Origin: Escherichia phage p000y
Direction: 5' to 3' (one strand)
DNA: 64,000 nucleotides
Sequence record: MK047718.1
Below, piece by piece: positions 1-64,000 of this stretch. A model generated the notes under the pieces. It saw only the letters and a list, made by a program, of their open reading frames with translations, made no database searches and was not told the DNA's origin. Each line of letters starts with the position of its first letter. Within the stretch, counting starts at the first letter, position 1. The position numbers were made by a program, and so were the translations under genes.

Positions 1-84
1 TCTTCAATGTAGAATGGCTATTATTAACAGTAAACGACTACCAGGAAAAGCTTCTAAAGCAGTGATTAAAATCTAGAGGTAAAC

Positions 85-627
85 ATGAGAAAAGCACTAC
101 TCGCTGGTCTATTTGCTCTTTCGTTATCAGCACATAGCTCCGAGCATACTTTTAGTAATGTCCAACTCGATAACTTGAATTATGCTTATCAGTTTGGGGA
201 ACAGTTTTCTAAGGATGGAAAATTTAAAACGCATGAAAATATGCATAAGAAAGGACTTGGATACATAATGGCCGCAATACTATGGCAGGAATCATCTGCC
301 GGTATTAATCTTAAAGATAAGAAAGGTCACCATGCGTATGGAATGTTCCAAAATTATCTACCAACAATGAGGGCAAGAATTAACCAACTTGGTTATAATA
401 TGACTGATGCCCAAATTAAGAAAATGCTATCTAAGCGGTCTAATTCAGCCAGATGGGCTTATATCGAATTTTCTTATTGGTTAAATATACATAACGGGGA
501 TATAAGAAAAGCTATATCCTCATATAATGCGGGATGGAAGACAAGTGCCGGAAGTAAATATGCTTCTGAAGTCCTAGAAAAGGCTAATTACCTTAAATCA
601 AATAAACTACTGGAAATAAAAGAATGA
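85..627 (+). CDS. Secreted lytic transglycosylase-like (lysozyme-fold) protein, 180 aa
   Basis: N-terminal signal peptide (MRKALLAGLFALSLSAHS); SLT-type motifs QESS, GMFQ and YNAG in the translation. Confidence 0.5.
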   Translation: MRKALLAGLFALSLSAHSSEHTFSNVQLDNLNYAYQFGEQFSKDGKFKTHENMHKKGLGYIMAAILWQESSAGINLKDKKGHHAYGMFQNYLPTMRARINQLGYNMTDAQIKKMLSKRSNSARWAYIEFSYWLNIHNGDIRKAISSYNAGWKTSAGSKYASEVLEKANYLKSNKLLEIKE

Positions 628-971
628 CCAAAATGTTGGCTTTAATAGTTAGCTTGGTTTCATTTAACGCTCTTGCTAATACTACATATACTGATGTAAC
701 GGAGTATACAAACAGAACGGCGTCTGATTATTGTGGTAAAAGTCAAGAGTGTAAAGTAGATTTTTCACAAAAATTGTTATATGCGTATAAAGACGGAGAA
801 AAAGACGGGGCGTCTAGTAGGTTCAAGGCGTCTACCTTAATTAAAAGATACTATAAAAAATGGCAAATATTAGAATGCTCGGTGGCGGAACCTAAAGATA
901 AGGCAGCATGCAATTCTATGGTGGACCGTCTAGTTGACTCTTATAATAGAGGACTTGCAGCAAGTGATTAA
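624..971 (+). CDS. Small secreted Cys-containing protein, 115 aa
   Basis: Signal-peptide-like N-terminus; ATGA start/stop overlap with the upstream ORF. Confidence 0.4.
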   Translation: MTKMLALIVSLVSFNALANTTYTDVTEYTNRTASDYCGKSQECKVDFSQKLLYAYKDGEKDGASSRFKASTLIKRYYKKWQILECSVAEPKDKAACNSMVDRLVDSYNRGLAASD

Positions 972-1431
972 AAACTATATCAAGGGCGATATTGTCGCCC
1001 TGTTTTCTAAAGGTAATAATATTGCTCATGGGTGTAATTGTTTTCATACAATGGGCGCCGGTGTAGCAGGCCAATTAGCAAAGGCTTATCCAAAAATTTT
1101 AGAAGCCGATAAACTTCAAACCGAATTCGGAGACAAGTCTAAACTCGGGACTTATTCGGTTTATGAAAAATATTTTAAGACCCATAAAGCTTATTGCTTT
1201 AATCTTTATACACAGTTTGAGCCGGGACCTAATTTTGAGTACTCTGCTTTAATGAATTGTATAATAGAATTAAATGAATTCGGAAAGAATAAGATAATAA
1301 AGCCTGTAATTTATATGCCAAGAATTGGTGCAGGTATTGGTGGTGGAAACTGGGATGTCATCGAAGAGATTTTAGATACGTATTCTACTAAACTAGAAAT
1401 TGTGATTGTTGATTGGGAACCGTTATTATGA
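934..1431 (+). CDS. Macro-domain (ADP-ribose binding/processing) protein
   Basis: HGCNCF...MGAGVAGQL glycine-rich loop typical of macro domains; no in-frame ATG at the 5' end, so the start is uncertain (TTG 934 or GTG 964). Confidence 0.5.
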   Translation: MTLIIEDLQQVIKNYIKGDIVALFSKGNNIAHGCNCFHTMGAGVAGQLAKAYPKILEADKLQTEFGDKSKLGTYSVYEKYFKTHKAYCFNLYTQFEPGPNFEYSALMNCIIELNEFGKNKIIKPVIYMPRIGAGIGGGNWDVIEEILDTYSTKLEIVIVDWEPLL

Positions 1432-1640
1432 ATATACATTATCCACATCCATATGACCCAAAGAATAAGGCAGTAATTATTCGTCAATGGGAACGCATTT
1501 GTCGTACCAAATGTCCAATTAATAGTCAACATGATGTAGATAAAGACTACATCGGAACATTCGTTGAATATACCTTTATTGATAAGAAAGGCCATAAACA
1601 ACATGTAGAAGAATATTGCTTAAAGGTGACATGGCTATGA
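1428..1640 (+). CDS. Hypothetical protein, 70 aa
   Basis: ATG 1428 overlaps the upstream stop (ATGA); His/Cys-containing translation. Confidence 0.4.
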   Translation: MNIHYPHPYDPKNKAVIIRQWERICRTKCPINSQHDVDKDYIGTFVEYTFIDKKGHKQHVEEYCLKVTWL

Positions 1641-1843
1641 GTCAAACAAAAATTCTTACAGGTGCTAAATGCGAAAAATGCGAATGGCCTGTAGTTTTTG
1701 CTTTATGCAATGACGAAATGGCTTGTGATTTTGATTATTGGTGTTACTGTTCGAACAAAGGTTGTAGCAATCATAAAGGTGAAGGGTTTTACTCAGGGTT
1801 TTACCCTTACCCAGATTTCGTTAAAGAAGGTGAACCTAAATGA
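1637..1843 (+). CDS. Cys-rich small protein, 68 aa (probable metal-binding)
   Basis: ATGA coupling; multiple CxxC-type pairs (CEKCEW, CYCSNKGC). Confidence 0.4.
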   Translation: MSQTKILTGAKCEKCEWPVVFALCNDEMACDFDYWCYCSNKGCSNHKGEGFYSGFYPYPDFVKEGEPK

Positions 1844-2022
1844 AATTGACTAAAGAAGAGAAAACTAAACTGTTTGAACTTATCCATGACCTATTGGATG
1901 AGCAAGCAGCCACCAATGCGTATGATGAATATGCTCCTTTGACGGACGAAGAATATCAAGCATTGTTGGAATCATTTGACAGGAAAGAACAAGAACTCAT
2001 TGACTACGTGAATTCACTATAA
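1840..2022 (+). CDS. Acidic hypothetical protein, 60 aa
   Basis: ATGA-coupled ORF immediately upstream of tk. Confidence 0.35.
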   Translation: MKLTKEEKTKLFELIHDLLDEQAATNAYDEYAPLTDEEYQALLESFDRKEQELIDYVNSL

Positions 2023-2031
2023 GGGACTCTT

Positions 2032-2613
2032 ATGGCTAGTTTAATTTTTACCTATGCCGCTATGAACGCTGGTAAGTCTGCTTCATTACTTACTGCCGCA
2101 CATAACTATAAAGAACGTGGCATGGGTGTATTAGTTCTTAAACCGGCTATTGATACTCGCGATTCAAAAGGTGAAATAGTCTCTCGTATTGGTATTCGTC
2201 AGGACGCCAATATAATTACAAAAGACATGGATATCTTTGAATTTTATAAATGGGCTGCAGCACAAAAGGATATTCACTGCGTATTTGTTGACGAAGCTCA
2301 GTTCTTAACTACTGAAAAGGTGTATCAACTTAGTCGTATTGTTGACGTGTACAATGTGCCGGTAATGGCATATGGACTACGAACAGATTTTAAAGGTAAT
2401 CTATTTGAAGGTTCTCAAGCATTAATGGCTATTGCCGATAAGCTTGTTGAACTTAAAGGTGTCTGTCATTGTGGTAAAAAGGCCACAATGGTAGCTAGAG
2501 TCACGGAAGACGGACTTCCAATTACAGATGGCAGTCAAATTGAAATTGGTGATACCGATAGATATGTGTCATTATGCCGGAAGCATTGGAATGATTTGAC
2601 AGGGTTGTTATAA
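2032..2613 (+). CDS. tk: Thymidine kinase
   Basis: 193 aa, P-loop AAMNAGKSASLL, C-terminal zinc ribbon CHCGKKA...; T4 tk family. Confidence 0.92.
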   Translation: MASLIFTYAAMNAGKSASLLTAAHNYKERGMGVLVLKPAIDTRDSKGEIVSRIGIRQDANIITKDMDIFEFYKWAAAQKDIHCVFVDEAQFLTTEKVYQLSRIVDVYNVPVMAYGLRTDFKGNLFEGSQALMAIADKLVELKGVCHCGKKATMVARVTEDGLPITDGSQIEIGDTDRYVSLCRKHWNDLTGLL

Positions 2614-2640
2614 ATACTAATATCTAACCAAGAGGTATAT

Positions 2641-2853
2641 ATGCAGCAATTAAACGAAAGACAACTTCGTAATCTTACTGTAACCCAATTAGATGAAATC
2701 CGAAGAGAATTAGGACATTCTATTTCTCATTTAAACGAGGATATCCGTCAAACTGGTTCTAAAGCTGATTATACACGCAAGCGCAAGCTGGAAAAATACC
2801 TCACAGATGTTAAGGCCGTCCAAAGGCGAAAAATAAATACTGGCCAAAATTAA
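2641..2853 (+). CDS. Hypothetical protein, 70 aa
   Basis: ORF with RBS AAGAGG upstream; sits between tk and rI as T4 rI.1 does. Confidence 0.4.
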
Positions 2854-2865
2854 CAGGAGGCCTAT

Positions 2866-3168
2866 ATGGCCTTAAGAGCGATAGCTGTCATAGCGATGCT
2901 GGGGTTTTTTGCAGCAACAACTCCTATCGTTGGTACTGCACATATCGACCCATATTTTGATAACTTTATGGAATCAGGGATTAAAAACGTATATACTTTG
3001 TTTGAAATTCAAAATGTCGAGAATTCTGAAAAATTCTATAAGTATATGGCAAAGCATTACAAAAATAGCCCCTGTGATGATGCATTTGAATGTCATGAAC
3101 AAGGCATAAAAACTGCCAGACAATTTGCCGAGTTCATGAAAATAAAATTAGAGCCTACATCTATCTAA
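2866..3168 (+). CDS. rI: Lysis inhibition regulator rI (membrane-anchored periplasmic protein)
   Basis: 100 aa; N-terminal hydrophobic anchor then DPYFDNFMESGI...; reads as a T4 rI homologue; RBS AGGAGG. Confidence 0.8.
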   Translation: MALRAIAVIAMLGFFAATTPIVGTAHIDPYFDNFMESGIKNVYTLFEIQNVENSEKFYKYMAKHYKNSPCDDAFECHEQGIKTARQFAEFMKIKLEPTSI

Positions 3169-3174
3169 TTTACT

Positions 3175-3203
3175 AGCCCCTTCCGAAAGGTCGGGGCTTT
3201 TTG
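3175..3203 (+). terminator. Rho-independent terminator after rI
   Basis: AGCCCC...GGGGCT stem with inner CC-GAAA-GG, followed by TTTTT. Confidence 0.6.
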
Positions 3204-3213
3204 GCATCTATCA

Positions 3214-3242
3214 GTTTACTTCTCCTCAGGTTGTGTTATAGT
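3214..3242 (+). promoter_or_regulatory. Early sigma70-type promoter (GTTTAC -35, TATAGT -10)
   Basis: GTTTAC 3214-3219, 17-bp spacer, TATAGT 3237-3242. Confidence 0.55.
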
Positions 3243-3269
3243 AAACCTTACTTACTAGAGGAGAACGTT

Positions 3270-3449
3270 ATGTCACGTAAAGAAAAAATTTCTAAGTTAA
3301 TGTTTTTGATTGAAGAGTACGCTAATGCGGTATCTGATTGGGAAAATGCTCATGGTTGCGAAGATGGAGACATCGACATTAACAGAGCTATGAAAAAGAT
3401 GGCCGAAGCCCACACCGAATTGCAAATGTATGTTAACGAGATTATGTGA
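3270..3449 (+). CDS. Hypothetical protein, 59 aa
   Basis: RBS GAGGAG upstream of ATG 3270. Confidence 0.4.
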   Translation: MSRKEKISKLMFLIEEYANAVSDWENAHGCEDGDIDINRAMKKMAEAHTELQMYVNEIM

Positions 3450-3456
3450 GGATATT

Positions 3457-3663
3457 ATGCTTTACGATTATACTGGAAAATCTGAAGACGGTGTACTTGA
3501 ACTTTTACCTGAAAGCGCTGAAGATGATGATATGGTGGTGATGTTTTGTAAAAATGGCCCTGGGGATAAGGGATGGATTTATCTTCGTCAAGAAAATGAC
3601 TTAATTGTTTTGGACCCTAAACAAGTTGAAGAACTTTATCAACATTTAAAACACAATCGGTAG
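3457..3663 (+). CDS. Hypothetical acidic protein, 68 aa
   Basis: RBS GTGAGG upstream of ATG 3457. Confidence 0.4.
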   Translation: MLYDYTGKSEDGVLELLPESAEDDDMVVMFCKNGPGDKGWIYLRQENDLIVLDPKQVEELYQHLKHNR

Positions 3664-3698
3664 TTTACATCTTGGTAGGACTATGTTATAGTAGTCCT
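3663..3698 (+). promoter_or_regulatory. Early promoter with embedded stem-loop (PeSL-like cassette)
   Basis: GTTTAC 3663-3668, TATAGT 3687-3692; 8-bp inverted repeat TAGGACTA/TAGTCCTA spans the -10. Confidence 0.55.
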
Positions 3699-3827
3699 AT
3701 CAAAACAAACGGAGAACAAAATGAAACTTTTGCTTATCGCTTATGTTGTAGTACAATACAATTATCCGATGTTTACTTATAACATGGTAAACGGCATAGT
3801 GAATCTTATTGAAACGAGTATGGTAAA

Positions 3828-4007
3828 ATGACCCGTGAACAAGCTAATAAATTGATGGAACTTATCCGTAACTTACGTGAAGCCGATTCAGATTTGAATG
3901 ATGTAGCTTATCATGCAGTAAATGATAACGAAGACTTTTATGAAAATCAGGTTGATGCTTGTCTGAATGATTTGGTGAATTTTGTTGAAACTTTAATTGG
4001 TGAATAA
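3828..4007 (+). CDS. Hypothetical acidic protein, 59 aa
   Basis: ORF below the track threshold; ATGA-coupled to a preceding 36-aa ORF (3721-3831) that has a strong RBS AACGGAG. Confidence 0.35.
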   Translation: MTREQANKLMELIRNLREADSDLNDVAYHAVNDNEDFYENQVDACLNDLVNFVETLIGE

Positions 4008-4008
4008 T

Positions 4009-4539
4009 ATGAAAACTGTAATTGAAACAACCGAGTTGTTTGGCGATTTATGTATCGAAAAACGTGGTTATGCTTACGTTCTGACACAAGAAGATGATGC
4101 TGTTACTATTCTTCCTATGGAACTGGACAAGATTTTGAAACTCAATCCGCCCGGCCATGCATCTGTAATTAACATTGATGAAGACCTTCAAGTTCGTTTT
4201 TATCACGGTCTTTATAGTGGGGTTAATATCGAAACAGAAGATGAATGCCTTTCTATCAATAATTGGAAAACATTCGTCACTAAGGTGAAAGAATTAATGG
4301 AATCTGAAACAGCCAAAAAGGCCAAACTTCAATGGGCTAAATGCCGTAATGCTTTTATTACAAATCAGGACCGCCCTGACTATACAACAGTCCTAGGCGT
4401 TAATCCTTCTTATGAAGACGGTGATGTCGTAGTTATTCGCCAAATTGATGACCTTCGTCAACATATCATTACATTAGACAAAGATGAAGCAGTTGCTCTT
4501 AAAGCTTATCTTGATTCTATTATCCCAACCTTGAAATAA
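4009..4539 (+). CDS. Hypothetical protein, 176 aa
   Basis: ATG 4009 (the track ORF begins at an upstream TTG). Confidence 0.45.
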   Translation: MKTVIETTELFGDLCIEKRGYAYVLTQEDDAVTILPMELDKILKLNPPGHASVINIDEDLQVRFYHGLYSGVNIETEDECLSINNWKTFVTKVKELMESETAKKAKLQWAKCRNAFITNQDRPDYTTVLGVNPSYEDGDVVVIRQIDDLRQHIITLDKDEAVALKAYLDSIIPTLK

Positions 4540-4549
4540 GGAAATTATT

Positions 4550-5023
4550 ATGATTATCAATGAAAACTCTTGGCACTTTAAAATTTATGCCACGTTTAAT
4601 AGTACATGGAATCGTCCGAAAACGTTGTGTGCTTATTTTTGGAAAACGCTAATCCCGGTATTGGCTGCTTCAATTATTGGATTTGCGATTTTAGCAGCAG
4701 TCACAATCATTGGTCAGGAAATTTTAACTAAATTCTTTGTTTTTAGCAGTCTATGGACATTAGTTCCAGCTTCAATTGGTATAGGCATTTTAACAATATC
4801 AGTAATGGTTCTTATTGCTGTCGGGGCGGTAATTGGTCCATCTTGGTTATTAGACAAATATAACGACAGAAAATATTATAAAGAAATTGAGCTCATTGCA
4901 CAAAACCAAGAACGAATTAAAAATGGACTTGAGCCTATTGAACGTAAGAAATCATTAATAGGTGAATACATTAAAGCTCGTAAAGAAAAAGTCTGTCCTA
5001 CTCTTGAATATAAGGCTAAATGA
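4550..5023 (+). CDS. Integral membrane protein, 157 aa
   Basis: Several long hydrophobic segments (LIPVLAASIIGFAILAAVTIIG..., LVPASIGIGILTISVMVLIAVGAVIG). Confidence 0.5.
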   Translation: MIINENSWHFKIYATFNSTWNRPKTLCAYFWKTLIPVLAASIIGFAILAAVTIIGQEILTKFFVFSSLWTLVPASIGIGILTISVMVLIAVGAVIGPSWLLDKYNDRKYYKEIELIAQNQERIKNGLEPIERKKSLIGEYIKARKEKVCPTLEYKAK

Positions 5024-6009
5024 TGAAAACAATTATGAAAGGCTACTTTGGTAGCCACCTTTATGGAACGTCTACTCCTGAATCTGACGTCGATTTTAAA
5101 GAAATTTATGTCCCTCATGCTCGTGATATCTTGACCGGTAACGTTAAAGAACACATGAGCAAGAACACTAACAACACTGCTTCTAAGAACACAAAAGACG
5201 ACGTGGACCATGAGTTGTATAGTCTCAAATATTTCTTTAAACTAGCTGCAGATGGTGAAACCGTCGCATTAGATATGCTTCACACCCCACAAAGTCTAGT
5301 AGTTAAATCTGATTTGCCTGATGTATGGAAGTATATTCAAGATAACAGGTCTCGTTTCTATACCACTAACATGAAATCTTATTTAGGGTATGTCCGTAAG
5401 CAAGCTTCTAAATATGGTGTCAAGGGTTCTCGACTGGCTGTTCTTCGTCAAGCCCTTAAACGTTCTAATGAATGGGGACAATACTTTGATAATGGTGCAG
5501 TAATTCGTTTATCACATATGAAGAACGTTCTGCCTGTAGGTGAATTTGCTTCATGGGTTGAAACCGAAAACGAGAAAACAGGTAAGCAAACATTCTATAA
5601 TCTGTTGGACCGTAAATTCCAAGACACGTTAACCAATAAAGAGTTCAATGCCATCCTGGTTAAACTGGAAGAGAACTATGGTGAACGTGCTCGTAAGGCG
5701 GAAGCCAACGAAGGTATTGACTGGAAAGCATTGAGTCATGCATGTCGTGGTGGACTTCAACTATTGGAAATTTATAAAACCGGTGACTTGGTTTACCCAC
5801 TTCAGGATGCTCCATTTATTCTCGATGTTAAGCTTGGTAAACATACGTTTAAAACTGTACAAGAATTCCTAGAAGATATTGTTGACCAAGTTGAACATGC
5901 GTCAGAACAAGCTGCCAAGAATGGTATGCAACAAAAAGTAGATATGAGTTTCTGGGATGATTTCCTTGAGCAAGTCTATCTCGAAAATCATAATTCTTAC
6001 TATAAATAA
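5020..6009 (+). CDS. Pol-beta-superfamily nucleotidyltransferase-fold protein, 329 aa
   Basis: GS-x(n)-DhD motif GSHLYGTSTPESDVDF plus a downstream acidic ETVALDML, the hallmark of minimal NTases; ATGA-coupled to the membrane protein. Confidence 0.5.
   Translation: MMKTIMKGYFGSHLYGTSTPESDVDFKEIYVPHARDILTGNVKEHMSKNTNNTASKNTKDDVDHELYSLKYFFKLAADGETVALDMLHTPQSLVVKSDLPDVWKYIQDNRSRFYTTNMKSYLGYVRKQASKYGVKGSRLAVLRQALKRSNEWGQYFDNGAVIRLSHMKNVLPVGEFASWVETENEKTGKQTFYNLLDRKFQDTLTNKEFNAILVKLEENYGERARKAEANEGIDWKALSHACRGGLQLLEIYKTGDLVYPLQDAPFILDVKLGKHTFKTVQEFLEDIVDQVEHASEQAAKNGMQQKVDMSFWDDFLEQVYLENHNSYYK
6001..6008 (+). promoter_or_regulatory. Candidate late promoter (TATAAATA)
   Basis: Exact TATAAATA about 33 nt upstream of the 6041 start. 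Confidence 0.35.
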
Positions 6010-6040
6010 ATAGATAAATAACCATTCACTTGAGGTAAAT

Positions 6041-6307
6041 ATGAAAAAATTAGTAATTGGTTTATTCGCAGTAATGATGGCGTTCTCTGTTGGTGCTACC
6101 ACGGGTGCAGGAGCTGGTGGTAACCAGTCTTCTGGGCCTTCCAATGGTTCGGTAAATGCATCACATTCTCAGGGTATTGAGAATATCAAATCAAGCTATA
6201 TTAATAGCACGGCTGGACAAGCAACTGAAGCATGGTCAAAGGGCCGAGTAGTTACTCACTCTGTATTCTGTGATATGCCTAATTATGTTGCTAAGTGCGA
6301 TAAGTAA
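6041..6307 (+). CDS. Small secreted Gly/Ser-rich protein, 88 aa
   Basis: Signal peptide MKKLVIGLFAVMMAFSVGA; RBS TGAGG. Confidence 0.5.
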   Translation: MKKLVIGLFAVMMAFSVGATTGAGAGGNQSSGPSNGSVNASHSQGIENIKSSYINSTAGQATEAWSKGRVVTHSVFCDMPNYVAKCDK

Positions 6308-6311
6308 ATGT

Positions 6312-6333
6312 GGGGACCTTCGGGTCCCTTTAG
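6312..6333 (+). terminator. Rho-independent terminator (UUCG tetraloop hairpin)
   Basis: GGGACC-TTCG-GGTCCC followed by TTT. Confidence 0.6.
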
Positions 6334-6358
6334 GGGGTTAAAATATTTTAAAAAAGTA

Positions 6359-6387
6359 GTGTACATGCTTTTAGGATATGTTATTAT
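6359..6387 (+). promoter_or_regulatory. Early promoter (GTGTAC -35, TATTAT -10)
   Basis: 17-bp spacing; followed by the TATAGACCTATC element. Confidence 0.5.
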
Positions 6388-6425
6388 AGACCTATCGAAA
6401 CGAAATGAGTAAATTGGAGAATAAA

Positions 6426-7406
6426 ATGTTCAACGTTCAAATCAAAAAAGGTATCTATCGTAATAACGAAATCTCTGGATCTTATGTCGCCACAAAGACA
6501 TGGTTCCCAGCAAAGCTTAATCCTGAATGTTCCCACTTAGGTGATGGTAAAATTTTCGTTATGATTGATGGTTCTGAACGTGGAGTATGGGTCTTCAAAT
6601 CAGACATCGTAATGGAAGGAGTTGAGACATCACCAGTTGCAGTTGTTGAAAGCACTGAAGATATGAAAACTCGTATCAACAAACGCTTTAAAGTAATGAA
6701 CATGATGACGAATGGCATTATCGATGGCAAAATTCGTTCACTCATCATTTCAGGTGCAGCCGGTATTGGTAAGACGTATTCTCTGGATAAAGCACTTAAT
6801 AATGCTAATGATAATGGTTTCATCAAATACAAAAGCATTAATGGTAAAATCTCTGGTATCGGCCTTTACGAACAACTTTGGCTCAACCGTGATGCAGACA
6901 GCGTTCTCTTAATCGACGATGTTGATGTATTCTCTGATATGGATATCTTGAACCTTCTTAAAGCAGCATTAGATACCGGAGATAAACGCAAAGTTTGTTG
7001 GAGCACTGCGTCATCTTATCTTGATGATAAGGGTATTGATAAAGAATTTGAGTTTGAAGGTACTATCGTTTTCATTACAAACGTTGATATCGATAAAGAG
7101 TTAGAACGTGGTTCGAAACTTGCCCCACACCTTCAAGCTTTAGTATCTCGTTCAGTGTATCTCGACCTTGGAGTACACTCTAATGAAGAGATTATGGTTC
7201 GAGTTGAAGACGTAATATTATCTACTGACATGATGCAGAAACGTGGTCTGACTGATGCTGAAACGTACAAAGCATTGTCCTGGATGAAGGCTAACGTATC
7301 TCGTCTTCGCAATGTATCATTACGTACGGCTCTTTATGTAGCAGATTTTATTTCAACTGATAAAGATGGTTGGGAGGAAATCTCCGAAGTAACTTTACTG
7401 AAATAA
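6426..7406 (+). CDS. AAA+/P-loop ATPase, about 326 aa
   Basis: Walker A GAAGIGKT and Walker B LLIDDVD; start placed at ATG 6426 with RBS GGAG (the track ORF starts at 6405). Confidence 0.55.
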   Translation: MFNVQIKKGIYRNNEISGSYVATKTWFPAKLNPECSHLGDGKIFVMIDGSERGVWVFKSDIVMEGVETSPVAVVESTEDMKTRINKRFKVMNMMTNGIIDGKIRSLIISGAAGIGKTYSLDKALNNANDNGFIKYKSINGKISGIGLYEQLWLNRDADSVLLIDDVDVFSDMDILNLLKAALDTGDKRKVCWSTASSYLDDKGIDKEFEFEGTIVFITNVDIDKELERGSKLAPHLQALVSRSVYLDLGVHSNEEIMVRVEDVILSTDMMQKRGLTDAETYKALSWMKANVSRLRNVSLRTALYVADFISTDKDGWEEISEVTLLK

Positions 7407-7543
7407 GCTTATAGGAAGTTCTGAGGTAACAAAAGCCATAAAGATGAATAATCATATGGCTTACCTCAAAGAAGGACACCAGGAACCTACTGAGGGCATA
7501 GAAATATTTAAAATAATGATGTACAAATCAAAGAGGATATGTT

Positions 7544-7831
7544 ATGGATTTTATGCAAAAAATTAAAGCCGCAGTCGAACTCTATGCTCATCGTATAGTT
7601 AGTTCTACGATGCAATATAGCGAGGAGGTTCGCCAGGACTCTTCCTTGAAAGGAAAAACTAAAGCCTTAATTACCTTAGATCGTTTGCAAAAGAATGCCA
7701 TAGAGATGCTCCAGTACGACAAGGGTGTATATAAGAAAGAACAGGAAGAGAAACTTAAATCTGAAAAATTACAAAAAATCCCGAAGTCTGTTTGGTTCAG
7801 TGGAAAAAATACCGAAAAAAGTTTCTTTTAG
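7544..7831 (+). CDS. Hypothetical protein, 95 aa
   Basis: RBS AGAGGA upstream of ATG. Confidence 0.4.
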   Translation: MDFMQKIKAAVELYAHRIVSSTMQYSEEVRQDSSLKGKTKALITLDRLQKNAIEMLQYDKGVYKKEQEEKLKSEKLQKIPKSVWFSGKNTEKSFF

Positions 7832-7833
7832 TT

Positions 7834-7868
7834 GTTTACAAGGTCTATGGTTATGTTATTATAGACCT
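7834..7868 (+). promoter_or_regulatory. Early promoter with stem-loop (PeSL-like)
   Basis: GTTTAC 7834-7839, TATTAT 7857-7862; inverted repeat AGGTCTAT/ATAGACCT. Confidence 0.55.
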
Positions 7869-7889
7869 ATCAACTACTGGAGGTAAAAC

Positions 7890-8417
7890 ATGAACGCTAA
7901 AGATATTTTCAACCTGGTAAATTATAACGACGGTAAATTTAAATCTGAAGCACAAAGCAAGTTCTTTAACGATGTTGCTTATGGTAACGAGATTACCGTG
8001 GATGGAGGTCAGATTTTCAAATCTCGCTGGAATTGGATTGTTATCATCGATTCAGTTGGAATTGTGGAAGTCTACAAAAACACTAACAAAAAACGTACAT
8101 TATTCTGGTCTCGTGAAACTAACGAGCAGTACAAAAAGGATAAAGCATCTCGTTTATCCAAAGTAACCCAGGAAGATATCGACTTCATCAAGAAAGATAT
8201 CGAGATGTACGAAAATTTAATTGCTGAAGACCAGGCAGTACTCGATAAGTTTGATGAAATTAAAGCTTCTCGTGAAATCCCTGACTTCATGAAAGAAACA
8301 GTAAACGAACGATACGCTCTCACTTCAGAACGTATTGCAAACTACACAAAACAGAAAGCAGAACGTATTAGTACTCTTCGGAAATTTGAAGAACGTTTAA
8401 AGACGGTTCACGCATAA
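7890..8417 (+). CDS. Hypothetical protein, 175 aa
   Basis: RBS GGAGG upstream; C-terminal coiled-coil-like region. Confidence 0.45.
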   Translation: MNAKDIFNLVNYNDGKFKSEAQSKFFNDVAYGNEITVDGGQIFKSRWNWIVIIDSVGIVEVYKNTNKKRTLFWSRETNEQYKKDKASRLSKVTQEDIDFIKKDIEMYENLIAEDQAVLDKFDEIKASREIPDFMKETVNERYALTSERIANYTKQKAERISTLRKFEERLKTVHA

Positions 8418-8419
8418 AC

Positions 8420-8444
8420 GCTTTACCCAAGGACGGGTTATAAT
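8420..8444 (+). promoter_or_regulatory. Middle-type promoter (MotA-box-like GCTTTA plus TATAAT)
   Basis: GCTTTA 8420-8425, 13 nt, TATAAT 8439-8444; the spacer carries the CCAAGGACGG motif. Confidence 0.45.
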
Positions 8445-8479
8445 GGTTTTGAGTTCCAATTCAATCTGAGGAAATAGTT

Positions 8480-9475
8480 ATGAGCATTACATCTGATGCG
8501 ATAAAACATGAAATTAACGGTTTATGTGCTTCACAGATTAAAGTGTGGTTTAAAGACCATAATGATCGCAGAGCGCTTAATTATGAACGAATTGCTATCC
8601 AAGTTCATCAATTACTGGTTAGTAAATTTGATTTTCATATGCCGTCTGAAATCTATACTAATCTACCGCAAGCGCTTATTAAAGCGTGTAAAGGCTACGG
8701 AAAATCAATGGCTGATGGAATCTTCAGCGCGCTGAATAAACTTAACGTTCTGTCGATGATTAACTCTAACAATATCCTGCGTAATCTAGGACGTACTGAT
8801 TTGTTCGGTCGTGAACAGTGTAAAATGCCTTTGAAATGGATTGTTGCTCATCTTAACGAGAACCAAACACGTTTTATGGCCGTAACAGCACGTTTACAAA
8901 TGGGCCTAGATCGTCAGATGAACTTTAAAACTCATCCACGTTATTCAGGTTCAACTGACTTTTATAAATGTGAGCTTCAAAAGATTGCAGGCAAAACTGT
9001 CTTAGTAGTTCGTGTAACGTTTGAAGGACGTCGTCAAGGATATTTTGACCTAATCGGCTCTGGTCTCAAACATTGTGGATTTATCGACGAAGTTGATATC
9101 AAGCGAGACGGCACTGGATACCGTATTGGGTATGTTTGTACTCTTAAAGAAGAGATTTCAGGACCAGCACCAGGACTAAAAGACGTTAGATATAAAGACG
9201 AGCTAGTTGAAGAAATAAAAGAAGTTGAATACGATATCAACCAAGAAGATGCTCTTAAAGACCTTATTGACGAACTAAACCAAGACGTTATTCCGGTTCA
9301 GAAATTTGAATCAAAACATGCTGAGCAAATCAAATACTTTGAAGCTTTGATTAACGAACTTAATGTAACTATTCAACAGACTGACGATGAAATCTCACGA
9401 TTAGCAGGCTTAAATGGTAAAAATAAAACAGAACGAGCTAATCTTATTCAAGTAGTAAAACTTCTTAAGGAATGA
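8480..9475 (+). CDS. Hypothetical protein, 331 aa, with C-terminal coiled coil
   Basis: RBS GAGGAAA upstream; heptad-like C-terminus. Confidence 0.45.
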   Translation: MSITSDAIKHEINGLCASQIKVWFKDHNDRRALNYERIAIQVHQLLVSKFDFHMPSEIYTNLPQALIKACKGYGKSMADGIFSALNKLNVLSMINSNNILRNLGRTDLFGREQCKMPLKWIVAHLNENQTRFMAVTARLQMGLDRQMNFKTHPRYSGSTDFYKCELQKIAGKTVLVVRVTFEGRRQGYFDLIGSGLKHCGFIDEVDIKRDGTGYRIGYVCTLKEEISGPAPGLKDVRYKDELVEEIKEVEYDINQEDALKDLIDELNQDVIPVQKFESKHAEQIKYFEALINELNVTIQQTDDEISRLAGLNGKNKTERANLIQVVKLLKE

Positions 9476-9504
9476 TGTACAACCAAGGATGGTTGGAGTA
9501 TAAT
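9475..9504 (+). promoter_or_regulatory. Early promoter, copy of the repeated CAACCAAGGATGGTTGGAGTATAAT cassette
   Basis: ATGTAC -35, TATAAT 9499-9504; palindromic spacer CAACCA-AGGA-TGGTTG. Confidence 0.55.
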
Positions 9505-9530
9505 AAATTTTTCAACATGAGGAATATAAA

Positions 9531-10490
9531 ATGGCTTTTATTACACGTAGAGAACTTATCAAAGAATTTACCTCGAACGCATATACCCCAGGACCTAATC
9601 CTATCCGTATGCCTGTAAAGACTCCTGAAGAGATTGAGGAAATCTGTTCATATTATGGGATTACTTCTCGTAAGTTTACTCAATTTGAATGCGTTACTAA
9701 CACACCCGTTAAAGAGTTCATTAAAAATGGTGAGTTCAGCCGTTTATTAGCCAAACAGAAACTTCGTAATTTTTGTATCGGCGGTGAAGGACAATATTTC
9801 GCTAAACAGTTCCGAAATAACCTTAACAATCTGATGGCCATTGCTTCTCGTATTCGTCCTCAAGCAATTAACATGAAACATTTGAAATATACTTATGATA
9901 AGTTAGAAATCATGGTTATCAGTGAGAATGAGTTCACTCTTACATATAAACCTAAGAATGATAACGTTGCTCGTGTATTCCACCAAGCGTTGGAAGTTTT
10001 AGGTGATAATATCCACCAGATTAAAGCGATTTATTCTCGTGAGCTTAATATTATCAACCCTATCAAGAATAAGGGCCATATCGCTATCCAGGCTCGTGTA
10101 TCTATTGGTAAAAAGGTTCCTGCGCCGTGGTGGCACAAAGACTCTGAATACTATCAAAATCTTAAAAAGGAAAATGCAACGTTTGAAGCATCGCTTACTG
10201 GGACCCCAATTGAACAGGCCGAAGTCCTAAGTGCTTATTCTACTTCGGGTAAATCAATGTTTAAAGGTTTGCCAAATGTGTGCAAACTGTCTGCAGTAAA
10301 ACTAAATGTTTCTAATGACCTTCTTCCGGCCGAAGATTACCATTACAATCAAATCAAGGCCACTATGGACCAACTGTCTGTTGAACTTGACAAAGCACAA
10401 GCTAAGCTTCGTGATGCTCAACAAGTAGTTACCAATCTCCAGTTGCAGTACTCTAAACTTTTTAACGCAATGAATGCATTAAAATCATAA
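9531..10490 (+). CDS. Hypothetical protein, 319 aa, with C-terminal coiled coil
   Basis: RBS GAGGAA upstream; C-terminus ...QAKLRDAQQVVTNLQLQYSKL. Confidence 0.45.
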   Translation: MAFITRRELIKEFTSNAYTPGPNPIRMPVKTPEEIEEICSYYGITSRKFTQFECVTNTPVKEFIKNGEFSRLLAKQKLRNFCIGGEGQYFAKQFRNNLNNLMAIASRIRPQAINMKHLKYTYDKLEIMVISENEFTLTYKPKNDNVARVFHQALEVLGDNIHQIKAIYSRELNIINPIKNKGHIAIQARVSIGKKVPAPWWHKDSEYYQNLKKENATFEASLTGTPIEQAEVLSAYSTSGKSMFKGLPNVCKLSAVKLNVSNDLLPAEDYHYNQIKATMDQLSVELDKAQAKLRDAQQVVTNLQLQYSKLFNAMNALKS

Positions 10491-10494
10491 ATCA

Positions 10495-10524
10495 GTTTAC
10501 AACCAAGGATGGTTGGAGTATAAT
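10495..10524 (+). promoter_or_regulatory. Early promoter, second copy of the repeated cassette
   Basis: GTTTACAACCAAGGATGGTTGGAGTATAAT, identical to the 52491-52520 copy. Confidence 0.55.
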
Positions 10525-10552
10525 GAATCTATCTTAACGAGAGGAAAATATT

Positions 10553-11497
10553 ATGACACGTTCACATTACATTGATTATTTTGCAGGTCTTATCGCTAAT
10601 GTTCATGCCCAACGTGCTTCTGGTTCATTAGGATTTGATGTTCCACACCGAGATGTAGTAAGTGGTATTCTTCGCGATTTTGGTACATATACCGGCCAAG
10701 AAAATCATATCTGTAAAGATACTCAAAATGCGTATTCTCATTCATTAGGGACACTGCTTCAATGGTTCAAACGTTCTCGTTTATTATCTTCTACTGTAGC
10801 TCGCGATAACATTAAAAACTTTATGAAACCGAGCTTTATTAAATCTGTGACATCTAAAACCGATTTGGTTGAATTCACTATTGTTAATGATGTTAAAAAG
10901 ACTCATTTAGCTGATTGGTTATCTACCATTCCTGAAACTAAATTTGCTGATAAATTTGCTTGTGAATTCAATAACCAAGTGAATATGCTTTTTAAACATT
11001 CTCGTAAATTATTCACTGGCGGTGATGGTCGTACAAATAAAGTTCATGTTAAAGATTGGGTTACTGCAGTATTCAAACCAACCGGTAATGGTAACGCATC
11101 ATTATCAATTGATATCCAGGTTCCTTATTACTACTCACGTAATCTCGGTACCATGAAAGCCGAAGAAATTAAGAAGCACAATAAAACCGTTCGTTCGCTG
11201 TCTTATAAACTTCGTATGATGTTACAGACTATGGATGTTGTTGAAATGTTCGACGAAACCGAAGATAACGGTTCAATGTTATTCAGTTCTCGAATTAAAA
11301 TTAAACTGAAGAACCCTAATGTGTTTAAGCCTATTAAAGAACCTAAAGCAGAAAAGGTTGATATCATGGCTGAAGAACGTGAGTACCTCAAATCTCGTCT
11401 GAAAGAAGTCGAAGCCCAGATTGCAGAACAAACTAAATCGTTAAAAGCTCTGAATGCGAAAGCGGATGGTTTACGAAATGCCATTGAGGTGTTATAA
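10553..11497 (+). CDS. Hypothetical protein, 314 aa, with C-terminal coiled coil
   Basis: RBS GAGAGGAAA upstream; C-terminus ...LKEVEAQIAEQTKSLKALNAKADGLRNAIEVL. Confidence 0.45.
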   Translation: MTRSHYIDYFAGLIANVHAQRASGSLGFDVPHRDVVSGILRDFGTYTGQENHICKDTQNAYSHSLGTLLQWFKRSRLLSSTVARDNIKNFMKPSFIKSVTSKTDLVEFTIVNDVKKTHLADWLSTIPETKFADKFACEFNNQVNMLFKHSRKLFTGGDGRTNKVHVKDWVTAVFKPTGNGNASLSIDIQVPYYYSRNLGTMKAEEIKKHNKTVRSLSYKLRMMLQTMDVVEMFDETEDNGSMLFSSRIKIKLKNPNVFKPIKEPKAEKVDIMAEEREYLKSRLKEVEAQIAEQTKSLKALNAKADGLRNAIEVL

Positions 11498-11802
11498 TGA
11501 AACTACGTCTTCTAGAGGATATTGATATGAGCACTAATCATGGCTTGGTTAAGTTTATTGACGATAGTTCAAAGATTGAATTTGTTCAGCGAGATAAAAT
11601 CCACGGTGAAGAAGAGTTCGTTCCTCCGGCATGGAACGAAATAATGAAAATGGTTGAACGACGTGAAAATGCTGCCAAATCGGCAGCAAAACATCCATGC
11701 CCGGAATGTGGAACTATCCAAGTCCAACTGGTTAACTGGACCACTGATAACTTGAAATTGAAATGCCGTAAATGCTTCCACAAATTTGAGAGAACATTAT
11801 AA
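11497..11802 (+). CDS. Zinc-ribbon protein, 101 aa
   Basis: CPEC ... CRKC pairs in the C-terminal half. Confidence 0.45.
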   Translation: MKLRLLEDIDMSTNHGLVKFIDDSSKIEFVQRDKIHGEEEFVPPAWNEIMKMVERRENAAKSAAKHPCPECGTIQVQLVNWTTDNLKLKCRKCFHKFERTL

Positions 11803-12215
11803 TGAGATATAGCCTTCGTTGTTTTATCGCAGCTTTAGTTTTTGCTATTATTCCATTCATTTGGAACAGCCAGAATACTTACATGGAAACTAAAGTAATT
11901 CCTGTGGAGGTAGTGGAATTAATCTCAGGTCAATCTACAGGAAAATATTCTAAATTAGAATTTATTGCAGTCTATAAAGATGAGCAAGGACGAGTTTTTG
12001 ACAGGCATGTATCACCATCGTTTTATACGCTTCTGAATAAAGGTGATACGATAGCTATAGAAATTCGTGAGATGGATATCAAACAAACTACTAAAGATAA
12101 CTTGATTTGGTTCTTTGGTACGGTGTTGTTGGTTTCTATCTGTATCACAGGTTTTATTACATGTATTGTATTTGGCATTGCATATTTAATCGATGAAAGG
12201 AAAAATAATGTTTAA
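11802..12215 (+). CDS. Membrane protein, 137 aa
   Basis: N-terminal and C-terminal hydrophobic helices. Confidence 0.45.
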   Translation: MRYSLRCFIAALVFAIIPFIWNSQNTYMETKVIPVEVVELISGQSTGKYSKLEFIAVYKDEQGRVFDRHVSPSFYTLLNKGDTIAIEIREMDIKQTTKDNLIWFFGTVLLVSICITGFITCIVFGIAYLIDERKNNV

Positions 12216-12471
12216 AGTGTACGGGTACGACTCTACTATTCATAAATGCATTTATTGTGATAATGCGAAACGATTGCTGACTGTTAAGAAACAGCCATTT
12301 GAATTCATTAATGTTATGCCAGAAAAAGGTGTTTTTGATGATGAGAAAATTGCTGAGCTTCTGGTTAAGCTTGGACGTGAATCACAAGTCGGATTGACTA
12401 TGCCCCAAGTGTTTGCTCCTGATGGAACTTCGATTGGTGGCTTTGACCAACTACGAGAATATTTTAAATGA
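12208..12471 (+). CDS. nrdC: Thioredoxin/glutaredoxin NrdC
   Basis: 87 aa starting MFKVYGYDS..HKC.YCDNAKRLL, which reads as T4 NrdC; RBS AAGGAAA. Confidence 0.85.
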   Translation: MFKVYGYDSTIHKCIYCDNAKRLLTVKKQPFEFINVMPEKGVFDDEKIAELLVKLGRESQVGLTMPQVFAPDGTSIGGFDQLREYFK

Positions 12472-12824
12472 CATATTCATTAAATCTTAAAGATTTCCAA
12501 GATGTATACGAAGTTTGTGCCAATGAACTTGGTCCTGATGCTCCAACTATTATTGAAGTTTTAAATGTGCTCCCTTCGTCATTAGCTTACGAAGCCAAAT
12601 CATGGGGTTGGAACGACACTGTCGTTCGTGATGACCTTTACGTCCTGATGAACGATATGATGGTTAAAAAGGCAGAACCGGTTGCACCAATGGTTACCAT
12701 TACCGTTGAAGAATATAATCGCCTGCAAGCCATTGAAGAGCTTCTGTGGAACATTGAATGTGACCTGCCATCAGGGCTAGAATCCTGGATTGATTATGAA
12801 GAGCTCAATAAACTCCGGGGTTAA
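12468..12824 (+). CDS. Hypothetical protein, 118 aa
   Basis: ATGA-coupled to nrdC. Confidence 0.45.
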   Translation: MTYSLNLKDFQDVYEVCANELGPDAPTIIEVLNVLPSSLAYEAKSWGWNDTVVRDDLYVLMNDMMVKKAEPVAPMVTITVEEYNRLQAIEELLWNIECDLPSGLESWIDYEELNKLRG

Positions 12825-12873
12825 ACCGTGGTATTCTGCTCGATGGGAGACTGTCGAGCCAGACGTCGAAACA

Positions 12874-12903
12874 GTTTACAACGACGAAGAAACATGTTAT
12901 GAT
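12874..12903 (+). promoter_or_regulatory. Early promoter (GTTTAC, TATGAT)
   Basis: GTTTAC 12874-12879, 18-bp spacer, TATGAT 12898-12903. Confidence 0.45.
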
Positions 12904-12952
12904 GAACCTTCAATAAATGAATTAATTGATATGGAGATGGGAAGAGATTATT

Positions 12953-13123
12953 ATGCAAGTTAAATTATTGTACCGTTTATTAAAAAATGGCAAGCACGAT
13001 TGGTATTTGCTTATTAAAACCGATCCGAATTTTTTCTCTGGGCAACCATTTACAGTTCGTCCTACTAAACGTCAGCTTCGCAAAGCTAAACGTTCTCATC
13101 GTAACTTTTATAGAGAATATTGA
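12953..13123 (+). CDS. Small basic protein, 56 aa (paralogue of 13548-13727)
   Basis: C-terminus RPTKRQLRKAKRSHRNFYREY resembles RPTKKMIRQYKRFHRDFYNVY in the downstream ORF. Confidence 0.4.
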   Translation: MQVKLLYRLLKNGKHDWYLLIKTDPNFFSGQPFTVRPTKRQLRKAKRSHRNFYREY

Positions 13124-13124
13124 T

Positions 13125-13538
13125 ATGAATATTTCTGAAACTCGCGGTAAATGGTTCAAGATTGTTAAAGAAGATGAAGAACTACAAGTCAAGTTTCCTG
13201 AATTAAAGAAAGGAACAATCATCAAGGTAATTGGTACTACTACCGAAGATGGTTATGGCGACCATGGCATTATCGAAGTGATGTTGAACACAGGTGAGAA
13301 ACTTTGCATCTATGACCGTGATACTTGTCTTTGGTGCTTCTGGGAATCCCATTCAATAGATGAACTCGAAGAAATTGACCAAGTAGTTTGTGACAGTGAA
13401 CTTGGCAAATTTGAAGGTGAACGTATTTCTTATGCTTTAGCTAAATTAGCCGCCCAAGAAAATAATGACGGTTATGAAGGTAATCTGATGCAAGCCGCAG
13501 CGGAATACATTGAATATTTAGAAAGACGTTTAAGTTAA
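13125..13538 (+). CDS. Hypothetical acidic protein, 137 aa
   Basis: ATG 13125 immediately after the upstream stop. Confidence 0.45.
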   Translation: MNISETRGKWFKIVKEDEELQVKFPELKKGTIIKVIGTTTEDGYGDHGIIEVMLNTGEKLCIYDRDTCLWCFWESHSIDELEEIDQVVCDSELGKFEGERISYALAKLAAQENNDGYEGNLMQAAAEYIEYLERRLS

Positions 13539-13547
13539 AGGTTTATT

Positions 13548-13727
13548 ATGAAAACTGAATTATTTTATGGTGAAAGAAAAAATGGGCAAAAATCCTGGAA
13601 ATTTATTATGATTGGGGCCCCAAACAATCCAAATATGAGGACTTCAATTATTTCAGTAACACGTCCTACTAAGAAAATGATTCGTCAATATAAACGTTTT
13701 CATCGAGACTTTTATAACGTTTACTAA
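13548..13727 (+). CDS. Small basic protein, 59 aa (paralogue of 12953-13123)
   Basis: Below the track size cutoff; shared C-terminal basic motif. Confidence 0.4.
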   Translation: MKTELFYGERKNGQKSWKFIMIGAPNNPNMRTSIISVTRPTKKMIRQYKRFHRDFYNVY

Positions 13728-13729
13728 AT

Positions 13730-13760
13730 TATAAATACCCTTATCTATTTAAGGTAAGGG
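13730..13760 (+). promoter_or_regulatory. Late promoter TATAAATA plus RBS-sequestering hairpin upstream of gene 49
   Basis: TATAAATA 13730-13737; inverted repeat CCCTTA (13738-13743) / TAAGGG (13755-13760) covers the Shine-Dalgarno. Confidence 0.55.
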
Positions 13761-13766
13761 TTTATC

Positions 13767-14240
13767 ATGTTATTATCAGGCGCAAAATATAAAGAAGAAA
13801 AACAAAAATTTTATGATGCACAGAACGGTAAGTGTCCTATTTGCCACCGTGAATTAGACCCTGATGTTCAAGGTAACCATCTTGACCATGACCACGAATT
13901 AAATGGGCCAAAAGCCGGTAGAGTTCGTGGATTACTCTGTAATCTGTGCAACGCAGCAGAAGGTCAAATGAAGCATAAGTTCAACCGTTCCGGTTTGAAA
14001 GGTCAAAACGTTGACTACTTAGAATGGCTTGAAGCTCTTCTTGCTTATTTGAAACAAGATTATTCTGATAATAATATCCATCCTAATTTTGTTCCAGACA
14101 AAACTAAAGAGTTCTCAAGACTAGGTAAAGAGGAAATGATGGCCGAGATGCTTCAAAGAGGATTTGAATATAATGAATCTGATACTAAAACACAATTAAT
14201 AGCTTCATTCAAAAAGCAACTTAGAAAGAGTTTAAAATGA
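13767..14240 (+). CDS. 49: Endonuclease VII (Holliday junction resolvase)
   Basis: 157 aa; CPICHRELD...HLDHDHELNG...CNLCN reads as T4 gp49. Confidence 0.9.
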   Translation: MLLSGAKYKEEKQKFYDAQNGKCPICHRELDPDVQGNHLDHDHELNGPKAGRVRGLLCNLCNAAEGQMKHKFNRSGLKGQNVDYLEWLEALLAYLKQDYSDNNIHPNFVPDKTKEFSRLGKEEMMAEMLQRGFEYNESDTKTQLIASFKKQLRKSLK

Positions 14241-16054
14241 AAATTGAAAAAGAAATTGAAGGATTAATTCGTAAAACTAATAAAGATCTTTTGAACGAGA
14301 ATGCTAATAAAGATTCTCGTGTTTTTCCAACTCAACGGGACCTTATGGCTGGTATTGTGTCTAAGCACATTGCCAAAAATATGGTCCCGTCTTTTATTAT
14401 GAAAGCGCATGAAAGTGGAATTATCCATTTTCATGATATTGATTATTCCCCTGCTCTTCCATTTACTAATTGCTGTTTAGTAGATTTAAAAGGAATGCTT
14501 GAGAACGGGTTTAAGCTTGGTAATGCGCAGATTGAAACACCTAAATCAATCGGTGTTGCTACTGCAATTATGGCACAAATTACTGCGCAAGTTGCTTCTC
14601 ATCAATATGGCGGAACGACTTTTGCGAATGTAGATAAAGTACTTTCTCCTTATGTTAAACGCACCTATGCAAAACATATCGAGGACGCGGAAAAATGGCA
14701 AATCGCTGATGCACTGAATTATGCTCAATCTAAAACAGAAAAAGATGTATATGATGCATTCCAAGCTTATGAATATGAAGTAAATACTCTCTTTAGTTCA
14801 AACGGGCAAACGCCTTTTGTAACGATTACATTTGGTACAGGAACTGACTGGGCTGAGCGAATGATTCAGAAGGCAATTCTTAAAAACCGCATTAAAGGTC
14901 TCGGCCGTGATGGAATAACTCCTATTTTCCCTAAGCTTGTTATGTTCGTTGAAGAAGGCGTTAATCTTTACAAAGACGATCCGAACTATGATATTAAACA
15001 GCTTGCTCTAGAGTGCGCAAGCAAAAGGATGTATCCTGATATTATTTCAGCTAAGAATAATAAAGCTATCACCGGTTCATCTATTCCTGTTTCTCCGATG
15101 GGTTGCCGTAGTTTCTTGAGCGTATGGAAAGATTCGACTGGTAATGAAATTCTTGATGGACGTAATAATCTTGGTGTTGTAACGCTGAATCTTCCTCGCA
15201 TTGCGTTAGATTCTTATATTGGAACACAATTTAACGAACAGAAATTTGTTGAATTATTCAATGAACGAATGGATTTGTGTTTTGAAGCTTTGATGTGTAG
15301 AATTAGTTCTTTAAAAGGAGTTAAAGCAACTGTTGCTCCTATTCTTTACCAAGAAGGTGCATTCGGGGTTCGTCTTAAACCGGATGATGATATAATTGAG
15401 TTATTTAAAAACGGTAGAAGTTCAGTGTCCCTAGGATACATTGGTATTCACGAATTGAATATTCTTGTTGGTCGTGATATTGGACAAGAAATTTTATCTA
15501 AAATGAATGCTCGTCTTAAGCAGTGGACTGAAAGAACCGGATTTGCTTTTAGCTTGTATTCTACTCCTGCTGAAAACTTGTGTTATCGCTTCTGTAAACT
15601 TGATACCGAAAAATATGGAAGTGTAAAGGATGTTACTGATAAAGGCTGGTACACTAACAGTTTCCATGTTTCAGTAGAAGAAAATATTACTCCGTTTGAA
15701 AAGATTTCCCGCGAAGCCCCATATCATTTCATTGCGACAGGTGGTCACATTTCTTATGTTGAACTTCCTGATATGAAAAATAACCTAAAAGGTCTTGAGG
15801 CTGTATGGGATTATGCTGCACAACATTTAGATTATTTTGGTGTTAATATGCCAGTAGATAAATGTTTTACATGTGGAAGTACCCATGAAATGACTCCGAC
15901 TGAAAACGGATTTGTTTGTTCAGTTTGTGGAGAAACTGATCCTAAAAAGATGAACACAATAAGAAGAACATGCGGCTACCTGGGAAATCCGAACGAACGC
16001 GGATTTAATCTCGGTAAAAATAAAGAAATAATGCATAGGGTTAAACACCAATGA
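14237..16054 (+). CDS. nrdD: Anaerobic ribonucleoside-triphosphate reductase NrdD
   Basis: 605 aa; glycyl-radical motif RTCGYLG and C-terminal zinc ribbon CFTCGS...CSVCG; no intron interruption. Confidence 0.92.
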   Translation: MKIEKEIEGLIRKTNKDLLNENANKDSRVFPTQRDLMAGIVSKHIAKNMVPSFIMKAHESGIIHFHDIDYSPALPFTNCCLVDLKGMLENGFKLGNAQIETPKSIGVATAIMAQITAQVASHQYGGTTFANVDKVLSPYVKRTYAKHIEDAEKWQIADALNYAQSKTEKDVYDAFQAYEYEVNTLFSSNGQTPFVTITFGTGTDWAERMIQKAILKNRIKGLGRDGITPIFPKLVMFVEEGVNLYKDDPNYDIKQLALECASKRMYPDIISAKNNKAITGSSIPVSPMGCRSFLSVWKDSTGNEILDGRNNLGVVTLNLPRIALDSYIGTQFNEQKFVELFNERMDLCFEALMCRISSLKGVKATVAPILYQEGAFGVRLKPDDDIIELFKNGRSSVSLGYIGIHELNILVGRDIGQEILSKMNARLKQWTERTGFAFSLYSTPAENLCYRFCKLDTEKYGSVKDVTDKGWYTNSFHVSVEENITPFEKISREAPYHFIATGGHISYVELPDMKNNLKGLEAVWDYAAQHLDYFGVNMPVDKCFTCGSTHEMTPTENGFVCSVCGETDPKKMNTIRRTCGYLGNPNERGFNLGKNKEIMHRVKHQ

Positions 16055-16521
16055 ATTATGATAGATTTTATCCTTGCGATTTTGTGAATGGCCCTGGTTG
16101 CAGGGTCGTTCTTTTCGTTACAGGTTGTTTGCATAAATGCGAAGGGTGTTATAATAAATCAACATGGAATGCTAGAAATGGTATTCAATTCACTGGTGAA
16201 ACACTAGAACAATTAATTGAATGTTTGAATAATGATTATATAGAAGGATTAACTATAACTGGAGGTGACCCTCTTTATCCTGATAACAGAGACGTGATTC
16301 ACTCTGTGGTACAAACTATTAAAAATCTTTATCCCAATAAAAGCATTTGGTTGTGGACAGGATATAAGTTTGAAGATATTAAACAACTAGAAATGCTTAA
16401 ATATGTTGATGTTATTATTGATGGTAAGTATGAGAAAAATCTTCCGACCAAAAAGTTGTGGCGAGGATCAGATAATCAGCGACTTTGGTCAAATACCAAC
16501 GGGGTGTGGAAACATGATTAA
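16051..16521 (+). CDS. nrdG: Anaerobic RNR activating enzyme NrdG (radical SAM)
   Basis: 156 aa; CLHKCEGC (Cx3Cx2C); ATGA-coupled to nrdD. Confidence 0.88.
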   Translation: MNYDRFYPCDFVNGPGCRVVLFVTGCLHKCEGCYNKSTWNARNGIQFTGETLEQLIECLNNDYIEGLTITGGDPLYPDNRDVIHSVVQTIKNLYPNKSIWLWTGYKFEDIKQLEMLKYVDVIIDGKYEKNLPTKKLWRGSDNQRLWSNTNGVWKHD

Positions 16522-16635
16522 ATTGAATTATATTATGGATACTATAAATGATATGATTTTTCATTTTGGTCCAGAATTTTATTCACAGTGTAGTTTAGTG
16601 CTTATCAATGCTTGGTTAACCAATTAAGGGTAAAT

Positions 16636-16851
16636 ATGTATAAATTTCGTAAAGGTTTAGCTGATTTTCTTACAACTGTAACGTTCTTTTTGTTTATGGC
16701 AGTTGGAGCTATTTTTCTTATTCCTTTTACTGTTGTATTTTTCTTGATTAGTTTAATTTCTCCGGAAAAGGGTTTATCCTCCAGCGAATTCAATGAACGT
16801 TTGGACAAAATTACTAATAAACTGAATTCTGTTCTTGATAAAAAGGCTTAA
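16636..16851 (+). CDS. Small membrane protein, 71 aa
   Basis: ATG 16636 with RBS AAGGG; hydrophobic stretch TVTFFLFMAVGAIFLIPFTVVFFLI. Confidence 0.45.
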   Translation: MYKFRKGLADFLTTVTFFLFMAVGAIFLIPFTVVFFLISLISPEKGLSSSEFNERLDKITNKLNSVLDKKA

Positions 16852-16853
16852 TT

Positions 16854-17171
16854 ATGATTAGTTTTGAGCGGTATGTGGTAGAGAGTTGGAAGGGGTTTGA
16901 TATGTTCGGTAATGACTATTATTTTTACGAATGTAGTCTAAATCCTAGTTTTTGGGCTGGACGTGAACGAGATCTCGAAGAAATTAATGCTCGTGCCGAA
17001 TTGTTAGGTGAACTGCCTACGGTTTATTTTACCTTTGATGCATCTGGATTTGTTATCCAGGTTTATTTTCCTGAAGAAAACTCTGGTGAGGATTCTGTTA
17101 ATCCTCCTTATTGGGCTTATCAAGGAATTATTTCTCGTGGAACAAAACTCGAACTTAAAGAACAAGATTGA
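16854..17171 (+). CDS. Hypothetical protein, 105 aa
   Basis: ORF in frame 0; its 3' end overlaps the glutaredoxin-domain frame. Confidence 0.45.
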   Translation: MISFERYVVESWKGFDMFGNDYYFYECSLNPSFWAGRERDLEEINARAELLGELPTVYFTFDASGFVIQVYFPEENSGEDSVNPPYWAYQGIISRGTKLELKEQD

Positions 17172-17460
17172 AATCTATGGCATCCCTGAAGAAGTTGGAC
17201 GTTGTCCAGGATGTTATACTGTTACAAAACTTTTAAAGGAGCTCAATGCTCCTTATACATTTTATAAAGTCCTCACTAATAATGGTAAGATTGAATATGA
17301 CCGTCCTTTAATCGTATCTCTTGCTAAACGTGCAGGATTCACTTCACTTAATATTCGTTATCCTGTCATATTTTTAAATGGTAAGAAACAAAAGAATATT
17401 GCAGAGTTTAAAAAGTCCTTGATTTCATTAGGATACGACTCTGATATCATAGAAGATTGA
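17167..17460 (+). CDS. nrdH: Glutaredoxin-like NrdH domain; start codon unresolved
   Basis: ...IEIYGIPEEVGRCPGCYTVTKLL... (CPGC redox site); no in-frame ATG near the domain start (only ATT 17167 or the distant ATG 17008); see findings. Confidence 0.5.
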   Translation: MEIYGIPEEVGRCPGCYTVTKLLKELNAPYTFYKVLTNNGKIEYDRPLIVSLAKRAGFTSLNIRYPVIFLNGKKQKNIAEFKKSLISLGYDSDIIED

Positions 17461-17485
17461 CCAGGTGCCGCCTGGTCTTCTTTAT
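17459..17485 (+). terminator. Rho-independent terminator
   Basis: GACCAGG-TGCCG-CCTGGTC followed by a T-rich tract. Confidence 0.6.
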
Positions 17486-17568
17486 CCCATTTCTAATATA
17501 ATCTATTGGAACCCTCACTTCACTATCTCCTTGTGCCCCTCTCAAATCAAAAATATTTTCATAAAACA

Positions 17569-17597
17569 GTTTACATCCTCAATAGATGTGTTAAGAT
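17569..17597 (+). promoter_or_regulatory. Early promoter (GTTTAC, TAAGAT)
   Basis: GTTTAC 17569-17574, 17-bp spacer, TAAGAT 17592-17597. Confidence 0.45.
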
Positions 17598-17625
17598 TAA
17601 ACCATCTACTATAGAGGAAAATAAA

Positions 17626-17807
17626 ATGACAATTGAAGATAAAGAATTAAGGTCGACCAGTACTATTCTGTCAACGGTAATGCAGTACAGATAACCAGAG
17701 TTTCAAGCCTGGATGTTTGGTACCGTTCAATCAAATATCCAGAAATTGGTGAAATGCTTTGTGACCGTGGTATCTTCTGTTCAATTGCGAAGGAAATTAA
17801 GCCATGA
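17626..17807 (+). pseudogene. Small gene apparently split by a frameshift (ATG 17626 in one frame, 55-codon open continuation in another)
   Basis: RBS GAGGAAA upstream of ATG 17626, which stops after 22 codons at 17692; the frame starting at 17643 is open to TGA 17805-17807 and ATGA-coupled to the next gene but has no start codon. Confidence 0.35.
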
Positions 17808-18052
17808 TTAGTTTAGACTCAAAGAAAGTTGTTCTAACCCTTAAAGTTAATGACGAGCGACTGGTATTCATTACCATTTCCGATTTACATGTTGAAATTG
17901 CTAATGGCGTCCGTACTTATCAAACGACTAAAACACAATGGGATTATATCCCGATGTTGACGCTTACTCAGCGTTTAGAATCAATCGGTCTTAAAGACCT
18001 TTCAGTAAGTGAAGTGAATTTTATCAAACGTGTCGTATCAATCAACCTCTGA
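17804..18052 (+). CDS. Hypothetical protein, 82 aa
   Basis: ATGA-coupled ORF. Confidence 0.45.
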   Translation: MISLDSKKVVLTLKVNDERLVFITISDLHVEIANGVRTYQTTKTQWDYIPMLTLTQRLESIGLKDLSVSEVNFIKRVVSINL

Positions 18053-18059
18053 GGTACTT

Positions 18060-18353
18060 ATGGGTAAAACATATCGTCGTAAAGATTTGAAAGTTCGCGA
18101 TTACGACTATTTTGGTAAGCGTAAAGCTCCTGACGGTGTTAGCCACAAAGACATGGTTGAAAACATTTTCCGCTCAGATAAATGGAAACGTATGAAAGGC
18201 GTTGATTCTGAAGTCAAGAATGAAATGAATCGACAACTCCGCAAAGAAGTTCGTAAGTTGAAAAAAGATGTTTACAGTAAAGAAGAGTATGATTATAATA
18301 CTTCTCATACTGAAGCCAAACGTAAAGCTAACGAATGTTATCGTTACAGTTGA
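18060..18353 (+). CDS. Highly basic small protein, 97 aa
   Basis: RBS GAGG upstream of ATG 18060; Lys/Arg-rich. Confidence 0.45.
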   Translation: MGKTYRRKDLKVRDYDYFGKRKAPDGVSHKDMVENIFRSDKWKRMKGVDSEVKNEMNRQLRKEVRKLKKDVYSKEEYDYNTSHTEAKRKANECYRYS

Positions 18354-18360
18354 GGAAATT

Positions 18361-18495
18361 ATGAATATCAAACGAATGCTTTTTAAGCAGGGATTATATA
18401 CTTTAAATGTTAATCCAAAGGGTGATACAACTAAATGGTCTGTAAATGACTGGATTAAGTTCATCGATGAAAATGGGGCGTGGAACACAAAATGA
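18361..18495 (+). CDS. Small protein, 44 aa
   Basis: RBS GAGGAAA upstream of ATG 18361. Confidence 0.3.
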   Translation: MNIKRMLFKQGLYTLNVNPKGDTTKWSVNDWIKFIDENGAWNTK

Positions 18496-18692
18496 ATCCT
18501 GAAAATATTGTGTCATGGCAACTTCGTGAAGAACGTGCCGAATTCTTTGCCAATATGAAACTCAACGGTGTTGAGGATGAAGACTTTTTACGCTGGTTCT
18601 GGATTTACAAATACAAAGAATGTCAACATGCTGTGCTATTGACTTGTGCAGCTATGTACGAAGGCTGGAAAGGCGCTAAAAAGTTCGGTTAA
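18492..18692 (+). CDS. Hypothetical protein, 66 aa
   Basis: ATGA-coupled. Confidence 0.4.
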   Translation: MNPENIVSWQLREERAEFFANMKLNGVEDEDFLRWFWIYKYKECQHAVLLTCAAMYEGWKGAKKFG

Positions 18693-18755
18693 TAGTTTAC
18701 AATGGTAGGAAGATAATAACATGTCTTCCTATCGTCTTAAAATGAGGAAAATATC

Positions 18756-18995
18756 GTGGCCCAAGAATTAGATTTTATCAAATTCAAAAAACACCTCGAC
18801 GTTAAAATTGGGGATTCAATTGTTAGGATTGAGTATGACATTTTAACAGATGCTATTACTGTTAGATGTGATGGAAATAGTTTCAGCTTCGATACAACCG
18901 AAAACAAATACCCAATCTATAAAGGCATCTTTGATATGGGTGTTGATATTACTCCGCGTGATACAAATTACTTACTTTTCATGCTTAAAAAATAG
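18756..18995 (+). CDS. Hypothetical protein, 79 aa (GTG start)
   Basis: RBS GAGGAAA upstream of GTG 18756. Confidence 0.4.
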   Translation: MAQELDFIKFKKHLDVKIGDSIVRIEYDILTDAITVRCDGNSFSFDTTENKYPIYKGIFDMGVDITPRDTNYLLFMLKK

Positions 18996-19030
18996 TATAC
19001 AAACTCTTGAGAGATGAGTATAATTCTCTC
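18995..19030 (+). promoter_or_regulatory. Early promoter with stem-loop (PeSL-like), near-duplicate of 63962-63996
   Basis: GTATAC -35, TATAAT 19019-19024; GAGAGA/TCTCTC inverted repeat. Confidence 0.55.
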
Positions 19031-19061
19031 GTTGGATAATAAAATAACCGAGGAAAATAAT

Positions 19062-19394
19062 ATGTCTACTAAAATCAAAAACGTAGTTAATTCTTTCGCT
19101 TTCGATAAAGTTGTTACTCTTCTGGAATCCGGCAATATTGTTACTCCTCAAGTTCTTGACGCGTGGGAATTCCGTCTTTATGAAATCATGCAAAAACACG
19201 ACCAGAAAATTGGACGTAATTCTATTCGTGAAATTCTAGTACAATATATTCTTTCCGAATTTGACGTTGCTGCATTTGGTGTTGAATCTAAAGCTTATCA
19301 GAAACATGAAATCTCTGAAAAAACTATCCGTCGTATGAAAAATCAACGTAAGAAAAAATTCGCTGACTTGAAAATTGTTAAGGCGGTAAAATGA
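19062..19394 (+). CDS. Hypothetical protein, 110 aa
   Basis: RBS GAGGAAA upstream of ATG 19062. Confidence 0.45.
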   Translation: MSTKIKNVVNSFAFDKVVTLLESGNIVTPQVLDAWEFRLYEIMQKHDQKIGRNSIREILVQYILSEFDVAAFGVESKAYQKHEISEKTIRRMKNQRKKKFADLKIVKAVK

Positions 19395-19618
19395 GCGTAT
19401 TAACAGAAACTTTGATTAATGACCTGCGTCTAGCTGGTTACGAAGTTGGTACAAATAGTCTAGGTCTTCCTCAGATTGAAGGTCCTGGATTTATTCTAGA
19501 ATACGAATTCAAACAATGGTGGTTATATGCTACGGTTGACGATGCGTTGAATATTGATTTCGTTGACCAATTTGATTCGCTGGATGCTGCTCTTGAAGCG
19601 GCAAAGGAACTAGAATGA
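19391..19618 (+). CDS. Hypothetical acidic protein, 75 aa
   Basis: ATGA-coupled. Confidence 0.4.
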   Translation: MSVLTETLINDLRLAGYEVGTNSLGLPQIEGPGFILEYEFKQWWLYATVDDALNIDFVDQFDSLDAALEAAKELE

Positions 19619-19884
19619 AATTAACTCGAATCAGTATAACTGAAGAAAAGCTGGGCGAATTTTATGTTGACGAATACATGAAAGTCACGTATTTTCCATT
19701 CGTTAAAGGTGTTGGTTTTTGGGAAACTCATGTATCTCAATTAAACGAAGGCGACTATAACGAAACGCATGAGAACTTTTTAGATTTTCTTTATAATGCC
19801 GGTCTTACTGAGCTTTATATCGATATCCATGAGTTCAAACGTTTAATGGAAAAAGTATTCCAGGCTTATTGTTTGCTCCGATAG
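19615..19884 (+). CDS. Hypothetical protein, 89 aa
   Basis: ATGA-coupled. Confidence 0.4.
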   Translation: MKLTRISITEEKLGEFYVDEYMKVTYFPFVKGVGFWETHVSQLNEGDYNETHENFLDFLYNAGLTELYIDIHEFKRLMEKVFQAYCLLR

Positions 19885-19891
19885 TATCTCG

Positions 19892-19935
19892 TGCTTTAAG
19901 ATAGGTCTCTAAATATTATGATATAATAGACCTAT
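19892..19935 (+). promoter_or_regulatory. MotA-box (TGCTTTA) with downstream stem-loop and TATAAT, upstream of gene 55
   Basis: TGCTTTA 19892-19898; inverted repeat ATAGGTCT/AGACCTAT 19901-19935; TATAAT 19922-19927. Confidence 0.4.
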
Positions 19936-19956
19936 GAATTGAGCCAAGAGGTACTT

Positions 19957-20514
19957 ATGACTGAACAAAAACCTAAAAATAACTATGTGAATAATAAAGA
20001 GCTTCTCGCCGCTATAATCGAGTGGAAAAAGGAGCTCTTAAATAATAAAGACCCAAACAAAATTATTCGTCAGAATGATACCATCGGTTTAGCAATTATG
20101 CTTATCGCCGAAGGCCTGTCCAAACGTTTCAACTTTTCAGGATATACCCAGTCTTGGAAGCAGGAGATGATTGCAGATGGGATTGAAGCCTCTATTAAGG
20201 GACTTCATAATTTCGACGAAACTAAGTACAATAACCCACATGCATACATAACTCGAGCTTGTTTTAATGCTTTTGTCCAACGTATCAAAAAAGAACGTAA
20301 GGAAGTTGCAAAGAAATATAGTTACTTCGTTCATAATGTCTACGACAGTCATGACGATGATATGGTAGCGTTGGTAGATGAAACGTTTATTCAAGACATC
20401 TACGATAAAATGACGCATTATGAAGAATCCGCTTATAAAGCTCCTGGGGCTGAAAAGAAGGAAGTTGTTAGCGATTCGCCTAGTTTGGATTTTTTATATG
20501 AGGATGACAATTGA
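19957..20514 (+). CDS. 55: Late-transcription sigma factor gp55
   Basis: 185 aa from ATG 19957 (RBS GAGG); ...[13 protein letters not shown]...[50 protein letters not shown]... reads as T4 gp55. Confidence 0.9.
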
Positions 20515-20713
20515 CATCTCTAACTACTTAGAAGAACCTTTTGACGAAGCAATCCCTTATTTGGTAAAACTGTTGGGTCGAGAATTTAAAATTAATTTTG
20601 ACATCGACCCTTTGAACCCGCATGACGTGTCATTTTCGATAAATGGGACTCCAGTTGAGTACGAGTTCTGTATTGAAGAGGACGGACGTTTTTATTTTAA
20701 TTTAATGAGATAA
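20498..20713 (+). CDS. Hypothetical protein, 71 aa
   Basis: ATG overlapping the gene 55 3' end. Confidence 0.4.
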
Positions 20714-20714
20714 T

Positions 20715-21038
20715 ATGACTACCGAGATTATTGAAAATAAAGAAGCAGAAGATGCAGTAGCTAAAATGCTACAAGAAATCCAAAAGAAAAATGAAGCTGA
20801 AGCACGTAAAAAATCCGAAAAGATTCTTAAAAAGAATCGTTTTGAACTAAACCGTCTTTATGCACATGCTCAAGAAGCAGCAATTCAAAACAACTTCGAA
20901 GCTTACGAATATGCTATTAAGAAATCTCGGGATATTCTACGACAACCGTATAATGACAAGTTAATTAAAATACAGTGGGTTACTACTCGTCAGGCTATTG
21001 AGGACATCATTAATGGCGCTAGTTCAAACAAAGTTTAA
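20715..21038 (+). CDS. Hypothetical protein, 107 aa
   Basis: ORF directly after the previous stop; charged helical translation. Confidence 0.4.
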   Translation: MTTEIIENKEAEDAVAKMLQEIQKKNEAEARKKSEKILKKNRFELNRLYAHAQEAAIQNNFEAYEYAIKKSRDILRQPYNDKLIKIQWVTTRQAIEDIINGASSNKV

Positions 21039-21219
21039 ACGTCTGAAGCTGAACGCAGGGTTCACCGTTAAATTGGGTGGTCCTCTTTGTGTTAAAATTT
21101 CTGAAAAGGAATATCACGACGGTTCTATTACAGAAATTTGTCCGCCTATTGTAAAGGCAGACCCAAAACAACTCGTGTGGGTTGATTCATTTCAAGTTAA
21201 GAAATGGTGGAAACGATGA
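21013..21219 (+). CDS. Hypothetical protein, 68 aa
   Basis: ATG 21013 overlapping the upstream ORF. Confidence 0.3.
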   Translation: MALVQTKFKRLKLNAGFTVKLGGPLCVKISEKEYHDGSITEICPPIVKADPKQLVWVDSFQVKKWWKR

Positions 21220-21258
21220 GAGAAATCGATTTAGGCATTTTCTGAGAGGTGCTTATGC

Positions 21259-21432
21259 ATGACGAACATCCCGACTTCTGAAAATTTCGATAAAATCCGT
21301 AAAGGCAAAGCAGAAAGAATGAGACGTTTTAAAGAGTCTTATGATAAAGCTAAAGCCGAAGGAACTATTACGTACAAGCCCATTCGATTTAAAAGTTCAA
21401 ATGAGCCTCTGTACGGTGTACTATGTGGATAG
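21259..21432 (+). CDS. Small basic protein, 57 aa
   Basis: Below the track cutoff; RBS GAGAGG; stop abuts the terminator hairpin. Confidence 0.4.
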   Translation: MTNIPTSENFDKIRKGKAERMRRFKESYDKAKAEGTITYKPIRFKSSNEPLYGVLCG

Positions 21433-21456
21433 GAACTCTTCGGAGTTCCTTTTTTG
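21431..21456 (+). terminator. Rho-independent terminator (UUCG tetraloop)
   Basis: AGGAACTC-TTCG-GAGTTCCT followed by TTTTT. Confidence 0.75.
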
Positions 21457-21478
21457 CTTTATAAACGGATGATAGAAT
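21456..21478 (+). promoter_or_regulatory. Middle promoter (MotA box GCTTTA plus TAGAAT) for gene 47
   Basis: GCTTTA 21456-21461, 11 nt, TAGAAT 21473-21478; same ...GGATGATAGAAT arrangement as the gene 39 promoter. Confidence 0.5.
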
Positions 21479-21501
21479 GAATTAACTAATGAGGAAATAA
21501 T

Positions 21502-22521
21502 ATGAAAATTTTGCACTTAGGCGACTTCCATATCGGAGTCAAACAAGACGACCCATGGGTTCAAGATATTCAACGTGATGGTATTCGACAAGCAATTGAA
21601 TACTCTAAGAAACACGGGATTAAAACTTGGATTCAGTACGGTGATTGGTTTGACGTTCGTAAAGCAATAACACATCGTACAATGGAATTCAATCGTGAAA
21701 TCGTTGATATGATTTCTAAAGCAGGCATTCACGTTCATGTCACGATAGGAAACCATGACATGGCGTTTAAGAATACAATAACACCTAACACTGTTTCTGA
21801 ATTGTTAACTCAATTTGAAAACTTTACTATTTACGAGCATCCAACTACTGTAGATTTTGACGGATGTCTGATTGATATCGTTCCATGGATGTGTGAAGAA
21901 AATACAGGTGAAATCTTAGAGCACATCAAGACTTCTTCTGCTGCGTATTGTGTTGGTCACTGGGAACTGAACGGCTTTTATTTCTATAAAGGAATGAAGT
22001 CCCATGGGCTTGAACCTGATTTCTTAAAGACCTATAAACAAGTCTGGTCCGGCCACTTCCACACAATCTCTGAAGCTGCTAACGTCAAATATATTGGGAC
22101 ACCATGGACCCTTACTGCAGGTGACGAGAACGACCCACGTGGATTCTGGGTATTTGACACTGATGTTGAACGTATGGAATTTATTCCTAATGAAACAACA
22201 TGGCATCGACGAATCACTTATCCATTTAAAGGCAAAATCAATTATTCTGATTATACTAATCTAGCCGTACGTGTTATAGTATCAGAAATTGATTCAGAGT
22301 TGACTAAGTTTGAATCTGAACTTGAAAAAGTAGTTCACTCTCTTCGTATGGTTTCTAAAGTTGATAACAGTGTTGAATCTGATGACGACCAGGAAATCGA
22401 GATTAAATCACTTCAAGATATCATTAAAGAATATATTGACGCGATTCCAGATATCTCAGACGAAGACAGAGAAGCGCTGGTCAAATATTCCAACGAACTT
22501 TATATTGAGGCAACACAATGA
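21502..22521 (+). CDS. 47: Recombination endonuclease subunit gp47 (Mre11-like)
   Basis: 339 aa; phosphoesterase motifs LGDFHIG, GDWFD, GNHD. Confidence 0.9.
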   Translation: MKILHLGDFHIGVKQDDPWVQDIQRDGIRQAIEYSKKHGIKTWIQYGDWFDVRKAITHRTMEFNREIVDMISKAGIHVHVTIGNHDMAFKNTITPNTVSELLTQFENFTIYEHPTTVDFDGCLIDIVPWMCEENTGEILEHIKTSSAAYCVGHWELNGFYFYKGMKSHGLEPDFLKTYKQVWSGHFHTISEAANVKYIGTPWTLTAGDENDPRGFWVFDTDVERMEFIPNETTWHRRITYPFKGKINYSDYTNLAVRVIVSEIDSELTKFESELEKVVHSLRMVSKVDNSVESDDDQEIEIKSLQDIIKEYIDAIPDISDEDREALVKYSNELYIEATQ

Positions 22522-22775
22522 CTTTAGATGAATTTAATAATGCTGGGCTCGGGCTTGAAGTTGAAATAGACGTTAAAGATGATGATGGATTCGAGAACAC
22601 TATCAAGTATTGGATTGAGCCATTACGCGTTGAAGGCAATGAAGTTAAAGCCGTTCATGTCTGTACCGACTGGGCTATTGAATTTAGCTTTAATATAATG
22701 GACAACGATACTCCTAGCTCTATTCTTAAAATGGCTGAAGCGTGTATTGAGGATGCGTATAATGACGAAGACTGA
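22518..22775 (+). CDS. Hypothetical acidic protein, 85 aa
   Basis: ATGA-coupled to gene 47. Confidence 0.4.
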   Translation: MTLDEFNNAGLGLEVEIDVKDDDGFENTIKYWIEPLRVEGNEVKAVHVCTDWAIEFSFNIMDNDTPSSILKMAEACIEDAYNDED

Positions 22776-23001
22776 CTATGAAATCCATCGTCACGAATTT
22801 AGTATTGGCGACGGTTATATTGGTATCGTTGAATGGACTGAGAATTACGAGGAATCAACTCCTCGTTTCTTTGGAACAATGTATGTTACCTGTGAGTACG
22901 CACCAGGTGTTGTTATGTATGCAGAACTAGATGAATATTTTGCTGATAGAGATGACATGTTAAAATATGTAGAGGACTTCATTCGAAGAGAATACATATG
23001 A
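22747..23001 (+). CDS. Hypothetical protein, 84 aa
   Basis: Overlaps its neighbours at both ends. Confidence 0.4.
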   Translation: MRMRIMTKTDYEIHRHEFSIGDGYIGIVEWTENYEESTPRFFGTMYVTCEYAPGVVMYAELDEYFADRDDMLKYVEDFIRREYI

Positions 23002-24686
23002 AATCATTTAAATTAAATCGTGTTCGTTATCAAAACATCATGTCGGTAGGTGGGAATCCTATTGATATCCAATTAGATAAAGTCCAAAAGACATTAATCA
23101 CTGGTAAAAATGGCGGTGGTAAATCTACGATGTTAGAAGCCATTACTTTCGGACTTTTCGGTAAACCATTTCGTGATGTTAAGAAAGGACAAATCATTAA
23201 TAGCACGAACAAGAAAGAGCTCTTAGTTGAGCTTTGGATGGAATTCGATGATAAAAAATACTTCATTAAACGTGGCCAAAAGCCCAATATTTTCGAAATC
23301 TCCGTTGACGGTGTTCGTCTTGATGAATCTGCCAGCAGTCGCGACTTCCAAGAAGAATTTGAACGTAGCATCGGAATGTCATACGCGTCTTTTAAACAGA
23401 TCGTTGTGCTTGGGACGGCAGGGTATACCCCTTTCATGGCTCTTAGCACCCCTGCTCGCAGAAAGCTTGTTGAAGACTTATTAGAAGTTGGAACACTCGC
23501 TGAAATGGATAAAATCAATAAGTCTCAAGTTCGAGAACTTAATTCCCAGGGGCAAGTTCTCGATGCCAAGAAAGATGGTATTATCCAACAAATTAAGATT
23601 TATAACGAGAATATCGAACGTCAAAAGAAATTATCTGGCGATAATGTAGCGCGTCTACAGAATATGTATGACGACCTAGCCAAAGAAGCTCGTTCATTAA
23701 AAGCAGAAATCGAAGAAGCTAATGAGCGACTACTTAATATCGTTCTTGATGAAGACCCTACTGAGGCATTCAATAAGATAGGACAAGAAGCATTCTTGAT
23801 TAAATCTAAAATTGACTCATATAACAAAGTTATTAAGATGTATCATGATGGCGGTACATGTCCTACTTGCGCATCACAGTTGCACCAGGGTGATCCTATT
23901 GTCTCTAAGATTACCGATAAGCTTCATGAATGTAATCACTCATTCGAGCAACTTACCTGCCACAGAGATAATCTGAGTGTCCTAGTGGACGAATATAGAG
24001 CTAATGTTAAGACTAAGCAGGACCTTGCATCTGATATTCGTACCAAGAAACAAGCAATGATTGCCACTATTGATAAAGCTAAGAAAGTTAAAGCTGCAAT
24101 AGAGCAAGCCTCGGCAGAATTTATCGACCATGCCGATGAGATAGCTTTGCTTCAAAAAGAACTTGATAAAATCATTAAAACAAAATCAGATATCGTTCTT
24201 GAAAAATACCATCGTGGTATTATCACAGATATGTTAAAAGATTCTGGTATTAAAGGTGCTATCATTAAAAAATATGTGCCTCTGTTCAACAAGCAGATTA
24301 ACCATTACCTTAAAATCATGGAAGCTGATTACGTGTTTTCTATTGATGAAGAATTCAATGAATCTATAAAATCACGTGGCCGTGAAGAGTTCAGTTATGC
24401 TTCATTTAGTCAAGGTGAAAAGGCACGTATCGATATCGCATTGTTGTTTACATGGCGAGATATTGCTGAAAAAGTTTCCGGTGTTAAAATCAACACGTTG
24501 ATTCTTGATGAGGTTTTTGATGGGGCAGTTGATTCTGAAGCTGTTAAGGCTATAGATACCATTCTTGGAAGTTTACAAAATACTAACGTGTTCATTATCT
24601 CTCATCGAGACCATGACCCTCAACGTTATGGACAACATCTTCAGATGAGTAAAGTTGGACGATTTACTGTGATGACTGTTTCATAA
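22998..24686 (+). CDS. 46: Recombination endonuclease subunit gp46 (Rad50/SbcC-like ATPase)
   Basis: 562 aa; Walker A GKNGGGKST, central coiled coil with CxxC zinc hook (CPTC), C-terminal LILDEVFDG. Confidence 0.92.
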   Translation: MKSFKLNRVRYQNIMSVGGNPIDIQLDKVQKTLITGKNGGGKSTMLEAITFGLFGKPFRDVKKGQIINSTNKKELLVELWMEFDDKKYFIKRGQKPNIFEISVDGVRLDESASSRDFQEEFERSIGMSYASFKQIVVLGTAGYTPFMALSTPARRKLVEDLLEVGTLAEMDKINKSQVRELNSQGQVLDAKKDGIIQQIKIYNENIERQKKLSGDNVARLQNMYDDLAKEARSLKAEIEEANERLLNIVLDEDPTEAFNKIGQEAFLIKSKIDSYNKVIKMYHDGGTCPTCASQLHQGDPIVSKITDKLHECNHSFEQLTCHRDNLSVLVDEYRANVKTKQDLASDIRTKKQAMIATIDKAKKVKAAIEQASAEFIDHADEIALLQKELDKIIKTKSDIVLEKYHRGIITDMLKDSGIKGAIIKKYVPLFNKQINHYLKIMEADYVFSIDEEFNESIKSRGREEFSYASFSQGEKARIDIALLFTWRDIAEKVSGVKINTLILDEVFDGAVDSEAVKAIDTILGSLQNTNVFIISHRDHDPQRYGQHLQMSKVGRFTVMTVS

Positions 24687-24688
24687 AC

Positions 24689-24721
24689 GCTTTAACACGA
24701 TGTGGTTATAATGACCACATC
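24689..24721 (+). promoter_or_regulatory. Middle promoter (GCTTTA, TATAAT) with stem-loop
   Basis: GCTTTA 24689-24694, 12 nt, TATAAT 24707-24712; inverted repeat GATGTGGT/ACCACATC. Confidence 0.5.
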
Positions 24722-24740
24722 AAATTAAATGGAGAACAAC

Positions 24741-24929
24741 ATGGAGTATTCAACCGGACAACATCTTCTTGTTGTCCCTGAAATTAAAAAATATGTTTTG
24801 ACCAATACGTTTTCAGGTGAAGAACATATTGTTACTGAACAAATGCTCAAATCTGCTTTTAAAGATGAGTATAATAAAATAATGTCTAATCGCAATTCCG
24901 CATGGACAGTTACTGACTTCTACGAATAA
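24741..24929 (+). CDS. gp45.2-like small protein, 62 aa
   Basis: RBS GGAG upstream of ATG 24741; size and position match T4 45.2. Confidence 0.45.
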   Translation: MEYSTGQHLLVVPEIKKYVLTNTFSGEEHIVTEQMLKSAFKDEYNKIMSNRNSAWTVTDFYE

Positions 24930-24941
24930 GAGAGAAATAAT

Positions 24942-25358
24942 ATGTTTACTACTGCTAAAGGTTTCACTGCTGCTGATCTGAAAGTTACTTCTATCCGTAC
25001 TGACGCTAACCCGCATAACCATAATCGTGTTCGTAAAGCATGGGTCCTGCATTGTGATGACGCAAGTGCTAAAAAGCTTCAATCTTTGCCACAAGAAACT
25101 CGTTTTATGATTTATGGTTTTATTGATAACGATGTATCTGATATGTGGATTCATCTGATGCGTAAGCACTATAAAGATTCTATTGAAGCCGGTGGAAAAA
25201 TCGTTCTTGATAAAGATGGTTCTGAGCGTCTGGAAGATTTCTACTGTGTTGATGCCGACGAACAATTAATTGCAGCTGGCGAAATTGTTGCTTCTAAAAT
25301 TCCAGAATATATTGAATCACTGCCTGAAGCTATTAAAAAGCAGATGGTTGCTGCATAA
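24942..25358 (+). CDS. rpbA: RNA polymerase-binding protein RpbA-like
   Basis: 138 aa; sits between 46 and 45 as T4 rpbA does. Confidence 0.5.
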   Translation: MFTTAKGFTAADLKVTSIRTDANPHNHNRVRKAWVLHCDDASAKKLQSLPQETRFMIYGFIDNDVSDMWIHLMRKHYKDSIEAGGKIVLDKDGSERLEDFYCVDADEQLIAAGEIVASKIPEYIESLPEAIKKQMVAA

Positions 25359-25400
25359 TAAATTTGTTATAAACTTTGAATTGTCTTGAAAGGAAATAAA

Positions 25401-26087
25401 ATGAAACTGTCTAAAGATACTATCGCTATTCTGAAAAACTTTGCCTCTATTAACTCCGGTATTCTGCTGAGTCAAGGTAAATTTATTATGACCCGTGCAG
25501 TTAATGGCACCACTTATGCGGAAGCAAATATCTCTGATGAAATTGATTTTGACGTAGCACTTTATGATTTGAATAGCTTCTTAAGCATTTTGAGTCTAGT
25601 GTCTGACGATGCTGAAATTTCAATGCACACTGATGGCAATATTAAAATTGCAGATACACGTTCCACAGTTTATTGGCCTGCTGCCGACAAGAGCACTATT
25701 GTTTTTCCTAATAAGCCAATTCAATTCCCGGTGGCTTCTGTGATTACTGAAATTAAAGCTGAAGACCTTCAACAATTGCTTCGAGTTTCACGTGGTCTCC
25801 AAATTGATACAATTGCTATTACAAATAAAGATGGTAAAATTGTTATCAATGGTTACAATAAAGTTGAAGATTCTGGCTTGACTCGTCCTAAGTATTCTTT
25901 GACTCTTACCGATTATGATGGTTCTAACAACTTTAACTTCGTAATCAATATGGCTAATATGAAAATCCAGCCAGGTAACTATAAAGTAATGCTGTGGGGA
26001 GCTGGTGATAAAGTTGCAGCCAAGTTTGAAAGCTCTCAAGTAAGTTATGTTATTGCAATGGAAGCCGATTCTACTCACGACTTCTAA
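25401..26087 (+). CDS. 45: Sliding clamp gp45
   Basis: 228 aa from ATG 25401; MKLSKDT.A.LKNFA.INSGI... reads as T4 gp45. Confidence 0.92.
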   Translation: MKLSKDTIAILKNFASINSGILLSQGKFIMTRAVNGTTYAEANISDEIDFDVALYDLNSFLSILSLVSDDAEISMHTDGNIKIADTRSTVYWPAADKSTIVFPNKPIQFPVASVITEIKAEDLQQLLRVSRGLQIDTIAITNKDGKIVINGYNKVEDSGLTRPKYSLTLTDYDGSNNFNFVINMANMKIQPGNYKVMLWGAGDKVAAKFESSQVSYVIAMEADSTHDF

Positions 26088-26120
26088 GTCAAAGCTTTAA
26101 GTTTATTGTGATACGATTAC

Positions 26121-26136
26121 GGAGGAGAAATCCTCC
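26121..26136 (+). promoter_or_regulatory. RNA hairpin between genes 45 and 44
   Basis: GGAGGA-GAAA-TCCTCC perfect stem-loop with no following T-tract. Confidence 0.35.
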
Positions 26137-26162
26137 AGTTTAATGATAATGAGGAAAATTAC

Positions 26163-27125
26163 ATGATTACTATCAATTCCAAAGAACACATTCTAGAACA
26201 GAAATATCGTCCTTCTTCCATTGACGAATGTATTCTGCCTGCGTATGACCATGAAACATTCAAGTCTTTAGTATCTAAAGGAAAACTTCCTCATATTATT
26301 TTACACTCTCCTTCTCCTGGTACAGGTAAAACAACCGTAGCAAAAGCATTATGTAATGATATCAATGCCGAAATGATGTTCGTCAACGGTTCTGATTGTA
26401 AGATTGATTTTGTGCGTGGTCCGTTAACTGCATTCGCTCGTTCAGTCTCAATGGAAGGCAAGCCGAAAGTTATTGTTATTGATGAATTTGACCGTAGTGG
26501 CCTTGCTGAATCACAACGGCACCTTCGTACATTCATGGAAGAATTCTCTAGTAACTGTTCTATTATTATTACTGCTAACAACATCGATGGAATTATTGAA
26601 CCATTACGTAGTCGTTGTCGAGTTATCGAATTCGGACGTCCAACCGAAGAAGATAAAATCTCGATGATGAAGAAAATGATTCATCGTATGGTTGAAATCT
26701 GTAAGAATGAAAATATCGAAATCGCTGATATGAAAGTTGTTGCAGCTCTGGTTAAAAAGAATTTCCCGGACTTTCGACGTACAATTGGCCAATTAGACCA
26801 GTACTCGTCTAAAGGTGTTCTTGATGCAGGTATTCTGTCTATCGTAACTAATGACCGTGGCACAGTCTCTGATGTTATCGAAGCAATGAAGAACAAAGAT
26901 ATCAAACAACTTCGTGCATTAGCTCCAAAATATGCTGCAGATTATTCATGGTTCATCGATAAATTAGTTTCAGAATGTTATGACCAAGTTGCACCTGGTA
27001 AAAGTATTATTTCGCTTTACGAAATTGCAGGCGAAAATAATAAGTTTCATGGACTAGCAAGTAATATTGAATTACATGTTATGTATATGCTTCTTCAACT
27101 GACCTGCGAACTGACTTGGAAATAA
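26163..27125 (+). CDS. 44: Clamp loader large subunit gp44 (AAA+)
   Basis: 320 aa; Walker [11 protein letters not shown], Walker B VIDEFD. Confidence 0.92.
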
Positions 27126-27126
27126 T

Positions 27127-27690
27127 ATGAACTTATTCGATGATGACGTCCAGCTTAACGAGCACCAAATTGCATGGAAGTCTAATGACGCTGATGCGAT
27201 TCAAAAATGTGCTGATATGTTTAAAGAAAAACCTGAGAATGAATTCTTTAAAATCATTAATGCTATTAATGAAAAGAAATCTATGTCAATTGCTCAGGTC
27301 GACTACTCAAAATTTATGGTTGAGAACTCATTATCCCAGTTCCCGGAATGTATGCCAGCCGTTTACATGATGAACTTAGTCGGTTCTGAATTAAGCGATG
27401 AAGCGCACTTCAACTATATGATGGCGGCAATTCCACGTGGCCGACGATTCTCTAAATGGGCTAAACTAGTCGAAGACACTTCAGAGTTACTAGTTATCAA
27501 ACTGTTGATGAAACATTACACAATCAACATGAATGATGCTACCGAGTATAAGCGGCTCCTTGAAAAAAATAACAAGTTGCCAATAGTCCTTAAAGAACTG
27601 AAGGCCATGGTCACTGATGAGTTTCTCAAAGAAGTTACAAAAAATGTGAAAGAACAAAAACAATTTAAAAAATTAGCATTGGAATGGTAA
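27127..27690 (+). CDS. 62: Clamp loader small subunit gp62
   Basis: 187 aa, immediately downstream of 44. Confidence 0.85.
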
Positions 27691-27692
27691 AA

Positions 27693-28061
27693 ATGATTGA
27701 AATTAAATTGAAGAACCCTGAAGATTTTCTGAAAGTCAAAGAGACTTTGACCCGTATGGGCATCGCTAATAACAAGGATAAAGTCCTTTACCAGTCTTGT
27801 CATATCCTCCAAAAGCAGGGTAAATATTACATCGTCCACTTTAAAGAAATGTTGCGTATGGACGGACGTCAGGTTGATATTGACGGTGAAGACTATCAGC
27901 GACGTGATTCGATTGCCCAGTTGCTTGAAGACTGGGGATTGATTGTTATTGAAGACTCTGCTCGTGAAGATCTGTTTGGCCTGACTAATAACTTCCGTGT
28001 TATCTCTTTTAAACAGAAAGATGACTGGACTTTGAAAGCAAAATACACAATTGGTAATTAA
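27693..28061 (+). CDS. regA: Translational repressor RegA
   Basis: 122 aa from ATG 27693; MIEI.LK.PEDFLKVKETLTRMGIANNKDKVLYQSCHILQK... reads as T4 RegA. Confidence 0.9.
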   Translation: MIEIKLKNPEDFLKVKETLTRMGIANNKDKVLYQSCHILQKQGKYYIVHFKEMLRMDGRQVDIDGEDYQRRDSIAQLLEDWGLIVIEDSAREDLFGLTNNFRVISFKQKDDWTLKAKYTIGN

Positions 28062-28064
28062 AGC

Positions 28065-28084
28065 AATGGGACTTCGGTCCCATT
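28065..28084 (+). terminator. UUCG-tetraloop hairpin after regA (weak T-tract)
   Basis: AATGGGAC-TTCG-GTCCCATT followed only by TGG; may act as a partial terminator or stability element. Confidence 0.4.
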
Positions 28085-28142
28085 TGGAGTATAATAAGTT
28101 CATCAACAAACAAAAGACAATAACTCGTCTAAAGGAAATTAA

Positions 28143-30854
28143 ATGAAAGAATTTTACTTAACGGTTGAACAGATTGGTGATTCAATTTTTGAACGTTACA
28201 TCGATTCTAATGGCCGTGAACGTACTCGTGAAGTAGAATATAAACCATCACTGTTTGCTCATTGTCCAGAAAGTCAGGCTACGAAATATTTCGATATCTA
28301 CGGTAAGCCGTGTACTCGTAAGTTGTTCGCTAATATGCGTGATGCCTCCCAATGGATTAAACGCATGGAAGATATCGGACTTGAAGCACTTGGCATGGAC
28401 GATTTCAAATTGGCGTATTTGTCTGACACTTATAACTATGAAATCAAATACGACCATACAAAAATTCGTGTGGCTAACTTCGACATCGAAGTAACATCTC
28501 CGGACGGGTTCCCTGAGCCGGCACAAGCAAAGCATCCGATTGATGCTATCACCCATTATGACTCAATTGACGACAGGTTCTATGTATTTGATCTATTGAA
28601 TTCTCCATACGGCAATGTGGAAGAATGGTCTATCGAAATTGCGGCTAAGCTTCAAGAACAAGGTGGTGATGAAGTTCCATCCGAAATTATCGACAAAATT
28701 GTTTATATGCCGTTTGATAATGAAAAAGAATTATTGATGGAATATCTCAACTTCTGGCAACAGAAAACTCCTGTCATTTTGACTGGATGGAACGTTGAGT
28801 CATTTGATATTCCATATGTGTATAACCGAATCAAGAATATTTTTGGCGAATCTACTGCGAAACGTTTATCACCACATCGTAAAACTCGTGTTAAAGTTAT
28901 CGAAAACATGTATGGTTCTCGTGAAATCATTACATTGTTCGGTATCTCTGTTCTTGATTACATTGACCTTTACAAAAAGTTCTCTTTCACGAACCAACCG
29001 TCGTATTCTCTGGATTACATTTCAGAATTTGAATTGAACGTTGGTAAACTGAAATATGACGGCCCTATTTCTAAACTTCGTGAAAGCAATCACCAACGAT
29101 ATATTTCTTATAACATTATCGATGTGTATCGTGTATTGCAAATTGATGCTAAGCGTCAGTTCATCAACTTGAGTTTGGACATGGGTTATTATGCTAAAAT
29201 TCAGATTCAATCTGTGTTCAGTCCAATTAAAACATGGGATGCTATTATTTTTAATAGCCTTAAAGAGCAGAACAAGGTGATTCCACAAGGTCGTTCTCAC
29301 CCGGTTCAACCTTATCCTGGCGCTTTTGTTAAGGAACCTATTCCAAATCGATACAAATATGTAATGAGTTTCGACCTTACATCTCTGTATCCAAGTATTA
29401 TTCGCCAAGTGAATATTAGCCCTGAAACAATAGCAGGAACGTTTAAAGTAGCTCCACTGCATGATTATATTAACGCAATCGCTGAACGTCCTTCAGATGT
29501 GTACAGTTGCTCTCCTAACGGCATGATGTATTATAAAGACCGTGATGGTGTAGTTCCAACTGAAATCACTAAGGTCTTTAATCAACGTAAAGAACATAAA
29601 GGTTACATGCTTGCAGCTCAACGTAATGGTGAAATAATTAAAGAGGCATTGCATAATCCTAATCTTTCTGTTGACGAACCATTAGATGTTGATTATCGTT
29701 TTGACTTCACTGACGAGATTAAAGAAAAGATTAAAAAGTTGTCTGCTAAATCTCTTAATGAAATGTTGTTTAGAGCTCAACGTACTGAAGTTGCAGGTAT
29801 GACTGCACAAATTAACCGTAAATTGCTTATCAACTCACTTTATGGTGCACTTGGCAACGTTTGGTTCCGTTATTATGATTTGCGTAATGCTACTGCAATC
29901 ACAACATTTGGTCAAATGGCTTTACAGTGGATTGAACGTAAAGTTAATGAATATCTGAATGAAGTTTGTGGTACAGAAGGTGAAGCTTTCGTTCTTTATG
30001 GTGATACAGACTCTATTTACGTATCTGCTGATAAAATTATCGATAAGGTTGGTGAATCTAAATTCCGTGATACCAACCATTGGGTAGACTTCTTAGATAA
30101 GTTTGCTCGTGAACGTATGGAACCTGCTATTGATAGAGGTTTCCGTGAAATGTGTGAATACATGAACAATAAACAACACTTAATGTTCATGGACCGAGAA
30201 GCTATCGCTGGGCCTCCGCTTGGTTCTAAAGGTATTGGCGGATTTTGGACTGGTAAGAAACGTTATGCATTAAACGTGTGGGATATGGAAGGTACTCGTT
30301 ACGCTGAGCCTAAACTCAAAATCATGGGTCTCGAAACACAGAAATCTTCGACTCCTAAAGCAGTACAGAAAGCTCTTAAAGAATGTATTCGTCGTATGCT
30401 TCAAGAAGGTGAAGAATCATTACAAGAATATTTTAAAGAGTTTGAAAAAGAATTCCGTCAATTGAATTATATTAGCATCGCGTCGGTATCTTCTGCGAAT
30501 AACATTGCTAAATATGATGTAGGTGGATTCCCGGGTCCTAAATGCCCGTTCCATATTCGTGGAATTCTGACATATAACCGAGCTATCAAAGGTAATATTG
30601 ATGCACCACAAGTTGTAGAAGGTGAAAAAGTATATGTTCTGCCTTTACGTGAAGGAAACCCATTCGGTGATAAATGTATCGCATGGCCTTCTGGTACTGA
30701 AATCACAGATTTAATTAAAGACGATGTACTTCATTGGATGGACTACACTGTTCTCCTTGAGAAGACATTTATTAAACCACTTGAAGGATTCACATCAGCA
30801 GCTAAACTCGATTACGAGAAGAAAGCATCTCTGTTCGATATGTTTGATTTTTGA
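28143..30854 (+). CDS. 43: DNA polymerase gp43 (family B)
   Basis: 903 aa; exo motif FDIEV, pol motifs DLTSLYPSII, KLLINSLYG, YGDTDS; length and N-terminus read as RB69-type gp43. Confidence 0.95.
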   Translation: MKEFYLTVEQIGDSIFERYIDSNGRERTREVEYKPSLFAHCPESQATKYFDIYGKPCTRKLFANMRDASQWIKRMEDIGLEALGMDDFKLAYLSDTYNYEIKYDHTKIRVANFDIEVTSPDGFPEPAQAKHPIDAITHYDSIDDRFYVFDLLNSPYGNVEEWSIEIAAKLQEQGGDEVPSEIIDKIVYMPFDNEKELLMEYLNFWQQKTPVILTGWNVESFDIPYVYNRIKNIFGESTAKRLSPHRKTRVKVIENMYGSREIITLFGISVLDYIDLYKKFSFTNQPSYSLDYISEFELNVGKLKYDGPISKLRESNHQRYISYNIIDVYRVLQIDAKRQFINLSLDMGYYAKIQIQSVFSPIKTWDAIIFNSLKEQNKVIPQGRSHPVQPYPGAFVKEPIPNRYKYVMSFDLTSLYPSIIRQVNISPETIAGTFKVAPLHDYINAIAERPSDVYSCSPNGMMYYKDRDGVVPTEITKVFNQRKEHKGYMLAAQRNGEIIKEALHNPNLSVDEPLDVDYRFDFTDEIKEKIKKLSAKSLNEMLFRAQRTEVAGMTAQINRKLLINSLYGALGNVWFRYYDLRNATAITTFGQMALQWIERKVNEYLNEVCGTEGEAFVLYGDTDSIYVSADKIIDKVGESKFRDTNHWVDFLDKFARERMEPAIDRGFREMCEYMNNKQHLMFMDREAIAGPPLGSKGIGGFWTGKKRYALNVWDMEGTRYAEPKLKIMGLETQKSSTPKAVQKALKECIRRMLQEGEESLQEYFKEFEKEFRQLNYISIASVSSANNIAKYDVGGFPGPKCPFHIRGILTYNRAIKGNIDAPQVVEGEKVYVLPLREGNPFGDKCIAWPSGTEITDLIKDDVLHWMDYTVLLEKTFIKPLEGFTSAAKLDYEKKASLFDMFDF

Positions 30855-30894
30855 TATAATGCCAAGGACGGCCAACTAATTAAATGAGAGAAAT

Positions 30895-31530
30895 ATGAAA
30901 ACTACACCAATCACTATCGCTATTGACGCAATCGTAAAACAAGCTTCATCTCTTGCCACTATGGCTAAAGTAATTAGTCAAAACCCTGCTCGTTATAATG
31001 CTATTCTAGAAACTCTTCGACGCCCGGGACTTAGTAATTATGAAAGCCGAGTAATTATTACAGGTGTTGGTAAGAACGCTAATATCGCAACTAAAGCTTC
31101 CGAGACTTTTGCTTCACTCGGTATCCCAAGTATGTACTTGAACACTGGGCATTATTCTCATGGTGACGCAGGATTTATTGCACCTAATGATGTATTAGTT
31201 CACATCAGTCGTTCTGGTAAGACTGAAGAAATGATAGGTGTTGCTAAACATCTTCGTATGATTCGTCCTCAGGTTAAACAGATTCTGTTACATTGTAACC
31301 CTGACATTCCACAAGAATACGAAGCTCTTTTTGATTATACGTTCTGTACCGGTATCGCGGTAGAAGTTGACGAGAACTCTTTAGCTCCGACAATGTCTAC
31401 TACATTGTTGTTAGCGCTTATCGATACGTTCGCTATCAACCTTTCGTCTGAACGTGGATTTACCTCTAATGACTTCCTTAAGTTCCATCCAGGCGGTGCA
31501 CTAGGTGCCATGTTACGAGGCGAACAATGA
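30895..31530 (+). CDS. SIS-domain sugar-phosphate isomerase (KdsD/arabinose-5-phosphate isomerase-like)
   Basis: 211 aa; ITGVGKNANIATKASETFASLGIPS...HGDAG...HISRSGKTEE follows the KdsD/GutQ SIS pattern (GxGKS, ATFASxG, HGDxG, SxSGxTxE). Confidence 0.6.
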   Translation: MKTTPITIAIDAIVKQASSLATMAKVISQNPARYNAILETLRRPGLSNYESRVIITGVGKNANIATKASETFASLGIPSMYLNTGHYSHGDAGFIAPNDVLVHISRSGKTEEMIGVAKHLRMIRPQVKQILLHCNPDIPQEYEALFDYTFCTGIAVEVDENSLAPTMSTTLLLALIDTFAINLSSERGFTSNDFLKFHPGGALGAMLRGEQ

Positions 31531-31670
31531 AAGCAATAACAATAGGACTTTTACTATTGATGCTTGTCATGACTATCTACTGGAGCTTAACGGCTCCAGT
31601 AATGATTCCAACACTTGTAATTGGATGGATTATGATTGGACTACAAGCAAAGTATGAATGCTTTAACTAG
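31527..31670 (+). CDS. Small hydrophobic membrane peptide, 47 aa
   Basis: ATGA-coupled to the SIS gene; MKAITIGLLLLMLVMTIYWSLTAPVMIPTLVIGWIMIGL...; below the track cutoff. Confidence 0.4.
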   Translation: MKAITIGLLLLMLVMTIYWSLTAPVMIPTLVIGWIMIGLQAKYECFN

Positions 31671-31711
31671 AATAGTGTACAATACTCCTACTTACCAATG
31701 AGGACTTCAAC

Positions 31712-33397
31712 ATGAAAAAAGCTGTTATTCTTGGTGCTGGATTGGCAACTCGTTTATATCCAATAACGCATCATATTCCTAAGGTGCTTGTTAACTATAA
31801 ACAAGACACTATTCTGAGCAATTTGTATACAATTTATTCTGACCTTGGCGCAGATGAAATTATTGTAGTAGTTCATTCAAAATTTGCTGAAACTGTTCGA
31901 GCTTATTGTGAGCAAGAAGGGTTCAATGTGACTATTCGTACAGTTGATGAAGCATACGGTTCTGCTTATGCTCTTGCTAAATTACACAAAGATTTAGACG
32001 GCCATAACGTAATTGTTAACTGGTGTGATATTATTCCTGACTTTGGTTCATGGTCTTGGAATGTTAACGCAATCTATGTTAAGGGTGATGAATGTCGATA
32101 TAATTTCGATGGTGAAAATATCACTAACGTAGGTTCAACAGGTGGTAATGTTGTAGGAATTTATCAGTTCAAAGACTGGGAATTCTACATGGGTTCTACT
32201 GATGAGGAAATTCACGAATACTGCAAAGGTCGTGATTTCGTAGAATTCCTTTACGGCAGTGCATTCAATAAATCAGAGCTTATGAATCTAATTGATTTAG
32301 GTGATATGCCTAAACTTGAAAAGGCTCATGAAGTTCGTGAACTGAATCGTAGTTTTAATGCAGTTGAAATTGGCGAAGAAACTGTAACTAAATTCGCGTT
32401 AACCGAACAAGGTCGAGCTCTTCAAAAAGATGAGATTTCATGGTATTTGAAAGTGAAATCAGATTCAGTTCCTCAGTTAGTTTCGGTAAATGAAAATAAT
32501 TTTGAAATGGAACGTATTAAAGGTAAGCCGGCATTTGAATATATTAAATCCAAATCAAGTCTTGCTCGTCCACAAATTGTTGATGCAATTTTAGATGCAC
32601 TGAAATTCAGCACGGACACTTATTTTGTAAGTCCTGAAACTGTTCGCCGTGATTTCACTAAAGAGTTCTATACGAAAGTTATTGATCGTTGTGAAAGCAT
32701 TCAGCCATTGATTGATTCATTTGGTAAAATCACACACGTGAACTACACTAAAATTGGACGTCTGAAGCCAATGTTGAAACAAGCTTTAGAACATCTTATT
32801 CGTTATCATAACCGTTCTCAGGGACAGTACTCTGTTATTCATGGTGACCCGAACTTCAGTAATACTATGATTACCGATAACGGCGAAGTCAAGTTTATCG
32901 ACCCTCGTGGATATTTTGGTGAAACCAAGATTTACGGGCCAAAATTATATGATGAAGCTAAAGTGCTTTATGCTGTTTCAGGTTATGATGAATTCAATGC
33001 TAATCCGACCTGGGGACAGTTTACTATTGATGAAACAACTTGTAATGTGACTATTAACATCAATCCATTAGTTTACAAATATGGAAAGATGAGTTCGTTT
33101 AACGAGTATCATCATTTGGCTGTAGCAATTATCTGGATTGCATTAGGTGGTTATTTCAAGAATAATCCACTTAAAGCGGTTGCCGCATATTATAAAGGTA
33201 TGGAACTTCTGACTAAGCAATTACGTAACATGGGCCGTGTACTTCAAGACGGCTCTATTAGTTATGACGTAGCAGAACCTGTAACGGCTACTCTGATTAC
33301 AAAAAATCCTGGTAAATGGGTACTAACTGATAAAGAAACTGGTGTTTCCTATCGTCCAATCGGCGGCGATATCACTCATCAATGGGAACGAATCTAA
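31712..33397 (+). CDS. Bifunctional sugar-1-phosphate nucleotidyltransferase / APH-fold anomeric sugar kinase (MurU-AmgK-like fusion)
   Basis: 561 aa; N-terminal NTase motif AVILGAGLATRL; C-terminal kinase motifs HGDPNFSNTMI and FIDPRGYFG; RBS TGAGGA. Confidence 0.6.
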   Translation: MKKAVILGAGLATRLYPITHHIPKVLVNYKQDTILSNLYTIYSDLGADEIIVVVHSKFAETVRAYCEQEGFNVTIRTVDEAYGSAYALAKLHKDLDGHNVIVNWCDIIPDFGSWSWNVNAIYVKGDECRYNFDGENITNVGSTGGNVVGIYQFKDWEFYMGSTDEEIHEYCKGRDFVEFLYGSAFNKSELMNLIDLGDMPKLEKAHEVRELNRSFNAVEIGEETVTKFALTEQGRALQKDEISWYLKVKSDSVPQLVSVNENNFEMERIKGKPAFEYIKSKSSLARPQIVDAILDALKFSTDTYFVSPETVRRDFTKEFYTKVIDRCESIQPLIDSFGKITHVNYTKIGRLKPMLKQALEHLIRYHNRSQGQYSVIHGDPNFSNTMITDNGEVKFIDPRGYFGETKIYGPKLYDEAKVLYAVSGYDEFNANPTWGQFTIDETTCNVTININPLVYKYGKMSSFNEYHHLAVAIIWIALGGYFKNNPLKAVAAYYKGMELLTKQLRNMGRVLQDGSISYDVAEPVTATLITKNPGKWVLTDKETGVSYRPIGGDITHQWERI

Positions 33398-33783
33398 TGC
33401 ACCGTGTAGAAAACATGCTTAATCTTTGTTTTGATGTCGATGATTGTATAACAGAGTGGAATAACAATCGTGATTACGTGAACTTCAAACCAGACGTCGA
33501 AATGGTGTCTGCCATTAATGCCCTGTATGATGCAGGGCATACCATAACGCTTTACACTGCCCGTGGTATGAAGTCGGTAGGTCCTGGTCGTATAGCAATT
33601 GACATTCTCCCAAGTCTGATTCAGAACTTGGAAAACATTGGTTTGAAGTACCATAATTTGCTAACACATAAACCAGTATATGATTGGATTATCGACGACA
33701 AAGCTATGCGTCCTGACGAATTCAAAGCTCTTATGAATAAAGGCGAATTCGAAACATTTAAATCATATAAACCAAATCTATAA
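33397..33783 (+). CDS. HAD-superfamily phosphatase (KdsC-like), about 128 aa
   Basis: HAD motif I FDVDDCIT, motif II LYTARG, motif IV WIIDDKA; TAATG overlap with the upstream gene. Confidence 0.55.
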   Translation: MHRVENMLNLCFDVDDCITEWNNNRDYVNFKPDVEMVSAINALYDAGHTITLYTARGMKSVGPGRIAIDILPSLIQNLENIGLKYHNLLTHKPVYDWIIDDKAMRPDEFKALMNKGEFETFKSYKPNL

Positions 33784-33829
33784 TAATTTAAGTAAGACCT
33801 GCAAAAACCATCGCATCAATTAACGCGAG

Positions 33830-34999
33830 ATGCAAAAAATGAATACTTTTAAAATCGGAACGAATTTTGATTTAGCTCTTCTTGATAAAATCGTAGAGCT
33901 CAATAAAACCTATCCTAATAGCTTGATAAACGAAGTATATGGCTCTACAAGAGAAATGGCTTTTGTAGCAGCCAGACCTGATTTTAGGCTTCCTGACGTT
34001 GACAAAAAGATGTTAGAAGACTACGTTAAACGTTGTAACGAATTAGGTATTTGCTTTAACTATACACTCAACACGATAAATCCTGGTTCAAAAAGAGAAC
34101 TAGTTGAGTGGAAGAAGAAAGCTATTCAGGATTATGTTCAGTATCTTTGGTCAATAGGCGTATGGCGTATTACTATCGCTAACCCTGTTGTTATGGAAAT
34201 TGTTCGTGAAGTCAATAAAGATATTGAGATTGAAGTTTCAACAATTCTACATGTCGATGCGGTAACTCAAATCAAATACTTACATGACCAATATAACATC
34301 AAAAAGGTCTGTTGCGGAATTCATAAGAACCGTTCAGTTTCTTTCCTGAAGCGTGCAGCAGAGTTTTGCAATAAGAACAATATAATATTTGAAGTTCTTG
34401 TAAATGAGTTCTGTTCTAATGCTGGTAAAGGGTATACAACACATTGTAGTTATCGTGACTCTTGCTATATTTTCCATAGTACTGATGTTACCGCTGATGA
34501 TGCTAAATCCTTAAATGGATATCCTATGCAGCACTGTATTAAAGCTCGTGATACAGACCCATTTAACTGGTTGAGAACTCGTTTTGTTCGTCCTCAAGAT
34601 TTGAAACTTTATAATGATATTGGTATCACTCAATTCAAAGTTTCAGGACGTACAGGTAGCACAGACTACATTTTGAAAGTTCTTGAAGCATACGCTTCTG
34701 AAAAGTTTGAAGGTAATTTGTTAGAACTGTGGAAGCCTTTAGAGACTATTTTCACTCTTGAAAATGAGACTGAGTTTTCACATACAGTAAATATTGAAAC
34801 CTCTTTGTTAGATGGCTTTTTAGAAAAAAGGTGGTTCAGACATCCAGATTTTGATTGTGCTAATGAAATCTGTGGGTCAACGTGTACATATTGTGAAAGG
34901 TATTATAAACGTCAATTATCTAAAAACGGGTTAGCAGAAAACTCCATATCTATTATTGATATAACTAACTCTGATGACGCTTTGAGGTACCCGGAATGA
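33830..34999 (+). CDS. Cys-rich enzyme of unknown function, 389 aa (possibly peptidase-U32-like/Fe-S)
   Basis: Clustered cysteines (VCCGIH, FCSNAGKGYTTHCSYRDSCY, C-terminal CANEICGSTCTYC); family assignment is tentative. Confidence 0.35.
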   Translation: MQKMNTFKIGTNFDLALLDKIVELNKTYPNSLINEVYGSTREMAFVAARPDFRLPDVDKKMLEDYVKRCNELGICFNYTLNTINPGSKRELVEWKKKAIQDYVQYLWSIGVWRITIANPVVMEIVREVNKDIEIEVSTILHVDAVTQIKYLHDQYNIKKVCCGIHKNRSVSFLKRAAEFCNKNNIIFEVLVNEFCSNAGKGYTTHCSYRDSCYIFHSTDVTADDAKSLNGYPMQHCIKARDTDPFNWLRTRFVRPQDLKLYNDIGITQFKVSGRTGSTDYILKVLEAYASEKFEGNLLELWKPLETIFTLENETEFSHTVNIETSLLDGFLEKRWFRHPDFDCANEICGSTCTYCERYYKRQLSKNGLAENSISIIDITNSDDALRYPE

Positions 35000-35235
35000 T
35001 TTCTAGAAAAAGTTTTAATTATAAACTTAACGAAGAGATTTTGACTATGAAACTGAACACTAACGAACAAATTCTTAAAAAGGCCCTTATGGGCCTGTTT
35101 GAAACCAAAGCGGCTAAAGTGATTAAAGAACCTGTTCAATTGGAATACTACACTGATGCATTCCTTCATAGTGTTCTTGGAAGTATAGATTCTGAAGCTT
35201 TACGTTATATCAACATTGTCAAGAAATTCAAATAA
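34996..35235 (+). CDS. Hypothetical protein, 79 aa
   Basis: ATGA-coupled ORF. Confidence 0.35.
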   Translation: MISRKSFNYKLNEEILTMKLNTNEQILKKALMGLFETKAAKVIKEPVQLEYYTDAFLHSVLGSIDSEALRYINIVKKFK

Positions 35236-35258
35236 GCTTTACGAATTGAGTATATAAT
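35236..35258 (+). promoter_or_regulatory. Middle promoter (GCTTTA plus TATAAT) upstream of the hydroxymethylase gene
   Basis: GCTTTA 35236-35241, 11 nt, TATAAT 35253-35258; RBS GAGG before ATG 35278. Confidence 0.5.
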
Positions 35259-35277
35259 AAATTGTATTGAGGTAAAC

Positions 35278-35994
35278 ATGGGAAAACATAACACAATGAA
35301 ATATATCAAAGCCGCAGATTTTCAAACCGCATTTAAAGCAGTCAATCGTGAAATTTTAGAAAACCCGGAATTCGTAACTGATTCTCGTATTGGACGTTGT
35401 AATGAAATTGGGTCTATGACAGTAGTTGTTGACACTCCATCATCATTCAAAATGACCGACCCACGTATTAACCGCATCTCTTATGAATATGCCGAAGACT
35501 TCTGGAAGTTTATGATTTCTGGTGGTACCAACGCAGAAGAAGCGTTTAAGGCATATCCTAATGTCGCTAAATTTATTTCTAAACCAAAATCAGATGTTTT
35601 GCCGGCGAACTTCAACACTTTCTATGGTCCTCGCATTGCGGCCCAATTACCAACTCTTCTAAAAGAACTTAAAGAAAAACCTAACTCTCGAAGAGTTGTG
35701 TTCCAAATTCTAGAAAGTTCTGATCAGGCTTTGCTTGATTCGGACGAAACACTTGAATATCCATGTACTGACTCAGTAACTTATTATATTCGTGATGGTA
35801 AGCTTTATACCCACTGTCATATGCGTTCTCAGAACTGTGCTGTTGTTATGCAGTTGGATTTTTATCTCCAAGGAAAATTACTTCATTATATCGCTAACGA
35901 ATGCGGTGTAGAAGTTGGTGATTATACTCATACCATGGTAAGTGCCCATGTGTTTGAACGTGATTTTGATTATGTTAAAGGATTCCTTGACTAA
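35278..35994 (+). CDS. 42: Thymidylate-synthase-fold pyrimidine hydroxymethylase (gp42 dCMP hydroxymethylase-like, divergent)
   Basis: 238 aa; nucleophile-Cys context YPCTDSVTYYIRD and HMRSQN typical of the TS / dCMP-hydroxymethylase fold; same position as T4 gene 42. Confidence 0.6.
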   Translation: MGKHNTMKYIKAADFQTAFKAVNREILENPEFVTDSRIGRCNEIGSMTVVVDTPSSFKMTDPRINRISYEYAEDFWKFMISGGTNAEEAFKAYPNVAKFISKPKSDVLPANFNTFYGPRIAAQLPTLLKELKEKPNSRRVVFQILESSDQALLDSDETLEYPCTDSVTYYIRDGKLYTHCHMRSQNCAVVMQLDFYLQGKLLHYIANECGVEVGDYTHTMVSAHVFERDFDYVKGFLD

Positions 35995-36893
35995 TGGCTA
36001 TTTTCCGCGTACCAATCTTGAGTATGCGGTCTTATGAAACTGGACAGTATGCTATCCTTAAGGATGGCAACTTCCAACTTCATTTGCACCGTGCTAATCC
36101 GGGTGATGTGATTACATATCCACGTAATGCATCTGATATTAAAGAATGCGAACGTCTTTTCCCAGAATTTAAGTTTGTTCCATTATGGTATAAAGATAAC
36201 GCGTATAACACTCGTAAATATTTCTGGACTGAAAATGAATTTGTGGTTGATTCATTAATTGATTATTATGATTGTGATTTTCTAATCACAGATATCACTG
36301 GTTATGGCGGCGCTTTTGATGTGGAATTCAATTTCAATATCACTGCAGACCCTAATAAACCACGTTTTTATATTGATGAATTCTTAAAAACCGACATGTT
36401 GTCTGTTAATCGTTCACTTCAAACTACTGTGTTGAATGAACGTCAAAAAGAAGTGCTGGTTAACGCAGGTGCAGATGGTAATAAGATTATCGTAACGCAG
36501 AAAGTTATACGTCCTTCCATCATGCAGCGTCTTGTAGGTGATTTGGCTCCTATTCATCTAGATGGTATTTTTCATCCATTTCGAATTAGTGACCCATGTT
36601 ATCGTTTTGAACAAGTGGTTGAATGTGCAATTCAATTAGGTCAACCGCTTTATATAACCGATCCAAATAATAGCTTCGACAGAAATAAGTATCCTGAAGA
36701 AGCGCTGATTCGAATTTTTAAACCAACTAAAACTGAGTACTATCAAATTCTTAAAGGACGTCCGAAAATTCAATATTTCGAAAATCCTGAAGAAGTATTC
36801 CATCCAGGTCTTGGTGAGTTCATCTACTTTAATGCTTTAATTTCTTCGCCGTATAATATACCTAAATACGAAGATGTCGTAATCGAGGAATAA
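35994..36893 (+). CDS. Hypothetical protein, 299 aa, at the position of T4 beta-glucosyltransferase
   Basis: ATGA-coupled to the hydroxymethylase gene; no recognisable motif. Confidence 0.4.
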   Translation: MAIFRVPILSMRSYETGQYAILKDGNFQLHLHRANPGDVITYPRNASDIKECERLFPEFKFVPLWYKDNAYNTRKYFWTENEFVVDSLIDYYDCDFLITDITGYGGAFDVEFNFNITADPNKPRFYIDEFLKTDMLSVNRSLQTTVLNERQKEVLVNAGADGNKIIVTQKVIRPSIMQRLVGDLAPIHLDGIFHPFRISDPCYRFEQVVECAIQLGQPLYITDPNNSFDRNKYPEEALIRIFKPTKTEYYQILKGRPKIQYFENPEEVFHPGLGEFIYFNALISSPYNIPKYEDVVIEE

Positions 36894-36894
36894 A

Positions 36895-37443
36895 ATGGCT
36901 AAAATTATTTTAGTAGATGGCCCGGATAATGCTGGTAAAACAACTTTCATTAATGACATAATGGAAATTAGTGAAAGATATGTAAAGATTGATTTCCCTA
37001 AACGAACAGTTGATGGACGTTTCGATGTTAAGTCTCGAAATGAAGTTGGCTGTTTCGAAACGATGTTGAATTATTTAGACCCTACTAAGATTTATCTGTT
37101 AGACCGTGGATATATTAGTAACTGGGTTTATGGACGTATTCGACAAGATGCGGACTCGATTCTTGACGTTTATGAACAGGACTATGTTCGTCTTTGCCAA
37201 AACCATGATGTGTTCACAATTATTTTAACACGTAACGAAATGACTGAAAGTTTTGAAGACGACCTTATTACTTTGTCTTCATTCGGTTTTAATACAGTCA
37301 TTTCACATTTTGAAGAGTTTGCAATTCATAACAAAATCCAAACGTATCAATTACTTAATCATGATGGTGCTAACAAAGTTATAGGATTTAATGCAAGCGA
37401 ACGTAATTATTTGATTACAGAAATTATCAAATGGGCTCGTTAA
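36895..37443 (+). CDS. P-loop nucleoside/nucleotide kinase-like protein, 182 aa
   Basis: Walker A ILVDGPDNAGKTT, then LLDRGYISNWVYG resembling the dNK/TMPK fold. Confidence 0.5.
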   Translation: MAKIILVDGPDNAGKTTFINDIMEISERYVKIDFPKRTVDGRFDVKSRNEVGCFETMLNYLDPTKIYLLDRGYISNWVYGRIRQDADSILDVYEQDYVRLCQNHDVFTIILTRNEMTESFEDDLITLSSFGFNTVISHFEEFAIHNKIQTYQLLNHDGANKVIGFNASERNYLITEIIKWAR

Positions 37444-37541
37444 GAGCCATTTAAAGTTTTAAATGCTGTATAACCCTTAGTATATAATCATCTTATCTTT
37501 TAAACATGAGTAAAATATAATGATGCCTATGGAAAAATACA

Positions 37542-38714
37542 ATGTCTGATTTAAAATCTCGTCTGATTAAAGCTTCTACTTCTAAAATGACTGCAGACTT
37601 GACTAAGTCTAAGCTGTTTAATAATCGTGATGAAGTCCCTACTCGTATTCCGATGTTGAATATTGCATTAGGTGGTGCACTGAATGCCGGGTTGCAATCA
37701 GGCTTAACTATTTTTGCTGCTCCTTCTAAACACTTTAAAACGTTGTTTGGGCTGACCATGGTTGCAGCATATATGAAGAAATATAAAGATGCAATCTGTT
37801 TGTTTTATGACTCAGAATTCGGTGCTTCAGAATCTTATTTTCGTTCAATGGGTGTTGATTTAGACCGTGTAGTTCATACTCCGATTCAATCTGTCGAACA
37901 ACTTAAAGTTGATATGACTAATCAGCTTGACGCGATTGAACGCGGTGATAAAGTTATTATCTTTATCGATTCAATCGGTAATACTGCATCTAAGAAAGAA
38001 ACCGAAGATGCGTTGAACGAGAAAGTTGTAGGTGATATGTCTCGTGCTAAGGCACTTAAATCTCTGTTTCGCATTGTGACCCCGTATCTGACTATTAAAG
38101 ATATTCCGTGTGTTGCAATTAACCATACCGCAATGGAAATCGGCGGACTATATCCTAAAGAGATTATGGGTGGTGGTACAGGTATTCTTTACTCTGCTAA
38201 CACTGTATTCTTTATCTCTAAACGTCAGGTTAAAGAAGGTACAGAATTGACCGGTTATGACTTCACGTTGAAAGCAGAAAAATCTCGTACAGTTAAAGAG
38301 AAATCTACTTTCCCAATCACAGTTAATTTTGATGGTGGTATCGACCCATTCAGTGGCTTGTTAGAAATGGCAACTGAAATTGGTTTTGTAGTTAAGCCTA
38401 AAGCCGGGTGGTATGCTCGTGAATTCCTTGACGAAGAAACAGGTGAAATGATTCGTGAAGAGAAATCATGGCGTGCTAAAGCTACTGATTGTGTAGAATT
38501 CTGGGGACCGTTGTTTAAACACAAACCTTTCCGTGACGCAATTGAAACTAAATATAAACTAGGTGCTATCTCTTCTATTAAAGAAGTTGATGACGCTGTT
38601 AATGACCTTATTAATTGCAAAGCAACAACTAAAGTTCCGGTTAAAACTTCTGATGCTCCGTCTGCAGCAGATATAGAAAACGACCTTGATGAAATGGAAG
38701 ATTTCGATGAATAA
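37542..38714 (+). CDS. uvsX: Recombinase UvsX (RecA-like)
   Basis: 390 aa; ...MLNIALGGALNAGLQSGLTIFAAPSKHFKT... RecA-fold Walker A; reads as T4 UvsX. Confidence 0.92.
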   Translation: MSDLKSRLIKASTSKMTADLTKSKLFNNRDEVPTRIPMLNIALGGALNAGLQSGLTIFAAPSKHFKTLFGLTMVAAYMKKYKDAICLFYDSEFGASESYFRSMGVDLDRVVHTPIQSVEQLKVDMTNQLDAIERGDKVIIFIDSIGNTASKKETEDALNEKVVGDMSRAKALKSLFRIVTPYLTIKDIPCVAINHTAMEIGGLYPKEIMGGGTGILYSANTVFFISKRQVKEGTELTGYDFTLKAEKSRTVKEKSTFPITVNFDGGIDPFSGLLEMATEIGFVVKPKAGWYAREFLDEETGEMIREEKSWRAKATDCVEFWGPLFKHKPFRDAIETKYKLGAISSIKEVDDAVNDLINCKATTKVPVKTSDAPSAADIENDLDEMEDFDE

Positions 38715-39048
38715 TCTCGATGATTTAAATCTAGAAATCGTTGATGAATCCCCTTCTTCGGAAGGGGAAGACATTCGCAAAGAACGAGTGTTTAATGAAT
38801 CTCTTAAAATTGTCCGTTCAGCAATGGAAAATGTCATTCAAGAGATTCTGATTACGCTTGAAGATGGTTCTCATCATATAGTCTATATTACAAAACTAGA
38901 CTGGGTTGGTGGTAAAATCGTAATGGACTTTGCAGTTCTTGACCAGGGCAGAAAAGCAGAACTTGCACCACATGTTGAAAAATGTGTTACAATGCAAGTA
39001 CAACAAGCTTTTAATGAACGGACCAAGAAAAAATTTAAATTCTTTTAA
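38707..39048 (+). CDS. 40: gp40-like protein (head vertex assembly factor)
   Basis: 113 aa; sits between uvsX and 41 as T4 gene 40 does; overlaps the uvsX stop. Confidence 0.5.
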   Translation: MNNLDDLNLEIVDESPSSEGEDIRKERVFNESLKIVRSAMENVIQEILITLEDGSHHIVYITKLDWVGGKIVMDFAVLDQGRKAELAPHVEKCVTMQVQQAFNERTKKKFKFF

Positions 39049-39057
39049 GGAGTTATC

Positions 39058-40500
39058 GTGGTAGAAATTATTTTGTCTCATCTAGTATACGACCAGGCTT
39101 ATTTTTCTAAGGTCTGGCCTTATATGGATTCTGAGTATTTTGAGCGTGGACCGGCAAAAAATGTCTTTAAAATTATAAAGAGCCACGTTAACGAATATAA
39201 TGCAATGCCATCTATCAATGCGTTAAAGGTGGCTTTAGATAACAGTTCTTTAACTGAAGCCGAATATAAAGGAACTTCAGACCTAATTGAAAAATTGGCT
39301 GATACTCCTGAAGACCATGAGTGGTTGGTTAAAGAAACTGAGAAATATGTCCAGCAAAAAGCGATGTATAATGCTACATCCAAAATCATTGAGATTCAGT
39401 CTAATGCTGAACTACCTCCAGAACAACGTAACAAGAAAATGCCTGACGTAGGAGCTATTCCTGATATTATGCGTCAAGCACTTTCAATTTCGTTCGATAG
39501 TTATGTTGGACATGACTGGATGGAAGACTATGAAGCACGCTGGCTTTCTTATCTAAATAAAGCACGTAAGGTCCCGTTCAAATTAAACATTCTTAATAAA
39601 ATCACCAAAGGTGGCGCAGAAACAGGTACACTGAACGTTTTAATGGCCGGTGTTAACGTTGGTAAATCTTTAGGCCTTTGTTCACTTGCTGCAGATTATC
39701 TTCAAACAGGACATAATGTTCTTTATATTTCCATGGAAATGGCTGAAGAAGTTTGTGCTAAGCGTATAGATGCAAACATGCTTGACGTATCACTCGATGA
39801 TATCGATGATGGTAACGTATCTTATGCTGAATATAAAGCCAAGATGGAAAAATGGCGTTCAAAAACAACATTAGGACGTTTAGTAGTTAAACAGTATCCT
39901 ACTGGTGGAGCTAATGCTAATACATTTCGTGCATTGCTTAATGAGTTAAAACTTAAGAAGAACTTTGTGCCATCTGTAATCATGGTTGATTACTTAGGTA
40001 TTTGTGGGTCTTGTCGTATCAGAGTTTACACTGAAAATAGCTACACATTAGTTAAAGCTATCGCAGAAGAACTTCGTGCATTAGCAGTAGAATCTGAAAC
40101 AGTTCTATGGACTGCAGCTCAAGTAGGACGTGCAGCATGGGATGCTTCAGACATGAACATGAGTGATATCGCAGAATCGGCAGGTTTACCAGCAACGGCA
40201 GATTTCATGTTGGCTGTAATTGAAACCGAAGAACTTGCACAAGCTGAACAACAACTTATCAAACAAATCAAATCACGATACGGCGATAAGAATAAGTGGA
40301 ATAAATTCCTGATGGGTGTACGTAAAGGCAATCAGAAATGGGTTGAGATTGAGCAAGAAGGCATGAACACACCTAACACAGTAAATGAAAACGCAGGTGC
40401 TCAGATGCGTCAGGCAGAGGTGAATCGTACGGAACGCGTAGGTAAAGCCAAAGCAACACGTGCTGACCTAGATAGCTTAGCCAATGAGTTAAAATTTTAA
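39058..40500 (+). CDS. 41: Replicative helicase gp41 (DnaB-like)
   Basis: 480 aa, GTG start; MVEIILSHL..DQAYFSKVWPYMDSEYFE, Walker A GVNVGKS. Confidence 0.92.
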   Translation: MVEIILSHLVYDQAYFSKVWPYMDSEYFERGPAKNVFKIIKSHVNEYNAMPSINALKVALDNSSLTEAEYKGTSDLIEKLADTPEDHEWLVKETEKYVQQKAMYNATSKIIEIQSNAELPPEQRNKKMPDVGAIPDIMRQALSISFDSYVGHDWMEDYEARWLSYLNKARKVPFKLNILNKITKGGAETGTLNVLMAGVNVGKSLGLCSLAADYLQTGHNVLYISMEMAEEVCAKRIDANMLDVSLDDIDDGNVSYAEYKAKMEKWRSKTTLGRLVVKQYPTGGANANTFRALLNELKLKKNFVPSVIMVDYLGICGSCRIRVYTENSYTLVKAIAEELRALAVESETVLWTAAQVGRAAWDASDMNMSDIAESAGLPATADFMLAVIETEELAQAEQQLIKQIKSRYGDKNKWNKFLMGVRKGNQKWVEIEQEGMNTPNTVNENAGAQMRQAEVNRTERVGKAKATRADLDSLANELKF

Positions 40501-40505
40501 TAAAA

Positions 40506-40523
40506 AGGAGACTTCGGTCTCCT
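40506..40523 (+). terminator. UUCG-tetraloop hairpin after gene 41
   Basis: AGGAGAC-TTCG-GTCTCCT followed by TT. Confidence 0.5.
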
Positions 40524-40529
40524 TTCGGG

Positions 40530-40558
40530 GTTTACATCTTCCTCTAGGCATGATATGA
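40530..40558 (+). promoter_or_regulatory. Early promoter (GTTTAC, TATGAT)
   Basis: GTTTAC 40530-40535, 17-bp spacer, TATGAT 40553-40558. Confidence 0.5.
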
Positions 40559-40588
40559 TGAACTTACACCAACCAAGAGGAAAACATT

Positions 40589-40963
40589 ATGAATATGTCT
40601 CAAGCAATTTTTACTGCAATCACCGAAAACACAACTGTTGAAGTAGTTTCTCCACTGGCAACCTACGTTATTCTTGCTCCTAAAACTATTGTATCTCGTA
40701 TGGAAAACATGGGCAAACGTATCGTACAAATAGTTGGAGCTGGAAATCAAAAACTTGATTATCTACGAACCATCAAAGCTTATGAACATTTCCAACTCGA
40801 AAAAGGTTCTCCTATCCAGGTAGAACTCGTAAATGGTGATATCGTTCGAGCAATGTTCCATCATTTCTATGCATTGAATGACCCATCTAAAGCGGTTCGT
40901 TTAATTGCATACGACGCAAACCAAAAAGAAATCAACGCAGATGTATCTAAATTACGTTTTTAA
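40589..40963 (+). CDS. Hypothetical protein, 124 aa
   Basis: RBS AAGAGGAAA upstream. Confidence 0.45.
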   Translation: MNMSQAIFTAITENTTVEVVSPLATYVILAPKTIVSRMENMGKRIVQIVGAGNQKLDYLRTIKAYEHFQLEKGSPIQVELVNGDIVRAMFHHFYALNDPSKAVRLIAYDANQKEINADVSKLRF

Positions 40964-41010
40964 GTTTACTTCTCCAGTAGTTGTGTTATTATAGACCTAT
41001 CAACTACTGG
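40964..41010 (+). promoter_or_regulatory. Early promoter inside a 10-bp inverted repeat (PeSL-like)
   Basis: GTTTAC 40964-40969, TATTAT 40987-40992; CCAGTAGTTG ... CAACTACTGG flank the -10. Confidence 0.55.
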
Positions 41011-41018
41011 AGAACAAA

Positions 41019-41336
41019 ATGAAAACCATCGATTGTAAAGCAGAATTTAAGATTTTTTATCACGGTTCAAGTAGTTCAGCTAACATCGAAAACATGCTTT
41101 GTCCTCCTGAGGAAACAGGAGTTCTGTCTGAAACTGGACGTAAGAAAAACTTGGATCGTGTATTCTTTACTGAAGATATCGGTTTAGCAAAGATTTATGC
41201 AGGACGAGCGGCACGCTCTTATGGAGGTGAACCACGTCTCTATCGAGTAATTTCTCCGGTAGACGTAGTTCAAATGAATAATACTAAAGGTGCTACAGTT
41301 TATCACGCTGAATGGGCATTTTGCGAGGAAATATGA
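41019..41336 (+). CDS. Hypothetical protein, 105 aa
   Basis: RBS GGAGAA upstream. Confidence 0.4.
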   Translation: MKTIDCKAEFKIFYHGSSSSANIENMLCPPEETGVLSETGRKKNLDRVFFTEDIGLAKIYAGRAARSYGGEPRLYRVISPVDVVQMNNTKGATVYHAEWAFCEEI

Positions 41337-41521
41337 GCAAATTAACTAAAATTACTTTTATTGGCTGGTTTAAAAGCGGTGAGATGTTCACTAAAGATAT
41401 CATGTTATCAGGTGATCGTGAAGAAATCGAGTGGGTTGCGGTACAACTTGCTGAAGTAAACAATGCATTAGTTAAAGCATTTATTAATGACGAGAAAGTT
41501 TTTGAAGCAGATTTTCGATAA
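41333..41521 (+). CDS. dmd: Dmd-like antitoxin (discriminator of mRNA degradation; anti-RnlA/LsoA)
   Basis: About 62 aa; ...FIGWFKSGEMFTKDIML...VAVQLAEVNNALVKAFINDEKV... reads as T4 Dmd; located just downstream of gene 41 as in T4. Confidence 0.65.
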   Translation: MSKLTKITFIGWFKSGEMFTKDIMLSGDREEIEWVAVQLAEVNNALVKAFINDEKVFEADFR

Positions 41522-41534
41522 TTTTAAAATAACT

Positions 41535-41564
41535 GTTTACAAGCACCGCATACTGTGTTACTAT
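41535..41564 (+). promoter_or_regulatory. Early promoter (GTTTAC, TACTAT)
   Basis: 18-bp spacing. Confidence 0.45.
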
Positions 41565-41592
41565 CTTTCTATCAACTACAGAGGAAATTGAA

Positions 41593-41961
41593 ATGAAAAA
41601 ATTAATCGCTTTAGCAATGGTATTTGGATTAACCGGATGTGGTGCCCACGGCTTTATCCCTAATAACGTTGGCCAACTGATTTACAATCCGAATGTTAAA
41701 CAGTACGACCAACCTAAAGTTGAAGTGGAAGATCCGGTTACTGTAGGTAATCGAATGATTCAAGCTGATGCTCATGCTCAACGTTATCGTGATTCTGATA
41801 CTGTAGCATTGTCAAAAGAACAACGCGTTAAAGAACATTGTCTACAGGCTACTGAAATCGCATTCATTCGCTATGTTGAAACAACTGGTAAAGAGCCTAC
41901 CCAGAAACAAATCGCGAATAACTACGTCCAGTGTATTGAACGTTTAAACAAATTTAATTAA
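41593..41961 (+). CDS. Lipoprotein, 122 aa
   Basis: Signal peptide with lipobox LTGC (MKKLIALAMVFGLTGCGAHG). Confidence 0.55.
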   Translation: MKKLIALAMVFGLTGCGAHGFIPNNVGQLIYNPNVKQYDQPKVEVEDPVTVGNRMIQADAHAQRYRDSDTVALSKEQRVKEHCLQATEIAFIRYVETTGKEPTQKQIANNYVQCIERLNKFN

Positions 41962-42022
41962 TTGGTTTACGCAAAAGTTAAAACAAGATACTATAAACAT
42001 AACAAATCAAGAGGAAATTAAC

Positions 42023-42271
42023 ATGGAATTATTCGTAGCTAGTTCAGTAGCAGTTTTAATCGCAGGTATTGGTTCAATCATCATTTACATGTTGCCTTGG
42101 GTAATCGCACTTATTCGTGGCACAAAAAGCACAACAGCAATCTTCTTTGTATCTTTACTCTTTAACTGGACGATGATTGGTTGGATTGGAACTTTAATTT
42201 GGTCTATCGTTGCCGAAAAGAAATCTGCTCAGCAGCCTCAACAAGTAATTATTATTCGCGAAAAAGAATAA
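42023..42271 (+). CDS. Small membrane protein, 82 aa
   Basis: Two hydrophobic helices. Confidence 0.45.
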   Translation: MELFVASSVAVLIAGIGSIIIYMLPWVIALIRGTKSTTAIFFVSLLFNWTMIGWIGTLIWSIVAEKKSAQQPQQVIIIREKE

Positions 42272-42275
42272 ACTT

Positions 42276-42310
42276 GTTTACATTATAGATGGACTATAGT
42301 ATAGTAGTCC
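42276..42310 (+). promoter_or_regulatory. Early promoter with stem-loop (PeSL-like)
   Basis: GTTTAC 42276-42281, TATAGT 42300-42305; GGACTA/TAGTCC inverted repeat. Confidence 0.5.
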
Positions 42311-42334
42311 TATCAAATCAACTAAGGAGTTAAA

Positions 42335-42628
42335 ATGAAAAAGTTATCATTGGCAGCAATCTTACTTGCAGTATCATGTGCACCGGCTCCAGTTACGGCA
42401 GGTTATGATAAAGACCTCTGTGAGTGGTCAATGACTGCAAATCAAGAAGATGTTGAACAACAAATCTTCTCTGATATCATGAACATCACTAAACGAGACC
42501 GTCCTAATATGGTTAATAAAGTTGTTGAACAACTTAAGTCTGGTGGTATCATGCAGTACAACTATGTTTTGTATTGTGACCCTAATTTCGATAACAAAGA
42601 TATCGTAACCGAAATCACAGGTGAATAA
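42335..42628 (+). CDS. sp: Periplasmic protein, 97 aa; candidate Spackle (sp) superinfection-exclusion protein
   Basis: Signal peptide MKKLSLAAILLAVSCAPA; size and position relative to 41/61 match T4 sp. Confidence 0.4.
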   Translation: MKKLSLAAILLAVSCAPAPVTAGYDKDLCEWSMTANQEDVEQQIFSDIMNITKRDRPNMVNKVVEQLKSGGIMQYNYVLYCDPNFDNKDIVTEITGE

Positions 42629-42629
42629 T

Positions 42630-43280
42630 ATGATTTATTATATGCACAAAAACGCACCATTTAAATATGGTAAATTTCCTAATGCACAATGTTATAATAT
42701 AACGCCGAACGAAAATAATAACGGATATCATATTGGTGTAATTTTTGTAATTGTTAAAGATAACGAAATCATTGCCTGGGCCGATTTTAAAGGTACAACA
42801 TATGATGTTAATCCTGTGCCTTTCACATATTACAATATAATGGATTTGGCATATGATTATAATTGGTTTAATCATGACACGTTGGCTCATATTGAAGGTG
42901 TAGGATTTGACATCTCTTATTCTAGCTATTCATTATGTCCTATGAGCCGAGCTCACGGTAAAGATGTATCATATCTTTCAATTCGGAAACGTGTAAACTT
43001 CAAACGTAGTACAGAGTATGTTGGTGGACTCTTTGTTAAAGATAATAAAATAACCCGTATTAGTTATCCTTTAAGTGTAGGTCAAAAAGATGTTGACGTT
43101 GATTTGGACTTAACTGAAAATAACATTAATCGTATTGCTTCTGTATATTTTGATATCGATGAAAAAATTGTAGTGTGTGGATACGAATTACCACCTGAAG
43201 AAAAGGCTGAAGCAATTGAAGTCGAATTAGAAATTTCTGTTGATGACCAAATATTTAATGCATTTATGAATCGAGGTTAA
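42630..43280 (+). CDS. Hypothetical protein, 216 aa
   Basis: ATG 42630 (the track ORF starts at GTG 42621). Confidence 0.4.
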   Translation: MIYYMHKNAPFKYGKFPNAQCYNITPNENNNGYHIGVIFVIVKDNEIIAWADFKGTTYDVNPVPFTYYNIMDLAYDYNWFNHDTLAHIEGVGFDISYSSYSLCPMSRAHGKDVSYLSIRKRVNFKRSTEYVGGLFVKDNKITRISYPLSVGQKDVDVDLDLTENNINRIASVYFDIDEKIVVCGYELPPEEKAEAIEVELEISVDDQIFNAFMNRG

Positions 43281-43281
43281 A

Positions 43282-43479
43282 ATGACTACTGCAATTTGCA
43301 CTGGTTCTAAAATTAGTGTTTTTACAAGTTTTGAAGATTATGAAGTTGTTTCAAAACACCAATGCCATATTAGCGTAAAAGCTAATGACGGTGTAATTTG
43401 GAATATTCCACAGTATGAAGGCACTACATATGAAGTCACAGATATAAATGGTAACAAAGCAATCTTTGTAATTGATTAA
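43282..43479 (+). CDS. Hypothetical protein, 65 aa
   Basis: ORF directly after the previous stop. Confidence 0.35.
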   Translation: MTTAICTGSKISVFTSFEDYEVVSKHQCHISVKANDGVIWNIPQYEGTTYEVTDINGNKAIFVID

Positions 43480-43498
43480 ATATACTCAGGAGGTACCT

Positions 43499-43966
43499 AT
43501 GGGTATTATTAACACTGCAATAGATTCTGTTTACGCATATAAGTTTATTCGACTAATGCAAAAACCTTTTACCGAATGGAAAGCATACGAAGCCAAAATC
43601 ATCGATGAACGTGGAAGTGTTCTTAAACGCCCTTCCACTCCTGAAGAGAAAGCGGCTTATACACCTTTTCATGCTTCAGTTCGTTCAATGAAGCGAATGA
43701 TGAACACTGTTCCAGGTCTTAATGGAATGGCATCAATGATGTCTGCCTGGAGTGCTGTAGCATCCCGCTATAACATTACAGAAGAACAGCAGAAAGAAAT
43801 ATTTAAAGAACTCCCTTTATTTGAGGATATGGTGGCTGGTGATTCAGGTGGCAGCCCTCAAGCTATTGCATCAGGAACAACCACAGGTGCAGTCGTAAAT
43901 AAAGGTCCAGAACAAATTCCTTCCAAGAAAAGAAAGCGAATTAAAGTAAATATTAATAAGTTGTGA
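43499..43966 (+). CDS. Hypothetical protein, 155 aa
   Basis: RBS AGGAGG upstream of ATG 43499. Confidence 0.45.
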   Translation: MGIINTAIDSVYAYKFIRLMQKPFTEWKAYEAKIIDERGSVLKRPSTPEEKAAYTPFHASVRSMKRMMNTVPGLNGMASMMSAWSAVASRYNITEEQQKEIFKELPLFEDMVAGDSGGSPQAIASGTTTGAVVNKGPEQIPSKKRKRIKVNINKL

Positions 43967-44005
43967 TATGATGGCCTTATTAATTTAAGGCCTCTGGAGA
44001 ATACT

Positions 44006-45028
44006 ATGGCTGAATGGATAGATAATGAATTTGCTTATCGTGCGTTTTCTCACCTCCCTCGTTTTAGACAAATCAATAATTCAAGCACATTTAAATTAAC
44101 GTTTCGTTGTCCAGTTTGTGGCGACTCCCAGACAGATGCAATGAAAGCTCGCGGATGGTATTATGGCGGTACTCCTGGTAATGTACATTGCTATAACTGC
44201 CAATACCACAATACAATTTCCGGATACTTAAAAGAGTATGATGAAGAGCTTTATCGCGAATATCTAATGGAAGTTCGTAAAGAAAAAGCTAGAATGGAAC
44301 CGAAGATTGAAAAGGTTCCTGAACATAAACCAGAACCGGAGAAAAAGACTATAAATTCTTTGCCGTCTTGTTCTCGTCTGGACAAACTGCCTGAAGAGCA
44401 TCCTATTGTGAAATATGTTAAGTCTCGGTGTATTCCTAAAGAATCGTGGAATAGATTATGGTTCACATTAGAATGGCCTAAATTGGTCAACAAGATTCAA
44501 CCTGGTACGTATAAGAAAGAGATTCCCGAGCCACGTTTAGTGATTCCTATTTTTAATAAAGACGGGAAGGCCGAGTCATTCCAAGGACGTGCACTTCGTA
44601 AAGATGCTCCTCAGAAATATATCACTATTAAAGCGTTTGAGTCTGCAACAAAAATTTATGGTGTTGAACGTGTTAAGGAAGGAGACGTCTGGGTAATGGA
44701 AGGCCCTATTGATAGTTTATTCATACCCAATGCAATCGCTATTACAGGCGGCTCAATAGATTTAGATGTGGTACCATTTAAAGAACGTCGGGTATGGGTA
44801 ATGGATAATGAACCTAGGCATCCAGATACTATAGCTCGCATGAAGCGATTAGTTGATGCAGGCGAACGTGTCATGTTCTGGGACCGAGCTCCATGGAGAT
44901 CAAAGGATGTGAATGATATGGTAATGAAAGAAAATGCAACACCACAAGAAATTTTAGAATATATGAAACAGAATATTTCAAGTGGGTTGCATGCTAAAAT
45001 GAGATTATCTCGTTATTCGAAGATTTAA
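44006..45028 (+). CDS. 61: DNA primase gp61
   Basis: 340 aa; zinc ribbon CPVCGDS...CYNC and TOPRIM region. Confidence 0.9.
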   Translation: MAEWIDNEFAYRAFSHLPRFRQINNSSTFKLTFRCPVCGDSQTDAMKARGWYYGGTPGNVHCYNCQYHNTISGYLKEYDEELYREYLMEVRKEKARMEPKIEKVPEHKPEPEKKTINSLPSCSRLDKLPEEHPIVKYVKSRCIPKESWNRLWFTLEWPKLVNKIQPGTYKKEIPEPRLVIPIFNKDGKAESFQGRALRKDAPQKYITIKAFESATKIYGVERVKEGDVWVMEGPIDSLFIPNAIAITGGSIDLDVVPFKERRVWVMDNEPRHPDTIARMKRLVDAGERVMFWDRAPWRSKDVNDMVMKENATPQEILEYMKQNISSGLHAKMRLSRYSKI

Positions 45029-45222
45029 ACAAGCCCTATAATAGCAAAGGCCAAATCAACTACAGTATCCAATGGAACAGAAGGAACTATAATACCATGG
45101 GCAACTAACAATGGTGCAATCCCGAAGTTCCATGAAATAATGCCACCTACAACTATTGCAGCGATAGCAGTTTTCTTTTTATTGCCTTTAATAGCGTTGA
45201 TTAACGATGGAAGTTTAAACAT
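45025..45222 (-). CDS. Small membrane protein, 65 aa, on the reverse strand
   Basis: Only ORF in the 61-56 intergenic gap; strong RBS TAAGGAG 8 nt upstream of ATG on the minus strand; two hydrophobic helices; convergent stop overlap with gene 61. Confidence 0.5.
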   Translation of the reverse strand: MFKLPSLINAIKGNKKKTAIAAIVVGGIISWNFGIAPLLVAHGIIVPSVPLDTVVDLAFAIIGLV

Positions 45223-45310
45223 AATATCTCCTTAGTTACCTATTATTTATTACGCTTTATAAAATTAATGTTAGAATTAACTCTCTTATATTGAATTGAA
45301 AGGAAAAATA

Positions 45311-45832
45311 ATGGCACACTTTAACGAATGTTCACAACTTATTTCCGGTGTTGATAAAGCAGAAGAAGCTTATTTTAATGCTCTGATTCACGAAGATAAA
45401 GACCCACTGCAGGTAATGCTTGATATGCAGAAATCTTTACAGGTTCGTCTGGCAAATGACAAGCCTGAACATAACAAACATCCTGATGAATTGGCCACTG
45501 CTGGTGATGTTGTTGATTGGCTGCGTAATCAGAAAGATTATATTGATGATGAATTTCGTGAACTGCTGACTTCACTTGGTGGTATGAGCAACGGTGAAAA
45601 AGCCGCCAGCAGTGTATGGAAGCCGTGGAAGGCACAACATGCTGAATATCGTAATCGTCGTATTGATGAACTGTCTCCTGAAGACCAGCTCGAAATTAAA
45701 TTCGAAATGATTGATATTCTGCACTTCGTTCTGAACATGTTCCAAGGTCTGGGTCTTTCTGCTGAAGAAATCTTTAAACTGTATTATCTGAAGAATGCTG
45801 AAAACTTTGCTCGTCAAGACCGAGGTTATTAA
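45311..45832 (+). CDS. 56: dCTPase/dCTP pyrophosphatase gp56 (MazG-like)
   Basis: 173 aa from ATG 45311 (RBS AAGGAAA); MAHFNEC...DPLQVMLDMQ...LANDKPE...LSPEDQLEIKFE...AEEIFKLYYLKNAENFARQDRGY reads as T4 gp56. Confidence 0.9.
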   Translation: MAHFNECSQLISGVDKAEEAYFNALIHEDKDPLQVMLDMQKSLQVRLANDKPEHNKHPDELATAGDVVDWLRNQKDYIDDEFRELLTSLGGMSNGEKAASSVWKPWKAQHAEYRNRRIDELSPEDQLEIKFEMIDILHFVLNMFQGLGLSAEEIFKLYYLKNAENFARQDRGY

Positions 45833-46005
45833 TGGCTCGTTTAAATAAACGTCAGCTTAAGAAAGCTCATAAGAAACGTATTGACCAACTATTTAAAAAT
45901 GATAACAGTGAGCTTATTTGTAAGCTCCTGTCTAATCAACTTCAGCATGTTAGTCAATTATCAGACCATCTACATATGGTTGATTGGGTTGCAAATGAAA
46001 CTTGA
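45832..46005 (+). CDS. Small basic protein, 57 aa
   Basis: ATG overlaps the gene 56 stop; below the track cutoff. Confidence 0.3.
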   Translation: MARLNKRQLKKAHKKRIDQLFKNDNSELICKLLSNQLQHVSQLSDHLHMVDWVANET

Positions 46006-46219
46006 TTTTTATGCATGGCAAAAAGCCGGGAGACCGGCTAATAAAGCATTCGGCTCTGATGGATATAATACTAGACTCCACTGGAAATTTAATACTCCAG
46101 ATGATTATTCTCCGGTAATAATTAACGGTGATGTTGTTATATTAGCTAAATTCGGATATTTTATTGTCCCGAAGAAATTCATTATAAATACACCTGTAAT
46201 TAAACAACAAAGGAGTTAA
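45995..46219 (+). CDS. Hypothetical protein, 74 aa
   Basis: ATG 45995 within the track ORF 45881-46219. Confidence 0.35.
   Translation: MKLDFYAWQKAGRPANKAFGSDGYNTRLHWKFNTPDDYSPVIINGDVVILAKFGYFIVPKKFIINTPVIKQQRS
46183..46190 (+). promoter_or_regulatory. Late promoter TATAAATA upstream of soc
   Basis: Exact TATAAATA 32 nt before the soc ATG, with RBS AAAGGAG; consistent with soc being a late capsid gene. Confidence 0.55.
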
Positions 46220-46221
46220 TT

Positions 46222-46458
46222 ATGGGTGGTTATGTAAACATCAAAACCTTTACGCATCCTGCTGGTGAAGGTAAAGAAGTTAAAGGTATGGAAGTTTCTG
46301 TTCCGTTTGAAATCTATTCTAACGAGCATCGTATTGCAGATTCTCATTACCAAATCTTTCCATCAGAAAAGGCAGCTTATTCTACTGTAGTTTCTGATGC
46401 AGCTGACTGGAAAACTAAGAACGCTGCAATGTTTACCCCTACACCAGTAAGTGGTTAA
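46222..46458 (+). CDS. soc: Small outer capsid protein Soc
   Basis: 78 aa; ...GYVNIKTF...YQIFPSEKAAYSTV... reads as T4 Soc. Confidence 0.85.
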   Translation: MGGYVNIKTFTHPAGEGKEVKGMEVSVPFEIYSNEHRIADSHYQIFPSEKAAYSTVVSDAADWKTKNAAMFTPTPVSG

Positions 46459-46466
46459 ATAATTTA

Positions 46467-46492
46467 AGGAATCCTTCGGGATTCCTTTTTTT
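46467..46492 (+). terminator. Rho-independent terminator after soc
   Basis: AGGAATCC-TTCG-GGATTCCT followed by TTTTTT. Confidence 0.8.
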
Positions 46493-46502
46493 GTTTCTAC
46501 AG

Positions 46503-46531
46503 TTTACAACCACTAAAAACTGTGTTAAGAT
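46503..46531 (+). promoter_or_regulatory. Early promoter (GTTTAC, TAAGAT)
   Basis: 17-bp spacing. Confidence 0.45.
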
Positions 46532-46559
46532 ATTCTTACTTACTCAAGAGGAGAACAAT

Positions 46560-46787
46560 ATGTTAAATCGTTGGATTAAACCTAATAACACATTAGGTGC
46601 TTTGATTGCTCAAGAAGTTTCGTTGAAATACGGTCTTGGATATTACGATGATGTAGTCGTACACTCATTCATGATGGATGGTGAAGACGTCAAATTTAAT
46701 GCCGAAATCCGTTGGGATGACGGTGGTGTTCGTTTTGTTCGAGGAACAATTAATGCTTACGATGCTGAAGAAGTTGTTTGCTGTTAA
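46560..46787 (+). CDS. Hypothetical protein, 75 aa
   Basis: RBS AGAGGAG upstream of ATG 46560. Confidence 0.45.
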   Translation: MLNRWIKPNNTLGALIAQEVSLKYGLGYYDDVVVHSFMMDGEDVKFNAEIRWDDGGVRFVRGTINAYDAEEVVCC

Positions 46788-46800
46788 ACCAGGCGAAGGT

Positions 46801-46989
46801 ATGATGCCTATTCCTGATACACACGAAAAAAGTTGGGAATACATTGGTGACGGCATGATGGAAGAAGTTATTCGTCCTAAGTCTGCTTCAAACTCTTCAA
46901 GTTATAATCATTCATACGTATCGTCTTGGCCTGGTGATTCCGGGTCAAGTTATTCTGATTGTGGTTCAAGCTCAGGGAGCTGCGAATGA
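46801..46989 (+). CDS. Ser-rich small protein, 62 aa
   Basis: RBS GAAGG upstream of ATG 46801. Confidence 0.35.
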   Translation: MMPIPDTHEKSWEYIGDGMMEEVIRPKSASNSSSYNHSYVSSWPGDSGSSYSDCGSSSGSCE

Positions 46990-47165
46990 ACAAGATAGTT
47001 AAATGGTTTAAAAGCTGGGACGATGGTGTCGGTCCAGAAGATTGGCTGGATGTTCTTGAAGAGAATATGGCTAAAGAATTCCAGAAACATGAAGAAAAGC
47101 TCGTCGAAGATGAAGGCGAACGTATTGTAAAACTTTATATGGGTGAACCATCGAGGAAATTATAA
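46986..47165 (+). CDS. Hypothetical protein, 59 aa
   Basis: RBS GGAG upstream; ATGA overlap. Confidence 0.35.
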   Translation: MNKIVKWFKSWDDGVGPEDWLDVLEENMAKEFQKHEEKLVEDEGERIVKLYMGEPSRKL

Positions 47166-47629
47166 TGGATGCTATGCTATTTAAAATGTATTTGCTTGAA
47201 GCCAAGTCATTTAAACATATACCAGTAGAAGATAAGACTCCACTAGAAATAGCTATTCTCATTAACAAAAGTCTAAATAATCCGCAATATATCGTAGAAG
47301 AATTCTGCAAATTGCAGATTCCTAAAGGTTACAAAATTCGTGTAGAGCGAGTTGGAGCTATTACTCGTTCTAAAAATTCTCCGTTTAGTCTTGAAGAAGG
47401 CATAAAGGACTTAGGTTATGAATCTACGGAAAATGCAGTTTATGTGAATCCTGAAAAGCGTTTAGACCTGTTTGAAAAGCGAGACCATAAGTATTTTGCC
47501 AAAAAATACTTTATTACATCATTAGCAGATTTAATCCATTTGCAACGAGCTATTTGGAAATTTTTTAAGACAAAAGGTGTAGCACTAGAAACGTTCTCTG
47601 AACCTGCTAGTTTTTATCTCGGTGAATAA
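47165..47629 (+). CDS. Hypothetical protein, 154 aa
   Basis: ORF overlapping the upstream stop. Confidence 0.45.
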   Translation: MDAMLFKMYLLEAKSFKHIPVEDKTPLEIAILINKSLNNPQYIVEEFCKLQIPKGYKIRVERVGAITRSKNSPFSLEEGIKDLGYESTENAVYVNPEKRLDLFEKRDHKYFAKKYFITSLADLIHLQRAIWKFFKTKGVALETFSEPASFYLGE

Positions 47630-47630
47630 T

Positions 47631-47810
47631 ATGGACCTTATGAGTATGTTTGATGAGCCTGAAGTTGAGGCTCCTAAAGTGCATCGTAGTGAACTTGTTG
47701 ATGAACTAGATAGTATTATACAGCGTCATGGCTTTAGTTTACCATTAGATGTCCTGAAAGACCTCGCCTCTTATTATGATGACCCTCCACCATGGAGTCC
47801 ATGGAAATGA
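47631..47810 (+). CDS. Acidic small protein, 59 aa
   Basis: ATG 47631. Confidence 0.35.
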   Translation: MDLMSMFDEPEVEAPKVHRSELVDELDSIIQRHGFSLPLDVLKDLASYYDDPPPWSPWK

Positions 47811-47970
47811 AAGAGAAATTGAAAGAGAAATTCTTACTAGAAATCAAGGAAAAAGACTTTGAGACATGGTATCGAATGGTGAAAGGGTTGACATTGCTTT
47901 TTAAAGCATCCTTATTCATGTTAGAACAACCTGGTCCTGATGGACCTTTAGTAGGAAAGCTTAAAAAGTA

Positions 47971-47999
47971 GTTTACATTCCCTCCTCTCGTGTTATGAT
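47971..47999 (+). promoter_or_regulatory. Early promoter (GTTTAC, TATGAT)
   Basis: 17-bp spacing. Confidence 0.5.
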
Positions 48000-48026
48000 A
48001 GGCTTATCTTTAAATGGAGGTCTATC

Positions 48027-48608
48027 ATGACATGTCAATCTGAACTTCAAGAACGTGAATACCTAACAAATCTGATTGATAGCAAATTCACCCGCCAAGA
48101 ACAAAACATTCTCTGGGCTTGCACCGATTCTAAGGAAGACCCAGATTTCCACTATGAATTAGACCATCTTGTTCGTAAGCATATGACTTCTACAGTACCA
48201 GTAGAACTCTACCGTGGTGTAACTCCAGAAGAAGTAGAACGTCTTTCCCTTCTTTCTGTTGGATGCCATTGGTCTCCTGGACGAGTAACATCGTTCACAA
48301 CTGATTTCGGTACGGCTCGTCAATTCTCCGGGAGATGGGAATATCAGACGTACACTATTCTTAGTCTCAGGAATGCTCCATTCATTTTTGATTACTACCA
48401 AAACATGGTTAACATTGTACTCGCCGGAAAGAACCCTAAACATGTTATGGAAGAAACGCGTGTTGACGTCTTAGATATGATTGAATCTGAACAAGAGTAC
48501 ATGGTCTCAAGTATCTCTAGATTTGAGATTGTGGAAATTGAAGACTTAGAATATGACCCTTTATCTCGATTATACAAAATCATTCATTTGAAAATGTTGA
48601 ATTTTTAG
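48027..48608 (+). CDS. modB: ADP-ribosyltransferase, ModB-like
   Basis: 193 aa; R ... S-x-S ... E-x-E arrangement (YRG, SFT, ESEQE); paralogue of the next gene; position upstream of srd/dda as in T4. Confidence 0.5.
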   Translation: MTCQSELQEREYLTNLIDSKFTRQEQNILWACTDSKEDPDFHYELDHLVRKHMTSTVPVELYRGVTPEEVERLSLLSVGCHWSPGRVTSFTTDFGTARQFSGRWEYQTYTILSLRNAPFIFDYYQNMVNIVLAGKNPKHVMEETRVDVLDMIESEQEYMVSSISRFEIVEIEDLEYDPLSRLYKIIHLKMLNF

Positions 48609-48637
48609 TGTACAAACTCTTCCGATGATGATACTAT
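48608..48637 (+). promoter_or_regulatory. Early promoter (GTGTAC, TACTAT)
   Basis: 18-bp spacing; followed by TATAGACCTATC. Confidence 0.45.
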
Positions 48638-48665
48638 AGACCTATCAACCACAGGAGAAACCTAA

Positions 48666-49274
48666 ATGTTTATGCCGTATAACGAGTGTGAAATTGAAGA
48701 AATGGTTCGTCGTGCTCAAAACCCTGAATATCAAGATGAATTGCAGTATGAAATTGATAGTCAATTCAGTGACATTGAACAAAGTGTACTGTGGCGGTGT
48801 ATGGAAAACAAGCCAGACTGTATTCAACAGGAGTTAAGTTCAATCGTTCGTAGAAATTGGACGTCTTCTGTTCCTGAGACAATGTATCGTGGAATCTCTA
48901 AGAAAACTATGGCCGCACTCGATGATAAAGGCATTGGTAGTATTATTAAATTTGACAGAGTAATGAGCTTCAGCCCAGTGTTCGGTGTAGCACGTAACTT
49001 TGCTTCGTATAATTTTTACGGAACATTTAATATGTTCTGCATCAAAGATGCACCATTTGCTTTCAACTTCCGTGAACATATGCTTAACATGATTCTGGCT
49101 GCGCCATCTTGTGAGTTCAATGGAGCTTTCCCTGAAGCGACAAGACGGTCTAATGCTAGACTTATATCCGACGAATGTGAATTTATGCTCCCTATAGGGA
49201 CTACACTGCGTGTAGATTCTATTATTCAAGATGGACGTTATACAATCTGGAATCTGTCTATTGTCAGTTACTGA
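48666..49274 (+). CDS. modA: ADP-ribosyltransferase, ModA-like
   Basis: 202 aa; YRG, SFS and ECEF motif elements; shared architecture with 48027-48608. Confidence 0.5.
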   Translation: MFMPYNECEIEEMVRRAQNPEYQDELQYEIDSQFSDIEQSVLWRCMENKPDCIQQELSSIVRRNWTSSVPETMYRGISKKTMAALDDKGIGSIIKFDRVMSFSPVFGVARNFASYNFYGTFNMFCIKDAPFAFNFREHMLNMILAAPSCEFNGAFPEATRRSNARLISDECEFMLPIGTTLRVDSIIQDGRYTIWNLSIVSY

Positions 49275-49348
49275 CTGAATTGGAATAACCGGATGGAACT
49301 CAGAACCATTATAACACATAAAAAATTAAAGCATTTTACGAAAAAAGA

Positions 49349-49377
49349 GTGTACACTACCTGAGGGCATGATATTAT
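49349..49377 (+). promoter_or_regulatory. Early promoter (GTGTAC, TATTAT)
   Basis: 17-bp spacing. Confidence 0.45.
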
Positions 49378-49427
49378 AGACTTATCAGCTAAATGACCTT
49401 AACGTCCGTAAGACAGAGGAAAATATT

Positions 49428-50174
49428 ATGTTATCAAATAATAAAATTAACAAAATCAATCGTCGTCTTGACCACACCAGAGCTTCTGCGAAGAGACGCT
49501 CTAAGGATTTTAACTTAGACTTTAATTACCTTAAAAACATTCTTGATCAAAAGGTCTGCGCTTACTCAGGCGAATCTTTCAATAACTCTGTTGAAGGTGA
49601 GAAATTATCCTTAGAACGTTTTAATAACGATATCGGCTACATTAAAGGTAATGTTATCCCAGTTAAGAAAAAATATAACACGGCTCGTTCTGATTTAACA
49701 TTAGAAGAACTTATTGAGAAACGTGACGCTGTTGCAAGACGTATTGCTAATCCTTCTGCCCGTAAAGTAGAGAAACTTAATCTCGACGAGAAGAAATGGG
49801 CCCAAATTAAAAAGGTTTATGATACTATTTTAAAAATACGAGCAAAACGTGAAAATCGTGTTAAGCATATGGCGAACATGATGAAAAATCAACCTTTATC
49901 TAACGAATCTAAACTTAGAATTGTTGCTTTGAAAGCACGCATTAATGGCTCACATCAAGCAGAAGGCCATGAACTTACTAAACTCAACGTTCTTCTTAAA
50001 GGCTCTGACTGGAAAACTAAAACTAAATTAACTGACGCTGAATCGCTTTTCGATACATATGATAAAGTTATCCAAGGTCTGCAACGTTTTGAAAAGATTG
50101 GTTTCATTGGTAAATTAAAATTGAAACGTGGCTTACCACTTAGCGCATCATTATTCCAACTGATTAAAGGTTAA
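49428..50174 (+). CDS. srd: Srd-like basic protein
   Basis: 248 aa, basic; position between modA and dda as in T4. Confidence 0.4.
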   Translation: MLSNNKINKINRRLDHTRASAKRRSKDFNLDFNYLKNILDQKVCAYSGESFNNSVEGEKLSLERFNNDIGYIKGNVIPVKKKYNTARSDLTLEELIEKRDAVARRIANPSARKVEKLNLDEKKWAQIKKVYDTILKIRAKRENRVKHMANMMKNQPLSNESKLRIVALKARINGSHQAEGHELTKLNVLLKGSDWKTKTKLTDAESLFDTYDKVIQGLQRFEKIGFIGKLKLKRGLPLSASLFQLIKG

Positions 50175-50176
50175 TT

Positions 50177-50488
50177 ATGGTTTATGTATATGCAATAGTT
50201 TATCGAGATATGGAAGGATTTACTGTCCCGGTTCCACTTGATGAGCATCGTCCTGCAGTATTTTTTAGAAAGGATATTGCAGATAAAGTTTTCGATACTT
50301 TGAAAACACAGTATAAAACAGATTTAAAAATGGGAGTTCTAAGAATGGTCGAAACTCCGCGTAAGTTTTGGTTTAATAAGCTTGAAATGAAACACGTTAA
50401 ACTAGATGCGGAGACGCAAAGATTGTATCAACGAATTCTGGACACAGGCCGTATTGTTAGTATTCCAATTGCAGGGACTTTACGATGA
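50177..50488 (+). CDS. Hypothetical protein, 103 aa (dda.1 position)
   Basis: Tightly packed upstream of dda. Confidence 0.4.
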   Translation: MVYVYAIVYRDMEGFTVPVPLDEHRPAVFFRKDIADKVFDTLKTQYKTDLKMGVLRMVETPRKFWFNKLEMKHVKLDAETQRLYQRILDTGRIVSIPIAGTLR

Positions 50489-51798
50489 CATTTGATGATT
50501 TGACTGAAGGTCAGAAAAACGCCTTCAACGTTGTTATGAACGCTATTAAAGAAAAGAAACATCACGTAACTATTAATGGGCCCGCTGGTACAGGTAAAAC
50601 AACCCTTACTAGATTCATCGTTGAAGCTCTTATTTCTGCCGGAGAATCAGGTATTATTTTAGCAGCCCCTACACATGCTGCTAAAAAGGTTCTAAGCAAA
50701 CTTGCTGGTCAAGAAGCATCGACTATTCATAGCATTCTTAAAATCAACCCAACTACATACGAAGAAAACGTATTGTTTGAACAGAAAAAGGTTCCCGACT
50801 TAGCCTTGTGTCGTGTACTGTTATTTGATGAAGCGTCAATGTGCGACCGTTCTCTGTTTAAAATAATGTTAGCTAGTATCCCTAAATGGTGTACAGTAAT
50901 TGGAATCGGCGACCGATGCCAGATTCGTCCGGTAGACCCAGGCGAATCAACTGCGTATCTAAGTCCTTTCTTCACTCACAAAGACTTCGTGCAATGCAAC
51001 CTTACAGAAGTTAAACGTAGCAATGCACCAATTATTGATGTTGCGACTGATATTCGTAATGGCAAATGGATTTACGATAAAGTAGTTGATGGACACGGTG
51101 TTCATGGATATACAGACCTTAAATCCTATATGATGAACTATTTTAACGTCGTTAAAACTCCTGAAGACCTTTTCGAAAATCGAATGATGGCATTCACAAA
51201 TAAGTCGGTGGACAAGTTGAATTCAATTATTCGCCGAAAACTTCTTGAAACAGAAAAACCGTTTATTAAAGACGAAGTCATTGTTCTACAAGAGCCATTT
51301 ACTAAGACATATAAACTAGATGGCAAAAATATGACCGAAATGCTTTTCAATAACGGGCAATTCGTTCGTATTCGAGATGCTGTAGAAACGTCTACATTCG
51401 TTAAAGCACGTGGTGTTTCAGGCGAATATATGATACGATACTGGAATCTTACAGTAGAAACATATGGGGATGATGAAGAATACATCCGCGAAGATATAAA
51501 GGTTATTTCTTCTGAAGAAGAGCTTTATAAATTCAATTTGTTTTTGGCTAAGACCGCAGAAACATACAAATTCTGGAATAAAGGCGGTAAAGCTCCATGG
51601 AGCGAATTCTGGGATGCTAAACGTATGTTCACTAAGGTGAAGGCACTACCAGTATCAACCTTCCATAAGGCCCAGGGCATGTCCGTCAATACAGCCTTTG
51701 TTTATACTCCGTGTATCCATTACGCTGATTCAGAATTAGCTAAACAGTTATTGTATGTCGGCACAACTCGTGGTCGTTTTGACGTCCATTTTATTTGA
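50485..51798 (+). CDS. dda: DNA helicase Dda (SF1B)
   Basis: 437 aa; Walker A GPAGTGKTT, Walker B LFDEASM. Confidence 0.9.
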   Translation: MTFDDLTEGQKNAFNVVMNAIKEKKHHVTINGPAGTGKTTLTRFIVEALISAGESGIILAAPTHAAKKVLSKLAGQEASTIHSILKINPTTYEENVLFEQKKVPDLALCRVLLFDEASMCDRSLFKIMLASIPKWCTVIGIGDRCQIRPVDPGESTAYLSPFFTHKDFVQCNLTEVKRSNAPIIDVATDIRNGKWIYDKVVDGHGVHGYTDLKSYMMNYFNVVKTPEDLFENRMMAFTNKSVDKLNSIIRRKLLETEKPFIKDEVIVLQEPFTKTYKLDGKNMTEMLFNNGQFVRIRDAVETSTFVKARGVSGEYMIRYWNLTVETYGDDEEYIREDIKVISSEEELYKFNLFLAKTAETYKFWNKGGKAPWSEFWDAKRMFTKVKALPVSTFHKAQGMSVNTAFVYTPCIHYADSELAKQLLYVGTTRGRFDVHFI

Positions 51799-51807
51799 GA
51801 GAAAATT

Positions 51808-52485
51808 ATGAGCACTGATGTTATTATAGATTTTGAAACATTCGGCAATACATCAAAAGCGGCTGTTATTGACCTTGCGGTTATTGCATATAATTCCGAC
51901 CCTGAAGTTGTTGAATCATTTGAAGAACTTGTTCAACGAGGTAAGCGAATTAAATTTAATTTAGCTTCTCAGAAAGGGAAGCGAGTTTTCGCTAAATCCA
52001 CTATGAAATGGTGGAAAGAACAATCAGCAGAAGCACGTAAAAACCTGGCTCCGTCTGAAGACGATGTCACTACGCTTGAAGGTATTAAAATCTTTTTAGA
52101 TTATTGTCGAGCTAATAAAGTTGACCAATGGAAATCACAGATGTGGTGCCGTGGTATGAGCTTTGACTTCCCGATCTTGGTCGATTTGATTCGTGATCTC
52201 TATCGTGATGAAGGTGTTCTTGAACCAGATATTGATACTGATAAATTAGAACCTGTTAAATTCTGGGCTCAACGTGATATTCGTACGGCAATCGAAGCTT
52301 ACTCGTTGACACGAGGATTAAGTATGTGTCCATTACCGATGGGTACGCTAAAAGGATTCGTTGCCCATGATAGTATTCACGATTGTGCTAAAGATATTTT
52401 GATGTTAAAATATGCTCAGCGTTATGCGCTTGGCCTTGAAGATGTCCCTGAGAATCCTGACCCGTTAAGTGTAAAACAGCGATAA
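51808..52485 (+). CDS. dexA: Exonuclease A (DEDDh 3'-5' exonuclease)
   Basis: 225 aa; motif I IIDFETFG. Confidence 0.85.
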   Translation: MSTDVIIDFETFGNTSKAAVIDLAVIAYNSDPEVVESFEELVQRGKRIKFNLASQKGKRVFAKSTMKWWKEQSAEARKNLAPSEDDVTTLEGIKIFLDYCRANKVDQWKSQMWCRGMSFDFPILVDLIRDLYRDEGVLEPDIDTDKLEPVKFWAQRDIRTAIEAYSLTRGLSMCPLPMGTLKGFVAHDSIHDCAKDILMLKYAQRYALGLEDVPENPDPLSVKQR

Positions 52486-52490
52486 AACCA

Positions 52491-52520
52491 GTTTACAACC
52501 AAGGATGGTTGGAGTATAAT
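52491..52520 (+). promoter_or_regulatory. Early promoter, third copy of the repeated cassette
   Basis: GTTTACAACCAAGGATGGTTGGAGTATAAT, identical to the 10495-10524 copy. Confidence 0.55.
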
Positions 52521-52550
52521 CTTTCTATCTTAACCAAACAGGAAAACATT

Positions 52551-53045
52551 ATGAATATCAATACCACGGCTACTTACATCCTGAAAGATGAAAAACAAAT
52601 CAACTGGTACGGTGCTTCAGTGCGAGCTTATGAAAAGTTTTGTGAAATTTTAGGTGCCACTCAAGGTAATAGTTTCACTATTGTTAACTTCATCAAACAA
52701 GTTGAAGGCCCTTGGTTATTCTTAGAAATTAAAAATTCATATGGTATAATTTCTACTACCGCCCTTCCAAGCACCGACTTTGAACTGTTGATTGAAGAAG
52801 TAGAACCCGTTAAAGATATCTGTATTGATATGGATATCGCTTGTATGTACGGTACTCTGATTAAGCCTATTGAGCCTACTGATTTGTTGTGTAAATATGT
52901 TTCAATTCGACGCCCATTCGCTGGTCCAGTAAATGGATGGGTAACTGACCAATGGATTGAAGACGGTGTTGAACTTCTGAACGTTGTTCATGCAGGTGAT
53001 TTTAGTGTAGTTCCACGTAGTGCTGTGGTTAATATCCTTAATTAA
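52551..53045 (+). CDS. Paralogue family member 1 (C-terminal VTDQWIEDG motif), 164 aa
   Basis: ATG 52551 with RBS AGGAAA; shares its C-terminal motif with the two following ORFs. Confidence 0.45.
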   Translation: MNINTTATYILKDEKQINWYGASVRAYEKFCEILGATQGNSFTIVNFIKQVEGPWLFLEIKNSYGIISTTALPSTDFELLIEEVEPVKDICIDMDIACMYGTLIKPIEPTDLLCKYVSIRRPFAGPVNGWVTDQWIEDGVELLNVVHAGDFSVVPRSAVVNILN

Positions 53046-53047
53046 TG

Positions 53048-53077
53048 TTGTACATCCAAGGACGGATGGAGTATAAT
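53048..53077 (+). promoter_or_regulatory. Early promoter, variant of the repeated cassette
   Basis: TTGTAC ... CCAAGGACGGATGGAG TATAAT. Confidence 0.5.
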
Positions 53078-53107
53078 GAATTCAACTTAAACAAAGAGAG
53101 AGAAATT

Positions 53108-53563
53108 ATGATTACTATTGGTGAAATTAAGCGTGTATCGTCTGCATCTCGTTCTAAAGCTGCAGGTCGTCTAGTTGAAGTGGTAGGACTTCGTACTAAT
53201 GGTACTGGTCGTGTTAAAGAAGTTAAAGTTCGAATCATTCCTAGTTCTGGAAAAACTGAAACTCAGTACGCTTACGTAAGTCCTAAATTCTTGGAAACTC
53301 ATGTGAGCGCTCATTTTGCTTCTACTGAACCTAATGTACAGTTCAAATGGGCCTTGTGTAAAGGTGTTGAATTCCAGACTGATAAAGAATTTGACTTCAT
53401 CGATGAATACGGTTATCCAAGCAAAACTGATACTATGTGTGGCTTCATTAGTGACCAATGGGTTGAAGATGGTGAAAAGTTATACAATATCGTATTCTTA
53501 GGTGACTTCCGAGTTGTTAAAGAATCTGAAATCACTCGCTATGTGTCTCCTCGTAAAGCTTAA
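53108..53563 (+). CDS. Paralogue family member 2 (FISDQWVEDG motif), 151 aa
   Basis: ATG 53108 with RBS AGAGAGAGAAA. Confidence 0.45.
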   Translation: MITIGEIKRVSSASRSKAAGRLVEVVGLRTNGTGRVKEVKVRIIPSSGKTETQYAYVSPKFLETHVSAHFASTEPNVQFKWALCKGVEFQTDKEFDFIDEYGYPSKTDTMCGFISDQWVEDGEKLYNIVFLGDFRVVKESEITRYVSPRKA

Positions 53564-53572
53564 GGAATTATT

Positions 53573-53992
53573 ATGAATATTGTAAATCTCTCTACAGGTG
53601 ATTACGTATATGTATCTGTTGCTTCTCGCTCTAAAGTTGCCGGGAAGTTGGTTGAAGTTCTTTCTGTGAGTGATCCGGTTTTTGGTCGTAACCAAGTTAA
53701 AGTTCGTGATGCTAATGGTAATATTGGCTACATCTCAAGCCAGTTCATTGAGCCAGAAGAACGTGCGTTCAAATGGAAACTGTGCAGGTCAGTTTTAGTT
53801 GTAAAAGACCATGAATTTACTATTGCTGCCGCAACTGATGGGTCTCCATGGACAACGAATCAAGTCGCTGGTTTTATTTCAGACCAATGGGTTGAAGATG
53901 GTGTTAAGCTTTATAACATCGTTTTCGCCGGACAGTTCATGGTAGTTCCTGAATTCCAAATCAAAGGATATAGCCAAGCATCTTTTGCATAA
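53573..53992 (+). CDS. Paralogue family member 3 (FISDQWVEDG motif), 139 aa
   Basis: N-terminal SRSK(A/V)AGKLVEV and C-terminal GFISDQWVEDGVKLYNIVF shared with member 2. Confidence 0.45.
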   Translation: MNIVNLSTGDYVYVSVASRSKVAGKLVEVLSVSDPVFGRNQVKVRDANGNIGYISSQFIEPEERAFKWKLCRSVLVVKDHEFTIAAATDGSPWTTNQVAGFISDQWVEDGVKLYNIVFAGQFMVVPEFQIKGYSQASFA

Positions 53993-53996
53993 AGTT

Positions 53997-54025
53997 GTTT
54001 ACTTCTCCTCCGGTTTTGATATTAT
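53997..54025 (+). promoter_or_regulatory. Early promoter (GTTTAC, TATTAT) with flanking inverted repeat
   Basis: 17-bp spacing; CTCCTCCGGTT ... AACCAGAGGAG. Confidence 0.5.
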
Positions 54026-54051
54026 AACCATATCAACCAGAGGAGAATAAT

Positions 54052-54576
54052 ATGTTAGTTTACCGCGTAGAACGTAGTTTTTGTACTCAACGTGAATCAT
54101 TACCAGGAATTGCTATCGAAGACGGTAAAGCCGTCAGAATTTGGGAAACCTCTTGGAATAAAGAACCTCGCTCGCCATACGGTTGGTCGGGCACCGACAA
54201 CTCTGAAGAAACATGGGAGTTCCTTGATAAGCATGGAATACTCTCAGGTAACTTCTACCATCACGGCGACAACTATAATGTCCCTAATCGTCCTACAGTA
54301 AATGAAGACAAACTCCTTGAACAAAATATCTTAAGATACCATAGAATTGAGTACACATTTGAATTGAGTGAAGATTGGGCTCAAGGGTTCTATTTTGGAT
54401 TTGAAAGCGTTGACGCGGTTTATGCATGGTTTGATGACCAGGTGGATGTTGAACTCTTGAAAGCTAAAGGATACTACATCGCGGTCTATGAAGCACCTGA
54501 TTTCATCCTCGGAAGTTGTCAATTAATGTTCAGACGTTCATTGGCAGAACAAGTTGATTTTATTTTGCTAAAATGA
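54052..54576 (+). CDS. Hypothetical protein, 174 aa
   Basis: RBS AGAGGAG upstream. Confidence 0.45.
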   Translation: MLVYRVERSFCTQRESLPGIAIEDGKAVRIWETSWNKEPRSPYGWSGTDNSEETWEFLDKHGILSGNFYHHGDNYNVPNRPTVNEDKLLEQNILRYHRIEYTFELSEDWAQGFYFGFESVDAVYAWFDDQVDVELLKAKGYYIAVYEAPDFILGSCQLMFRRSLAEQVDFILLK

Positions 54577-54605
54577 TGTACAACAACTATGGTTTATGAT
54601 ACTAT
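54576..54605 (+). promoter_or_regulatory. Early promoter (ATGTAC, TACTAT)
   Basis: 18-bp spacing; followed by TATAGACCTATC. Confidence 0.45.
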
Positions 54606-54633
54606 AGACCTATCAAATCAAGAGGAGAATATT

Positions 54634-54861
54634 ATGAAATGTCAAATCATTAAAAACGTAACTACTGATTCAAACATCGATGAGTTTGAAGATGTTCTGT
54701 TTAATCCTGATTTAGTTGTTGTACAGAAAAACTGGACCGGATTTTTATGCTACACCGAAGTGGTTTACGTTTACGAAAAACTCGGCGATGAAATGCCTAT
54801 CTATGGTATCTTCCGTGAAATCACTGAAAACGGTACAACTTATTGGAAGGAAACTTACTAA
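54634..54861 (+). CDS. Hypothetical protein, 75 aa
   Basis: RBS AGAGGAG upstream of ATG 54634. Confidence 0.4.
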
Positions 54862-55271
54862 TGGCTAATAAATTCCGCGTTAACTCATGGTACCAATTTA
54901 AAGATAAACGTGCCCAAGAAGAGTTTATTAAGGACCACACCGATAATGGTATTTATGCACGACGTCTTGGCATGGAACCATTTAAAGTATTAGATGTTGA
55001 CCATCTTGGTCGTCCTACTAAAATTGTGACATCTACTGGCATGGTTGGATACGCGACAGGTGGTGATATCCTTGATGAAAACTTTATCTGGCTCTCCACG
55101 AATGAAGCAGAGTTTTTTGATGAAGTGGGAAATCCGTATCAAGCGTCCGAAGAGCAAGATTCTGGTGAACTTGACGAATTGTCTGAATTTCCGGTGATGA
55201 CAATTACTATCGAAAATAACGACCAGGCATGGTCTTTGTATCAAATGTTGAAAGCACATTTTAAGGAATAA
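54861..55271 (+). CDS. Hypothetical acidic protein, 136 aa
   Basis: TAATG overlap start. Confidence 0.4.
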
Positions 55272-55273
55272 TA

Positions 55274-55453
55274 ATGCCGTTATACGACTATAAATGCCAA
55301 TCTGAAGATTGCGGACATGAATATGAAAAAATTAAAAGGATTTCTGAACGAGAAAACGATGTTTGCCCTGAATGTCATCGTCTGTCTACTCGTCGGGTTT
55401 CTGCTCCTAAACATGTGAACGGTGGTTTTTACGACTTACTTAAGAAGGGTTAA
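55274..55453 (+). CDS. FmdB-type zinc-ribbon protein, 59 aa
   Basis: MPLYDYKCQSEDCGHEYE...CPECH; below the track cutoff. Confidence 0.45.
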   Translation: MPLYDYKCQSEDCGHEYEKIKRISERENDVCPECHRLSTRRVSAPKHVNGGFYDLLKKG

Positions 55454-55455
55454 TT

Positions 55456-55878
55456 ATGGCTTTTAAAGGTTTTGAAGTTGGTAAGAAATATCGTATTATC
55501 AAAGGACAGGAAGATAATTTCTTGAGAATTCTTAATACGACTGGTAAACGTCTTAACACTACTCTGCATACAGTTTTATTATCAAGAGATTTTATTGTAG
55601 AAGAGATGATTGGTTATGGTGTTTCAATGATTGCCGCTGAAACCGATGGACCTGGACGTACAATCATTAGTATGCAAGGTGATATTCTGATTTATGGTGC
55701 AGAATTTAAATTCTTTGAAGAAGTTCCGGAACAAGATACAGCTGTCGATTTCAAAAAAGGCTCTATAGAATTTGTTGATGGTTCGGTGATCGTATCAGGC
55801 GATGTGGTCATTACAGTTAAAAGTGAACAAGGGCGTTTGGCTGCAATTGATGCACTTCAGAAAATTAAATTTAAATAA
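55456..55878 (+). CDS. Hypothetical protein, 140 aa
   Basis: ORF ending at the terminator. Confidence 0.45.
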   Translation: MAFKGFEVGKKYRIIKGQEDNFLRILNTTGKRLNTTLHTVLLSRDFIVEEMIGYGVSMIAAETDGPGRTIISMQGDILIYGAEFKFFEEVPEQDTAVDFKKGSIEFVDGSVIVSGDVVITVKSEQGRLAAIDALQKIKFK

Positions 55879-55895
55879 GGGCTTCGGCCCTTTTT
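55878..55895 (+). terminator. Rho-independent terminator
   Basis: AGGGC-TTCG-GCCCT followed by TTTTT. Confidence 0.65.
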
Positions 55896-55919
55896 GCTTT
55901 AGATTTCGGATGATAGAAT
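55896..55919 (+). promoter_or_regulatory. Middle promoter (MotA box GCTTTA plus TAGAAT) for gene 39
   Basis: GCTTTA 55896-55901, 12 nt, TAGAAT 55914-55919. Confidence 0.5.
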
Positions 55920-55941
55920 ACCTTCATAACGAGGAGACAAC

Positions 55942-57759
55942 ATGATTAAAAATGAAATTAAGGTATTGTCAGATGTAGAACATATTAAGAAACGTAGTGG
56001 TATGTATATTGGTTCTTCTGCTAAAGAAGCACATGAGCGTTTTTTGTTTGGTAAATATCAACAAGTTGAATATGTTCCAGGTCTGGTTAAATTAATCGAT
56101 GAGATTATTGACAACTCGGTTGATGAAGCTATTCGTACATCATTTAAGTTTGCAAATAAAATTGATGTGCAAATTAAAAATAATCAAGTTTCGGTGGAAG
56201 ATAACGGACGTGGTATTCCTCAAGGTTTAGTTACCGACCAAACAGGTGAACAAATTCCTGGTCCTGTAGCAGCCTGGACTATTCCAAAGGCCGGTGGTAA
56301 CTTTGGTGATGACTCTGAACGCAAGACTGGTGGTATGAACGGCGTCGGGAGTAGTTTAACTAATATCTTCTCTACGTTGTTTACAGGCATCACGTCAGAT
56401 GGCGAAAATGAAATCACTGTTAACTGTTCAAACGGAATGGAAAACAAATCATGGTCTTCTAAGAAATCTAAAGGTAAAGGCACTAAAGTAATCTTCACTC
56501 CTGATTTCTCTTCATTTGAAGAGCATAATTTATCTCAAATTTATTTAGATATTACTTTAGACAGACTTCAAACATTGGCAGTCGTTTATCCTGATATCAA
56601 GTTCACATTTAATGGTAAAAAGGTTGATGGTAATTTTAAACGATTTGCTAAACAATTTGGTGAAGATAACATCATTCAAGAAAATGATAAAGTCTCTATA
56701 GCATTCACAACATCACCAGATGGCTTCCGTCATTTAACTTATGTGAATAACATCCATACTAAAAATGGTGGTCATCATGTTGAATGTGTAATGGATGATA
56801 TCTGCGAACATCTTTTGCCTGGTATTAAAAAGAAATATAAGGGTATTGAAGTCACTAAAGCTCGTGTTAAAGAATGCCTCACAATGTTGATGTTTATTAG
56901 AGACATGAGCAATATGCGTTTTGATTCTCAGACTAAAGAACGTTTAACGTCAACGTATGGTGATATTCGTAATCATATCCAATTAGATGCTAAGAAAATT
57001 GCTCAGGCACTTCTTAAAAACGAAGCCTTGATTATGCCTATTGTTGAAGCAGCATTAGCTCGTAAATTGGCGGCAGAAAAGGCTGCAGAAACTAAAGCAG
57101 CTAAAAAGGCAACTAAAGCTAAGGTTCATAAGCATATTAAAGCTAACCAATGTGGTAAAGACGCAGATACGACATTGTTCTTAACAGAAGGTGATTCTGC
57201 AATTGGTTATCTCATTGATGTTCGTGACCGTGAACTACACGGCGGATTCCCATTACGTGGTAAGGTGATGAATAGCTGGGGTATGTCATATGCGGATATG
57301 ATGAAGAACAAAGAGCTCTTTGATATCTGTGCTATCACAGGTCTTATTCTTGGTGAAAAGGCCGAGAATACGAACTATCGTAATATTGCAATTATGACTG
57401 ACGCAGATCACGACGGTCTTGGAAGTATCTATCCGGCTTTGCTTGCTTTCTTTAGTAATTGGCCTGAATTGTTTGAACAAGGACGTATTCGCTTTGTTAA
57501 AACACCTGTAATTATTGCACAAATTGGCAAAACTCAAAAATGGTTTTATACTGTAGCTGAGTATGAAGAAGTTAAAGATACACTGCCTAAGCATAGTATT
57601 CGATACATCAAGGGATTAGGCTCCCTTGAAAAGTCAGAGTATCGTGAAATGATTCAGAACCCTGTGTACGACGTAGTTAAACTTCCTGAAAATTGGAAAG
57701 AACTCTTTGAAATGTTGATGGGTGATGATTCAGAACTTCGTAAAGAATGGATGTCCTAA
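55942..57759 (+). CDS. 39: DNA topoisomerase II large subunit gp39 (uninterrupted 39+60-type)
   Basis: 605 aa; GHKL ATPase region plus TOPRIM motif LTEGDSAIGY; single ORF rather than the split 39/60 arrangement of T4. Confidence 0.88.
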   Translation: MIKNEIKVLSDVEHIKKRSGMYIGSSAKEAHERFLFGKYQQVEYVPGLVKLIDEIIDNSVDEAIRTSFKFANKIDVQIKNNQVSVEDNGRGIPQGLVTDQTGEQIPGPVAAWTIPKAGGNFGDDSERKTGGMNGVGSSLTNIFSTLFTGITSDGENEITVNCSNGMENKSWSSKKSKGKGTKVIFTPDFSSFEEHNLSQIYLDITLDRLQTLAVVYPDIKFTFNGKKVDGNFKRFAKQFGEDNIIQENDKVSIAFTTSPDGFRHLTYVNNIHTKNGGHHVECVMDDICEHLLPGIKKKYKGIEVTKARVKECLTMLMFIRDMSNMRFDSQTKERLTSTYGDIRNHIQLDAKKIAQALLKNEALIMPIVEAALARKLAAEKAAETKAAKKATKAKVHKHIKANQCGKDADTTLFLTEGDSAIGYLIDVRDRELHGGFPLRGKVMNSWGMSYADMMKNKELFDICAITGLILGEKAENTNYRNIAIMTDADHDGLGSIYPALLAFFSNWPELFEQGRIRFVKTPVIIAQIGKTQKWFYTVAEYEEVKDTLPKHSIRYIKGLGSLEKSEYREMIQNPVYDVVKLPENWKELFEMLMGDDSELRKEWMS

Positions 57760-57782
57760 GCTCCTTCGGGAGCTTCATTTTA
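57759..57782 (+). terminator. Rho-independent terminator after gene 39
   Basis: AGCTCC-TTCG-GGAGCT followed by a T-rich tract. Confidence 0.6.
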
Positions 57783-57801
57783 ATTTTAATAAGGCTTAAT
57801 T

Positions 57802-58902
57802 ATGAAAGTTATGTTTATCCCATCTCGCGCAGTCCCATTTAACCCAGAACGTGTACAAGGTGGTCTTGAAGCAGTACATTTAAATGTGTTGAAATATTTA
57901 GTTTCTATCTGTGCTGATATTGATTATATCGGTTTTGATAATGACACATTTGGTGATTGGAAGGTTAATCATCATCCTGTTGGTCATCTGACAAAATTCA
58001 GTCTAGGTATGAGTTATACTATGGCTCGTAAGATTGTTGAACTAGCCGGCATCCATGAATACGATTTCGTTGTTACTATGGAACCGACTAAACTAACCGT
58101 TCAGGCAATTAAAGACGCAGGCCTCTCTAAAGTTCATAAGAATTTTATGGCAACACCATTTGAACCGGTATCTCGTGGCATTGTTCAAATTTGGGACCAG
58201 ACTATTCAAATTCATAAGAATGGTGGTAAGAGTTATGCTCCTACTAAAGCCTTCCGTGAATTTGAACGCAAATATTGTTATATGACTTCAGGTCTGACTG
58301 ACAAAATTGATTATGATTATTGGCGAGCAAATCCGTTGTTTGAAGCCGAAGATTATCCGGTTATTTGTTTGAATGAGAAACCTGAAGTTCTTCCGGCGAC
58401 GGATCTGATTATTAGTGCACAACGTTATGACACTAAAATGCGTCGTACTGATGTTGCTCTTGAAGCGATTAAAGCACTAGGCGAAAATGGTGCAGGATAC
58501 TGTCCTAGTAAATGGGCACCACCAGCTAAATATCCTGTTATTATTGATGCTCCACACAGTGAAATCATGGAACGCCTTAAAACAGCTAAAGCACTTATTA
58601 ATACGTGTCCTGACACAGGTACGGTAGAGAATAGTTCTATTGAAGCCATCTCTAAAGGTGTCCCTGTAATCCAGTTAGTTTTTAAGGATTATCCTCATGC
58701 GACATTTGAATACGACCCAGATACTGTGCGTGTAGAAATTGATTCCTCTACTCCTAAGAAAGAAGTAGTTGCGCTTTACACAAAAGCTGTATTAGAATTC
58801 ACTGACACATACGAAGCTCGAGTTAAACGTGCTGAAGCAGTATGGAAGAAGTATAACCGAGATGCAGTTGTTGCGATGTGGGATAAAATCTTCACAGCGT
58901 AA
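57802..58902 (+). CDS. GT-B fold glycosyltransferase (GT4-like), 366 aa; candidate DNA sugar transferase
   Basis: N-terminal MKVMFIP...GGLEAVHLNVLKYL and C-terminal TGTVENSSIEAISKGVPVI resemble GT4 donor-binding motifs; RBS AAGG. Confidence 0.55.
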   Translation: MKVMFIPSRAVPFNPERVQGGLEAVHLNVLKYLVSICADIDYIGFDNDTFGDWKVNHHPVGHLTKFSLGMSYTMARKIVELAGIHEYDFVVTMEPTKLTVQAIKDAGLSKVHKNFMATPFEPVSRGIVQIWDQTIQIHKNGGKSYAPTKAFREFERKYCYMTSGLTDKIDYDYWRANPLFEAEDYPVICLNEKPEVLPATDLIISAQRYDTKMRRTDVALEAIKALGENGAGYCPSKWAPPAKYPVIIDAPHSEIMERLKTAKALINTCPDTGTVENSSIEAISKGVPVIQLVFKDYPHATFEYDPDTVRVEIDSSTPKKEVVALYTKAVLEFTDTYEARVKRAEAVWKKYNRDAVVAMWDKIFTA

Positions 58903-58917
58903 ATCCTGAATAGCCTG

Positions 58918-58969
58918 AGGCACTATTACACATAAGATGATAGATTATATGGTCTTTAGTAATAGTGCC
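58918..58969 (+). promoter_or_regulatory. Large stem-loop with promoter-like -10 in the loop
   Basis: 11-bp inverted repeat GGCACTATTAC (58919-58929) / GTAATAGTGCC (58959-58969); loop contains GATGATAGATTAT. Confidence 0.4.
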
Positions 58970-58994
58970 CTAGGAATCTACTGAAGAGAATATT

Positions 58995-59195
58995 ATGAGA
59001 ACATATAACGTGGACTTGGAACTTTTTGATAAAGCAGTGCTCCGGGAATTCCGGCTTATCCAAAGATTTTTTGATATTGAGTCAGCAGAGTCCTTTAAAG
59101 AACGCTTTAAAGAAATTCGATATAAAATACAAACTGATACAGCTACTAAAGAAGAACTTCTCGAAGTGGCAGAAATTTTTAAACGTAACTTGTGA
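58995..59195 (+). CDS. Hypothetical protein, 66 aa (rIIA.1 position)
   Basis: RBS GAAGAG upstream. Confidence 0.4.
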   Translation: MRTYNVDLELFDKAVLREFRLIQRFFDIESAESFKERFKEIRYKIQTDTATKEELLEVAEIFKRNL

Positions 59196-59207
59196 TGAGA
59201 GAAAAAT

Positions 59208-61421
59208 ATGATTATTGAAACGGCTAAAGAAACAATTATTGGTTCAGGCGGTAAGAGCACAGCATTTACTATTCAAGGCAATAGCAAAGTTTATAAGATT
59301 TTGTCTAATGACCTTTATACAAACAAAGAATTGGCTTGTGTACGTGAATTAATCACAAACTGTATCGATGGACAAATTCTTAATGGTTGCACCGACAAGT
59401 TTATTGTTCAGGCTCCAGGTCGTTTAGACCCACGTTTTGTAGTTCGAGACTTTGGTCCTGGTATGAGTGATTTCACCATTCGAGGTAATGATGAAGAGCC
59501 AGGAATCTATAACTCATATTTTGCTTCAACTAAAACATCGAGTAACGATTTCATTGGTGGTTTCGGTCTCGGTTCTAAAGCTCCATTAGCATATACTGAT
59601 ACGTTTAACCTTACGTCTTATCACAACGGTGAAGTTCGTGGTTACGTAATTTACCAAGATGACACGGGTCCACAAATTAAGCCAACCTTTGTAGATAAGA
59701 TGGGCCCTGATGACAGTACGGGTGTAGAAGTAGTTGTACCGGTTAACCCAGAAGATTTTGAAAAGTTCGCATCCGAAATTGCTTATGTTATGCGTCCTCT
59801 CGGCGATATTGCAGAAGTTCGTGGTGTTAAAGATATTAAATACTTTCCTGAATTTGACGATGTATATTTGGCCAAGGAAGCTCCATGGGGTGAACGTGGT
59901 AATATCATGGCTGTTTATGGTGGTATTGTATATCCAATCGGAAGTGTTATTAAAGAACAAACATGGATGATGACACGATGCACTACAGCTTATATTAAAT
60001 TCCCTATGGGTGAACTAGATGTAGCCCCGTCTCGTGAAGCATTGTCATTTGATAAACGTACAGTAGCAAATATCCATAAACGCGTTGCAGAAATCGATGC
60101 AAAATTATTTGCTGAAGATTCTAAGAAATGGATTGATTGTGAATATCCACGTCATGTATTCCGTGAAATCGATTCTCTTGGTTACTCTGCTCGTAAATAT
60201 ATGGAAAAGGCCGGGTCTAATATTGAATCACTGAAATACTCTAAAGAACAACTAACTTATTCTGAGTTGTACAAACGTTTTAAAATGGGGCCTGAGTGGT
60301 GTAATCTTGGTGTCGTATACGATATCGTTGAATCCCCTCGTCTTCGTCGTATTCGTGAAAGCGGTAGCTCAACGGCAACCATTTCAATTAACAGTCTGAT
60401 TGGCATTAACATTAAAAACGTTGAAATTGTTATTGACGACGTTAAGGGACGCGTTCCATTAATGCGAGCTCTTAATTCAATTGAAATGTCTAAAGACGAG
60501 GTTAAATTAACCGGTAAAGTTCCACGCGGTTTTGGTAAAAGCGTACTATTCGTTGACCCTACAGACGAAGATGCAATGAAACTTCTGGAACGCCTTAAAG
60601 TTATCTTTGATGGCGACAACATTAACATGTACAAGACTTCAGAGCTTTTACAAATCGTTAAGCCATGGATTGAAGTCAAGACTCGTTCTAATGGGCCTCG
60701 TCCTAAATCCCCAAGTGCTCATCGGTTCTTTAAGAATGAAAACGATGTTTGGGTATCAGAAGACCTCTTTATTCCGGCAAGTGAAGCAGATGAAATCCAA
60801 GGTTATGCTATAGTTCGTAATCGTTCTAATGCTGAATGTCTTGACTCAGATAAAGGTTGGTTGAACTATGACTCCAATTTCTTGACCCGTATTGCTGATT
60901 TGTCAGGTATTAAAGAGTTCACTGTAGTTCGTCCACAGATTGCTAAGAAAGTTCGTAAACTTGGTGAAGTAGAATGCTTGTTCGAAAAATCAATTAATGA
61001 CTATATTACGCTAATCGATAAAGTAGATTATGATGAGTATGTATCACCAAGTCGTAGAGCACAGCCCTATCTAAACCATATTACTCGTAATGAAGAGCTT
61101 AACTTCCTTAGTAAGTATTTTAGCTCTAAGAACAAAGAAATCAGTAAAGACTTTGCAAAACTCTCCACAGTAAATAATCGCTGGGGATGGAATCGATTCG
61201 CAGGTGCTACTAATACAGACCTGAATAAGAAGTTAGAATTGTGTGCTAAAATTTTCGATAAGCTTAAAGATAATGCTTACGATAATGATGATAAAATGGT
61301 TATTGAATTCGAAACCAATTATCATATTGTGTCAGACTACATGGGACGACGTGGTACTCTTTCCAAAGAACAGGTCGCTCAAATCGTTAAATTCATGAAG
61401 GCCGTGGAAGCGGCCAAATAA
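59208..61421 (+). CDS. rIIA: Rapid-lysis protein rIIA
   Basis: 737 aa; N-terminal GHKL-type motifs ELITNCIDG and DFGPGMS. Confidence 0.85.
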   Translation: MIIETAKETIIGSGGKSTAFTIQGNSKVYKILSNDLYTNKELACVRELITNCIDGQILNGCTDKFIVQAPGRLDPRFVVRDFGPGMSDFTIRGNDEEPGIYNSYFASTKTSSNDFIGGFGLGSKAPLAYTDTFNLTSYHNGEVRGYVIYQDDTGPQIKPTFVDKMGPDDSTGVEVVVPVNPEDFEKFASEIAYVMRPLGDIAEVRGVKDIKYFPEFDDVYLAKEAPWGERGNIMAVYGGIVYPIGSVIKEQTWMMTRCTTAYIKFPMGELDVAPSREALSFDKRTVANIHKRVAEIDAKLFAEDSKKWIDCEYPRHVFREIDSLGYSARKYMEKAGSNIESLKYSKEQLTYSELYKRFKMGPEWCNLGVVYDIVESPRLRRIRESGSSTATISINSLIGINIKNVEIVIDDVKGRVPLMRALNSIEMSKDEVKLTGKVPRGFGKSVLFVDPTDEDAMKLLERLKVIFDGDNINMYKTSELLQIVKPWIEVKTRSNGPRPKSPSAHRFFKNENDVWVSEDLFIPASEADEIQGYAIVRNRSNAECLDSDKGWLNYDSNFLTRIADLSGIKEFTVVRPQIAKKVRKLGEVECLFEKSINDYITLIDKVDYDEYVSPSRRAQPYLNHITRNEELNFLSKYFSSKNKEISKDFAKLSTVNNRWGWNRFAGATNTDLNKKLELCAKIFDKLKDNAYDNDDKMVIEFETNYHIVSDYMGRRGTLSKEQVAQIVKFMKAVEAAK

Positions 61422-61430
61422 GGAAACATT

Positions 61431-62357
61431 ATGTACAATATCAAATGCTTGTCCCAAGAAGAACAGTTAGAAGCTTACAGACTGGTTGAATCAGGTCAAT
61501 GGACCCGTCGGGAAATTGCTGATTACTTCGACATTTCAACAGATACTCTTCGTAAGATTGTTAAGAATTTTAAAGCCGAAGATGAGACTTCGAAAGTTGA
61601 AGAAGTTCCAGAAAATGATGAACCTATTATCGGCGGCCATCGTCCTGAAATCGTATGGAACGCGTCATCTAAATTTATTTCAATTATTGAAGGACGCGTA
61701 GCATATAATGCGACTCCATCAAGTCATGCAAATTTTGAAGAAATTAAAGCTAATCTGGTCGCAGGAAACCTTAGTAAAGCTGTCGAACTTATTAACATCA
61801 AGAAAGCTATTAGTAAGTTTGTTGACGGTAATGTTGTTATTGAAGGTGGTAGTTTATTTTATCAAGGTATAGAGATTCGTTCAGGGCTGGTTAACCGTAT
61901 TATTGATTCCATGGAAAAAGGCGAAGACTTTAAATTCTATCTGCCATTCCTTGAAAACCTGTTAGAAAACCCAAGTGAAAAAGCTGTACAACGTTTATTC
62001 GACTTCTTGGTTGCAAACGATATTGAAATCACTGAAGATGGTCATTTCTATGCGTGGAAAGTAGTTCGTAAGGACTATTTAGACTGCTATAGTGGTACAT
62101 TCGATAACTCACCAGGTAAAGTTGTTTCAATGCCTCGTACTCGTGTTAACGATGATGATACTCAAACCTGCTCCCGTGGTCTACATGTTTGTGCTAAATC
62201 TTATATTCGCCACTTTGGTTCAAGCTCAGATAAAGTTGTTAAGGTTAAAGTTCATCCACGTGATGTTGTATCTATCCCAGTTGACTACGGCGATGCTAAG
62301 ATGCGTACTTGTCGTTACGAAGTAATTTCAGACGTTACTGAATTATTTGCAGAATAA
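61431..62357 (+). CDS. rIIB: Rapid-lysis protein rIIB
   Basis: 308 aa; MYNIKCL..., ...HFYAWKVVR..., ...KVVKVKVHPRDVV... read as T4 rIIB. Confidence 0.85.
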   Translation: MYNIKCLSQEEQLEAYRLVESGQWTRREIADYFDISTDTLRKIVKNFKAEDETSKVEEVPENDEPIIGGHRPEIVWNASSKFISIIEGRVAYNATPSSHANFEEIKANLVAGNLSKAVELINIKKAISKFVDGNVVIEGGSLFYQGIEIRSGLVNRIIDSMEKGEDFKFYLPFLENLLENPSEKAVQRLFDFLVANDIEITEDGHFYAWKVVRKDYLDCYSGTFDNSPGKVVSMPRTRVNDDDTQTCSRGLHVCAKSYIRHFGSSSDKVVKVKVHPRDVVSIPVDYGDAKMRTCRYEVISDVTELFAE

Positions 62358-62362
62358 TAATT

Positions 62363-62385
62363 GGGGACTTCGGTCCCCTTTTTTC
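62363..62385 (+). terminator. Rho-independent terminator after rIIB
   Basis: GGGGAC-TTCG-GTCCCC followed by TTTTTT. Confidence 0.8.
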
Positions 62386-62398
62386 TTTAGGGGTAATT

Positions 62399-62686
62399 AT
62401 GATTCATCCATTTGACGTATCAGAATCCAAAATTGCTAATCTTCGTGGTCATCATAAGTGTAAATCGGTTTATTGTGCTAAATTGGTAAAACACCCAGGT
62501 GATGCACACTATGGCTGGTTAGAATGCGACGAAGTTGTTAATGAAATTCCACCTGTAGATGCTGAATATCTTGAAGAAGGTGACCGCATTTATTTTGGCG
62601 AACTACACATCAGAGGTATCTATGGTAAAGACGAACTTGGGATTGTTGAGACTGAAGAGTCTTCCGACATTTATTCTGTCGAATGA
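62399..62686 (+). CDS. Hypothetical protein, 95 aa
   Basis: ORF after the rIIB terminator. Confidence 0.4.
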   Translation: MIHPFDVSESKIANLRGHHKCKSVYCAKLVKHPGDAHYGWLECDEVVNEIPPVDAEYLEEGDRIYFGELHIRGIYGKDELGIVETEESSDIYSVE

Positions 62687-62702
62687 GTTTTTGACTAGTG
62701 AA

Positions 62703-63179
62703 ATGAAGGTGAAGATTGCTGACACTGCTCGATATTCGTTGAGCCAAAATCCAGGTCAAATAAAAGAAGACGTTGTTCGACGTTGTAAGGTTGCAGTCTT
62801 TGCAGAGTATGTAGTAGCAAATTGGCTAGACGGATATGTTAATAAAGGTAATGAAGACGTAGAAGACCCGTACACGTATGCATGGGACGTTTTAGCTCAT
62901 CCTAAGTACTGTGGTCTACGCGTAGAAGTAAAGACCCATCAGATGGATTCGAAATGGATTTCGGTTACCACAGGATACGGTGGTGATTATCCGGGTGGTA
63001 ATGGAATCAATATAGGGCCCTTCTTGAATCATCGAGTCGCAGATTGTATTATTATATTAGATGTCAAAGAAACCTCACCTGACGTCTTCTCTTATTCTAT
63101 AAAGTTCGTGGGAGACCATGAAGACCTAAAGAAAATCGTCCGTAAGAGCAACTACAACGGATGGTATCTTCATCTTTAA
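62703..63179 (+). CDS. Hypothetical protein, 158 aa (position of T4 denB/ndd block)
   Basis: ATG 62703 just after the upstream stop; the 5' part of the track ORF is an out-of-frame overlap. Confidence 0.35.
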   Translation: MKVKIADTARYSLSQNPGQIKEDVVRRCKVAVFAEYVVANWLDGYVNKGNEDVEDPYTYAWDVLAHPKYCGLRVEVKTHQMDSKWISVTTGYGGDYPGGNGINIGPFLNHRVADCIIILDVKETSPDVFSYSIKFVGDHEDLKKIVRKSNYNGWYLHL

Positions 63180-63191
63180 TTTCATAAAAGT

Positions 63192-63226
63192 GTTTACAAC
63201 TAAGTAGGACTATGATATAGTAGTCC
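63192..63226 (+). promoter_or_regulatory. Early promoter with stem-loop (PeSL-like)
   Basis: GTTTAC 63192-63197, TATAGT 63216-63221; TAGGACTA/TAGTCCTA inverted repeat, as at 3663. Confidence 0.55.
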
Positions 63227-63247
63227 TATCTAAAAGAGGATAACATC

Positions 63248-63511
63248 ATGAAATTTAAATTTTTCTACGCAAAACATAAAGTAACAGGCGAATTTGTTTC
63301 AATGTACAACACTGCAGATGACGAAGGGATGATTTATACCCATTTGGGTCTATCTCATTGGGACTCAGACGTGCCTTATATGTCATCTGAAGCCGAAATA
63401 ACTCGTTTAGTTAACGGACATATGAACGACCATTTTAGTGTTATTCTTTCTAAAGACCTTAAAGAGGTTATCAACAAAGGATATATGGAACTTGCGGAAG
63501 TTGAGATATGA
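63248..63511 (+). CDS. Hypothetical protein, 87 aa
   Basis: RBS AGAGGA upstream. Confidence 0.4.
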   Translation: MKFKFFYAKHKVTGEFVSMYNTADDEGMIYTHLGLSHWDSDVPYMSSEAEITRLVNGHMNDHFSVILSKDLKEVINKGYMELAEVEI

Positions 63512-63700
63512 GCTCTAAAATGTGGATCGGAATATGGTTGCTTAGTATCCCTATGATTTGTATAATATTTTCAATTGCATTGAGGTACTTATGAAAAATG
63601 CACTTATTGTATTAAGAACAATTTGTGATACGGGTTTTTACATTGCATGTTCGTTCACTGGAACATGGTTGGCTTTAACATATTTTAATGTAATTTAATT

Positions 63701-63735
63701 GTTTACAACAAGGTAGGATTATGGTATAGTAGTCC
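63701..63735 (+). promoter_or_regulatory. Early promoter with stem-loop (PeSL-like)
   Basis: GTTTAC 63701-63706, TATAGT 63725-63730; TAGGA(T/C)TAT / ATAGTAGTCCTA. Confidence 0.5.
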
Positions 63736-63758
63736 TACTGAAACATGAGGAACACAAA

Positions 63759-63959
63759 ATGGCTAAGCTTTTTAAAGATGTTGAAATTGGTGAAAAATTT
63801 GTTCTGAATAACGGTCAGCAGCTTATTCGTGTAGCTTCTATCGCCGGACAAACTCATAACTGTATCGCCCCAACGTGTTGGACTCGATTCTTTATTGAAG
63901 ATGACACTGAATGTTTAACTGTTGAAGAGCTTTTTGAACGTTCCGATATAGCCGAATAA
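63759..63959 (+). CDS. Hypothetical protein, 66 aa
   Basis: RBS TGAGGAA upstream. Confidence 0.4.
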   Translation: MAKLFKDVEIGEKFVLNNGQQLIRVASIAGQTHNCIAPTCWTRFFIEDDTECLTVEELFERSDIAE

Positions 63960-63961
63960 AA

Positions 63962-63996
63962 TTGTACAAACTCTTGAGAGCAGAGTATAATGCTCT
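63962..63996 (+). promoter_or_regulatory. Early promoter with stem-loop, near-duplicate of 18995-19030
   Basis: TTGTAC -35, TATAAT 63986-63991; GAGAGC/GCTCTC inverted repeat. Confidence 0.5.
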
Positions 63997-64000
63997 CATG

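Follow-up and report, generated by a model that had tools for sequence, protein, structure and literature searches.

A GT4-like glycosyltransferase beside rIIA in a Mosigvirus genome, proposed as an accessory second-sugar DNA arabinosyltransferase

An open reading frame of 366 amino acids lies beside rIIA in Escherichia phage p000y, and the question that it raises is which step, if any, of the DNA sugar modification of this phage is carried out by its product. The analysis covers a stretch of 64,000 nucleotides of this genome (the window), whose relevant features are collected in Table 1. The first-pass annotation had seen in the protein the transferase that attaches the sugar made by the cassette at 30895-34999 onto hydroxymethylcytosine (hmC) in DNA. 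In our reading it is probably a UDP-arabinofuranose-dependent DNA arabinosyltransferase that adds the second sugar, i.e. an accessory enzyme, and we infer specifically that the transfer is the second one and that it takes place on DNA.

Table 1. Features of the window that are discussed in the text
Feature	Coordinates	Strand	Basis or remark
DNA polymerase	28143-30854		
SIS-domain arabinose-5-phosphate isomerase, 211 aa, RB69 gp55 homolog	30895..31530	+	Pfam SIS, literature
Bifunctional sugar kinase / UDP-arabinose pyrophosphorylase, 561 aa, RB69 gp52:53, HY126 AfhE-like	31712..33397	+	Pfam NTP_transferase, weak kinase matches, literature
HAD-type phosphatase, 133 aa, RB69 gp51, HY126 AfhF-like	33382..33783	+	NCBIfam capsule-biosynthesis phosphatase subfamily E 1.9e-13, literature
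Peptidase_U32-family protein, 389 aa, RB69 gp50 homolog, cassette member	33830..34999	+	Pfam PF01136
79-aa ORF	34996-35235		
5-hydroxy-dCMP synthase, thymidylate-synthase family, 238 aa, gene-42 position	35278..35994	+	Pfam Thymidylat_synt; PDB 9IQC/9IR2/9IQU 97-98%; RSQN + ...LD motifs
Compact GT-B glycosyltransferase, 299 aa, homolog of RB69 gp46:47/DLP3 gp79/Thanatos TH1_063, T4 beta-gt position	35994..36893	+	
Nucleotide (dNMP) kinase-like protein, 182 aa, RB69 gp45 homolog	36895..37443	+	Weak dTMP-kinase matches, literature table
UvsX	37542-38714		
Gene 39, topoisomerase large subunit, 605 aa	55942-57759		Upstream neighbour of 366-aa ORF
GC-rich UUCG-loop hairpin, then T-rich tail	57758..57775	+	Terminator-like scan + sequence
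Shine-Dalgarno-like AAGG, 7 nt 5' of ATG at 57802	57791..57794	+	Read from sequence
366-aa GT-B (GT4-like) DNA arabinosyltransferase, proposed second-sugar (beta-Araf)	57802..58902	+	98% identity to 9IQZ/9IR0, PHROG 8302, Bas46 annotation, literature

The reading frame itself is real and lies where it had been placed, on the plus strand between gene 39 and rIIA.1/rIIA. It begins with ATG (N-terminus MKVMFIPSRAVPFNPERVQGGLEA) and is followed in the 3' direction by a 66-aa rIIA.1-like ORF, rIIA and rIIB, in this order. The UUCG-loop hairpin stands directly past the stop codon of gene 39, i.e. between that gene and the transferase gene. A promoter scan near the 366-aa gene gave 11 sites against 14.1 expected from shuffled controls; since the sites are no commoner than in the controls, we make no claim as to the expression of the gene. 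The base composition is even over the whole window and leaves no mark of foreign origin on the gene, so nothing flags it as foreign. When the region 57000-59600 was compared by megablast, 153 phage records were found with at least 80% query coverage, mostly at 95-99% identity, the records being those of Mosigvirus (RB69-like) phages from Escherichia and Shigella. On sequence grounds, the window can be assigned to a Mosigvirus (RB69-like) genome. The gene order agrees with the synteny of this genus, in which the 366-aa gene stands between gene 39 and rIIA.1, and in phage Bas46 (ChristianSchoenbein, MZ501056) the same gene occupies the same position and is annotated as a 'putative hmC-arabinosyltransferase' (bas46_0103).

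The fold of the protein could be read from a very close relative. A PDB search matched it over its full length to the chains of 9IQZ and 9IR0, with identity at 359 of the 366 residues (98%). These entries (release 2025-07-16) are titled 'phage HY126 glycosyltransferase' in the apo form and with UDP, respectively, and are reportedly tied to a 2026 Nat Chem Biol paper of He et al. Seven substitutions separate our protein from the HY126 enzyme (E16D, C38G, N56T, Y160H, G164A, A231V and S315F, window numbering); in practice the two can be treated as one protein. An identity of this degree settles the GT-B fold: two domains of the Rossmann type enclose a cleft that holds the active site. The motif E281-A-I-S-K-G-V-P-V is invariant over the family, as are R208 and R214, i.e. 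the C-terminal domain has the motif glutamate and the basic residue for the phosphates that are expected of a nucleotide-sugar binding site, and 9IR0 was solved with UDP. In the N-terminal domain a glycine-rich loop follows the first beta-strand, and its residues G20, G21 and L22 are kept in at least 90% of the family.

The family assignment is of a different kind from the fold assignment. A Pfam scan of the protein found no family at E<=10 and an NCBIfam scan gave no match; PHROG 8302, which is described as 'unknown function', matches residues 1-366 with an E value of 2.5e-222. The family is tiny, with 5 clusters in a word-indexed homolog search of 5.8 billion proteins and 12 representatives in a profile search of 1.84 billion. 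The two remotest of these 12 are Pfam-GT4 proteins, with E values of 1.5e-4 and 4.3e-4 against the family profile. An AlphaFold2 (AF2) model, built from a six-sequence alignment, had a pLDDT of 59.6 overall, the N-terminal domain being poor and the C-terminal domain alone confident. With this model Foldseek retrieved, after the HY126 entries, the GT4 enzymes of GT-B fold WlaC (6eji), PimA, WaaG and BshA at E values of about 1e-7. Because the curated Pfam and NCBIfam profiles are silent and the fold alone matches, we label the protein 'GT4-like by fold' and not a profile-defined member of GT4. It is thus a GT-B, GT4-like glycosyltransferase, as the first-pass annotation had called it, and the call is already in print. 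As to the T4 DNA glucosyltransferases, no PDB chain of alpha-gt or beta-gt was matched at E<=10 by the protein or by the family profile; in the alignment of Thomas et al. 2018 (PMC6024577), Glu-281 stands opposite Glu-311 of T4 alpha-gt, a ribose-binding residue.

The nature of the acceptor base can be judged from the enzyme at the gene-42 position. In comparison with canonical thymidylate synthase, this 238-aa protein has Asn at the equivalent of D169 (in the motif RSQN) and Asp at the equivalent of N177 (E. coli numbering), and its identity to the HY126 enzyme is 97-98%. According to Lee et al. 2026 (PMC13326640), 5-hydroxy-dCMP synthases can be predicted by the D169N exchange. By this signature the homolog is not a gp42-type dCMP hydroxymethylase, the enzyme that would supply an hmC acceptor. 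In RB69 DNA, MS/MS and NMR identified alpha-D-Araf-O5-cytosine and beta-D-Araf-(1->3)-alpha-D-Araf-O5-cytosine, with no methylene (Lee et al., PMC13326640). The Durham Collection paper describes the same modification in the Mosigvirus NicPhage and calls the earlier hmC assignment of RB69 erroneous, and Bas46 and Bas47 appear in the literature as doubly arabinosylated hydroxy-cytosine phages. Given an RSQN-type synthase and the missing methylene bridge in the DNA of the relatives, the acceptor is not hmC. The DNA of this phage is accordingly predicted to contain arabinosyl-5-hydroxycytosine and not arabinosyl-hmC, and the acceptor named in the first-pass annotation has to be replaced.

These data bear directly on the reading in which the 366-aa enzyme is the sole or primary transferase and moves the cassette sugar straight onto hydroxymethylcytosine in DNA. 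Such a reading has a precedent, since this role was suggested for RB69 ORF003c by Thomas et al. 2018 (PMC6024577); it also agrees with the presence of a GT-B enzyme in a phage without alpha-gt and beta-gt homologs, and with the choice of the HY126 ortholog for crystallography. Nevertheless we regard it as very improbable. There is no hmC pathway, since the gene-42 homolog is a synthase of 5-hydroxy-dCMP and no methylene bridge is present in the DNA of the relatives; another GT-B enzyme adjoins the synthase; and the arabinosylating groups beyond the Mosigvirus and Acinetobacter phages do not have the 366-aa protein, bar one Tegunavirus record. Moreover, a work cited in a text passage on the function of Tet-associated glycosyltransferases (TAGTs) has it that a Bas46 deletion mutant of aat is viable and is now susceptible to a defence system, and this Aat is most likely the ortholog of the 366-aa gene. 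The 2018 reading of RB69 ORF003c has itself since been revised, to a second transferase acting on arabinosyl-5-hydroxycytosine.

The other GT-B enzyme deserves attention, because the 366-aa protein had been singled out as the best candidate on the grounds that the canonical alpha-gt and beta-gt slots were empty. This is correct for the alpha-gt slot, where only ORFs of at most 107 aa lie between gene 55 and gene 47, but not for the beta-gt slot, where a GT-B enzyme of 299 aa stands beside the gene-42 homolog. Its presence undercuts the argument, as it is found in every arabinosylating group examined whereas the 366-aa protein is not. The structure-match list of the beta-gt-slot comparison comprises 6kih sucrose-phosphate synthase (17.6), 6n1x BshA (16.8), 2gej PimA (16.0), 6eji WlaC (15.1), the 9iqz HY126 glycosyltransferase (14.4) and 1y6f T4 alpha-glucosyltransferase (13.2). 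The fold of the latter is GT-B, as in the 366-aa protein. A remote sequence link between the 299-aa and 366-aa families was looked for and rejected (BLASTP E value 2.9, hhalign probability 0.5%). In comparison with the 366-aa protein, the 299-aa enzyme is shorter, is universal in the cassette-bearing phage groups and is proposed to act on the base; in other words, it is proposed as the first (base-proximal, alpha-Araf) arabinosyltransferase. For its Thanatos homolog TH1_063, UDP-xylose pyrophosphorylase activity alone was seen in vitro, and none of the DLP3 transferases taken singly was active on bare 5-hydroxycytosine DNA (Lee et al. 2026, PMC13326640).

The distribution of the two transferases was followed by tblastn. 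The 366-aa protein was found in 211 phage records, namely Mosigvirus-type Escherichia and Shigella phages, Acinetobacter phages and one Tegunavirus. The 299-aa transferase was found in 348 records from phages of Escherichia, Shigella, Acinetobacter, Klebsiella, Serratia, Enterobacter, Proteus, Yersinia, Edwardsiella, Pectobacterium, Providencia and Shewanella, including Dhakavirus JS98 and Shewanella phage Thanatos-1, and among the matches listed it adjoins the synthase. Counted by organism, every phage group with a 366-aa homolog also has the 299-aa transferase. The window follows the same rule, as the 366-aa gene and the arabinosyl-5-hydroxycytosine cassette (30895-37443) occur in it together.

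It is conspicuous that the copy number of the 366-aa family tracks the number of sugars over four phage groups. Thanatos-1 is mono-arabinosylated and has a single glycosyltransferase (Lee et al. 2026, PMC13326640); its cassette contains no 366-aa homolog, and a U32 protein follows the kinase. This protein, TH1_065, was considered as a hidden homolog and discarded, as it is a Peptidase_U32 protein with an hhalign probability of 0.1% against the 366-aa family. A single arabinose is present in the DNA of the Prodigiosinella/Serratia phage LC53, and none of the Serratia phage records searched by tblastn has the 366-aa protein (a record of LC53 itself was not located); the cassette of CHI14 has one glycosyltransferase only. 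RB69, NicPhage and Bas46/47 have up to two sugars and one copy of the gene. In the Acinetobacter records two copies were present in all those listed, and the DNA of the Acinetobacter phage DLP3 carries three sugars (Lee et al. 2026, PMC13326640). The two DLP3 proteins, gp77 and gp76, are 43% and 41% identical to the 366-aa protein, respectively, from end to end.

The position of the genes differs between these groups. In the Acinetobacter phages the paralogs lie within the cassette, right after the kinase, and in DLP3 they form a tandem pair that jointly adds the third sugar, whereas the single Mosigvirus gene is displaced from the cassette by about 20 kb and stands between gene 39 and rIIA.1. 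In JS98, which does not have the 366-aa protein, the corresponding slot contains small unrelated ORFs only; the Mosigvirus gene is thus an addition peculiar to its lineage, in a slot whose content varies. The distance from the cassette could also be taken to mean that the enzyme has a target other than DNA, e.g. the glycans of the host envelope or a phage protein, and that it has nothing to do with the cassette. Its structural neighbours would fit this idea, PimA, WaaG, WlaC and BshA being glycosyltransferases of lipids, LPS and small molecules. We consider this extremely improbable in view of the fact that all the phage groups that carry a homolog also have the 299-aa transferase of the arabinosyl-5-hydroxycytosine cassette, that the Acinetobacter homologs are located inside the cassette directly past the kinase, and that the DLP3 paralogs act on DNA in vitro. 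The RB69, Bas46 and HY126 orthologs have been placed in print in the pathway of DNA sugar modification that the cassette supplies, which is also where the first-pass annotation had put the protein.

The biochemistry of the DLP3 proteins adds to this picture. They are of the same family as the 366-aa protein, take UDP-Araf as donor and lengthen the arabinose chains of DNA in vitro: gp76 and gp77 together transfer a third Araf from UDP-Araf onto RB69 DNA that is already arabinosylated (Lee et al., PMC13326640). A published table gives RB69 gp3 the name 'beta-arabinosyltransferase 2'. We assign the second-sugar role on the basis of the phyletic pattern, the agreement of copy number with sugar number, the biochemistry of the DLP3 paralogs and the published view; the same observations speak against the transfer of a sugar onto the base, which the first-pass annotation had envisaged. 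Homology and the phyletic pattern thus suggest that the 366-aa enzyme transfers Araf from UDP-Araf to arabinosylated DNA.

The pathway that we propose would run as follows. The enzymes encoded at 30895-33783 would make the donor, UDP-D-arabinofuranose, and the ThyA-like enzyme (35278-35994) would produce 5-hydroxy-dCMP, the source of the acceptor hydroxyl, which, once phosphorylated, would be built into DNA instead of dC. The base would receive its first alpha-D-Araf, on O5, from the 299-aa GT-B enzyme. The 366-aa enzyme, presumably cytoplasmic and binding the UDP-sugar in its C-terminal Rossmann domain, would then add a second Araf to the sugar on the DNA, in a beta-(1->3) linkage as in RB69. 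The outcome would be a mixture of mono- and di-arabinosyl-5-hydroxycytosine, as in the relatives, which would shield the phage more broadly from host nucleases and from other defences.

A variant of this scheme keeps the enzyme as a DNA arabinosyltransferase and places it at a step that is not strictly the second: it might work in a complex with the 299-aa transferase, might in Mosigvirus be redundant for both transfers or might use a nucleotide precursor. The joint requirement for gp76 and gp77 in DLP3, both of which are needed for activity (Lee et al. 2026, PMC13326640), is compatible with this variant, and so is the fact that the 299-aa homologs have so far shown no transferase activity in vitro. 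In view of the same requirement, a rule of one paralog for each sugar may be an oversimplification. Whether the first sugar is added to the nucleotide or to DNA was not distinguished by Lee et al. 2026 (PMC13326640). On the other side, copy number follows sugar number in four phage groups, and phages with a single glycosyltransferase make the mono-arabinosyl base without the 366-aa protein. We find the variant unlikely and keep the second transfer on DNA as the preferred role.

Apart from the HY126 enzyme, the closest known systems include the RB69 and Bas46 genes. RB69 ORF003c/gp3 and bas46_0103 are orthologs at the same gene 39/rIIA.1 locus, both are predicted GT-B enzymes proposed to make di-arabinosyl-5-hydroxycytosine, and there is no difference of substance from the gene described here. 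The T4 alpha- and beta-glucosyltransferases likewise use a UDP-sugar to glycosylate a modified cytosine of phage DNA after replication. A functional analogue is provided by the second-sugar glucosyltransferases of T2 and T6 (gentiobiosyl-hmC) and by the TAGTs, which extend a sugar that is already borne by DNA. Compared with the T4, T2 and T6 types, the 366-aa protein would handle arabinofuranose instead of glucose and 5-hydroxycytosine instead of hmC, and its gene has another genomic position.

GT4-like enzymes are usually retaining. For this reason, and with the donor's anomer left unspecified, a beta-linked product is not self-evident. One may speculate that the enzyme is mechanistically unusual, i.e. 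that a GT4-like scaffold forms the beta-(1->3) Araf-Araf bond, that its partner uses the same donor to form the alpha bond, so that either enzyme would have to be inverting, and that the sugar on double-stranded DNA is recognised and not the base; we hold this to be rather doubtful. If it were true, the 366-aa enzyme would be a glycan-extending enzyme that works on DNA.

The gene was already known, annotated and crystallised: its ortholog has been put forward as the RB69 arabinosyltransferase since 2018, is annotated in the BASEL phage Bas46 and has been crystallised with UDP. The gain is a corrected annotation of the window, with DNA that would contain arabinosyl-5-hydroxycytosine and with two transferases, not one. 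In the reading preferred here, the enzyme beside rIIA would decide between one and two sugars per cytosine, and published work ties the number of sugars to the host defences that are escaped.

The U32-family gene of the cassette is a separate matter. It is cysteine-rich and unusually conserved, with 81-84% identity in Thanatos-1 and CHI14, and it is missing from the cassette of DLP3. Among the enzymes of the U32 family are prephenate-dependent hydroxylases that act on RNA pyrimidines and on ubiquinone and need no O2; in a literature search they were not tied to phage 5-hydroxycytosine. Anaerobic hydroxylation of the base by way of the U32 protein may be an interesting lead.

The thymidylate-synthase homolog in the gene-42 position carries the RSQN (D169N) motif, the signature of flavin-dependent 5-hydroxy-dCMP synthases, and is 97-98% identical to the proteins of PDB entries 9IQC, 9IR2 and 9IQU. 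We note that in many relatives its GenBank label is still "dCMP hydroxymethylase" or "thymidylate synthase".

Features of the p000y window discussed here
Feature	Position	Strand	Remarks
Peptidase_U32-family ORF	33830-34999	+	389 aa; within the arabinosylation cassette
Thymidylate-synthase homolog	35278-35994	+	gene-42 position; RSQN (D169N) signature
Long inverted repeat	58917-58972	+	arms AGGCACTATTAC ... GTAATAGTGCCCT; loop roughly 25-30 nt

The Peptidase_U32-family protein is 81% identical to its homolog in the Shewanella phage Thanatos-1 and 84% to that in the Serratia phage CHI14, whereas the adjacent transferase is much less conserved (48% and 60%, respectively). Its cysteines C195, C206, C212 and C236 are invariant, as is a C-terminal motif, i.e. 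C343-x4-C348-x3-C352-x2-C355, and UbiU is a weak match (E 9e-4). The U32 family includes O2-independent hydroxylases, namely RlhA (ho5C in rRNA), TrhP (ho5U in tRNA) and UbiU/V, and the cassette gene could therefore provide an anaerobic route to 5-hydroxycytosine, beside the O2/flavin-dependent ThyA-like synthase. No proposal of such a U32 route in a phage was found in our literature search. The cassette of DLP3, a phage of the strictly aerobic genus Acinetobacter, lacks the U32-family gene.

The distribution of the two proposed arabinosyltransferases was investigated by tblastn against the phage database. With window positions 57802-58899 as the query, a homolog of the 366-aa transferase was seen in one record whose organism name begins with "Tegunavirus", a genus of Yersinia phages. 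The 299-aa glycosyltransferase is present in six records named "Yersinia", none of which is among the matches of the 366-aa transferase in this database.

The slot flanked by gene 39 and rIIA.1 varies among T-even relatives. In Dhakavirus JS98 (NC_010105.1) it is an unannotated gap of 590 bp (2437-3024), in which the gene strand holds two ORFs of 107 and 53 aa, both unrelated to the 366-aa transferase. In p000y the inverted repeat is placed in the 92-nt spacer that separates the stop codon of this transferase from the rIIA.1-like ORF, and several related GenBank records have a "terminator" annotated in the region matched by the query 57000-59600.
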